The notes: generated from the sequence alone by a model not told the origin. 44,690 bases of DNA from Candidatus Troglogloeales bacterium (GCA_016195485.1 JACPZM010000035.1:1-44690); one strand, 5' to 3'; numbered from the stretch's first letter, positions 1 to 44,690 are shown. Numbers and translations: made by a program.

Positions 1-268
1 CAGGGCCCAACAAGCTACCAGCTGACTGCCACGCCCTCACAATCCTGACGTGCACCCAATTCAAGTTCTTTGTTTAGTAAGACGGCAAATCGGGAACAGA
101 TCGACGGTGAAGAAGCGATTGTTGTTGAGATTGAACCGTGAAAGAATACAATGGAAGCAACGCACCCCATTGCCCCTTATGCTGCGGTTGCGGAATGAGA
201 GTTGCCAATTCATCTGGCTTTGATACAGGGGATGAGACTATAATGCCCCCCATAAACCCTATAAACAA

Positions 269-1168
269 ATGGCTGAATATTTTCTCCTAAAAGAAATTGT
301 TGAAATGGCATTGGCCGAAGATATTGTCTACGGAGATAAGACGACCGACGCTATCTTTCCTCGTCCTGTTTTGGCCACGGGGAAACTGATTGCGAAAGAA
401 ACCCTTATCGTTGCCGGGCTGGAATTATTTCAAACGGTTTTTTCAGTTTTAGATCCGCAGATTCAGTTTGAGGTTCTCGTAGCTCAGGGAAAAGAAGCGA
501 AAGAGGGGGCGTGTATTGGAAGAGTGACTGGCGATGGCCGCGCCTTATTGAAAGGGGAAAGAACGGCGCTCAATTTTCTTCAGCATCTGTCTGGAATCGC
601 CACATTAACGCATCAATTTGTTGTACTGGCCGCAGAAGGCGCCCAGAGGAACAGAACGCTGCCCGCCATTGTGGATACGCGAAAAACCACTCCTGGTCTT
701 CGTGTATTGGAAAAAGAGGCTGTGTTATTGGGCGGGGGATTGAACCACCGTTTTCATCTTGGCGATCTTGTCTTGATTAAAGACAATCATATTGCGTTAG
801 CAAAGGGGATTGCCAATGCCGTCAGGGCAACGCGCGCCACGCTCTCTCATCCTCTAAAAATAGAAGTCGAGGTAACAAACATCAAAGAGGCGAAAGAGGC
901 GATTAAAAGCGGCGCGGATATTATCATGCTCGATAATATGTCGATCCCTGAAATAGAGAGCGCGGTTGCTCTGATTCGCAAAACGGCCCCGTTGACGCCC
1001 ATCGAAGTCTCTGGCGGAATCAACTTAAAAAATGTTGCCCGTGTGGCACAATGCGGGGTCGATATGATCTCCATTGGAGCGATTACACACTCCGCGCCAG
1101 CAGTGGATATCAGCTTAGAAATAACGGATGATAAACGAAACAGAGTCAAAAGGAGCAAAGCGATCTAG
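269..1168 (+). CDS. nadC: nicotinate-nucleotide pyrophosphorylase (quinolinate phosphoribosyltransferase)
   Basis: 299-aa ORF with full-length NadC-like motifs (ERTALNFLQHLSGIAT, DTRKTTPGLR, IMLDNM, VSGGI). Its TAG stop overlaps the GTG start of the next gene. Confidence 0.9.
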   Translation: MAEYFLLKEIVEMALAEDIVYGDKTTDAIFPRPVLATGKLIAKETLIVAGLELFQTVFSVLDPQIQFEVLVAQGKEAKEGACIGRVTGDGRALLKGERTALNFLQHLSGIATLTHQFVVLAAEGAQRNRTLPAIVDTRKTTPGLRVLEKEAVLLGGGLNHRFHLGDLVLIKDNHIALAKGIANAVRATRATLSHPLKIEVEVTNIKEAKEAIKSGADIIMLDNMSIPEIESAVALIRKTAPLTPIEVSGGINLKNVARVAQCGVDMISIGAITHSAPAVDISLEITDDKRNRVKRSKAI

Positions 1169-2043
1169 TGAGCAAATGCAAGCGAGAGGGGGCGACACAA
1201 GCCCCTGCAATCGACTTACAAAGAATAGAGGCCGGCATCGCAACGCACCCGCGGGTTCGAGAAAGGGTGCGCGAGGTACTGCTGTTTGATCGGGTTTTAT
1301 CTACCAACCAGATCGCCCTTCAAATGGGATCAACCGGTATGCCGGGCGGCGTTCTGATACTGGCAGAGGCGCAGGATCAGGGGAAGGGCCGCTTAAACCG
1401 AATATGGGTCTCTCCTTCCGGGGTCAATATCTATCTTTCCGTACTGCTTCGCCCATTTCAAGAAGTGAGAGATTTCCCTTTATTCTCTTTGGCCGCAGCA
1501 GTTGCTGTTGTCCAAGCGATTCGGGCGACAACCGGGCTGCCCGTTGTCACAAAATGGCCAAACGATATTTTATTAGACGATAGAAAAGTGGGTGGGATTT
1601 TATTAGAGACAGGGAAAAAATCAGGAGAGGTTCCTTATCTGGTTATCGGCGCCGGTATTAACGTCAATTGGGAGGAAAACGATATACCAGAAAACCTACG
1701 TGAACATGCCACTTCGCTAAAAATCGCCCTAGGCCATATCGTCGATAGAAACCGGCTTGTGAATGAAATTCTGATTGCCCTCGCGCAACAAATTACGCTT
1801 TTGGACGAGAATAAATCTGACCTTATCATCAAGGGATTATCAGAAGTTTGCGAGACTTTGGGGAAACGGGTTAAGGTTGCAACCCCTGATAGGATTTATG
1901 AGGGGGTCGCGGAAGCCCTTTCAAATGACGGCGGGCTCGTACTCCGATTAGCTGATAAAAGTCAGAGAACGATTTATGTGGGAGATGTGACAAAGGTAAT
2001 CCTGCTTCCACCGTCGACACGGAGAAGCTGGGGGGCAACGTAA
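1168..2043 (+). CDS. birA: biotin-[acetyl-CoA-carboxylase] ligase, no obvious N-terminal HTH
   Basis: 291-aa ORF with the BirA signature GKGRLNRIWVSPSG and the KWPNDILL motif. The GTG start is coupled to the nadC stop (TAGTG). Confidence 0.85.
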   Translation: MSKCKREGATQAPAIDLQRIEAGIATHPRVRERVREVLLFDRVLSTNQIALQMGSTGMPGGVLILAEAQDQGKGRLNRIWVSPSGVNIYLSVLLRPFQEVRDFPLFSLAAAVAVVQAIRATTGLPVVTKWPNDILLDDRKVGGILLETGKKSGEVPYLVIGAGINVNWEENDIPENLREHATSLKIALGHIVDRNRLVNEILIALAQQITLLDENKSDLIIKGLSEVCETLGKRVKVATPDRIYEGVAEALSNDGGLVLRLADKSQRTIYVGDVTKVILLPPSTRRSWGAT

Positions 2044-2067
2044 CTGGGGTAACCCCAATTATTACCA

Positions 2068-2146
2068 CCCCCCACCCCTCCTGAAATAGGAGGGGAGTCT
2101 TTAGATTTTTTACTCCCCTCCTTGGTTAAGGAGGGGCAAGGGGTGG
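2068..2146. repeat. cluster of GC-rich hairpins (CCCCTCC/GGAGGGG type) between convergent genes; family A-like palindromic element
   Basis: CCCCTCC-tgaaata-GGAGGGG at 2075-2095. CCCCTCCTT-ggtt-AAGGAGGGG followed by CAAGGGGTGG at 2115-2146. Probably acts as a bidirectional terminator. Confidence 0.6.
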
Positions 2147-2152
2147 TTTGTT

Positions 2153-2758
2153 TTACACCTTATAAACCACATCTCCCTCTCGGACGTGCTGTGCTACTTT
2201 TAATCCGAAAAGATCCCCGACGATTGCTTGCACAACGGGTTGGTGATCCACCTCCATCGACTCTACGATCTGTGTAAAATCGGTCGTATGGCCCTTAATA
2301 TGGATTTGTTCCCCCACCCGCAGGGCGTTCTGATCAAGCCGCACCACCGCCACACCAATCTGGGCGTAATAGTGCATCACCTCGCCAATTTTCGGTTCGG
2401 ATTTTTTTGATACGATCGGAACGGGTGTCTGAGGTTGCACAGCAACAACGACAACAGGCTTCTTAACTTTCACCGGAGAACGCCTCGCCCCGACAGAACC
2501 CCTTTCCTTTGCCACCCGCAGGGGTCGGACCCTCTTCGCGGGTTTCTTTATGGGTTTCGCCACCTTTTTAGCAGACACCTTTTGCAGGGCGCGTTGCCCT
2601 TTTTTAGCCGTTTTCACAGCCGGTTTCTTTTTTATCTTAGCAACCGGTCGCAGGGGTCGCACCCCTCGCAGGGCCTGTTGCCCTTTGTTGGCTTTTTTTG
2701 CTGGTTTCTTTTTGACTTGCGCTTTCTTTTTGACAACTTTCTTCTTCACGACTGCCAT
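2153..2758 (-). CDS. lysine/alanine/proline-rich (histone H1-like) tail fused to a small EF-Tu-domain-2-like beta-barrel domain
   Basis: 201-aa ORF. The N-terminal ~115 aa are KKxAKK/KKPAxK low complexity. The C-terminal ~85 aa (MHYYAQIGVAVVRL...IHIKGHTTDFTQIVESMEVDHQPV...VREGDVVYKV) resemble stand-alone translation-elongation-factor-like barrel proteins (from memory, needs an HMM check). Confidence 0.7.
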   Translation of the reverse strand: MAVVKKKVVKKKAQVKKKPAKKANKGQQALRGVRPLRPVAKIKKKPAVKTAKKGQRALQKVSAKKVAKPIKKPAKRVRPLRVAKERGSVGARRSPVKVKKPVVVVAVQPQTPVPIVSKKSEPKIGEVMHYYAQIGVAVVRLDQNALRVGEQIHIKGHTTDFTQIVESMEVDHQPVVQAIVGDLFGLKVAQHVREGDVVYKV

Positions 2759-2810
2759 CTGTGTACTGCCTCCTTTCTAATGCCCTGTAAAAGAATAAGG
2801 TGTACAGAGC

Positions 2811-3959
2811 CTAACGTTGTGAAATTGGGATATACACTTTATCATGTTCTCCATCGTAGATCTCTGTAGGTCTAAAAATATGATTATCCTGCATCTGCTC
2901 GATCCAATGGGCAAGCCAGCCAACAACCCGCGCCATCGCAAAGAGCGGGGTGAAGAAATCTGGTTCAATTCCCATTCTTTGATATAAGATTCCAGAATAA
3001 AAGTCAATATTAGTGTAAACCCCTTTAGGCGCTAAAAACATTTCGGACATCTGTTCCACTTCCAGCGCGATTTCATAAAGAGGGAGAGTCTCGTTAAGCG
3101 ACGACTTTCCAACATGGTCAAAGAGCCGCTTGGAAAGTCGCTGCAATATAATCGCGCGCGGATCTTTTACCTTATATTCCCGATGCCCTAACCCCATAAT
3201 CTTCTCGCCAGCAGATATCTTTGCCTCGATGTAAGGGCGGACATTTTGAATCGAGCCAATTTCATGCAGCATAGACAACACCTTCTCATTCGCACCGCCA
3301 TGCAATGGCCCTTTTAATGTCCCCACGGCCGAAGAAACAACTGTATAAGGATCCGCGAGCGTAGATGCCGTTACGAGTCCGCTAAACGTGGAGGCGTTCA
3401 TCGTATGCTCGGCATGCAGGATGAGACAGACGTCTAAAATGGCGGCGCAAACGGTATCCGGGATTTTCTCGGTTAGCATGTAAAGAAAATTGTCGGCATG
3501 ATTTAAATCGTCGCGCGGCAAGACGATATCGTCTCCGTGCCGAAGCCTGGCGCAAGCAGCAATGATCGTGGGGAGCTTCGCGATCAATCGAACGGCAGAA
3601 AGATATTGTGTCTCTTTGTCTTGAACGTTTTTGTCGGGATAAAACATCCCCAGCGCGGCGACCGCGGCCTGCAACGCATCCATCGGATGCCCGTTCTCCG
3701 GAAGACATTTAATCAGATCGACAATCTTGTATTTGATCCTGCGATGAATCCGAAGATCAAGATCAAACCGTGTTAATTGCGAATCGGTTGGAAACGATCC
3801 GAACAAAAGGAGGTAGGCCACCTCAATGAAATGACTCTTCTCCGCAAGCATATTGATCGGAACGCCGCGATATTCGAGGATACCCTTTTTCCCATCAATC
3901 CAACTGACTTTCGAACGTGTAGCGGGAACCCCCGCCAACCCCGGCGAGAAATTGTCCAT
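2811..3959 (-). CDS. gltA: citrate synthase (short, type I-like form)
   Basis: 382-aa ORF with citrate synthase motifs GLGHREYKVKDPRA, HAEH and GPLHGGANE. Confidence 0.9.
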   Translation of the reverse strand: MDNFSPGLAGVPATRSKVSWIDGKKGILEYRGVPINMLAEKSHFIEVAYLLLFGSFPTDSQLTRFDLDLRIHRRIKYKIVDLIKCLPENGHPMDALQAAVAALGMFYPDKNVQDKETQYLSAVRLIAKLPTIIAACARLRHGDDIVLPRDDLNHADNFLYMLTEKIPDTVCAAILDVCLILHAEHTMNASTFSGLVTASTLADPYTVVSSAVGTLKGPLHGGANEKVLSMLHEIGSIQNVRPYIEAKISAGEKIMGLGHREYKVKDPRAIILQRLSKRLFDHVGKSSLNETLPLYEIALEVEQMSEMFLAPKGVYTNIDFYSGILYQRMGIEPDFFTPLFAMARVVGWLAHWIEQMQDNHIFRPTEIYDGEHDKVYIPISQR

Positions 3960-3964
3960 AGTGT

Positions 3965-4531
3965 TTACACCTTCGGAAGTGTGATACCGGTTTGGGCTTG
4001 ATACTTCCCTTTTTTGTCTGCATAAGAAATTTCGCAGCCTTCGTCTGATTCAAAGAAAATGACTTGCGCAATCCCCTCGTTTGCGTAAATACGCGCGGGT
4101 AGTGGAGTGGTGTTGGATATTTCCAACGTCACGAATCCTTCCCATTCCGGCTCAAACGGCGTGACATTGGTGATAATGCCGCAACGGGCATAAGTTGATT
4201 TTCCCATGCAGATCGTCATAACACTCCGAGGAATTTTGAAATACTCAACACTTCTGCCCAGCGCAAAAGAGTTCGGCGGAATGACACAGATATCCCCTTT
4301 AAAATCGACGAACGATTGGTGATCAAACACCTTCGGATCAACAATCGTATTATTGATATTGGTGAAAATCTTAAACTCGTTTGCAATGCGAATATCGTAC
4401 CCATAAGAAGAAACACCATAAGAGATCATCTTGCCCACAGCGCCCCCATCTCGAACCTGTCTTTCTTCAAAGGGAGAAATCATCTCATGTTCTTTTGCCA
4501 TTTTGCGAATCCAACGATCATTGCGTATCAT
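3965..4531 (-). CDS. dcd: dCTP deaminase
   Basis: 188-aa ORF with full-length Dcd-like pattern ([32 protein letters not shown]). Confidence 0.9.
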
Positions 4532-4550
4532 AAATCCTCCTTTTATTTTA

Positions 4551-4590
4551 CCCTATCCTCACCCTAACCCTCCCCTTCTCCGGGGAAGGG
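4551..4590. repeat. family A palindromic element, reverse orientation
   Basis: CCCTATCCTCACCCTAACCCTCCCCTTCTCCGGGGAAGGG lies between the kamA-like stop and the dcd start. It matches the reverse complement of the copies at 12129, 30620 and 33005. Confidence 0.6.
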
Positions 4591-4603
4591 ATATTGCGGA
4601 CAT

Positions 4604-5716
4604 TTAATCTGTGTGAAAAGGAACCATTGAGTAAGGGCGGGGTGACCTCGCCCCGACTGCAGGCGCCTGCTTCGCTTGTGGATATTGAAATTGCTTTCCT
4701 TCGTAATTTTGAACGACGACTTCATTTTCGTCCATATAAAGCAATGTTTCTTGCGGAAGAATCGCCACCTTTCCCCCGCCATTGGGGGCATCAATTACAT
4801 AATGTGGCACCGCCATTCCAGAGGTATGGCCCCGTAATGCCGAAATAATCTTTAATCCTTTTTCGACGCGTGTGCGAAAATGGTGCGTCCCCCGAACAAG
4901 ATCGGCCTGATAAATATAATACGGCTTGACCCGAATAGACAATAAGTTCTGCATCAGCCGCTTCATGGTGTCAGGATCATCGTTCACGCCGTCGAGCAAT
5001 ACCGTCTGACTACCTAACGGTATCCCCGCATCGGCAAGCCGCCCGCAAGCGGTTGCGACTTCCGGGGTAATCTCATCGGGATGATTAAAATGAAGATTCA
5101 TGTACAACGGATGATATTTTTTCAGCATGAGACAAAGATTTTCGGTAATACGAGATGGCAGCGATCCGGGGACCCGCGTTCCGATCCGTATGATCTTAAG
5201 ATGGGGAATCGTGCGAAGCGCGCTTAAAACCCGCTCCAAAAGCATATCCACAACCATCAGTGGATCGCCTCCGGAGAGGATGATGTCCCGAATCTCCGTA
5301 TGAGCGCTGATATAGTCGATGACCTGTTTTAGCTCAGCGGGGGTTAATGTTCCGGGAGATCCGACAAACCGTTTTCGCGTGCAAAACCGGCAATAGATGG
5401 GACATTGATTGGTTACAAACAAAAGCGCCCGATCAGGATATCGGTGAACCAGATTAGGAACCGGAGAATCCTCTTCTTCATGGAGCGGATCTCCGGAGGC
5501 GCAACTTAAATCCTCCTCTCCCTCCGAAAGAGAGGGCACCACCTGTTTCCAGATCGCGTCCCCCTTTTTCTTGATTGTCTTTAAAACATGCGGCGTGATC
5601 CGGATCGGATATTCCTTGACGATTTCTCGCACTGCGTCTGCGGGAACGCCTAAGACCTTTTCCAGTGTCTCCACATCATCAATACTGTCTTTAATATCTC
5701 TTTGCCACTGTTCCAT
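4604..5716 (-). CDS. KamA-family radical SAM aminomutase (lysine 2,3-aminomutase-like)
   Basis: 370-aa ORF with the CPIYCRFCTRK radical SAM cluster motif, the SGGDPL motif, and overall KamA/EpmB architecture. The C-terminal tail (AVGARSPRP) is encoded by a repeat half-site. Confidence 0.85.
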   Translation of the reverse strand: MEQWQRDIKDSIDDVETLEKVLGVPADAVREIVKEYPIRITPHVLKTIKKKGDAIWKQVVPSLSEGEEDLSCASGDPLHEEEDSPVPNLVHRYPDRALLFVTNQCPIYCRFCTRKRFVGSPGTLTPAELKQVIDYISAHTEIRDIILSGGDPLMVVDMLLERVLSALRTIPHLKIIRIGTRVPGSLPSRITENLCLMLKKYHPLYMNLHFNHPDEITPEVATACGRLADAGIPLGSQTVLLDGVNDDPDTMKRLMQNLLSIRVKPYYIYQADLVRGTHHFRTRVEKGLKIISALRGHTSGMAVPHYVIDAPNGGGKVAILPQETLLYMDENEVVVQNYEGKQFQYPQAKQAPAVGARSPRPYSMVPFHTD

Positions 5717-5939
5717 ATTTCTCTTCTAAATAGACCAGAATTTTATCCTCATCATCTATGATTTCGTCTCCATCGACTAATACCGGCACAAGGTATTGCC
5801 TGGAAACTTCAAAAACCTTTCTTCGATCCCCGCGATAGACAGGGACTTCAATCGTCTCGTATTCCAAGCCGAGCGCTCTTAGCTTGTCACGCACGATTCT
5901 GCAATAGGGACAAGGCTCCAGATTATAGAGAGTCATCAT
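5691..5939 (-). CDS. glutaredoxin-like small thioredoxin-fold protein (CPYC)
   Basis: 82-aa ORF with a CPYC active site near the N-terminus and a Grx/GST-N-like fold pattern. It overlaps the downstream kamA-like start by 26 nt. Confidence 0.7.
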   Translation of the reverse strand: MMTLYNLEPCPYCRIVRDKLRALGLEYETIEVPVYRGDRRKVFEVSRQYLVPVLVDGDEIIDDEDKILVYLEEKYGTVAKRY

Positions 5940-5941
5940 CT

Positions 5942-7417
5942 TTACTGATTGGGTGCCGCAAGCGGCCCCCCTACATTAGAAACGGCGCATGGCATCATCA
6001 CTGCGTCGGACATCCCATGAATCAGTTTTTTATCCAGTGGACAAATGGTTGCTAAAATACCGCTTAAAATCGGTGTATTACGTTCTACAAAATAATAAGG
6101 CGAAAGCCGTGCCCGCCCTTTCATCCGAAGAACCCCCTCTAGCCCCCCCTTATCAGAGGGAGAACTTCTCAAGTCTTGATATTCCGTCTCCACCTGCCGT
6201 CCCTTATGAAACTCCTGAAGAATATGCGGGGTTTTGTAAAAACTGTTTAAGGCCATTTCGATGCCTGCTCCAAATGCTTCTTCTGAAAGATCGTGTCCGA
6301 CCAAAACCCCTCGGCTTCCCCAAGCCATCTCCGAAAAGCCGGACGGTTTTATCACAAAGTGCCGTTCCTTCTGCGAAAGATGCTTTAAATCCAGAAAACG
6401 CGATACAGGGAAATCCCCGATTACAAGATCTGGAATGATCGCATGAGGCGGAATCGGTCTTGGATCGAGAATCCATGTTTTCGGAAAGAGTTTTCTCAAC
6501 ACCGACACCGTCTCATCTCCCAGATGGCCTTGCCAAAACGATTTTAACACTGGATGATGGAAAAGGGCAAAGAGCAGTTTTTCTTCGAGTTGCGGTTTTG
6601 GAGGGGGAGTGAGAACGACCTGTTTTTTCTTGGCCGCGTATAAAATCAATTCCGCCTTAGGAATATTCTTCAGATCAAAAAGCTCAAAAAAACGATAAAG
6701 AATATCAATCCTAACGCGTTCCTCCCCTTGATTGACCCATAACCCGTCTTCTGTAAAAAGAATCTCGGATGGCTCAAGAACAAATGTTTGCAGTCCAATC
6801 TCATTCAACGCCTCTCCTAAATAATCCATTTCAGAACGGTAATCTTTCGATTCCTCTGACACAACAATGGCCAACAATGGATTATGTAGGGGCGCTGCGT
6901 GCCGCGCCCCTACGTCCAAAGACCGAATCATCCGCGCAAAGCCATCGCGCATGCCATTTATTCCTCCGATCAATGATTCGTCAGGGAATGATTGGCTCAT
7001 GTTTGAAGTAAGGCCGATACCGCCCGGGATAGAATCGAGTTCTGTGGCAATCATGCCGTCTTCCGTTAAAATGAGGTCAGGGCGAATCACGCCGGGCAAA
7101 CTTTGCCGAAACCGATTCATTCTGCCATACTCTACAACCGATTCTGGTTTCCCGAAATCCAAATATTCCGCGACAAAGCAAGGCTGATGGCCTTGGAAAG
7201 AATCAATGTAAAGTTGGTTTGCAGCCTGATAGAACGATAGGAGGTGATGCCCTAACTGTTCAAAAAAGGCGAGTTCGTCTGGCGTTATAAAAAACGGCGA
7301 GGTCGCAGTGTGAAAAGGGGCAACGTGCCCTGTGAGCTGCGTGCGTGGAATGGGTGGTTGAAGTGTTCTATGCAAAATAGGGATTCTACTTTGATTCTTT
7401 AAGTAACAGGAAATCAA
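5942..7417 (-). CDS. hypothetical protein, tentatively a glutathionylspermidine-synthase-type (pre-ATP-grasp) amide ligase
   Basis: 491-aa ORF. The motif order (RPDLILTEDG..ATELDSIPGG, EEKLLFALFHHP, FVIKPSGFSEMAWGSRGV, ILQEF) recalls GSP-synthase/ATP-grasp ligases. This is a by-eye call only, and the start is uncertain. Confidence 0.55.
   Translation of the reverse strand: MISCYLKNQSRIPILHRTLQPPIPRTQLTGHVAPFHTATSPFFITPDELAFFEQLGHHLLSFYQAANQLYIDSFQGHQPCFVAEYLDFGKPESVVEYGRMNRFRQSLPGVIRPDLILTEDGMIATELDSIPGGIGLTSNMSQSFPDESLIGGINGMRDGFARMIRSLDVGARHAAPLHNPLLAIVVSEESKDYRSEMDYLGEALNEIGLQTFVLEPSEILFTEDGLWVNQGEERVRIDILYRFFELFDLKNIPKAELILYAAKKKQVVLTPPPKPQLEEKLLFALFHHPVLKSFWQGHLGDETVSVLRKLFPKTWILDPRPIPPHAIIPDLVIGDFPVSRFLDLKHLSQKERHFVIKPSGFSEMAWGSRGVLVGHDLSEEAFGAGIEMALNSFYKTPHILQEFHKGRQVETEYQDLRSSPSDKGGLEGVLRMKGRARLSPYYFVERNTPILSGILATICPLDKKLIHGMSDAVMMPCAVSNVGGPLAAPNQ
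6886..6913. repeat. family B palindrome GTAGGGGCGC-n8-GCGCCCCTAC inside a CDS
   Basis: Perfect 10-bp stem. In the minus-strand gene it encodes DVGARHAAPL in frame. Confidence 0.7.
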
Positions 7418-8288
7418 CGGCCGCGTTAAAGAAGGATAATTCGAAGTTCTCGTGGTGTCGCAGGAGCTGTTCCAACGCGAATCGGCCCCGTTTTACAGTA
7501 TCCTTGGGTTTATCCGTCGATTTTAGAAATTTACCTGCCACGATCAGATAATCAGCAAAACCAGTTTCCGTCAGATGGTCTATTCGCGTTCCCCGCAAGG
7601 TGCGATGATCCACAACGGAAACCTGATCGGAAGACAGGGTGATTATCGTATGGGTTTTATCAATATATTTGCCTTCAATCACCCATCCTATCTGCCCATT
7701 CGCAGAGGCCGCGTCTCCGACCTGTGATGGCGCCGTGCCGAAAACATGAACCCCGTCACAGAGTGGTTTCAGCAGGCTATAGTTTTTACCAATTGTTGGA
7801 TCGGCCACAGAGACTCGCCAATTCTTTTGCTCCTCATTTCGGACAAAGAGAATGGAAAGAACTCCGATATTCAGGCGAAATATAAGCGCGTTAAAACAAT
7901 AAAGTGTATTTCCCATGCCGCCGATATAGGCATGTTCAATACCTTTCTCTTTATCAAAATAAAGCCGCATTTTTAACAGATTGGGCGCAATCTCTCGAAT
8001 CACTGCCTCATTTTTAAGCGCAATAAAGCAAGAAGCAATCTGTTCTAAAACCTGCGCCTGTTTTTCTGGGTCTTTGGGTGAGGCAAGTTTCAGCGCCTTC
8101 ATGACATCTTCGGCGCTATAAGCCCGATGGCCATCGTGCGACAAAACACGTTGGATTTGATCTTTTGAAACCCACTTTTTTTGCTCGTAAGCTGTAGAGG
8201 ACACGATCAAGCTCCCTATGGCAAATAAGTCACATATGCACCAGGCGAAGTGTAAAGGGCAATCTTTGCCCTTGTCAAGTCTTCGCAT
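7386..8288 (-). CDS. hypothetical protein
   Basis: 300-aa ORF with no recognisable motifs. Its 3' end overlaps the start of the 5942..7417 ORF by 32 nt, which suggests the same operon. Confidence 0.6.
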   Translation of the reverse strand: MRRLDKGKDCPLHFAWCICDLFAIGSLIVSSTAYEQKKWVSKDQIQRVLSHDGHRAYSAEDVMKALKLASPKDPEKQAQVLEQIASCFIALKNEAVIREIAPNLLKMRLYFDKEKGIEHAYIGGMGNTLYCFNALIFRLNIGVLSILFVRNEEQKNWRVSVADPTIGKNYSLLKPLCDGVHVFGTAPSQVGDAASANGQIGWVIEGKYIDKTHTIITLSSDQVSVVDHRTLRGTRIDHLTETGFADYLIVAGKFLKSTDKPKDTVKRGRFALEQLLRHHENFELSFFNAAVDFLLLKESK

Positions 8289-8448
8289 TGCCTCTCTGCG
8301 ATTCAGACAGTAGGGGGCGAAAGGGGTATCTCCAGGACGGTTTTTCCATGAATCTGATTTCGTAAGGTTGTGAGGGTCAATCTAGTCGAGATTTCTTGCG
8401 TAGGGATGAACCGTTTTCTTGTAACGAGACAACAAGGCCCCGTCTAAA

Positions 8449-8736
8449 GTGGTCGGGTTTGTCAAACACCTCCTTGGCAAAAAATGTTGTCAAGAGAAAA
8501 TCCAAAGAAACACTAAACCCCTTTTTGACTTTTCTATTCGTGTCATGTATAACGCGCTTTCCGTATTAAGATGTCAGGTCCTTTTTTATGGAGAGAAAGA
8601 TGATTTAAGAAACAGAGATATCCAACTGTGGCGACGTTTTAGCAAAGTGGCAAATCTACCACCTCTGAAACGAAAACAAATCATTCAGATTGTTGACACT
8701 TTTTTGAAAACGGATCAACTACAAGAAGCATCGTAA
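8449..8736 (+). pseudogene. probable remnant of an XRE-family regulator (C-terminal tail only)
   Basis: Only the last ~45 codons (DIQLWRRFSKVANLPPLKRKQIIQIVDTFLKTDQLQ) resemble the C-terminal tail of HTH-XRE proteins. No HTH region is present, and the upstream part overlaps the promoter-like site. Confidence 0.3.
8525..8553 (+). promoter_or_regulatory. sigma70-like promoter (TTGACT-17 nt-TATAAC)
   Basis: TTGACT at 8525-8530, a 17-nt spacer, then TATAAC at 8548-8553. It sits upstream of degenerate XRE/DUF433 remnants. Confidence 0.4.
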
Positions 8737-8751
8737 GGAGGAGACCAACCC

Positions 8752-8916
8752 ATGACATTTGATCGGATTACAATGAACCCAGCCCAGATGAATGGTCAGC
8801 CTTGTATTCGCAACATGCGACTCACTGTGAAGCGCGTGTTGGCGGCATTGGCAACCTATCCAAATCACGAGCAGGTGAAACAGGAATATCCGGAACTACA
8901 GGCGGGAGCCTCTTAA
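8752..8916 (+). CDS. DUF433-family antitoxin-like protein, C-terminally truncated (54 aa, below the ORF-track cutoff)
   Basis: ATG at 8752 follows AAGGAGGAG at 8735-8743. The product MTFDRITMNPAQMNGQPCIRNMRLTVKRVLAALATYPNHEQVKQEYPELQAGAS matches the DUF433 pattern (RI..P....G.PCIR..R..V..VL..LA......YP.L) but lacks the terminal EDI..AL.YA part. Confidence 0.55.
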   Translation: MTFDRITMNPAQMNGQPCIRNMRLTVKRVLAALATYPNHEQVKQEYPELQAGAS

Positions 8917-9019
8917 AGAACGGTTTTGTCTCCTGAAGTCGTTTTTGTACTACAAATAAAAGGGCTAAACCCACAATCCACATTACGATCAAAGAGGCGA
9001 AGATATACTTGTCTTCCAT
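8822..9019 (-). CDS. possible small membrane protein, translationally coupled to the upstream gene
   Basis: The ATG overlaps the stop of the 9019..11028 gene (TAATG). The N-terminal 25 aa form one hydrophobic helix. The rest is Pro/Arg-rich and overlaps the convergent DUF433 ORF, so its real length and existence are uncertain. Confidence 0.3.
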   Translation of the reverse strand: MEDKYIFASLIVMWIVGLALLFVVQKRLQETKPFFKRLPPVVPDIPVSPARDLDRLPMPPTRASQ

Positions 9020-11028
9020 TATCCCATTTCCTCCCGTCGTCGTTGGGCAGTCTCAATGATTTTCGCCCCGAAGGCAAAGTTCAAAGAAAGGGTTTCAAAA
9101 AACGCGTCACGACTGATTTCTAAAACCTGCGAGTGCTCGACGGCTGTGACGGTTGTCGTGCGTGAAGCAGAGGACAGCAACGCAATCTCCCCCACAAAAT
9201 CGCCTGTGCCTAGGCTTTCAATTGGGTTGCCTTTTCTACTGACATCAAATTTCCCAGATAGAACAATGTAAAAATGGCTTCCTACGGCCCCTTCATGAAT
9301 GAGAACCGCCCCAGAAGGGACAGGACGCCTTTGAGAACGTTTTAGAAAATATGCCACTTCATGTGCGGTCATCTCCGAAAACAAGGGGATATGTCGCAGT
9401 TGCTGAGAAAGGCGAATCCAGAGCGTCACTTCTTCCCTCTTCAACGAAGAGACATCAATCGCCTGTTCAAATGCGTCACGAGAGATTGCAATCACTTGAG
9501 TGCGCTCCAGGGCTAAGACTGATGCCGTTCGAACACTATCCCTTAAGAGGGCCATCTCCCCAAAAGTATCCCCCGGCAATAGTTCTGCTACCCGTTCCTC
9601 AAGACCACTTTCGTATCGACGGACAACTGCCATTTTCCCCTCGCGAATAATAAAGAATTGGTCTCCCGTCGTCTCCTGACGAACCGCGTAGGCGCGAGGG
9701 GGCAGATCGATTAAAGACGAATGCGAAGCGATCACCCGCAACGTCTCTTGAGGAATCATCGCAAAGAAGGGAATAGCCGCTAATATTTCGGCAAGGGTCT
9801 CGACTTCGTGCGATCGCGGCGATCCTATATTTTTAGAACGCTTTGCCTGCCATGTCTGAAACAGCCACCGTAAGATATAAAGGAGGCCCCCCCCGATGGC
9901 AACTGCAATTCCGGTCAGTAACGTCCCCAATAAAATCGATACCCCTAAGGAACTCTCTCCCGACTCACGGAGTATTGTGTAGAGGGACGAAAAGAGACTC
10001 TTTGTCAGCGCCTGACGGAAAAGGATAAAACCAATGTAACCCCATAGTAAATAGAGGAGCGCCAGAACAATAAAGATAGGCTCCGAAGGGAGCGGGGGGG
10101 TTCGTTCGGACGTTCTTCGCCAAAGTCGGCGAATAAAATACGCGCGCGCATCCTGCCCGATGGATACTTTACCTGTAAGCGCTTCTATCAATCCGATAAA
10201 CGGGCTTCCGCCAAACGGCCGAAACATCCACCAGAAGATGACGATTGTTCCTACGATCGCTCCCGAAATGAATGCAGGGGAAATAAGCCCCCTCTGGTAT
10301 GCCCCTAAAGCCATTGCCAGGGCGATGGGGACGGAAGACAGCTCTGAAAGCGCCAATGCAATGGGGGCTTTTGGACCGGCAACCCGTACGTCACGCGAAT
10401 CCATGAAGAAAAAGGGGACTCCCATCTGCAACGCCACTCCGATACGCCAAGGCCATGTTCCAGCTTGAGCAAGGACAATCAGCGCCAGAATCGAATACAA
10501 GGAAAGGACGATTGCAACCGATCCCCAGATTGCTAAAAGCATTGTAGCGCCTCTCATCGCGCCATCTGGAAAGGTTTCCGTCACCAATAGACCCACCGCA
10601 ACGATGCAAGACAAAAGGAGTCCCACAGCCCATGGCCAAGCCTGTTTTGTCCCGGAGACTTTTTGAGGAAGAGGAAGCCGAAAGCCCAGAACCCATCTGC
10701 CGAATTTACGGTCAGGCTGAATCGCCTCCAATTCCGGAATGATAAATCCCTTGATCCGTAGGTCCGCGATACGATTCAAGAGCGCCAATAATCCAAATCC
10801 TCTTCCTTGTTCCAATCGCTCCCGTATCAGATCACCAATGGTTTTTATGCCGTCCAATAAAGAGAGAACTGTCCAGTCTGCGGCAGGAATCGTTGTGTAT
10901 CGGCCTACGTCGGCGCGGCGCAAGACGCAGGCGTTGTTAGATTGCAGATGAGGCGTTACTTGTGGATGAAAGCGAAAGGCAACCTGCTCGATCCGTTTTA
11001 CGGGACCTTCTTTTGGATCGTTTTTCAC
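9019..11028 (-). CDS. polytopic membrane protein with two C-terminal cyclic-nucleotide-binding domains
   Basis: 669-aa ORF. The N-terminal soluble region is possibly PqqD-like. The central part contains many hydrophobic helices. Two CNB signatures are present (FGEMALL...RTASV and FVGEIALL...RTTTV). No HExxH motif was seen. Confidence 0.8.
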   Translation of the reverse strand: MKNDPKEGPVKRIEQVAFRFHPQVTPHLQSNNACVLRRADVGRYTTIPAADWTVLSLLDGIKTIGDLIRERLEQGRGFGLLALLNRIADLRIKGFIIPELEAIQPDRKFGRWVLGFRLPLPQKVSGTKQAWPWAVGLLLSCIVAVGLLVTETFPDGAMRGATMLLAIWGSVAIVLSLYSILALIVLAQAGTWPWRIGVALQMGVPFFFMDSRDVRVAGPKAPIALALSELSSVPIALAMALGAYQRGLISPAFISGAIVGTIVIFWWMFRPFGGSPFIGLIEALTGKVSIGQDARAYFIRRLWRRTSERTPPLPSEPIFIVLALLYLLWGYIGFILFRQALTKSLFSSLYTILRESGESSLGVSILLGTLLTGIAVAIGGGLLYILRWLFQTWQAKRSKNIGSPRSHEVETLAEILAAIPFFAMIPQETLRVIASHSSLIDLPPRAYAVRQETTGDQFFIIREGKMAVVRRYESGLEERVAELLPGDTFGEMALLRDSVRTASVLALERTQVIAISRDAFEQAIDVSSLKREEVTLWIRLSQQLRHIPLFSEMTAHEVAYFLKRSQRRPVPSGAVLIHEGAVGSHFYIVLSGKFDVSRKGNPIESLGTGDFVGEIALLSSASRTTTVTAVEHSQVLEISRDAFFETLSLNFAFGAKIIETAQRRREEMG

Positions 11029-11066
11029 AATTAAGCAATAGGGGCTGTTACGTTTGCAACGTTCGC

Positions 11067-11096
11067 ATTAAATCTCAAAGCACTCCCCATTGTCAA
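11067..11096 (-). promoter_or_regulatory. sigma70-like promoter for the CNB membrane protein gene
   Basis: On the minus strand, TTGACA (11096-11091) is followed by 17-18 nt and then ATTTAA/TTTAAT (11073-11067). Confidence 0.45.
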
Positions 11097-11129
11097 GATA
11101 AGGGGGGTGAGCCTTTGTGAAACGTTTTA

Positions 11130-11291
11130 TTACGCCGCTGAATGTTTCTCCACAAACTTTTTAATCTCTTCGATATTTTCCAAGATCATCTTGGCCTTTT
11201 TGATCCCAAATTGAAATGGAAACTTATCTTCGGCCGACTGTTTAAGCACCAACATTGCGTTTCCTTTATACTCTGATTCTTCTACTGGCAT
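11130..11291 (-). CDS. small conserved hypothetical protein (53 aa), tentatively PC4/YdbC-like
   Basis: The internal ATG at 11291 is preceded by AAGGAGA plus 6 nt. It overlaps the hydrolase stop by 10 nt. The EYKGN.MLVLK....F.FGIKKAKMILENIEEIKKFV pattern is only weakly PC4-like. Confidence 0.5.
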   Translation of the reverse strand: MPVEESEYKGNAMLVLKQSAEDKFPFQFGIKKAKMILENIEEIKKFVEKHSAA

Positions 11292-12118
11292 ATTTTGTCT
11301 CCTTTGTTTTGTAATAAATCGTTCAACCAACTGAAAAGATCCGCAACAACTCTCTCCCGACCCATCTCATTAAACGGTTCATGATAAAACCGATCATAAA
11401 AAATCAACCGTTTTTTCTCTGATTTTATCTTATCATAAAGCCTCTGCGCCCCCTCGGGAACGACGATTGTATCCCCTGTTCCCTGAAGAATCAAGACCGG
11501 CAGGGCAATCTGATCCGCTCGTCTCTTGACCATATCGTTCATCTTCCGAAGTGCGTAATAAAATCGGGGCGTGCCGCTCGATTGTATAAGCGGATCGGCA
11601 CGAAAAGCGGTCGTCATCTCCGGATCATGACTCAATTTTTCTGGATTGCTGGGATATCGAATATGAATGGTTGGGCAAACAAAATTCAATACAACCCCCA
11701 TAAAATGAATGATCCATGGAAGAGGAAAGAACTCGTAGGCCGGAGCAGAAAGAATTATCCCATCCACCCCGTTCGGAAAATGAATACAAAATGCAGACAC
11801 CACCAATCCGCCGAGGCTGTGACCGATTAAAAAAAGCGGTATCTTCGGATGGGTATTCCGGGCCACGACAATCATTGCTTTCAGATCGTCTAAAAAATCG
11901 GTGTAATGCGCCACATCCGTTCTGCGGCCGGTCGATTTTCCAAACCCCCTCTGATCGTAAGCAAACACAGCAAAATCGACTTCCGCAAGTTCCCGTTGGA
12001 GCTTAAAATATCGGCCTCCATGCTCGCTCAAGCCATGAACAATTATTAGAACAGCGCGTGGATTTTCCGGAGCAACCAAACTATAGGATAAAGTAACATC
12101 CGCAAGCTGCAACTCCAC
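11282..12118 (-). CDS. alpha/beta hydrolase (lysophospholipase/monoacylglycerol lipase-like)
   Basis: 278-aa ORF with HGLSEHGGRY and the nucleophile elbow GHSLGG. Confidence 0.85.
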   Translation of the reverse strand: MELQLADVTLSYSLVAPENPRAVLIIVHGLSEHGGRYFKLQRELAEVDFAVFAYDQRGFGKSTGRRTDVAHYTDFLDDLKAMIVVARNTHPKIPLFLIGHSLGGLVVSAFCIHFPNGVDGIILSAPAYEFFPLPWIIHFMGVVLNFVCPTIHIRYPSNPEKLSHDPEMTTAFRADPLIQSSGTPRFYYALRKMNDMVKRRADQIALPVLILQGTGDTIVVPEGAQRLYDKIKSEKKRLIFYDRFYHEPFNEMGRERVVADLFSWLNDLLQNKGDKICQ

Positions 12119-12128
12119 TGTCGTTATT

Positions 12129-12169
12129 CCGCCCCTTCAAGGAGCGGCAAGGTGGGGATAGGGTTCATT
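12129..12169. repeat. family A palindromic element, forward orientation
   Basis: CCGCCCCTTCAAGGAGCGGCAAGGTGGGGATAGGGTTCATT is near-identical to 33005..33046. Its TTCA supplies the TGA stop codon of miaB on the minus strand. Confidence 0.7.
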
Positions 12170-13478
12170 CAATAACCTCACCGTAAAGGGCGCCTGTAGT
12201 GGTTTCCGTGACTCTAACAGAAACAAATTCTCCCGGATTAAAAGCCGTTTTTGGAAAGACCACGGTAAGATTTCCTGCTGTCTTTCCCATTTGTTGATTG
12301 ATCCCTTTATCCGCACTTCCTTCAATAAGAACGCGCACCGTCTGCCAGCTATAACACCGATGTTTTGCAAACGCAATCTCATGCTGTATATTGTTCAGGC
12401 GAACAATCCGATTCGTTTTATCAACCTCCGCAACATCATCAGGATAGTCCCTTGCCGCAATCGTTCCTTTTCGTTCAGAGTATTTAAAAATAAAGGCGTT
12501 ATCAAATTGTACGGCATCCATCAACTGCACTGTTTCTTGAAAATCTTTCTCCGTCTCAGTCGGAAATCCAACGATCATATCGGTTGTTAACGTAGTCGTG
12601 GGGATAACACGGCGAATCGTTTTCACAAGACCCAGATATTCCGCGGATGTATAAGTTCGATTCATCAGGTTTAAAATCCGATCGGAGCCAGATTGCAGAG
12701 GGAGATGAATATGATTGCAGATGTTGGGATATTCGGCAATCGCGTATAGTAATTTTTCAGAAAAATCTTTTGGATGAGGCGATGTAAATCGAATTCGTTT
12801 CAAACCGGGAATCTGCGCGGCCTTTACAATCAGATCGGCAAATGTCTCTCCTTCATGACAATAAGAATTAACATTCTGCCCTAACAGGGTTACCTGCGGG
12901 TATCCTGCGGCTACAAGTTGTTCCAACTCATTTAAGATCGAAGGAATAGAGCGACTTCGCTCCCGCCCGCGTGTGTAGGGGACCACGCAAAAGGCGCAGA
13001 AATTATCACAGCCGCGCATAATCGTGACCCATGCATTGACCCCTTCTATGCGAGTCGGGGCAATATCGCTGTAGGTTTCATATTCCGAAAGTGATGCCTC
13101 TACCTCATGATGATTCGTCTGAACGATTCTGTCAATGAGATTTGGCAATGCCCGATAATTATCAGGACCTACGACCAGATTGGCCACCGGGTGCATCAGC
13201 AATTCCTCTTTGAGATTCTGGGCCATACATCCTAATACGCCAACAACGAAAGGTCGATGCTCGGCCTCTCTTTGCTTTTTGAGCGGGCGCAGGATGTCCA
13301 AACGGCCGTATATCTTCCGATGGGCATTTTCCCGAATGGCACATGTATTCATCAACACCACCTCGGCATCGTTTGCTGACGATGTCATCTGATGGCCTTT
13401 GGCAATTAAAATCGACCGAATCAGTTCCGAGTCGGCAACGTTCATCTGACAGCCGTATGTTTCTAAAAGGATGTTCAC
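12165..13478 (-). CDS. miaB: tRNA-i6A37 methylthiotransferase
   Basis: 437-aa ORF with the N-terminal ETYGCQMN...NTCAIRE...GCMAQ cluster, radical SAM CDNFCAFCVVPYTRG, and a TRAM C-terminus. The GTG start overlaps the mtaB stop (GTGA). Confidence 0.9.
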   Translation of the reverse strand: MNILLETYGCQMNVADSELIRSILIAKGHQMTSSANDAEVVLMNTCAIRENAHRKIYGRLDILRPLKKQREAEHRPFVVGVLGCMAQNLKEELLMHPVANLVVGPDNYRALPNLIDRIVQTNHHEVEASLSEYETYSDIAPTRIEGVNAWVTIMRGCDNFCAFCVVPYTRGRERSRSIPSILNELEQLVAAGYPQVTLLGQNVNSYCHEGETFADLIVKAAQIPGLKRIRFTSPHPKDFSEKLLYAIAEYPNICNHIHLPLQSGSDRILNLMNRTYTSAEYLGLVKTIRRVIPTTTLTTDMIVGFPTETEKDFQETVQLMDAVQFDNAFIFKYSERKGTIAARDYPDDVAEVDKTNRIVRLNNIQHEIAFAKHRCYSWQTVRVLIEGSADKGINQQMGKTAGNLTVVFPKTAFNPGEFVSVRVTETTTGALYGEVIE

Positions 13479-14815
13479 GACAACACCCCCACGGCCATAT
13501 CGCCCGTAACCCCCATGATAAAAACAGGCAATAATTGACCCGCCAGGTTGGTCGAACTCCTAACCCTCACCCGTATATAATTGTCGGTGTAGCCGGAATA
13601 AAAAGTCGGAACGCCGACTGCGTTATTATTTTCAAATAAAACATCAAACACCCTGCCAATAGCCGCGTTATAAAATGTTTGTTTTTTCTTTTTGGAAAGA
13701 TCGCGCAGAATCTGTGACCGTTGTCGAATAATGGACGAAGGGACATTTTGAAGACCCATCCGCGTCAGACGGGTTCCCTCCCGCATTGAAAACGGAAACA
13801 CATGCAGATAGGCAAAAGGAAGCAATTCAATGAGGGAAACCGTTTCGAAAAATTCTTCTTCTCCTTCCCCGGGAAATCCCACCATCACATCGGCGCCCAG
13901 AGATAAATTTTGGACTTTATCCATCGCTTCATTAACAAACGTAATATAATCTTCTCGCGTATAGCGCCTGCCCATCTTGGATAAGATATTGTTACTGCCG
14001 CTTTGCAAAGGCAGATGCAGATGCGGACAGAGCTTTGTATTGCCCATGTAATCTAAAAGCAAAGGAGAGACAGTGGTCGGCTCAATCGATGAGATCCGAA
14101 CACGGGCAAGCCCCTTGACCGCATCCAGCGCGATGATCAGATCAGCCAATCCCCTATCCTCACAGGAATATTCTCCCAGGTTCACGCCAGTTAATACAAT
14201 CTCTTGGAATCCTTGCGCGGCCCAAAGAGATACTTCTAACAAAACATCATCAAACTTTCGGCTTCGCTCTCGCCCTCGCGTATAAGGAATAATGCAAAAC
14301 GAACAGAAGAAATCACAGCCATCTTGAATCTTAACGTTGGGTCGGGTTTGATGATTAAAGACCGCAAATGTGGGTAGCGTAAAATCATCTTTACTGATTT
14401 TGGGTGAGTGGAAGATTAGCGGTTCTGATAATTTGCCAAAACCTTTTCCAAGCGCGTTTTGAATCAGCGCAGGAAGGAGCATCTTATGACCAGAACCTGC
14501 AATCAGATCAATCCCCGGCATCTTTCGCAAGGCATCGACCCCAACCTGCGCATAACACCACGTAACGGCAAGAAATGTGTTTGGGTTTTTCTTCAGGATT
14601 TTTCGTATCAAGCGACGCGTGTCCGCCTCAGCGGATTCTGTAACCGAGCAGGTGTTAATGACGCAAAGATCGGCAGTCGTTGCAGGATCCACAACCGTAT
14701 ATCCAGCCGTTGCAAACCCTCCGCCCAGGGAGTCGCTTTCTGACTGATTCAGCCGGCACCCAAAGGTATGAAATGCAACAGTCAGGTCTCGATGGGGTAA
14801 CCGGCTTGGATCCAT
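13475..14815 (-). CDS. mtaB: tRNA t6A37 methylthiotransferase (MtaB-type)
   Basis: 446-aa ORF with AFHTFGCRLNQSESD, NTCSVTE, radical SAM CDFFCSFCIIPYTRG and a TRAM C-terminus. It reads VTWCYAQ where homologues have VTGCYAQ. Confidence 0.85.
   Translation of the reverse strand: MDPSRLPHRDLTVAFHTFGCRLNQSESDSLGGGFATAGYTVVDPATTADLCVINTCSVTESAEADTRRLIRKILKKNPNTFLAVTWCYAQVGVDALRKMPGIDLIAGSGHKMLLPALIQNALGKGFGKLSEPLIFHSPKISKDDFTLPTFAVFNHQTRPNVKIQDGCDFFCSFCIIPYTRGRERSRKFDDVLLEVSLWAAQGFQEIVLTGVNLGEYSCEDRGLADLIIALDAVKGLARVRISSIEPTTVSPLLLDYMGNTKLCPHLHLPLQSGSNNILSKMGRRYTREDYITFVNEAMDKVQNLSLGADVMVGFPGEGEEEFFETVSLIELLPFAYLHVFPFSMREGTRLTRMGLQNVPSSIIRQRSQILRDLSKKKKQTFYNAAIGRVFDVLFENNNAVGVPTFYSGYTDNYIRVRVRSSTNLAGQLLPVFIMGVTGDMAVGVLS
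13605..13622. repeat. family C repeat half-site inside mtaB
   Basis: GTCGGAACGCCGACTGCG is identical to the right arm at 40135..40152. It encodes AVGVPT within the MtaB TRAM region. Confidence 0.7.
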
Positions 14816-15141
14816 GCTCCAAATCCACCTTCCATCGAGGCAACATTCTCATATCCCATTCTTTTCAAGGACTGAGCCGCGACTGCGCTTCTTCAGCCTC
14901 CTGCGCAATGCAGAATAATGAGCTTTGCTTTATCGTTGACACGTCGTTCAATCGTCATTTCAAGAACCCCGCGCGGAATAGAAGCGGCTTCTGGAATCCG
15001 TCCTTTCTGGTATTCTTCCGATTCTCGAACATCGATTAGAAGAAAGTCGGCCTGTTGATCCATCTTCCCCTTGACTTCATTGACCTGTAACAATTGAATC
15101 TCTTGTTCTGCTTCATGAACAAGATCTTTCCATCGCTTCAT
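14782..15141 (-). CDS. single-domain rhodanese sulfurtransferase interrupted by an in-frame TGA (14893-14895)
   Basis: The sequence reads ...LIDVRESEEYQKGRIPEA...LILHCAGG-TGA-RSAVAAQSLKRMGYENVASMEGGFGAWIQAGYPIET-TGA. The TGA falls in the C-x-x-G-x-R-S active-site loop, and the 36 downstream in-frame codons complete a canonical rhodanese fold. Confidence 0.7.
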
Positions 15142-16251
15142 TTATATTTCTCCTAAAAGGTGCGAAAGAACGGGCGCAACAAACGCTTCAAACCCGTCCA
15201 CAATATCTTCTGGTTCTCCAGACAAACAAATCACAGGCTTCATTGCGATAACCCCTAATAGAGTTGGTTTTATATTAAAGGATTCCGAAATGATCGCTTG
15301 TCTATGGGCCTCCAAAGTGGCGACGGGATTGGTCATCTGATAGGCGCTTACCCCTTTAATCAGATCGGACATAAAGTATCCTCCTAACGCGCGGGTTGCC
15401 CCAGAGAGCACGACCATATCGACCTTTCCAACAACTTCTACTATTTTTTTTATAAATGGCAAAAGGTCGTTTGGCATGATTCCGTAAAACAAGGGAAGCC
15501 CCCCTGATTTTGAAATCATCGCGGAGAGGCAAGACGCATTACAGTCATACTTTGACCCGATCTTGTAAGTGGTCCCGGGAGCGATCAGCTCTTTTCCTGT
15601 TGAGAAGACGGCCACCTTTGGGGGACGCGAGACCTTCACCTTCAGAATCCCCTGATGAGCCAGTACAAGAATATCGCTTGCATTAAGCGTGCGCCTCTTA
15701 CGAAAGATAATGTTGCCAACTTTGCGCACAGACCCTTGAAGAATAATATTCTCATGCTTTTCCACGCGACGGATTACATGAATCACCTCGTCTGATCGCT
15801 CTACTTCAGTCTCCTTCAAAACAGCATAATGGCCTTCCATAAACCGTTTAATCGCCATATAGCTATCTATCTCCACCTTAACTGTCTTTCCCAATGGAAG
15901 TTCAATCGCCATACTCGGATCGGGAATATCCCCTACAAGATCGAATGTCATCGGCCTCTTAAACGAGGCCAATGCGGTACCGGAAGCAAGAAGAAGATAC
16001 CCGCTAACCGTCGACTTTGAATATGGGGGATCGTCCGCCACTGCGGCCAGATCTTCCGAAAGAACGCGTCCTATCGCGCTTACAATAGCCACTTCCTCCG
16101 ACTCGCGAGGGCCTTTCTCGATCCGGTCAAGCAAACACTCCAGCGCTTCTTTTTTAGCAACCTTTACCCCAGTCATTTTCATGCCGGTTATGTTTTTCAT
16201 GTTTTTCATCTTTTGAAAACAGCCACCGAAAGAATTTCCAAACAGGCACAT
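15142..16251 (-). CDS. MoeA-like molybdopterin-binding protein, divergent and lacking the C-terminal domain
   Basis: MoeA-like N-terminal region (AIGRVLSEDLAAVADDPPYSKSTVSGYLL versus the usual ..PPFd.SAMDGYA.), an MoCF domain (VAVFSTGKELIAPG, VLSG, KPVICLSGEPED), and the protein ends right after ..APVLSHLLGEI. The TAA stop abuts the rhodanese ATG. The start is uncertain (ATGAAAAAC ATGAAAAAC repeat). Confidence 0.65.
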   Translation of the reverse strand: MCLFGNSFGGCFQKMKNMKNITGMKMTGVKVAKKEALECLLDRIEKGPRESEEVAIVSAIGRVLSEDLAAVADDPPYSKSTVSGYLLLASGTALASFKRPMTFDLVGDIPDPSMAIELPLGKTVKVEIDSYMAIKRFMEGHYAVLKETEVERSDEVIHVIRRVEKHENIILQGSVRKVGNIIFRKRRTLNASDILVLAHQGILKVKVSRPPKVAVFSTGKELIAPGTTYKIGSKYDCNASCLSAMISKSGGLPLFYGIMPNDLLPFIKKIVEVVGKVDMVVLSGATRALGGYFMSDLIKGVSAYQMTNPVATLEAHRQAIISESFNIKPTLLGVIAMKPVICLSGEPEDIVDGFEAFVAPVLSHLLGEI

Positions 16252-16318
16252 TCATATCACGAAGTTCATTTTTAATTCAAGTCGGCCGTAATGATAGATT
16301 TTGAGCGCGACAAAAAAC

Positions 16319-16349
16319 TTGACATTGATTTCATGCGTATCATACAATT
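16319..16349 (+). promoter_or_regulatory. promoter for the cold-shock gene with a ~150-nt leader
   Basis: TTGACA at 16319-16324, followed by 17-19 nt and then ATACAA/TACAAT (16342-16349). A long 5' UTR is typical of cspA-type genes. Confidence 0.45.
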
Positions 16350-16497
16350 CGGGCCGTAAGGAAGTTGTCCTGATGGCCAACCGTTTCAGAGTGACTTTGG
16401 AAAGACGCTATGAGGTGTACGGCGAAGGATGTGGAGGCGATGCCATGCATCGCCCCCGCTGTCAGGGCAGAATATTTAATGTAAGGAGGAAGTAGAA

Positions 16498-16707
16498 ATG
16501 CCAAAAGGTCGTGTCAAGTGGTTTAACGCCAGCAAAGGATATGGATTCATCACACAGGATAGTGGAACGGATGTTTTCGTTCATTTTTCTGCGATCGAAT
16601 CGGACGGATTTAAGTCTCTTCAAGAAGGTCAAGAAGTTGAGTTCGAGGTAACATCTGGCGCAAAAGGACCACAAGCGGCGAAAGTGACTGCAACTGCCGT
16701 CGCCTAG
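16498..16707 (+). CDS. cspA: cold-shock protein, CspA family
   Basis: 69-aa ORF with [15 protein letters not shown] (RNP1) and VFVHFSAI (RNP2). AGGAGG precedes the ATG. Confidence 0.95.
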
Positions 16708-16726
16708 CGTTTTTCTGGGGCAACGC

Positions 16727-16752
16727 GCCCTGCGAGGGGTGCGACCCCTGCG
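16727..16752. repeat. family D repeat (GCCCTGCGAGGGGTGCGACCCCTGCG)
   Basis: A 26/26 match to the reverse complement of 2649..2674, which lies inside the lysine-rich gene. It contains the AGGGGT-gcg-ACCCCT hairpin. Confidence 0.8.
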
Positions 16753-16760
16753 AGGTACGC

Positions 16761-16784
16761 GGGAGAGGGACAATTCCCTCTCCC
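16761..16784. terminator. perfect 10-bp hairpin between convergent csp and pyrG
   Basis: GGGAGAGGGA-caat-TCCCTCTCCC. No clear T-tract follows on the plus strand. Confidence 0.45.
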
Positions 16785-16816
16785 CCTGCTCTCTTTCACA
16801 TCCGTATCTCCGTCCC

Positions 16817-18470
<1,654 letters not shown>

Positions 18471-18650
18471 TCATTCGCGCAATTCATCTCCATCAATATA
18501 TTCTATTTGGAAACAATAAACAAGATTAGCCCAAATGCCGCTTAACATGGTACAATCTGCCGATGTCCTCGATTTGGTTCTGGTCAATATGACCCTGAGT
18601 GGTCAGTTGCAGCATGGTAGATAGAAAAAAGAAAGGGGTGGTTTGAAAAG

Positions 18651-20237
18651 ATGGGTGAGACACGCGTTAATCTGAAGAGACTTCTGGAAGATATTCGGGA
18701 TAGTTATCCGCTTCCATTGGCCGAAGTAATTCTCACAGAACTTGTGGCCAATAGCCTCGACTCCGGCGCTTCTTCAATCTGGTGTTCTACGAATGCCTCT
18801 GGCCGGACGTTTACTATAATCGATAATGGTCGTGGGATGCGAGAGGGTGAGCTTTCGACCTATCATGACATTGCGGCCACCACCAAGATACGGGGCAAAG
18901 GAATTGGTTTTGCCGGGATCGGGGCAAAGCTCGCCCTCTTGGTGGCCCAGTCCGTGATAACGGAGACCAAGATGGGTAGTAAACATCAGGCAACCTCCTG
19001 GTCCCTTGCCGGGCCAATGCGAGCTCCGTGGAAAAAAATCAAGCCGCCAGGATGGTTAAAAGAATCATCTGGAACGGCCGTGCAAATTACGTTGCCTGAA
19101 AAGCAATCCGACGGGAAAGAGCTTCTTCATTCACCGTTTATCCGGAACACCTTCATTACCCACTTTTTGCCTCTTTTTGACGAGGAGCTTTTAAAACGAC
19201 TGGGTCGGCTCTATGCCAATCGAATCTCTTTTTTCCTGAACGAACATCCCATTCTACCTGATCCAAGCCAGGAGGTGTTACCCCGGCGATTTTTTTATGT
19301 TTATGTCTCAAAAACGAAAAAACCGGTTGGTGTTGGATTTTTATCCGCTTCAGATCAAGAACGTGCAGAGCCGCAACAGGGGATAGCGATCTCAACCTAC
19401 GGAAAGGTTATTAAGAGGGGGTGGGAGTGGGTTGGGGCAACCCCAATTCGACCAGGCCGGATCAACGGGATTGTTGAAATTCCAGCCTTGGCCCAGATTC
19501 TCACAACAAACAAGGCCGATTTTCTTAAAGATCAGACCAGTTTAAAAACATACTACCGGTATCGCAAAGCGATCCAAGCTGCTATCGAGCCGATTCTCGC
19601 CGAACTTGGTGAACAACCGATTACCCCCCCACTTTCTTCGCATCGATTCTTGGGTTCGACGGATCGAATCGCCCTCCAAGAGGTTATATCAGAAATGCTA
19701 ACGGAGTTTCCGGAGCTTGAGCCATTAGTAGGAATGCGGCCAGGCGGGGATAAAGAAAGGCCGTCTCCCTTGCCTGAAACGTTTCCACGAATGCGTTTAT
19801 TTGATGATAATACAGCGTCTCCAGAAACGGAAACATTGGCGGAGGAGAAATCTCAAGAGGGCACAGACGAGACGCGAGATCCGTTGGCGCTTTTGTTGCC
19901 GAAGGAAGATCCCCCTCTGGCAAGGATGGCCATGAACGGGATGATTGAGTCTGATCCAAAAGCAATGAAAAAATCACGACAAAAATCGTATCTTTCGATT
20001 GGCTTTGAGGAGGATCCAACACGTGCGGCCCTCGGATGGCTCTCGGATGAGACCATCTGGATCAATAAGGGGCATGCTGCATATAGAAAGGCCGCTGAAA
20101 TGGGATACGAGCGGTACCACACCGTGGTGGTGGTGGGCTGGGTTCTGGCTTCTTATGTGGTAGGGGCGATTCATGCGGGGAACGCCGATATCGCCGGTTT
20201 TCTTGCCCGCTACCTTGACGGTTGGGGGCGCCGCTAG
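18651..20237 (+). CDS. GHKL-superfamily (HATPase_c_3/MORC-Hsp90-like) ATP-binding protein, orphan
   Basis: 528-aa ORF with a Bergerat-fold N box (ELVANSLDSGAS), G1 (IIDNGRGM) and G2 (GKGIGFAGIGAKLA). The C-terminal ~300 aa are unrecognised. Confidence 0.75.
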   Translation: MGETRVNLKRLLEDIRDSYPLPLAEVILTELVANSLDSGASSIWCSTNASGRTFTIIDNGRGMREGELSTYHDIAATTKIRGKGIGFAGIGAKLALLVAQSVITETKMGSKHQATSWSLAGPMRAPWKKIKPPGWLKESSGTAVQITLPEKQSDGKELLHSPFIRNTFITHFLPLFDEELLKRLGRLYANRISFFLNEHPILPDPSQEVLPRRFFYVYVSKTKKPVGVGFLSASDQERAEPQQGIAISTYGKVIKRGWEWVGATPIRPGRINGIVEIPALAQILTTNKADFLKDQTSLKTYYRYRKAIQAAIEPILAELGEQPITPPLSSHRFLGSTDRIALQEVISEMLTEFPELEPLVGMRPGGDKERPSPLPETFPRMRLFDDNTASPETETLAEEKSQEGTDETRDPLALLLPKEDPPLARMAMNGMIESDPKAMKKSRQKSYLSIGFEEDPTRAALGWLSDETIWINKGHAAYRKAAEMGYERYHTVVVVGWVLASYVVGAIHAGNADIAGFLARYLDGWGRR

Positions 20238-20249
20238 CGTAGTCTGAGT

Positions 20250-21266
20250 TTAAGAAAAAGAGGCAAGTTCAAGCGCGGGGTGCGGGCTTATATCAAGCGG
20301 CGCGAATACTCCTCTTTCTAAATGAGAAAGACCGGCCATGGCAATCATCGCGGCGTTGTCTGTGCAATAGTGCGGCGATGGCATGTAGACCGAAAACCCC
20401 GCGCGTTCTCCTTCCTCCTGCATTCTTCGCCGCAAGAGAGAATTGGCCGCCACGCCTCCTACCAATATCATACTGTTTGCATTGTTTTGCCTAAGCGCTA
20501 AAAGGCTTTTTAATACTAACGATTCAATAATCGCCTTCTGATACGAAGCCGCAATATCTGCATGGAATGAGGGCAAATCTTTTTTGATGTTCTCTTGTTG
20601 AAGCATTTGTCGGAGGGCAGTCTTCACACCACTAAAACTGAAATTGAGACCGCCTGCACGATGCGGAATCGTAAAAGGGTAGATTGGATTCCCCTGTTTG
20701 GCCAATCGGTCGATGACTGGCCCACCGGGATATTCATATCCGAGGAGTCGTGCGCCCTTATCCAATGCCTCTCCTGCGGCATCGTCCAGCGTCTTTCCCA
20801 AAAGATAATACTCTCCCCGCTTTGGCATTTTGTAGAGATTGGTATGGCCACCCGATACCACGAGGGCAATTGCAGGAAACGAAATATCTTCCTGCTCCAA
20901 AAAGACAGAGGAGATATGTCCTTCCAGATGATGAATCGCAAGAAGCGGAATATGGAGCGCGTAAGACAACGACTTGGCGAAAGAGACGCCGACTAAAAGC
21001 GCTCCGATTAAACCAGGGCCAACCGTGACGGCAACGGCGTCAAGTTGTGTCAGCGCACACCCGGCACGACGGAGCAATTCGTTGAGGAGCGGGCCAATTG
21101 CTTCAATATGTCTTCGACAGGCCAACTCTGGAACAATCCCGCCATACGGCTTGTGAAGATCAATTTGAGAGGAAAGAAGATTAGTAACTCTGCTTGCATT
21201 TATTACCGCAACGGCTGTCTCATCGCATGAGGTTTCAATGCCTAAAATACAACGATCCATTGTCAC
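20250..21266 (-). CDS. tsaD: tRNA N6-adenosine threonylcarbamoyltransferase
   Basis: 338-aa ORF with ILGIETSCDETAVAV, HHLEGH and the overall Kae1/TsaD pattern. Confidence 0.9.
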   Translation of the reverse strand: MTMDRCILGIETSCDETAVAVINASRVTNLLSSQIDLHKPYGGIVPELACRRHIEAIGPLLNELLRRAGCALTQLDAVAVTVGPGLIGALLVGVSFAKSLSYALHIPLLAIHHLEGHISSVFLEQEDISFPAIALVVSGGHTNLYKMPKRGEYYLLGKTLDDAAGEALDKGARLLGYEYPGGPVIDRLAKQGNPIYPFTIPHRAGGLNFSFSGVKTALRQMLQQENIKKDLPSFHADIAASYQKAIIESLVLKSLLALRQNNANSMILVGGVAANSLLRRRMQEEGERAGFSVYMPSPHYCTDNAAMIAMAGLSHLERGVFAPLDISPHPALELASFS

Positions 21267-21341
21267 AAAATCCCATTATTTTTCATCAGTAAATTTGTGT
21301 TTGATAAGTGGGTTCCCCCCGCCATTATAGCATCTGGCTCC

Positions 21342-21371
21342 TTGCCGTAACATCATCTTGTCTTGTAGAAT
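21342..21371 (+). promoter_or_regulatory. sigma70-like promoter for the NUDIX gene
   Basis: TTGCCG at 21342-21347, an 18-nt spacer, then TAGAAT at 21366-21371. AGGAGA lies 9 nt before the ATG. Confidence 0.4.
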
Positions 21372-21392
21372 GATCGCAGGAGATTAAAAGAG

Positions 21393-21896
21393 ATGCCGAC
21401 CGACGACACGGGAGAAACAGCCAACATCAGAAAACGCACTTCGTCTGGAGGCCTTCTTTACAGAATCAATGGTGGTGTTGAGGTTATCCTCATTTCGCAT
21501 CGCGGTCAAAAAGGAACAACGGTCTGGTGTCTTCCTAAAGGGACTGTAGAGGCGGGAGAGTCTTTGGAAGAAACCGCCTTGCGAGAGGTGCGTGAGGAGA
21601 CTGGGATTACAGGCCGCATACTCGAAAAGCTGGGGGAAATCCAATACGAATTTTACTCAAAACAAGATAAAATCTTAATCTTTAAGACCGTGCATTTCTA
21701 TTTACTGGAATATCTTGCTGGCAATGAAAAAGATCATGACGATGAGGCAGATGAAGCGCGATGGTTCTCCGTTAATGATGCGGAAAAGCGTCTGACGCAT
21801 CTCAATGAACTCGCGATGCTGCAAAAAGCGGCCTATTTGATCAGAGCTGCTGCTTTGCCGCCCACCAGTTTAACCCAATCCCCAGATCAACTTTAA
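21393..21896 (+). CDS. NUDIX hydrolase
   Basis: 167-aa ORF with the Nudix box GTVEAGESLEETALREVREETGI. Confidence 0.85.
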   Translation: MPTDDTGETANIRKRTSSGGLLYRINGGVEVILISHRGQKGTTVWCLPKGTVEAGESLEETALREVREETGITGRILEKLGEIQYEFYSKQDKILIFKTVHFYLLEYLAGNEKDHDDEADEARWFSVNDAEKRLTHLNELAMLQKAAYLIRAAALPPTSLTQSPDQL

Positions 21897-24096
21897 GCGG
21901 GACAGACAACCAAATCACCTCCTCCATTAACGACGTCACTTTTTCCTGCATGAAAAAAATCTCGCCATCGGGGATTTCAAAGAGAAGTTCATCGTGCACC
22001 TGTAAAATCATTCGGCTTTTCACACCCCGCTCCTTCATCCACTTGGCAATTGCGATCATGGACAGCTTGATAATATCGGCAGCCGATCCCTGAATCGGCG
22101 TATTCACAGCAAGCCGCTCTCCCATCTCGCGTACTTTTCTGTTTCCGCTTGATAGCTCTGGAATCTCCCGTCTGCGGTTGAAAAGGGTTGTCACATATCC
22201 CATCTTTTCAGCCCCCCGCACTGTCTTTTCAATAAACGCTTTCACGCCATGGTAATGCGCAAAATAAAGATCAATATACCGTTTTGCCTCTTTTTGGGAA
22301 ATCCCCAGATTCGCCGCCAGCCCAAAGGGGCTTATGCCATAAATAATTCCAAAATTAACCGTCTTGCCAACTCTTCGCATCTCTTTTGTAATCACATCTT
22401 TTGGAAGGGCAAAAATCTCGGCGGCTGTTTTAACATGAATATCTTCACCCGTTTTAAAGGCGTTGATCAGGGCCGGATCGTTCGATAGATGCGCCAGAAT
22501 CCGAAGCTCAATCTGATTGTAATCGGCGGTCAGCAGCAACGACCCTTCCTCGACAATAAAGGCCTGACGAATTCTCCGCCCCCACTCTCCAACCACCGGA
22601 ATATTCTGAAGATTCGGATCGGTAGAGGAAAGACGCCCTGTTGCGGCAACCGTTTGATTTAATTTCGTATGCACGCGATCTTCCTGATCAACCAGATTTG
22701 GCAAAACATCCACATACGTTGATTTGAGTTTCACCCCCTGGCGATAATTGAGTATCTCTGCTGGCAGTTCATGCTGAATGGACAGATGCGTTAAAACCTC
22801 TTCGTCGGTAGAGAAGCCTGTCTTTGTTTTGCGAAGCGGCGTAAGATGCAATTCGTCAAAAAGGATTTGTCCTAACTGTTTTGGGGAATTGATATTAAAT
22901 TCTCTTCCAGCGAGGGCGTAAATCTTTTTCGTTAATTCGACGAGTGTTGTTTGCAAATCGGCTGACATTGATTTTAGCAGGGGAACATTGATTTTGACCC
23001 CCGATTGTTCTATTTCCGATAGGACGGCCATTAAGGGAATTTCAATATCAAAAAAAAGTGAGGAAAGTCCGCGTTCCGCAAGGAGTAACAACTGTTGTTC
23101 TTTGCTTTCCGTAAGAGAGTGATCCCGCTTTGTAGGATTTAACAGATAATCTGCAATCATCATCTCTGGAGTGGCCCTCTCAACTCGTACAGAATCGTCG
23201 TGCGCGTTCTTGTCATTCCCGAATGGTTCTACCGGGAATCTGACATCGTTCTCCCTCATTTCCTTCAATAAAGACGAGAACTCAAGCTCCTGCAGAAGGG
23301 GAACAAGCGCGTCCATATCAGGCGGAGAAATTTTATACGTTTCGAGATTAAAATCAATCGGGCAATTTATATCAATCGTCGCGAGCGATCGACTCAGGCG
23401 GGCTATCTCTTTTTCTTTTTCCAGCGCCTCTCGCAGTTTTGGTCGCTTGACCTGATTCAAGTTTAACAATAGATTTTCAATAGTGCCCCATTGGCCGACC
23501 AGATCAATAGCCGTTTTTTCGCCAACGCCAGCGACGCCCGGAATGTTGTCGGCGGTGTCTCCCATCAGGCCCATGATTTCAACAATCTGGGGAGGGGCAA
23601 CTCCAAATCTTGCGCGTATTTCTACTTCTGTAAACCGCTTTTCTTTCAGCGTATCGTAGATCGTAATATGCGGAGAGATCAGTTGAAACATATCCTTATC
23701 CCCGCTGACAATCATAACGTTAAGCCCTTGTGCCTCTCCCTTTTTAGCGAGCGTCCCAATGAGGTCGTCGGCTTCGTATCCCTCGCGCAAGGTCGAGAAA
23801 ATCCCAAACGCGGACACAGCGCGATGAATGTACGGAATCTGAATCGAAAGCGGCTCCGGCATTGGAGGCCGATGGGCTTTGTATTCTTTGTACGCGGTGT
23901 GGCGAAACGTGGGACCTTTGGCGTCGAACACAATAGCAAGATAATCAGGCGACATCTCATTCACAATCTTCATGATCATTTTCATGAAGCCGTAGACGGC
24001 GTTTGTGGGAAGCCCCTTGCTGTTTGAGAGTTCGCGGATGGCGAAATAAGCCCGAAAGATATACGAACTGCCATCAATGATATAGAATGATTTCAC
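21841..24096 (-). CDS. polA: DNA polymerase I with a vestigial or absent 3'-5' exonuclease domain
   Basis: 751-aa ORF with a 5' nuclease domain (DGSSYIFRAYFA, GDKD), pol motif A (DYNQIELRILAH), motif B (RRVGKTVNFGIIYG) and motif C (QVHDELLFE). Only ~65 aa link the nuclease and polymerase domains. Its 3' end overlaps the convergent NUDIX gene by 56 nt. Confidence 0.9.
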   Translation of the reverse strand: MKSFYIIDGSSYIFRAYFAIRELSNSKGLPTNAVYGFMKMIMKIVNEMSPDYLAIVFDAKGPTFRHTAYKEYKAHRPPMPEPLSIQIPYIHRAVSAFGIFSTLREGYEADDLIGTLAKKGEAQGLNVMIVSGDKDMFQLISPHITIYDTLKEKRFTEVEIRARFGVAPPQIVEIMGLMGDTADNIPGVAGVGEKTAIDLVGQWGTIENLLLNLNQVKRPKLREALEKEKEIARLSRSLATIDINCPIDFNLETYKISPPDMDALVPLLQELEFSSLLKEMRENDVRFPVEPFGNDKNAHDDSVRVERATPEMMIADYLLNPTKRDHSLTESKEQQLLLLAERGLSSLFFDIEIPLMAVLSEIEQSGVKINVPLLKSMSADLQTTLVELTKKIYALAGREFNINSPKQLGQILFDELHLTPLRKTKTGFSTDEEVLTHLSIQHELPAEILNYRQGVKLKSTYVDVLPNLVDQEDRVHTKLNQTVAATGRLSSTDPNLQNIPVVGEWGRRIRQAFIVEEGSLLLTADYNQIELRILAHLSNDPALINAFKTGEDIHVKTAAEIFALPKDVITKEMRRVGKTVNFGIIYGISPFGLAANLGISQKEAKRYIDLYFAHYHGVKAFIEKTVRGAEKMGYVTTLFNRRREIPELSSGNRKVREMGERLAVNTPIQGSAADIIKLSMIAIAKWMKERGVKSRMILQVHDELLFEIPDGEIFFMQEKVTSLMEEVIWLSVPLKVDLGIGLNWWAAKQQL

Positions 24097-24142
24097 TGAA
24101 CTAATGGCCTGTCAATAAATAACCGGAGGGGATACTAGAGCG

Positions 24143-25618
24143 TTAGCGAGAGAGGGCAAGCCCCCCGATAAGATATTGTATATCCTCGTCGTCGAATCGC
24201 AATCCGGCCCCAACGAAAAGAGTATCCCGTTCGGAATTGAGTATCTGATCATACCCTACGCCAAACTGTATATAGCGCAATAGTTCATACTGGGCCGAAA
24301 CTTTCAGATGAGGTTTCTTGGAAAGCGGATCGTCACTGTTGAAGTCCCACGCGTCAACGGAAAATTTCAGATGGTCGTCTTGCGAATAAAGATCGCCGCC
24401 TATTCCAAACGCATTTTCCATAAGGCCAATTCGAAGACCAAAGCTTGGAAGCCGCTTGCCAAACTGCGCGGAGAATTTTAATTTTCGAGTTGTTTGCAAG
24501 TCGGTTACAGTACTGGGGACCCCATCTTTTGTGGTGAGGTTCGTCGTGAGCGCAACCTTGCCTACCGGATCATCTACCAATTCCACCAGATAATATTTGT
24601 CCTGCCGCGGTGACAGTGTTAATGAAAAATAGCCTTTACTTTCCGATTCCTCCAATTGATATTCGTTTCGGAAACCGACATTGGTTTTAAAGCGTTGAAT
24701 CCGTCCCAATGTGTTTGAAACCCCTTCCAGCGCGGTGTTCAAATTGTTATAAGCCTTTTCGTCGGCAAAGAGCTTTCCAATGGTTCCCTCGCCCTGTTCC
24801 ACCTTTTTTGTAATCGACTGAACAGATTTTAACGACCCTCCCAAGTCATCCAACGTTCCAGATAGTTTATCGTACGCCCCTTGATCATAAATCAGCTTTC
24901 CAACGGTTCCCTCCCCGCTTTCTATTTGTTTTGTGATCTTGGTTAAACCTTTTAACAGCGTTTGCCCTTCTTGATTGAGAAATTCCGAGAACGATTCCAG
25001 ATTAGATATCGAATTGCCCATCGACTTTTGATTGGAACGAACAAATGCGTCAATGCCTTTTGTGAGAGACCGAACCTGATTGACAATATCCTTCATTGAT
25101 TGCTCCCCTTCTTTCGTTCCGAAGGCGCCCCGCAACGAGGCGGTAACAGCGCCGACATCATCGGCCACCTTTACAAATCGGGTAATCAGATCGGCGACCT
25201 GACCTGTGAGCTGTTCAACACTGGCCCCTTTATTCACGGACGGGAGTAATGTCCCATTGTCTGCTAAAGACTCTTGACTGTGCCCGAGCAAAATTTCCAT
25301 AAAACGATCTCCCAGAAGGCCGCTAGATGCAATCGATGCGGAACTGTCTTTCGGAATCTCTATCCCTTGGTTAATGAGGAGTGTCACGACCGCTCCTCCC
25401 TTTTTTTCCAATTTTATCTTGTCTACTTTCCCAACCTCTACCCCGGAGATGCGTACAGGCGCCCTTGCCTCTAATCCCAACACCGTGGGAAAAACTACGG
25501 AAATGCGATATCCTTTATCACCGAATGTGAACCCGCCCACTTTAAACGTCATGTAAGATAGGACGATGGCTCCCAGCATGACCACTACCCCCACTTTGGC
25601 TTCTGTTGTAAACGACAA
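24143..25618 (-). CDS. MlaD/MCE-family protein, long form with coiled-coil repeats
   Basis: N-terminal TM helix plus MCE domain (TEAKVGVVVMLGAIVL..., VRISGVEVGKV) and repeated GEGT.GKL..D...Y..L units. A TTG start at 25618 after GAGGAGG is proposed. The longer ORF start at 25648 lies inside a palindromic repeat. Confidence 0.75.
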   Translation of the reverse strand: MSFTTEAKVGVVVMLGAIVLSYMTFKVGGFTFGDKGYRISVVFPTVLGLEARAPVRISGVEVGKVDKIKLEKKGGAVVTLLINQGIEIPKDSSASIASSGLLGDRFMEILLGHSQESLADNGTLLPSVNKGASVEQLTGQVADLITRFVKVADDVGAVTASLRGAFGTKEGEQSMKDIVNQVRSLTKGIDAFVRSNQKSMGNSISNLESFSEFLNQEGQTLLKGLTKITKQIESGEGTVGKLIYDQGAYDKLSGTLDDLGGSLKSVQSITKKVEQGEGTIGKLFADEKAYNNLNTALEGVSNTLGRIQRFKTNVGFRNEYQLEESESKGYFSLTLSPRQDKYYLVELVDDPVGKVALTTNLTTKDGVPSTVTDLQTTRKLKFSAQFGKRLPSFGLRIGLMENAFGIGGDLYSQDDHLKFSVDAWDFNSDDPLSKKPHLKVSAQYELLRYIQFGVGYDQILNSERDTLFVGAGLRFDDEDIQYLIGGLALSR

Positions 25619-25629
25619 ATGACCTCCTC

Positions 25630-25656
25630 GTAGGGGCGGGGTTACCACGCCCCTAC
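25630..25656. repeat. family B palindrome GTAGGGGCG-n9-CGCCCCTAC (intergenic mlaF/mlaD)
   Basis: A 9-bp perfect stem plus an inner GGT/ACC pairing. It shares the GTAGGGGCG core with 6886..6913. Confidence 0.7.
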
Positions 25657-25660
25657 ATTT

Positions 25661-26413
25661 TTAATCTACGCGAATAGGGCCTTCCGAGCTTCCATTGATA
25701 AACTGCTGAATCACCGGGTTTTTACTGTTTTGAATCTGTGTCGGCGTTCCCACTTCCAATATCTCTCCGTGGTAGAGCATCGCAATTTTATTCGCAATTT
25801 TATAAGCGGATTTCATATCGTGTGTGATCGTCAACGAGGTCACCGAAAGGTTTTGATTCATCTGTGCAATCAGATTGTTAATCACGTCCGACATAATCGG
25901 ATCCAGTCCCGTTGTGGGTTCGTCATAAAGTATAATCTTTGGGTTCATTGCAATAGCGCGCGCAAGCCCCACCCGCTTTTTCATTCCTCCTGATAGGTCT
26001 GCGGGCATCTTATCTTCAATCCCGCGAAGGCCGACCATCGCAAGTTTTGCCTTTACGATTTCCATAATCGCCTCTTTTGGCAAACGGCTGTGCTCTTTTA
26101 ATACAAAGCCGATATTTTCCCACACGCTCAGAGAGTCAAAAAGCGCCGCTCCCTGAAATAACATCCCAAACCGTTTGCGAAAATGAGAGAGTTCTCCCTC
26201 TGATAAATCGGCAAGATTCTGACCGTCAATAATCACCTCTCCTTTGTCCGGACGTATTAGCCCAATGACGTGCTTTAGAATAACCGATTTCCCCGTTCCA
26301 CTGCCACCAATAACAACGACCCCCTCTCCCGCCTCAATTTTAAGATTCACCCCGCGCAGGACATGATGACTGTTAAAACTCTTATAGACATTGCGCAGTT
26401 CGATCATTGGCAT
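25661..26413 (-). CDS. mlaF: ABC transporter ATP-binding protein, MlaF-type
   Basis: 250-aa ORF with Walker A GGSGTGKS, signature LSGGMKKR and Walker B ILYDEPT. Confidence 0.85.
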   Translation of the reverse strand: MPMIELRNVYKSFNSHHVLRGVNLKIEAGEGVVVIGGSGTGKSVILKHVIGLIRPDKGEVIIDGQNLADLSEGELSHFRKRFGMLFQGAALFDSLSVWENIGFVLKEHSRLPKEAIMEIVKAKLAMVGLRGIEDKMPADLSGGMKKRVGLARAIAMNPKIILYDEPTTGLDPIMSDVINNLIAQMNQNLSVTSLTITHDMKSAYKIANKIAMLYHGEILEVGTPTQIQNSKNPVIQQFINGSSEGPIRVD

Positions 26414-26419
26414 AGATAC

Positions 26420-27223
26420 TTATGACCGAAGGAATGCTGTGACGAAATAGTTAGAAATAAGAATGAGCATCTCGGAGACAACGACGGCGCCGGTTGTGGC
26501 GCGGCCAACCCCTTCGGCCCCCCCATCGGCCTGAAATCCTTTATAACAACTGACTCCGGCAATAATCCCTCCAAAAACCGCCGCTTTTAATAGTCCTCCA
26601 AAAATATCCTCCATTTCCAAATACTGTGTTGTGCGTTGGAGATATGCCCCCGCGTTTGCCCCCAGCAGATTAACAGAAATGAGATATCCCCCCGCAATAC
26701 CGATAAAGTCGGAAAAAACAGTTAGCAGGGGGAGCATCACAATCCCGGCGATAAAACGGGGCGTCACCAGATATTGAATCGGATTCACCGCCAGTGTGGC
26801 AAGGGCGTCAACCTGCTCTGTTACTTTCATCGTCCCAAGCTCAGCCGCCATTGCGGCGCCGGCGCGGCCAGCGACGATCAGCCCCGTGAGTACCGGGCCT
26901 AACTCTCGCGTCATGGACAACGCAACAACCGTTCCAACCAATCCCTCGGCGTTAAACCGTTTAAAGCCAGTATAACCCTGAAGGGCTAAAACCATGCCGG
27001 TAAAGGTCGCTGTAATCAAGACAACCGGTATTGAGCCGACGCCAACCGACTCCATCTGTTTAGAAAGATTTCGAAGACGGTAAGGGGGCCGGAAGATATA
27101 AATAAAGGCGTTGTAGAAAAGGAGGGCCATCGCCCCCATTTCAGTCAGGAACCGGATAATCCATTTACCAAATCGATCAAAAAATCGCATGAATAATTGG
27201 GGGTCTCCCCTCGATGCCTTCAT
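26420..27223 (-). CDS. mlaE: ABC transporter permease, MlaE-type
   Basis: Polytopic MlaE-like sequence (GVGSIPVV, TRELGPVLT, TVTEQVDAL). The start was chosen at the internal ATG 27223, with 27190 as an alternative; the ORF-track start 27340 is probably too long. Confidence 0.75.
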   Translation of the reverse strand: MKASRGDPQLFMRFFDRFGKWIIRFLTEMGAMALLFYNAFIYIFRPPYRLRNLSKQMESVGVGSIPVVLITATFTGMVLALQGYTGFKRFNAEGLVGTVVALSMTRELGPVLTGLIVAGRAGAAMAAELGTMKVTEQVDALATLAVNPIQYLVTPRFIAGIVMLPLLTVFSDFIGIAGGYLISVNLLGANAGAYLQRTTQYLEMEDIFGGLLKAAVFGGIIAGVSCYKGFQADGGAEGVGRATTGAVVVSEMLILISNYFVTAFLRS

Positions 27224-27389
27224 TCGCCTTATGATAGCAATGAAACGGCAAAGTGTAAAGGAAAAGTTATAATCCTCATTCCGCGATTGCGGAATAGGTT
27301 TTGGGAACAGCTTTACACCACAATAAAGATCATTGTACAATACCGACTCAAGCGACTGTTTGTTTTTTATGCAAGGTTCAGGAGGTAAA

Positions 27390-28895
27390 ATGTCGACAAA
27401 AGGAGATCAGTTTCGCAGGGTATCGGGTGGTCTTATTTTATTACTTATTGGAACGATTGTCGGGGTGACATTGGTCTCGGAGTTTCACCTGTTGCCCGTG
27501 GGGCAGGCCGTCAATGATCCGGCAAAAGAAAAATCTGCAGAGATTCTTCCGTCAGATTCGCAGATTTTTGTAAGTATCTCAAAAGCCGTAACGCCCGCCG
27601 TGGTCAATATTTCGACAACACGGATTATCAAAGACAACAGCGAGCAGGGAGGATTGCCATTTAATGATCCTTTATTCCGAAGATTTTTCGGGGAGGGGGG
27701 GGAGCCTTTTCAGCATCGCAGAGGTGCGCCTCAACAACGAAAGGAACAGAGTCTAGGTTCGGGGGTGATTGTCTCTTCCGACGGGCTGATTGTAACCAAT
27801 AATCATGTCGTGGAAGAAGCAGACGAGATTAAAGTGCTTCTGGAGGACAAGCGCGAGTTTAAGGGAACGGTGGTAGGGAAGGACAAGAAGAGCGACATTG
27901 CCGTTATTCGGATCGAGGCAACCCATTTGCCTACGGTTCCGTGGAGTAATTCCGATAACCTGCAAGTGGGAGAGTATGTGGTTGCCGTTGGGAATCCGTT
28001 TGGGTTAAATCAGACCGTGACCATGGGAATCGTCTCTGCGATTGGCCGGGCCAATGTTGGCATTGCCGATTATGAAGATTTTATACAAACCGATGCGGCC
28101 ATTAATCCTGGCAATTCAGGCGGGGCATTGGTGAACATTCGCGGGGAATTGATTGGAATCAACACGGCTATTTTTACGCGGAGCGGCGGTTATATGGGGG
28201 TCGGCTTTGCAGTGCCTAGTAATATGGTTCGGTCTGTTATGGATTCTCTGGTGAAAACCGGCAGGGTTACGCGAGGGTGGTTGGGGGTCTCTATCCAAGA
28301 CATTACCCCGGCGTTGGCAAAGGAGTTTGGGCTGAAGGATTCCAAAGGTTCTCTCGTGACCGATATTATGCCCGACTCCCCAGCGGCAAAAGCAGACTTA
28401 AAAAGGGGGGATGTTATTTTCTCTTTTACGGGGCACGAGATTGAGAACTCCAGCCATTTGAGAAATATGGTCGCGCGTACCGGCGTTGGGACAAAGGCGT
28501 TGGTGAAAATCATCCGGGATAAAAAAGAGAAAGAAATTTCTGTGACCCTTTCCGAACAGCCAAAAGAGGTCGCAGAAAAGGGTGAGGAAAAGGAGGCAGA
28601 ATCTGGGTCATTTGGCATTTCGGTTCAGGATGTCACCCCTGATATGGCCGAGCAGTTTAATCTTGATCCGAAGGAAAAAGGGGTCATCGTTGTGCAGATA
28701 GAGGAGGGGAGTCTGGCCGAGGAGGCGGGTCTGCGGGAAGGCGATTTAATTATCGAAATAAACCGGAAACCGGTTTTGGATCTTAAAAGTTATGAAAGGC
28801 TTTTTACCAAAATAAAGAAGGGCGAGGCTGTCTTAATCTTGATCAATCGACAAGGAAGTCGGTTTTACTTGACTCTCACGAAAGATATGGGATGA
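27390..28895 (+). CDS. htrA: periplasmic serine endoprotease DegP/HtrA with two PDZ domains
   Basis: The ATG at 27390 follows GGAGGT. A signal anchor is present, along with the catalytic triad context (TNNHVV, DIAVI, GNSGGAL) and two PDZ regions. Confidence 0.9.
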   Translation: MSTKGDQFRRVSGGLILLLIGTIVGVTLVSEFHLLPVGQAVNDPAKEKSAEILPSDSQIFVSISKAVTPAVVNISTTRIIKDNSEQGGLPFNDPLFRRFFGEGGEPFQHRRGAPQQRKEQSLGSGVIVSSDGLIVTNNHVVEEADEIKVLLEDKREFKGTVVGKDKKSDIAVIRIEATHLPTVPWSNSDNLQVGEYVVAVGNPFGLNQTVTMGIVSAIGRANVGIADYEDFIQTDAAINPGNSGGALVNIRGELIGINTAIFTRSGGYMGVGFAVPSNMVRSVMDSLVKTGRVTRGWLGVSIQDITPALAKEFGLKDSKGSLVTDIMPDSPAAKADLKRGDVIFSFTGHEIENSSHLRNMVARTGVGTKALVKIIRDKKEKEISVTLSEQPKEVAEKGEEKEAESGSFGISVQDVTPDMAEQFNLDPKEKGVIVVQIEEGSLAEEAGLREGDLIIEINRKPVLDLKSYERLFTKIKKGEAVLILINRQGSRFYLTLTKDMG

Positions 28896-28907
28896 CAACC
28901 CCCTTAA

Positions 28908-28928
28908 TCCCCCTTATGTTCAGGGGGA
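28908..28928 (+). terminator. hairpin downstream of htrA
   Basis: TCCCCCT-tatgttc-AGGGGGA. The following T-tract is weak. Confidence 0.35.
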
Positions 28929-28954
28929 ATTTACCTGCATGAAAGGGGATCAAT

Positions 28955-29929
28955 ATGTTGGGAGCAGTTCTGTTTTACGCTTTATTTTTTTGTTTTTCTC
29001 TGGCGGTTGGAACTTTTTTTGGAAAATTTGGAACGAGGAGGATTTGTTGGGGAATTTTGGGGCTTGTATTAGGAGTCTCGATTAGCGGTCTCGTGTCTGT
29101 TATCCTTGAACCGATATTAATCCCTCTTTTTGCTTCGTTTACTTTTCCGCCTTTGGGCGTCGTTGGTTTTATGAGTTGGAAGGCGATCTTCCTGCTTTTT
29201 TTTTCCTGTCTAGGAATTGTTCTGGCTTTAAAGGTCGAAAAGGATCCCCGTCTTTTAGAGTGGCACAGTCCGCATTCCATTTCTAACAGCAAGATACTGG
29301 ATACCAGTGTTATTATTGATGGGCGAATCGCAGACCTTTGCGAGACCGGCTTTTTGGAGGGAACTTTTATCATTCCTCAGTTTGTCCTTCAAGAACTTCA
29401 ATATATTGCCGATTCTGGTGACTCCAATAAGCGGGTGCGGGGAAAGCGCGGTTTGGATATTCTTCACCGTCTACAGAAGATGGAGCATTTTGATCTTCGG
29501 ATTGTGAACGACGATTTCCCATCAATACGAGAGGTGGACGCAAAAATTGTGGCGCTGGCCCGGCAGATATCCGCGAAGGTTGTCACCAACGACATGAATC
29601 TAAACAGGGTCGCCGAGCTTCAAGGGGTTTTTGTTTTAAACATTAACCAACTGACAAGCGCGCTGAAGCCTGTGGTATTGCCCGGCGAGACCATGCGCGT
29701 CTTTGTTCTAAAAGAGGGGAAAGAGGCGTGGCAATGAGTGGCCTATTTGGATGATGGAACCATGATTGTGATTGATGACGCGAGAAAATCTATCGGCAAA
29801 AAAGTAGATATCTCGGTGACGTCTGTGTTACAGACGACTGCTGGCCGAATGATTTTCGCGAAGATGCGAGAGGAATCAGCGGAACACAATGCCCCCGCTA
29901 CCGTCTATCCCGCACCTTCAAGAGGTTAG
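28955..29929 (+). CDS. membrane PIN-TRAM protein (YacL-like) interrupted by an in-frame TGA (29735-29737)
   Basis: N-terminal TM helices, a PIN domain ([12 protein letters not shown]...[12 protein letters not shown]), then ...[56 protein letters not shown]. Homologues, as I recall them, read ..[17 protein letters not shown].. across this point. The track splits it into 28955..29737 and 29738..29929. Confidence 0.7.
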
Positions 29930-29934
29930 ATCTA

Positions 29935-30660
29935 ATGACCCATGCAGTCATTGTCGCGGCAGGAGAGGGAAAACGGGCAGGGGGAGCGGTTAAAAAGCAA
30001 TTTGCTCCTCTTGCCGGGCGCCCTGTTATTATCCACGCGCTGACTCCTTTTTTTGAATCGGATGTTGTTGATCAAATTGTGTGTGTGATCGCAAAAGAGG
30101 ATAGGGTTGCCCTTGAAACCTCGATGGCAAGTTATCCCGCATTGAAGATAGACCATGTAATAGAGGGTGGTGAGGCGCGTCAGGACTCGGTGGCGGCGGG
30201 GGTTTTTTTTTTGGAAAAGCATTATCCAAAAGATGATCTAGTGGTCGTACACGATGGCGTCCGCCCTTTTGTTACTGCTACACTGATTCAAAAGGTCATT
30301 GAGGCCGTATCGAATTCTCAAGGGGCAGTGGCGGCAATGAAAGTAACCGACTCGCTAAAAGAAGTAGACGCGGATCATCTGGTTTTGCGGTCGGTTCCAA
30401 GGGAACCGGTTTGGGCAATGCAAACCCCGCAAGCATTTCCATTGGGGGTGCTGGCTGAGGCGTTGCGGAAGGCAAGAGACTGCGGCTTTGTGGGAACAGA
30501 TGAAGCGGACATTGTGCAACAGATCGGGTATCCTATTCTCTGTGTTTCTGGCAGTCCGGATAATATTAAAATAACAACTGCGTCGGATTTATCACGGGCT
30601 GAAAAAATGCTATCCTCTTCCCTCCCCTTCAAGGGGAGTGGCAGGGTGGGGATGGTATGA
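29935..30660 (+). CDS. ispD: 2-C-methyl-D-erythritol 4-phosphate cytidylyltransferase
   Basis: 241-aa ORF with AVIVAAGEGKRAGG and the VHDGVRPF motif. The last ~14 codons ([14 protein letters not shown]) are encoded by a family A repeat. ATGA overlap with ispF. Confidence 0.9.
   Translation: MTHAVIVAAGEGKRAGGAVKKQFAPLAGRPVIIHALTPFFESDVVDQIVCVIAKEDRVALETSMASYPALKIDHVIEGGEARQDSVAAGVFFLEKHYPKDDLVVVHDGVRPFVTATLIQKVIEAVSNSQGAVAAMKVTDSLKEVDADHLVLRSVPREPVWAMQTPQAFPLGVLAEALRKARDCGFVGTDEADIVQQIGYPILCVSGSPDNIKITTASDLSRAEKMLSSSLPFKGSGRVGMV
30620..30655. repeat. family A palindromic element at the ispD/ispF junction
   Basis: CCCTCCCCTTCAAGGGGAGTGGCAGGGTGGGGATGG, with a CTCCCCTT/AAGGGGAG palindrome followed by a GGTGGGGATGG tail. 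Confidence 0.75.
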
Positions 30661-31133
30661 TTCGAGTCGGCATCGGTTACGACATACATCGGTTGGAGGT
30701 TGGGCTTCCCTGCCGGTTGGGAGGCGTAACGATTGAACATGAAAAGGGAATGGCGGGGTATTCCGATGGGGATCCACTGCTTCACGCGATTTGCGATGCC
30801 TTGCTGGGCGCAGCAGGATTAGGCGACATCGGAATATATTTTCCAGAAGGGGAGCCAACATGGAAAGGAATAAACTCCCTAACGCTTTTAAGCGAGGTAT
30901 CAAAGATGCTGATCGATCGTCAGTATCAAGTGATGAACGTCGATAGTATTATTATTGCGGAACGGCCGCGTGTTGCGCCGCATGTTCATGCAATGAAGAA
31001 AAACATTGGCCGCTGTTTGTCAATTTCAGAAGATTGTGTGAATATTAAAGCAACCACAAATGAAAAGGTCGGCTTTATCGGGCGGGAAGAGGGGATCGCC
31101 GCCCACGCCGTTTGTCTTATTGAATACCATTAA
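30657..31133 (+). CDS. ispF: 2-C-methyl-D-erythritol 2,4-cyclodiphosphate synthase
   Basis: 158-aa ORF with [22 protein letters not shown] and the overall IspF pattern. Confidence 0.9.
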
Positions 31134-31761
31134 GCTGATCATCGAAGATATTCAAGCTTGTTTTGAGCGGGACCCGGCGGCGCGTAATATCTTTGAAGTC
31201 CTATTGACCTATTCGGGATTTCATGCGACACTTGCACATCGGATTGCCTATCTCCTGTGGAAGGGGCATGTCCCTGTTGTTCCTCGTCTCCTTTCGCATC
31301 TTGCCCGTTTTTTGACCGGGATTGAGATTCATCCAGGGGCTGTGATTGGACGCTCTTTTTTTATAGATCATGGCATGGGCGTGGTTATTGGGGAGACAGC
31401 CGAGATTGGCGATCATGTGACCCTTTATCAAGGGGTGACATTGGGTGGGACCGGTAAGGAGATCGGCAAACGGCATCCGACGATTGGGAATCATGTGATT
31501 ATTGGGGCAGGCGCGAAGGTGTTGGGGGCGATTAACATTGGAGATTATGTTCGTATTGGCGCCAATGCGGTGGTGCTCCGATCGGTTTCCGAACATGCCA
31601 CGGTTGTTGGCGTTCCGGGGAAGATAATAAAACGTCCTATGGAAGAAGAAGAGTTGGATCATTCGAAATTGCCGGATCCAATTACAGACCGGCTGGAGCA
31701 AATGGAAAAAGAGTTGTCCCTCTTTAAGGAGGAGATAAAAAAATTGGAGCGGATAAAATGA
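31120..31761 (+). CDS. cysE: serine O-acetyltransferase
   Basis: N-terminal SATase helix region ([19 protein letters not shown]) and hexapeptide repeats ([27 protein letters not shown]). The start is uncertain: TTG at 31120 is proposed, while the ORF is open from 31060 and overlaps the ispF 3' end. Confidence 0.8.
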
Positions 31762-32129
31762 AGGGAAATGTACTCATTGTTGACGATACGGAGTTTTACA
31801 GAAAAGTATACATGACGAAGCTGCTTTCAGCCGGGTATATCACCCGCGTGGCCACCAACGGCATTGAAGCGCTTAAAGCGATGATGACACAGAAACCCGA
31901 CTTAATCCTGCTCGATCTAGTGATGCCGGAGATGGATGGTTTTAAGGTGCTTCAGGCGGTGCGGGCATCTCCTGCATTAAACAGAATTCCAGTGATTGTT
32001 TTTTCGTCCAAAGGAGCTCCGGAAGAGATTCAAAAAGCGCTTCAGGCGGGAGCAAACGATTTCCTGATTAAAGCGACGACAACGCCTAATAAAGTTATCG
32101 AAAAGATTGAAGCATACTTAAAAAAGTAA
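31758..32129 (+). CDS. stand-alone CheY-like response regulator receiver
   Basis: 123-aa ORF with the acidic pocket VDD, the phospho-acceptor context [13 protein letters not shown], and a conserved K (FLIKA). ATGA overlap with cysE. Confidence 0.85.
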
Positions 32130-32140
32130 CCTCTGCTAAT

Positions 32141-32177
32141 CCCAGCCCCACCCTGACCCTCCCCTTCAAGGGGAGGG
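32141..32177. repeat. family A palindromic element, reverse orientation (intergenic)
   Basis: CCCAGCCCCACCCTGACCCTCCCCTTCAAGGGGAGGG lies immediately upstream of the mutY ATG. Confidence 0.75.
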
Positions 32178-32179
32178 CA

Positions 32180-33316
32180 ATGTCGCGCTTTGCGATGCCC
32201 CTGCTTCGTTGGTATAAAAAGGCCGGTCGAGATTTGCCTTGGCGCAAAACAACCGTAGGCGGCGTCCCGCCTGATCCTTACGCTATATGGGTCTCCGAAA
32301 TCCTACTGCAACAGACGCAGGTTTCAACGGTTCTCCCTTATTACCATCGGTTTCTATCAAATTTTCCGACGGTGCAGTCTCTGGCCGCAGCGGAAATTGA
32401 CGACGTCTTAAAATGTTGGCAGGGGCTAGGGTACTACGCCCGCGCACGCAATCTATTGCTTGCCGCGAGAAGAATCGTAGACCGATTTGGCGGAACCGTT
32501 CCATTGACACTTTCGGAACTACTCACCCTCCCTGGCATTGGCCGATCCAGCGCAGGCGCGATATTAAACATCGCCTTTAGTCAGCGCCATCCGATATTGG
32601 ATGGGAATGTTAAACGGATCCTCGTTCGAGTTTTTTGCATTACCAAAGACCCGAAGGAAAGACAGGTCACTGAGAAGCTATGGCGGCTTTCAGAGTCCCT
32701 TCTTCCAAAAACGAGAGCGGATCATTTCACACAGGCGATCATGGATTTAGGGGCTACGATCTGCACCCCTGCGGCCCCGAAATGCGATTGTTGTCCTGTT
32801 TCCCGTCTATGTAAGGGATACCAAAAAGGGTTGCAAAATAAACTGCCAATAAGGCCGGTTCGGAAAAAGACGCCGCATTATGATTACGTCTGCGCCATTA
32901 TTCGTAACGGTGAAAAGGTCTTAATCAAGAAGCGTCAGGAGACGGGTCTTTTAGGAGGGTTATGGGAATTCCCCGGCGGCAGGGTCAGCAACCTTTGTAG
33001 TGATGCCTCCCCTTCAAGGGGAAGCAAGGTGGGGATGGGGTTCATTGGCAAGTCTCTTAATGAAATTATTGAGAAAGAAGTCGGGCAATCGGTCGCTTTG
33101 ACTCCGTTGGGACTTGAAATCAAGCACGCCTTTACCCATTTTAAAATGACGATTCATCTGTTTGCAGGTTCAGTTCGTAAATCAAAGACGCAACTTCCAC
33201 TTAAATGGGTTCCGATAGATCAGCTTAAAGAGCACCCATTTTCTTCGGCCCATCAAAAAATCATTTTGAAATTGCAAAATGTGAGACAATCCCGGCGTGA
33301 TTTATGGTGTGGTTGA
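32180..33316 (+). CDS. mutY: A/G-specific adenine DNA glycosylase carrying an in-frame repeat insertion
   Basis: 378-aa ORF with the HhH-GPD region (LPWRK, GLGYYARARNL), an Fe-S cluster loop (CTPAAPKCDCCPVSRLC) and a NUDIX-like C-terminal domain (LWEFPGG...HAFTHF). It contains an extra segment, SDASPSRGSKVGMGFIG. Confidence 0.85.
   Translation: MSRFAMPLLRWYKKAGRDLPWRKTTVGGVPPDPYAIWVSEILLQQTQVSTVLPYYHRFLSNFPTVQSLAAAEIDDVLKCWQGLGYYARARNLLLAARRIVDRFGGTVPLTLSELLTLPGIGRSSAGAILNIAFSQRHPILDGNVKRILVRVFCITKDPKERQVTEKLWRLSESLLPKTRADHFTQAIMDLGATICTPAAPKCDCCPVSRLCKGYQKGLQNKLPIRPVRKKTPHYDYVCAIIRNGEKVLIKKRQETGLLGGLWEFPGGRVSNLCSDASPSRGSKVGMGFIGKSLNEIIEKEVGQSVALTPLGLEIKHAFTHFKMTIHLFAGSVRKSKTQLPLKWVPIDQLKEHPFSSAHQKIILKLQNVRQSRRDLWCG
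33005..33046. repeat. family A palindromic element inside the mutY coding sequence
   Basis: GCCTCCCCTTCAAGGGGAAGCAAGGTGGGGATGGGGTTCATT is near-identical to 12129..12169. Confidence 0.75.
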
Positions 33317-33359
33317 TTATGAGATTGATCATTGCGGCACAGATGTGGTAGCTTACGAC

Positions 33360-34178
33360 ATGCGTTTGCCACCAGTTGTCCACTATCCATTATCCATTGT
33401 CAATTTTTTTTTAGTCCTATTCAATATCGGTTGCGCCCCACTGCTTTTTGCCTCTCCCCCGTCGTTTGTTTTCAGTTCATCTGAGATTGATGAATCGTCT
33501 GGCATCATCAAAAGCCGTCACTATCCGAACATATTCTGGACGCATAACGATTCGGGAGATACAGCGCGAATTTTTGCCGTTCATGAAGATGGAAAACTTG
33601 TTGCCGAAGTGGAAGTGGCTGGGGCGGAAAATCTGGATTGGGAAGACATCGCCGCAGGGGATCAAGGGCAGATCTATATCTGTGATATCGGGGGGAATAC
33701 CAGAGTCCGTAACGATTTTGCAATTTATCTGATTCCTGAACCGAATCCTGACAGCGACAAAAGCGTAAAAGTCATCAAAAAAATAAAATTCCGTTACGAA
33801 GGCGGATCCCACTTTGATGCGGAGGCCTGTTTTTTTGCGTCCGGGCATATTTATATTTTGACAAAGCGGCTGACCATGACCAAACTTTATCGGTTGGATC
33901 CGTCTAAAGAAGATCAGGTCGCGGAAAAGATTTCAGAATATCCGGTGAGCGGCATGGTAACCGGGGCAGATGTTACCCCGGATGGAAAAACGCTGGCTGT
34001 GCTGACCTACCTTGGCATTCATATTTTTGAAAAACCAAAAGAGAATGATAACTATTTAGCAGGTGTCCACAAGACGATCGATCTCTTCTTTGGGCAGGCA
34101 GAGGGCATTGCTTTTGATGATTCTGTGCTGCTGATTACAAACGAAGAAGGCCAACTGCTAAAAGTCCCGTACAAATGA
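33360..34178 (+). CDS. hypothetical secreted protein, probably beta-propeller-like
   Basis: ATG at 33360 gives a hydrophobic signal-like N-terminus. The motifs WTHNDSGD, NLDWEDIA and ICDIGGN recur in uncharacterised secreted proteins. No family name is assigned. Confidence 0.6.
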   Translation: MRLPPVVHYPLSIVNFFLVLFNIGCAPLLFASPPSFVFSSSEIDESSGIIKSRHYPNIFWTHNDSGDTARIFAVHEDGKLVAEVEVAGAENLDWEDIAAGDQGQIYICDIGGNTRVRNDFAIYLIPEPNPDSDKSVKVIKKIKFRYEGGSHFDAEACFFASGHIYILTKRLTMTKLYRLDPSKEDQVAEKISEYPVSGMVTGADVTPDGKTLAVLTYLGIHIFEKPKENDNYLAGVHKTIDLFFGQAEGIAFDDSVLLITNEEGQLLKVPYK

Positions 34179-34299
34179 TTATTGGTTTCTTCCCTCCCCA
34201 GTTTAGCGGACATTTTTTTTACTGGAAAAATTTTCCGGAGGTGATTGACTTTTTAAAGATAGTTGTGTCCTAATTGTATATCGGGAGCGTCATGGTGGG

Positions 34300-36102
34300 G
34301 TGCGTCGGCTTATGAAAAATCCAGCGGTCATTTTATCTGTCTTTATTGCCTTGGCCGGGTGCGGGCAGGAAGGCGCCCACATTGGCCATACGGATGTCCA
34401 TCTAAATCTTACCCTTGCTGGAGGCGTTGCCACCTCGGAGGATCACGGAAATCAAAAGGGATCTTTTGCCCCCGCCCCATCGGGAATTGTAAAAATCTCT
34501 GTTGAGGTCACGGCGTCGGATATGGAGACGATCGTACAGAGTGCCCCTGTTTCGCCTGGTGTGCCAACCCTTTTGGCGTTATCGATTCCGAACGGATCAG
34601 ATAGAACATTCACGGTGAAAGCAATGAATGCATTTGGAGATGTTGTATACGAGGACTCAAAGACGGTCTCTCTAAACGGCGGGTCTCTCTCGCTGCCCAT
34701 TGAGTTAGAAGCTAATGTGGAATCCTTTCTTACATCTACTTTAGAGATTGTAGGAGATAATCAAATCACGGCTGGAAACACCCGTGCCTATCGGTTGGAA
34801 GGGAGTCTGGGGGGCTCAACTTATGATTTAACAAGCGTTGCGACATGGAGTTCGTCCGCTACGACCACCGCCACGATAAATAATAGCGACAGAAAGGGTC
34901 TTGTTACAGGGGAGAGTTCAGGGACATCCACTATTACTGCTACCATAGAAGGAACCAATGCCAATGCGACGACCACAACCGTTACGGTTAATCCCCTTTC
35001 CGCCGGTGCGGGTGTTCTTAGTGTTGCGGCAGGCGGGTTTCATACCTGCGCTGCATTTGAAAATGGCTCCGTTAAATGTTGGGGGCTGAATGCCTCTGGC
35101 CAGTTAGGGAACGGGACATCGACGACTACGCCGGTTTCTACGCCAGTTGCAGTCAATAACATTACCAATGCTGTGGAAGTGGCGGCCGGAGGATTTCACT
35201 CCTGCGCGCGACTCTCGGACAGCACCGTGACATGTTGGGGATGGAATCAGTTCGGCCAGTTAGGGAACGGAAAGTTGGGGGACGGAACCTCATCGACTAC
35301 GCCGATCACTACGCCTGTTGTGGTCAGCGGCGTTGCCAATGCCGTGCAGATTACCGCCGGGTTTAATCATACCTGTGCCCTCCTTCTCGGGGGCTCTATT
35401 CAATGCTGGGGGTTTAACGCCTCTGGTCAGCTAGGGGACGGCTCCAGCAATGCGACAAGCACGCCGGTTGCGGTCAATACTATTACCAATGCCGTGCAGA
35501 TTACCGCCCTGTTTGATCATACCTGCGCGCTCCTTTCCGGAGGCTCCATTCAATGCTGGGGGTTTAACGCCTCTGGCCAGTTAGGAAACGGGACATCAAC
35601 GACTACGCCGGTTTCTACGCCGGTTTCGGTCAGTGGCATTGCCAATGCCGTGGAAGTGGCAGCTGGTGGTTTTCATACCTGTGCGCTTCTTAACGGAGGC
35701 TCCGTTACATGCTGGGGTCAGAATAAGCTGATACAGTTAGGAAGCGGCAAATTAAATGACGGCCCTTTGTTAACCCCAGGTGACGCAATTGACACCTTAA
35801 CTGCTACCTCTCTTGCTGCGGGTGGCACTCACACCTGTGCCCTTCTTTCGGACAAAACCGTCAAATGTTGGGGGGCGAATCTCTTTGGCCAGATTGGAAC
35901 CGGGGCCTTTTCGATTGCCTCTTTGCCAGATCTAGCGGTGCGGGATCTTTCCGATGTTGCAGGTCTCTCTGCGGGGGATGGCCATACCTGTGCGCTTCTT
36001 GAGAACGAAACGATTCGATGCTGGGGGTTAAATAATTTTGGCCAGCTCGGTGACGGCACAACCAACATCTCCCCCTTGCCAGTTTCCCTCTCTGGCCTTT
36101 AA
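34300..36102 (+). CDS. lipoprotein with a Big_2 Ig-like domain and a seven-blade RCC1 beta-propeller
   Basis: Lipobox LAGC after the signal peptide (start GTG 34300 or ATG 34312). A Big_2-like segment (ATWSSS..TATIN..GLVTGESSGTSTITAT) is followed by seven HTCAL...CWG.N..GQLG repeats. Confidence 0.85.
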   Translation: MRRLMKNPAVILSVFIALAGCGQEGAHIGHTDVHLNLTLAGGVATSEDHGNQKGSFAPAPSGIVKISVEVTASDMETIVQSAPVSPGVPTLLALSIPNGSDRTFTVKAMNAFGDVVYEDSKTVSLNGGSLSLPIELEANVESFLTSTLEIVGDNQITAGNTRAYRLEGSLGGSTYDLTSVATWSSSATTTATINNSDRKGLVTGESSGTSTITATIEGTNANATTTTVTVNPLSAGAGVLSVAAGGFHTCAAFENGSVKCWGLNASGQLGNGTSTTTPVSTPVAVNNITNAVEVAAGGFHSCARLSDSTVTCWGWNQFGQLGNGKLGDGTSSTTPITTPVVVSGVANAVQITAGFNHTCALLLGGSIQCWGFNASGQLGDGSSNATSTPVAVNTITNAVQITALFDHTCALLSGGSIQCWGFNASGQLGNGTSTTTPVSTPVSVSGIANAVEVAAGGFHTCALLNGGSVTCWGQNKLIQLGSGKLNDGPLLTPGDAIDTLTATSLAAGGTHTCALLSDKTVKCWGANLFGQIGTGAFSIASLPDLAVRDLSDVAGLSAGDGHTCALLENETIRCWGLNNFGQLGDGTTNISPLPVSLSGL

Positions 36103-36226
36103 GCCAGTTTGGCCTACAAACCCAGACTACGGTTCGCCAGCCAATCCATCTAGACTAGCGTCGTTGCTCGTCGCTCAGATGACCTGCGGGTATGCGTGCT
36201 CCTCACACCTAGTGCTGTTTAAATTA

Positions 36227-36244
36227 TTTTGACGCGACTCCTAA
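36227..36244. repeat. 18-nt direct repeat TTTTGACGCGACTCCTAA (copy 1, contains the stop codon of the FecR-like gene)
   Basis: Identical to 38962..38979 in the same orientation. CTA at 36241-36243 is the TAG stop on the minus strand. Confidence 0.85.
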
Positions 36245-37125
36245 AAATCAAACTCCAGAATAACATTTGTCTTCGGTGTTTCCGGCTGCTGATCAATCGG
36301 CGGGGTACTCGGCAGTTCATGAGTTTCTCCGCTCCCTCCATCCTTATATTCATCCTCACCTGCGCCATCGGGCTTCCCTGCTGTGGGGGGAAGGTCGGTC
36401 CTTTCCCCTGCATCCGGTAAATCTCCCTCTTTCGGATCAGTTAATACTGGCGGAATTATTTCTTTCGGATTATCTGGAAGATCGACTTTGGAAAGAAGCG
36501 CCTGGATCATCCCCGCATCTGTCATAACGGCCGATGCGGTGGGGGGGGTATCGGCGACAACCATCGTAAACTGATTATTCCCGACCTGCACCGCACCCAG
36601 AACAGTTCCGTCAATATTCGCTACGGTGACCTGACCTTCACTGCTCCATATCCCCGTTGCCAACTTTCCTTCCTGCTCAAACACCCAGACTAAAAAATAT
36701 GTCCCGCGCGCGGCCGCAACCGCGGTAGGGGTATGAACCTCAAATTTTGACCCGCTGCCGGTAAAGGCCTTCCCCACCAACGCCCGCGCCGTCCCTGAAA
36801 CCAGATTCAATACAGTGCTCCTTTGATTCTTCTTTGGGTCATAGATATTTTCCGTAATTGCCAGTTTGGTCTTTTCACCCAACGTCACGAGACTGTCATC
36901 CGCAAAAAGGAATTTCGCGCGCGATCCGGGCCCAGTTTCATAACTGTCTTGAAATAAAACTGCATCCCCTTTCTTGACCAACGTCAGATTCTTCTCGCCC
37001 GGATGCACTACACGCATCTCATTCTTCAAGGCGATAACCGACCCGATAGGTTGCTCGGCATTGGCCGAAGAAACCGCGAGCAAAATAACCCCCACTGTGA
37101 TAAAGAACGCCGTTTTATTGTTCAT
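36241..37125 (-). CDS. secreted FecR-domain protein with an acidic/proline-rich C-terminus
   Basis: 294-aa ORF with a signal peptide (AVSSANA) and a FecR-like beta-sandwich pattern (GSVIALKNEMRVVHPG...GDAVLFQDSYETGPGSRAKFLFADDSLVTLGEKTKL). Confidence 0.7.
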   Translation of the reverse strand: MNNKTAFFITVGVILLAVSSANAEQPIGSVIALKNEMRVVHPGEKNLTLVKKGDAVLFQDSYETGPGSRAKFLFADDSLVTLGEKTKLAITENIYDPKKNQRSTVLNLVSGTARALVGKAFTGSGSKFEVHTPTAVAAARGTYFLVWVFEQEGKLATGIWSSEGQVTVANIDGTVLGAVQVGNNQFTMVVADTPPTASAVMTDAGMIQALLSKVDLPDNPKEIIPPVLTDPKEGDLPDAGERTDLPPTAGKPDGAGEDEYKDGGSGETHELPSTPPIDQQPETPKTNVILEFDF

Positions 37126-37136
37126 AATCCCCCCTC

Positions 37137-38672
37137 CTAAAAGGTTGCTATTGCATTGATTGATACCGTTTCTCTTTGATAATCAAAATCGTTGATGTTC
37201 GATCCGTTTTGATTGTGCTGATATGACAATGATCCCGATAAGCCTTTTTTAAAGGTGTGTGTAAACGTCAGGGTATAGGTTTGAATCTGATCCTTCCGTT
37301 TCTCTTGAGTGGAGGAAGAAGAGCTTGGGTTGTCATACAGGCGAACCGTTCCTTCTATCTTCAGGGAAGGCTCAAAGAAGTCCCGAAAAATTGCCGATGG
37401 AGCCCGAACCGAAAGATCTGCCCGATGTCCCAAGTAGTCCCAATCGTCTGCACGGGCAGACTCCTTATCAACCGTATATCCTACATTGACCTTCACCCCG
37501 TTATCGGAAACGGTCTGTGTGAAACTTGCGCCCAAGGCATTGTTTGTTCCTGTTCTATCACTGTTGTTAGGAAAGGCGATGGAGTTTACAAACTGTTTAT
37601 CCGAAAACCGATACTCAAAACGGGTTGTTCGTATCGGGTTTTTGATCAGATCAATGGCGACTTGTAAGAGATTCGTCTGTAAATAGTTATTGCTGTCAAC
37701 ACGGGCATCAGAGAAATGATAGGCAAAATCAAACGGCTGGCGTTTCAATATCAATCCTAAATCATGACTCTGAACGTTAAACTGATTCAGTTCTTTGTGA
37801 AGGGACTGGTAGATCTGATACTGCGCCACGCCCGTAAAACGAGACCTCTCAAAAAACGTGAAGCCGCCCTGAAGAACCACAACAGCTCGAATATCAGACT
37901 GATTAGCAATGCCATTCGGCAGCGGGGCATCTGCAGGGAGCAGCACCACGTTACTGTCCGATTGAATCGCAAAGCTGGTCAAAAAATTCCATCTTTTACC
38001 TTTTGCCCCATTCTCCTTCGTCGCTGCGATTTCAATCTCTTTTAAAAAGGCCCGGGCCGATTGCGCCATGGCCGAATCGGGGGACATTTCAATCACCTCG
38101 TTAAAGGCGTCTTTGGCCTCATCCCAAATTTTCTGACGATAATAGGCCACACCGGCATGATAATAACCCCCCGTGGCCAACTCCGCCGATAGGGGGATGG
38201 CGCGAACAAACTGCGTGGCCGCCTCGGAAAATCGTTTAAGCTGAAGATCATTAAGCCCTAGATAGTAATGGATAGTGGCCTGATGGGTGGGGGATTCCTC
38301 TGAAAGCGGTTCTGCTAACGAGAACTCCGCGACAGATTCGTTATAACGCTTTGTGTGGTAGGCCGCAACGCCCAGATCAAAATGGACCTTTTCAAAAGAG
38401 GTATCTACCTGTTTTAGTGTTGTATATGCCGCCTCATACTGACCCGAAAGACGCTGCGCTACCCCAATGGAATAAATCGCTTGACGATCTTTCGGCTTGG
38501 CAACGAGGGCTTCTTGGAAAACGGCTATAGCTTCTTCATATTGCTTTTCATCCAGAAGATGCACCCCCTTTGCCATTGCCAGATCATATTGTTGCGAGGG
38601 GATTTCCTGTGCCAAAACGGTCCCCCATCCCATGAGACACAATAAGAGCGCCCACATCATCTCTTTTTGCAT
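37137..38672 (-). CDS. outer-membrane protein with N-terminal TPR repeats and a C-terminal beta-barrel
   Basis: The ATG at 38672 follows AAGGAGGTGAT. A signal peptide (WALLLCLMGWGTVLAQE) is followed by several TPR-like repeats, then an alternating-hydrophobic C-terminal half ending in ...INAIATF (terminal Phe). The upstream 95 codons of the track ORF are judged non-coding. Confidence 0.7.
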   Translation of the reverse strand: MQKEMMWALLLCLMGWGTVLAQEIPSQQYDLAMAKGVHLLDEKQYEEAIAVFQEALVAKPKDRQAIYSIGVAQRLSGQYEAAYTTLKQVDTSFEKVHFDLGVAAYHTKRYNESVAEFSLAEPLSEESPTHQATIHYYLGLNDLQLKRFSEAATQFVRAIPLSAELATGGYYHAGVAYYRQKIWDEAKDAFNEVIEMSPDSAMAQSARAFLKEIEIAATKENGAKGKRWNFLTSFAIQSDSNVVLLPADAPLPNGIANQSDIRAVVVLQGGFTFFERSRFTGVAQYQIYQSLHKELNQFNVQSHDLGLILKRQPFDFAYHFSDARVDSNNYLQTNLLQVAIDLIKNPIRTTRFEYRFSDKQFVNSIAFPNNSDRTGTNNALGASFTQTVSDNGVKVNVGYTVDKESARADDWDYLGHRADLSVRAPSAIFRDFFEPSLKIEGTVRLYDNPSSSSSTQEKRKDQIQTYTLTFTHTFKKGLSGSLSYQHNQNGSNINDFDYQRETVSINAIATF

Positions 38673-38961
38673 GATCACCTCCTTTGATATTCGCTGGTTA
38701 GAATCCACTACTGTTTTATACGAGAACACCCACGGCTGGGGCGTAGGATATAACAATGTCAACGAGAAATCAATACCCAAGAACAGAAAGGGTGTGTTAC
38801 CTTCGTCTCGGTGTTTTTTGGCAATGAGGTGTTGGGGGCGGTCAATCTGCGATTGAAGGAGATATCGAGTCAGGGCCGTGGTTTGGATGCAGAGGGTTTT
38901 CATGCAGTCCGACGCGGCGCCCGCTCTCGAATCCTCAGCCCCCTTATTTTTGCACAAGTTG

Positions 38962-38979
38962 TTTTGACGCGACTCCTAA
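38962..38979. repeat. 18-nt direct repeat TTTTGACGCGACTCCTAA (copy 2, contains the stop codon of the PilZ gene)
   Basis: Identical to 36227..36244. CTA at 38976-38978 is the TAG stop on the minus strand. Confidence 0.85.
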
Positions 38980-39314
38980 TTCTGAAGACTCTGAATAAAC
39001 TCCTCATAGTCTGCTGAAGAATATGTCAGGAAAACCCCCATCCCGTTTTTAAGCGCCACGCGCGCGATTGCTGGAGGAACCCGCTTGGCCCACTTTACAA
39101 TCCCTTCACACCGAATTTTTTTTCCAACTGCATGCTCCAGTTCAATGACCAGTTTCGTTTGAGGCGGATAAATCCGGCTCGACTTTAGAAATATCCCTTT
39201 CAGAGAGACATCGTGGGTCAACCCAATATGTAACATGGAGTTGTCTCCAAATCGCACAGGCATCTGCTTCGTATAACGCTTATCAACTCTCTTCTGGTGG
39301 TCATAGCTAAACAT
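38976..39314 (-). CDS. PilZ-domain protein (c-di-GMP receptor-like)
   Basis: The start is placed at ATG 39314. An N-terminal basic RVDKRYTKQ stretch lies where the PilZ RxxxR element is expected (no strict RxxxR seen), followed by DVSLKGIF (D.S.GG-like) and a beta-barrel remainder. Confidence 0.65.
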   Translation of the reverse strand: MFSYDHQKRVDKRYTKQMPVRFGDNSMLHIGLTHDVSLKGIFLKSSRIYPPQTKLVIELEHAVGKKIRCEGIVKWAKRVPPAIARVALKNGMGVFLTYSSADYEEFIQSLQN

Positions 39315-39399
39315 CGTGCAATCTCCAAGACAAAGACACAAACTGGCAATTCCCTTATCGGAGCTTCTGACACAAAACTTTAAAAGAGTAGAAAAAAGA

Positions 39400-39462
39400 T
39401 TGAACTATAGAAAGAACACTAGTGCTGTGACACGGCAGTAGCGGAACAAATCACAGCACTAG
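39400..39462 (-). terminator. terminator-like hairpin after grxD
   Basis: A 12-bp perfect inverted repeat CTAGTGCTGTGA (39419-39430) / TCACAGCACTAG (39451-39462) starts at the stop codon. On the minus strand it is followed by T-rich sequence. The loop is long (20 nt). Confidence 0.45.
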
Positions 39463-39794
39463 GCCACGAGGGTGGGTTCAAACACCTTTTTTAAGAGCGC
39501 TGCCAATTCACCGTTCGCTGCCATGGGGTCCAAAATATCGGTATCGCCATAAAATTGGCCGCCGATAAAAACTTTAGGCAGTGTTGGCCAATTGGTCATT
39601 CGGGATAAGGTCTCCCGCTTTGGCATATTCTGGAGTACATCAACAACGACGTACGGATAGGCATGGCGGTCAAAGAACTCAACAGTTTCTTTTGTAAACC
39701 CGCACATGGGCCGCTCTTTTGTACCCTTGCCATAGATAACAATTTTATCGTCGGAAATCTCTTTTTTTATTTCTTCTTCAATCGGGTCCGCCAT
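39459..39794 (-). CDS. grxD: monothiol glutaredoxin (Grx4 family)
   Basis: 111-aa ORF with the CGFT active site in the KGTKERPMCGFT context and the WPT.P..FI.G.F.GG pattern. Confidence 0.85.
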   Translation of the reverse strand: MADPIEEEIKKEISDDKIVIYGKGTKERPMCGFTKETVEFFDRHAYPYVVVDVLQNMPKRETLSRMTNWPTLPKVFIGGQFYGDTDILDPMAANGELAALLKKVFEPTLVA

Positions 39795-39809
39795 ACTAAA
39801 TCCTCTCTG

Positions 39810-40046
39810 TTACTCCTCTGGGGTGCGTGATTTAATCTCCAACGCGTGAATCCGGCCATCCCGCATTGGCTCATTCAATGCCGCAAACACCTTCCTCTGC
39901 CGGTCTAAAAGGTTCATTTCTCTAAACGCTTCTGAAACAATCTCAAGGGAATAATGGTCCATCACTCCGGTTTTATCAACGATATTCACATCCGCATCCG
40001 GCATACTCTTTTTGAGGTAATCAACAACCGCCTCTTTACTAATCAT
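39810..40046 (-). CDS. bolA: BolA-family protein
   Basis: The start is placed at ATG 40046. The BolA pattern is present (HYSLEIVSEAF.....DRQRKVFAAL......IHALEIKSRTPEE). The longer ORF start lies inside a repeat. Confidence 0.8.
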   Translation of the reverse strand: MISKEAVVDYLKKSMPDADVNIVDKTGVMDHYSLEIVSEAFREMNLLDRQRKVFAALNEPMRDGRIHALEIKSRTPEE

Positions 40047-40097
40047 ATATTCAATGCAGGGGCATTTCGAGCGAAGCGAGAAATGCCCCCACACCCT

Positions 40098-40152
40098 CGC
40101 AGTCGGCGTTCCGACCACGTTCGGACGGGCAAAGGTCGGAACGCCGACTGCG
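40098..40152. repeat. family C: perfect 19-bp inverted repeat with a 17-nt spacer
   Basis: CGCAGTCGGCGTTCCGACC (40098-40116) and GGTCGGAACGCCGACTGCG (40134-40152). Each arm also contains its own GTCGG/CCGAC mini-hairpin. It lies between the ACT-domain gene and bolA. Confidence 0.85.
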
Positions 40153-40181
40153 ACCCGATCCTCACTGAACCCTGAAAAACC

Positions 40182-40595
40182 CTAAAAAGCGCCGAGTGTT
40201 TTTGCTGTTTTTTTAACATCGGCGGTTTTTACCCAAAAGATTGCGCCATATCGTCCTTCTCCCGCCGTGACCGCGTCAATGGCTGTTACATTTATTTTGG
40301 CGGCGGCCAGTTCTGACAATATCTCCGCAACCGCCCCCACGCGATCGGATCCCTGTACAAGAAAGCCGGTCTTCTTTACACTTAACTTCAAGCCGGCCCT
40401 CTTTGCCGCCTTTTTAAAGGAGTCGGTATCTTCGGGAATAAAGTCAATCTGCGCCTTTCTGCCCGAAGGAAAACCGGTGAATGCCAACAAGTTTACGCCC
40501 AACTCCCAAAGGGCCGAAAGAATTTTCGCCCCTTCTCCAGCCTTATTTGGCGCGTCGACATGGAAGTAATTTACTTTTCGAATGGTGTCTCCCAT
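40182..40595 (-). CDS. ACT-domain protein (tandem ACT-like)
   Basis: 137-aa ORF with two beta-alpha-beta-beta-alpha-beta-like halves (NYFHVDAPNKAGEGAKILSAL.. and FLVQGSDRVGAVAEILSELA..). Confidence 0.6.
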   Translation of the reverse strand: MGDTIRKVNYFHVDAPNKAGEGAKILSALWELGVNLLAFTGFPSGRKAQIDFIPEDTDSFKKAAKRAGLKLSVKKTGFLVQGSDRVGAVAEILSELAAAKINVTAIDAVTAGEGRYGAIFWVKTADVKKTAKTLGAF

Positions 40596-40666
40596 AATGA
40601 AATCCTCCCTGATCTTCTTTCAATATCGGCTTGAGGAACTGTTCCTCAACCACCTCTACATGGGCG

Positions 40667-40696
40667 ATTGTACCAAAATACGATAACAAGAAGCAA
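40667..40696 (-). promoter_or_regulatory. promoter for the ACT-domain gene
   Basis: On the minus strand, TTGCTT (40696-40691) is followed by 18 nt and then TGGTACAAT, an extended -10 (TACAAT at 40672-40667). A TTGAGGAAC/GTTCCTCAA hairpin follows at 40631-40649. Confidence 0.4.
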
Positions 40697-40724
40697 TTAA
40701 ATTATTGAAGAATCCAACTGTTCT

Positions 40725-41699
40725 TCAGGCGGCAAATCCCTTCGCCTTTAAGAGACGGTTACGGGCATCTTCATCCGATCGGTAACGAAACGTCTCCATA
40801 GCGGGGGCAACCATATTACAGATTCCCTGGAGCAAAACAAGATGTTCTCGCGTAAACGCCCCTTTTTGGAGAAAGTTGGCTAACACGATAAAACCAAAAA
40901 GATTGCTGCCGTACCAAAAAGGAGCGGCAAGAATCGAGCTGGCTTCCGCAAAGATCCCCTCTGTGCCCAGAGAGGATATGGTCCCTGTGTATCCTAATCC
41001 CCCACTAATCAAAATCGGTTCGGCACTCTTGGTTAAACGAAAGACAAACGGATCAGAAGGATCAAACACGGCTGGAAAGGTTCGAGCAGATTCGTTTTCC
41101 GTTGATTCAACGACATTAAACTCGTTGTTAAACCAATTATAAAGGGCAAAAACGGCTGCGTCGCTCCCCTCAATCTCGCGCACAATCAACTCAAACAGGG
41201 CGCGTGTGAGCGTTGGAAGGTCTGGACTTTTCGAAACAATCTGTCCCGCCTCTGCCAATACAGTTGCGGTTTTGCTGGTAGACCGAAGTCGGCTAATGAG
41301 CAATGTAATCATCGCCATTAGGAAATCAGCCCCCTTTGCCGGATCAGACTGAAGAAGCCCTTTTAAGTACGGAACGGTGATCCGCCACAGCGTGACATCG
41401 GTTAACGAAACCACATCAGCAGAACGCGGCGTTTGATCAAAAACGGCCATCTCTCCAAAGATCTCTTTTTCTCCAATCCGCGCAAGTGTCTTGTATTCTC
41501 CGGTCTCTCGGTTGATGACCTTTCGCACCTCCAGTTCACCAGAGACAACAACAAAAAACGAATCGCCTTTATCTCCCTCCCTCGTAACAGTAAACCCCTC
41601 CGGATATTCTTTTTTTTCCATTAAGTCATAGAGATGGCGAAGAATCGCTTCCGGGAAAGTCGAAAAAAAAGGCAATGCGCGAAATGTTTCAAAAGTCAT
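40725..41699 (-). CDS. cyclic-nucleotide-binding domain protein with a GAF-like C-terminal domain
   Basis: 324-aa ORF with a CNB signature (FGEMAVFDQTPRSADVV). The C-terminal ~150 aa are GAF-like by pattern. ATGA overlap with the upstream PilT-PilT gene. Confidence 0.7.
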   Translation of the reverse strand: MTFETFRALPFFSTFPEAILRHLYDLMEKKEYPEGFTVTREGDKGDSFFVVVSGELEVRKVINRETGEYKTLARIGEKEIFGEMAVFDQTPRSADVVSLTDVTLWRITVPYLKGLLQSDPAKGADFLMAMITLLISRLRSTSKTATVLAEAGQIVSKSPDLPTLTRALFELIVREIEGSDAAVFALYNWFNNEFNVVESTENESARTFPAVFDPSDPFVFRLTKSAEPILISGGLGYTGTISSLGTEGIFAEASSILAAPFWYGSNLFGFIVLANFLQKGAFTREHLVLLQGICNMVAPAMETFRYRSDEDARNRLLKAKGFAA

Positions 41700-43819
41700 A
41701 TTTTTCCTTTCATAATGCCTCCCATAGCCGCAAGGCTGGGAGGGGAGGTGTATTTTTTGGGATCAGTTTCGCGCCGAGAGCGCGTGGTAATTAGAATCTT
41801 CAGGTCGTTGGGGTTTGTCGAGACAGCCAGGGCCTCTTCCTCGGCGATCAGCCCTTCCTGAAGCAGGGACAGAAGGTGCTGGTTCAAGGACTGCATCTTA
41901 TAAAGCGTGCTTCCTTCTTCAATCGCCTTCGGAATTCCTTCCATCTTTCCATCTGCAATCAGACGACGCATGGTGGGGGTATTGACCATGACCTCCATCG
42001 CGGCGATTCTTCCCGACCCGTCGGTGCGGCGTAAGAGCCGCTGGGAAATGATTGCCACCAAGACCAACGAGAGTTGCATCCGAATTTGATTTTGCTGTTG
42101 ATGCGGAAAGACATCAAGAATCCTGTCAATCGACTGTCGGGCGTCATTGGTGTGGAGCGTCGAAAGCACCAAATGCCCTGTCTCCGCGGCCGTCATCGCG
42201 ATTCCAATCGATTCCGCGTCTCGCATCTCCCCGACCATAATAACATCCGGGTCCTGACGGAGCGCCCTGCGAAGGGCCTCTGAATAGGAACGGGTGTCCG
42301 CGCCGACCTCCCGCTGAGTGATCTGGGCTTGCAGATCCTGATGAAGAAACTCAACCGGATCCTCAATCGTAATCACGTGCACCGCCTCGGTCTTATTGAC
42401 GTGATGGATCAATGCCGCAAGCGTGGTTGATTTGCCCGCGCCGGTAGGGCCGGTAATCAGAATCAGACCTTGCTTGCGTGTTGCCAGATCTTTTAAAACC
42501 GACGGAAGCGCCAACGCCTCAATGGTCGGAATAATCTCCGGAATAACCCGAAAGGTCGCACCCAAATTTCCCAGATGGTAAAAATAATTCGCGCGGAACC
42601 GGGCCATCCCTTCCATGCGCAATGAAAAATCGAGTTCTTGATCCCTCTTGAGGAGTTCGACCTGTTGAGGGGTCAGGACCGCGCAGAGAAGCTCAGTTAC
42701 CGCTGCGCGATCCATCTTTGCCTCCGGGGGAAAAGGAATCAGTTTCCCCATCACACGGACAACCTCGGGACGATGGGCGCGCGCAATTGCCATATCGAGC
42801 GTGATCTGACGTTCCTTGACTAAATCAGCCAGCGCCGTGTCCATATCGTTCATTCCAAACTTTGTTCCGGTTTCAATTGCCCCGTAAAGCATATGTGTCT
42901 TTCCTTCTCGAATCAGATTGGAAATCGCGGGGGTCGCCATCATGACCTCTCGCGCCGCTACCCGACCCTTTCCTTCCGCCTTGGGAATGAGCTGCTGACA
43001 AATAACTGCCTGAAGCGTGGTTGAAAGTTGAACACGCACCTGGGATTGCTGACCCGGCGGAAAGACATCAATAATACGATCAACAGATTGTGGGGCATCC
43101 TGTGTATGTAACGTCGCCAACACTAAATGGCCTGTCTCTGCCGCTGAAATCGCAAGGGCGATGGTTTCTAAGTCGCGCATCTCTCCCAGGAAAATGATAT
43201 TGGGGTCCTGGCGCAGGGCATGACGCAGCGCGTCGGCAAACGATCGGGTATGCACCCCCACCTCCCTTTGCCGGATCACACATTTAATCGGTTTATAAAC
43301 AAACTCGATCGGATCCTCAATCGTGAGAATATGGCCGTTCCGTTCTTGGTTAATGCGTTGGACCAAGGACGCCATCGTGGTTGTCTTTCCGGAGCCTGTA
43401 GGGCCGGTGACAAGAACGAGTCCCCGCGGGAGACGGCACAAGGCGAGAATCGCCGGAGCCAAACGAAGCGTCTCCGCTGCTGGAATTTCGTCCGGGATGA
43501 GTCGCATGACCGTTTCCACCCCGTTTCGCTGCATCAGAACATTGACCAGGCAACGCGAAACACCGGGAATAGAAAACGAGGTGTCCAGCTCAAGATGTTC
43601 CTCAAACCGCTGGATCTGCTCCTCATAGAGCATACTGTAAACCAGCCGTTTTGATTCTTCCGGCGTCAGGGCCGGACATTGGGTCATTGGGGTCATCTGT
43701 CCCGAGATCCGCAAGACCGGCGGAAAGCCAATCACCAGATGAATGTCAGACGCCTTTGCCGCCTCGGCATACTTTACGATGTCCAGGATTTCCATACAAA
43801 GCTCCTTTCCCTTATTCAC
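41696..43819 (-). CDS. tandem (fused) PilT-PilT type IV pilus retraction ATPase
   Basis: 707-aa ORF with two complete PilT-type ATPase cores. These show Walker A GPTGSGKTT and GPTGAGKST, ILTIEDPIEF and ITIEDPVEF, Walker B/Asp box IIFLGEMRD and VIMVGEMRD, and His box TGHLVLATLHT and TGHLVLSTLHT. Confidence 0.85.
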   Translation of the reverse strand: MNKGKELCMEILDIVKYAEAAKASDIHLVIGFPPVLRISGQMTPMTQCPALTPEESKRLVYSMLYEEQIQRFEEHLELDTSFSIPGVSRCLVNVLMQRNGVETVMRLIPDEIPAAETLRLAPAILALCRLPRGLVLVTGPTGSGKTTTMASLVQRINQERNGHILTIEDPIEFVYKPIKCVIRQREVGVHTRSFADALRHALRQDPNIIFLGEMRDLETIALAISAAETGHLVLATLHTQDAPQSVDRIIDVFPPGQQSQVRVQLSTTLQAVICQQLIPKAEGKGRVAAREVMMATPAISNLIREGKTHMLYGAIETGTKFGMNDMDTALADLVKERQITLDMAIARAHRPEVVRVMGKLIPFPPEAKMDRAAVTELLCAVLTPQQVELLKRDQELDFSLRMEGMARFRANYFYHLGNLGATFRVIPEIIPTIEALALPSVLKDLATRKQGLILITGPTGAGKSTTLAALIHHVNKTEAVHVITIEDPVEFLHQDLQAQITQREVGADTRSYSEALRRALRQDPDVIMVGEMRDAESIGIAMTAAETGHLVLSTLHTNDARQSIDRILDVFPHQQQNQIRMQLSLVLVAIISQRLLRRTDGSGRIAAMEVMVNTPTMRRLIADGKMEGIPKAIEEGSTLYKMQSLNQHLLSLLQEGLIAEEEALAVSTNPNDLKILITTRSRRETDPKKYTSPPSLAAMGGIMKGKI

Positions 43820-43823
43820 CCAC

Positions 43824-44690
43824 TCATTGCTGATCCAGCAAGAAGTCGAAGTCTACCTCATCCTGTTGATCGGTAGCAAGATTTTCTTCAGCATAAGCGA
43901 GAAATAGTTTTTCCTCGATGAAGAAACGAAATAGATCGCGATCAAGATGATTGTCTTTGACCATCATCGCCATGATGCGCATGACTTCAGAAATTTTTTT
44001 TGCCGATTTATATGGACGCTTTGCGGTGAGCGCCTCGAAGACATCAGCCAATGCAATAATCCTTGCCTGAAGCGGTAATTGATCGCCTGAAAGTCCACGA
44101 GGATACCCTCTTCCATCTATCCGTTCATGGTGGCTTGCCGCAATGGAGGGAACATTTTTAATTTTCTTCGGAAACGGCAATGCGGACAGCATTGTTAACG
44201 TCACGGCCGCATGATTTTCGATCTTCTTACGCTCTTCGTTGTTTAATGTCCCCCGACGAATAGCAAGGTTCGTCACTTCCTGTTCACTCAGAAGGGGTTG
44301 CTCTTCCCCATTGAGAAACCATCTATTTCGGGCAATACGCCCTATCCGATCAATCTTATCCTCTGCCAGATATTCCCCTCCATAATTAATCTCGTTCAGA
44401 AACGCCCCATCCTCGTCCAGCTGCCGACACCGTTCCTGAAATTGCCCTTCCAGCGCGTCAGGTTTCTCGGTGTGCCCCTCCTCCAGACAATGCCCTATCC
44501 ATTCCTTCAGGAAGGCAATTTCCGCATCCCGTTTGAGCAGTTCCAATCGTGTTTTGACCGTTACAATGCCATCAGAAATCGTCGAAAGTTTAGTGGATTT
44601 ATCCACGACAAACTCGGGTGTTGTAATCTTGCCAATATCATGTAACCACCCAGCAAGCCGGATCTCCTTTAACTGATCGGCATTAAAGCC
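43824..44690 (-). CDS. HD-GYP domain phosphodiesterase (partial, N-terminus beyond the window)
   Basis: The frame is open to the window edge. Motifs present are LAGWLHDIGKI (HD) and HHERIDGRGYPRGL (GYP). Confidence 0.85.
   Translation of the reverse strand, partial: GFNADQLKEIRLAGWLHDIGKITTPEFVVDKSTKLSTISDGIVTVKTRLELLKRDAEIAFLKEWIGHCLEEGHTEKPDALEGQFQERCRQLDEDGAFLNEINYGGEYLAEDKIDRIGRIARNRWFLNGEEQPLLSEQEVTNLAIRRGTLNNEERKKIENHAAVTLTMLSALPFPKKIKNVPSIAASHHERIDGRGYPRGLSGDQLPLQARIIALADVFEALTAKRPYKSAKKISEVMRIMAMMVKDNHLDRDLFRFFIEEKLFLAYAEENLATDQQDEVDFDFLLDQQ

Follow-up and report, generated by a model that had tools for sequence, protein, structure and literature searches.

An in-frame TGA in the active-site loop of a Nitrospirota rhodanese gene is probably a plain stop derived from a glycine codon by a single-base change

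The window, by which we mean the whole stretch of DNA analysed here, is a 44,690-nt contig (JACPZM010000035.1) from the metagenome-assembled genome (MAG) GCA_016195485.1, assigned to a Candidatus Troglogloeales bacterium. A cluster of genes on its minus strand opens with a divergent MoeA-like gene (15142–16251), whose TAA stop abuts the ATG of a single-domain rhodanese gene (14782–15141). Downstream of the rhodanese lie an mtaB-like gene for a radical-SAM methylthiotransferase (13475–14815) and a miaB-like methylthiotransferase gene (12165–13478), both on the same strand, which bears out the sulfur-transfer context that an earlier reading of the locus, made from the sequence alone and hereafter called the sequence-only reading, had described. 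The order MoeA-like, rhodanese, MtaB, MiaB and alpha/beta hydrolase is kept in four Nitrospirota/Manganitrophaceae loci (L012–L015), with proteins that are only ~35–60% identical. The MoeA-like protein (369 aa, weak matches to MoeA_N and MoCF_biosynth) evolves much faster, at ~35% identity, than the methylthiotransferases, at ~55–61%. The conserved cluster may represent a dedicated sulfur-delivery module for tRNA methylthiolation. Within it, the mtaB-like gene overlaps the 3' end of the rhodanese gene by 34 nt, its ATG (14815) lying 34 nt upstream of the terminal rhodanese TGA. This overlap is consistent with translational coupling between rhodanese and mtaB, which a stop at 14893 would disturb.

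Such a stop is present. Read on the minus strand, the rhodanese frame begins with an ATG at 15141 and runs through 82 sense codons to ...LIILHCAGG, where it meets a TGA as codon 83 (14895–14893). A further 36 codons follow in frame (14785–14892), encoding RSAVAAQSLKRMGYENVASMEGGFGAWIQAGYPIET, before a terminal TGA at 14784–14782, hence the gene comprises 119 codons with the internal TGA included. The annotated protein, P0019, covers only the 82 N-terminal codons (14896–15141; 14893–15141 in the ORF listing, where the stop is counted). When the frame was read through the TGA, the Pfam Rhodanese profile PF00581 matched residues 21–112, equivalent to profile positions 3–101 of 102, with 73.4 bits against a cut-off of 22.2 (E = 2.3e-20). 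This match spans the stop, so the coding continuity past the TGA is real and far beyond chance. The TGA itself falls inside the active-site loop, C79-A-G-G-(codon 83)-R84-S85, aligned with the CAGGGRS of orthologues, and in the read-through protein the catalytic Cys starts a six-residue loop of the form C-x-x-G-x-R-(S/T). Translation and the Pfam search thus confirmed, at every coordinate, the claim of the sequence-only reading that a TGA interrupts a rhodanese active-site loop with the coding frame continuing after it.

Apart from the interruption, the gene resembles other single-domain rhodaneses (PF00581, COG0607 PspE/GlpE type), the closest solved structures being 6MXV (E = 1.6e-44 to the read-through protein), 1YT8 and 2HHG. 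It shares with these a full-length domain, a catalytic Cys in a C-x-x-G-x-R-S loop and a size of ~119 aa. The TGA falls on the variable x of this loop, which is occupied by F in 6MXV, by L in 2HHG and by Gly in Nitrospirota orthologues. Unlike ordinary rhodaneses, the frame in the window is cut at codon 83, whereas it is intact in sibling strains: an uninterrupted frame for the complete domain is absent from the window and from one Logan contig (L001), both of which carry the TGA, and is present in three other contigs (L002–L004).

These three contigs encode P0121, a 119-aa protein in the same 90% cluster as P0019, which has Gly at position 83 and is identical to the window's read-through protein at its other 118 residues. 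They derive from the sister MAG GCA_016201925.1 (JACQBX010000055.1, L002) and from the Logan assemblies of SRR12113413 (L003) and SRR12113411 (L004). Their nucleotide identity to the window is 99.78–99.91% over 8.8–20 kb, which places them in the same species population. All three carry GGA at codon 83. Across the 360-bp gene, L004 differs from the window solely at base 247 (T->G, giving GGA), and L002 and L003 show this difference together with one synonymous change. The 108 bases after the TGA, including a hairpin proposed as a SECIS element, are identical in the GGA-carrying strains. On the plus strand, the change at 14895 is an A instead of a C, that is, a G→T on the coding strand. Given the GGA in near-identical copies from the same species, the TGA is a conserved Gly codon altered by a single G→T transversion. 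The TGA-carrying contig L001 (2229 bp), a Logan assembly of SRR12113414, differs from the window at two other sites, so the TGA is not one assembler's slip.

A homologue search of 5.8 billion proteins returned 261 homologues, and the best 120 of these were all at least 113 aa long except for the window's own 82-aa P0019. All of the 60 closest orthologues (51–84% identity, Nitrospirota) have the loop C-x-G-G-G-R-S with Gly at position 83. Among the 119 homologous proteins listed, this column contains G (n = 89), S (n = 9), N, T and A (n = 5 each), V (n = 3), L (n = 2) and M (n = 1), and no Cys. Species-representative genomes, a set in which the window's own species is not included, were also scanned for rhodanese orthologues, the best match having 65% identity. 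At the aligned codon, the Nitrospirota representatives have GGA, GGC, GGG or GGT and the distant alphaproteobacterial homologues mostly TGG; TGA, TGT and TGC were found in none of the 80 loci. The sequence-only reading had proposed an alignment of orthologues as a check on the TGA, and the outcome is GGA in the same species, Gly in the closest relatives and neither Cys nor TGA in ~200 homologues, the strongest form of the orthologue result that this reading had named as counting against recoding. Trp (TGG) occupies the equivalent loop position in 27 of the 80 representative loci, for example as CAGAWRS or CAGGWRS (L032–L067, alphaproteobacterial), so this position of the rhodanese loop tolerates Trp.

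The proposed SECIS is an imperfect hairpin at 14848–14876 on the minus strand. It is indeed present in the predicted fold, as the sequence-only reading had described, but its stability is no better than chance. From the UGA onwards, 60 nt of RNA have a predicted folding energy of -12.1 kcal/mol, compared with -12.36 ± 2.59 kcal/mol for dinucleotide shuffles (z = 0.10), and 102 of 200 shuffles folded as well. Of 4232 50-nt segments that follow ordinary codons in the window's genes, 27% were at least as stable. Rfam returned no match, either in a permissive scan of 14650–15250 at E up to 10 or in a scan of the whole window at the gathering threshold. Neither tRNA genes of any type nor selA, selB or selD were detected in the 44.7-kb window or in 11 sibling loci (~35 kb). 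This absence of Sec machinery covers ~45 kb of genome and is weak evidence.

Several ways of reading the codon can be weighed against these results. In the one that the sequence-only reading had raised, the UGA would be decoded as selenocysteine by SelB and Sec-tRNA with the help of the hairpin 17–45 nt downstream, placing a Cys79-x3-Sec83 pair in the persulfide loop. Sec-containing rhodanese families exist, with no motif, CxU or UxU (PMC9312934, PMC1976440), some Nitrospirae have Sec machinery (PMC9312934), and the spacing of the hairpin is roughly suitable. The known Sec-rhodaneses (COG0607 form 1, form 2 with CxU, and the UxU variant; Zhang and Gladyshev, PMC1088965, PMC1976440; reviewed in PMC9312934) share with the window gene a rhodanese domain and an in-frame TGA near the active site, and each family contains several TGA-carrying genes from Sec-using organisms. 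Unlike in those families, the window TGA stands at C-x3, a position that matches neither CxU nor UxU; it aligns with Gly, is absent from the same-species GGA contigs and from all orthologues, and is followed by no structure above chance. The position of a Sec residue usually aligns with Cys in some relatives. Selenoproteome papers tabulate such Cys-containing homologues for many selenoprotein families (PMC9312934, PMC1976440), and in this rhodanese the column is without Cys. The identical downstream DNA of the GGA strains argues further that no SECIS has evolved together with the UGA. Selenocysteine recoding was rejected on the homologue residues, the same-species GGA, the chance-level hairpin and the lack of an Rfam match, and we consider it highly improbable. 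The same very low probability is given to a newborn selenoprotein, in which a Nitrospirota strain that uses Sec would decode a de novo UGA as Sec by way of a fortuitous hairpin, with the same Cys-x3-Sec pair. Without Sec, UGA could act as a sense codon either by reassignment to Gly (genetic code 25) or by efficient near-cognate read-through, e.g. with Trp, giving a working CAGGWRS loop. Gly is both the replaced residue and the one that code 25 would insert. Near-cognate read-through of UGA probably inserts Trp, and distant homologues naturally have Trp here, one of them with exactly the CAGGWRS loop (L037), hence a Trp read-through product could plausibly function. However, TGA is the ordinary stop of 14 of the 39 window genes, the rhodanese gene's own terminator included, at positions consistent with the sibling gene calls, and codon 83 of the rhodanese is the only in-frame TGA seen among the window genes. 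This stop-codon usage rules out a UGA=Gly code, and the Nitrospirota are not a code-25 lineage. Folding and Rfam searches found no read-through-promoting structure or conserved context, and the background leakiness of UGA would yield only a small fraction of full-length protein. Use of the UGA as a sense codon is thus very improbable in our estimation.

The TGA is one of three changes that are restricted to the window and/or SRR12113414 contigs and that lie within 2.55 kb (12347, 14560 and 14895). In each, G→T (C→A on the plus strand) affects the initial base of a Gly codon, with G following, and the differences from the sibling contigs include no private synonymous change in the same stretch. 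Besides rhodanese G83* (GGA→TGA at 14895; window and L001), they comprise mtaB G86W and miaB G378W, both GGG→TGG. The mtaB change (14560; codon 86 at 14560–14558) occurs in the window only, with GGG in all four other contigs including L001, and its Trp replaces a conserved Gly before the third cluster-ligand Cys (VLGC; MiaB structure 7MJZ). The miaB change (12347; codon 378 at 12347–12345) occurs in the window and in a Logan contig of SRR12113414 (L011), with GGG in L002–L004, and its Trp lies in a stretch aligned to "IG" of the paralogous MtaB. On the plus strand, 14895 and 12347 are CCG>CAG and 14560 is CCC>CAC, a partial match to this context. The clustering of three sites in 2.55 of 35.6 kb has p ~0.015, computed post hoc, as does the occurrence of the full CCG>CAG context at two of the three (p ~0.015, likewise post hoc). 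Exact-protein look-ups of the window MtaB with W86 and of the PilZ protein encoded at 38976–39341 returned no match. Another Logan contig of SRR12113414 (L008) has two private G→T changes, at 32135 and 32145, where the window and three other contigs have G; these sites precede the start of an intact mutY-like gene (32180–33316; HhH-GPD and NUDIX_4) by 45 and 35 nt. The two assemblies of SRR12113414 therefore disagree at 14560, 32135 and 32145, always as G versus T, which shows that the reads of this run are heterogeneous for G/T at several sites.

Recent nonsense mutation and base-call error had also been among the suggestions of the sequence-only reading, and these gain support from the same-species GGA, a single base apart. 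Under both, codon 83 is a GGA altered to an ordinary stop. On balance we lean towards a real, young, deleterious allele specific to one strain or sample, which would exist in cells and not just in reads. This is favoured because two assemblers each placed T in the consensus at 14895 and at 12347, the MiaB W378 allele having also been recovered from SRR12113414, and because C>A is not clearly over-represented: it makes up 7 of 24 singletons found only in the window/SRR12113414, compared with 3 of 14 other-sample singletons and 3 of 15 shared sites. C>A is thus a normal part of the population variation, and as a sign of run-specific oxidative damage the singleton spectra of the samples gave no clear C>A excess. 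As in young nonsense polymorphisms and pseudogene alleles of bacterial populations, one base accounts for the stop, the gene shows no other decay, and strains 99.9% identical carry the intact allele; the sole distinction is the two co-occurring radical Gly-to-Trp changes in both downstream genes. These same changes, two further G→T that hit conserved Gly codons within 2.5 kb while private synonymous changes are absent, speak against a real allele, as a pattern of this kind resembles damage or error that escaped filtering more than variation that selection has let through. An artefact of sequencing or library preparation, caused by guanine oxidation during DNA preparation (8-oxoG) or another G→T error at modest coverage in an organism whose intact rhodanese is P0121, stays a serious contender with an appreciable chance of being correct. 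The oxidative shearing artefact takes the form of C>A/G>T in the signature context CCG>CAG and usually affects a small share of the reads (Costello et al. 2013, PMC3616734), with a bias in read orientation (G>T in read 1, C>A in read 2). The window TGA resembles it as a plus-strand C>A in the full context that is seen in the assemblies of one run only, every other sample having GGA, and that is accompanied by other G>T at damaging positions. One of these, mtaB W86, is unique to the window, L001 from the same run having Gly there, and L008 adds two private G>T of its own. Moreover, the Logan contigs of SRR12113414 measure 1.2–3.7 kb, compared with 8–20 kb in the sibling runs, which hints at lower coverage there. 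Unlike the artefact, which stays below ~20% allele fraction (PMC3616734) and should not win the consensus of two assemblers at 14895 and 12347, the T allele of the window did reach consensus in both. The very low coverage that an artefactual consensus would need also sits badly with a 44.7-kb contig. In either case, as nonsense polymorphism or as sequence error, the finding is an ordinary disruption of a conserved rhodanese gene by one base.

If the allele is real, an ordinary rhodanese sulfurtransferase of the Nitrospirota MoeA-like, rhodanese, mtaB, miaB cluster would have had its conserved Gly83 codon changed from GGA to TGA by one G→T transversion (C→A at 14895 on the plus strand), and translation would end after 82 residues. 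A fragment with Cys79, but without Arg84, Ser85 and the C-terminal third of the fold, would most probably be inactive. Nothing beyond the background leakiness of UGA would be expected to restore the full protein. A trace of functional protein through Trp read-through is conceivable by analogy with the natural CAGGWRS loop of L037, and nothing suggests that such read-through is programmed. Translation of the rhodanese frame would terminate 78 nt short of the mtaB ATG and no longer 34 nt beyond it, a shift that could weaken translational coupling. A more far-reaching proposal, which we regard as tentative and rather unlikely, is that the stop is real and forms part of a strain-specific decay of the rhodanese-MtaB-MiaB sulfur-insertion cluster, driven by strand-coordinated oxidative G→T mutations.

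For annotation, the 82-aa P0019, which is on record for this MAG, should be regarded as a disrupted gene or a probable error and not as a distinct short rhodanese. A real allele would mean the loss, in one Nitrospirota strain from groundwater, of a rhodanese whose synteny with two tRNA methylthiotransferases extends across the lineage. The damaging changes that this strain also carries in both methylthiotransferases would then hint slightly at a joint function of the three genes. The locus also calls for caution: when the coding frame of a redox or sulfur enzyme continues cleanly past an in-frame TGA, the gene mimics a selenoprotein, and here it was comparison within the same species that exposed a single G→T.

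Other differences between the assemblies were also observed. The sister MAG contig (L002) is missing ~90 bp of the MoeA-like gene (window 15284–15371), giving a protein of 323 instead of 369 aa; it also has a shorter miaB call (426 versus 437 aa) and a 1-bp gap at 5222. Sibling assemblies therefore carry lesions or errors of their own. Dense clusters of SNPs relative to the siblings, with 10–11 SNPs within ~70–200 bp, occur at 2013–2083, 25000–25199 and 28424–28540, mostly at or near the ends of sibling contigs; they resemble tracts of strain mosaicism or recombination, not point mutation.
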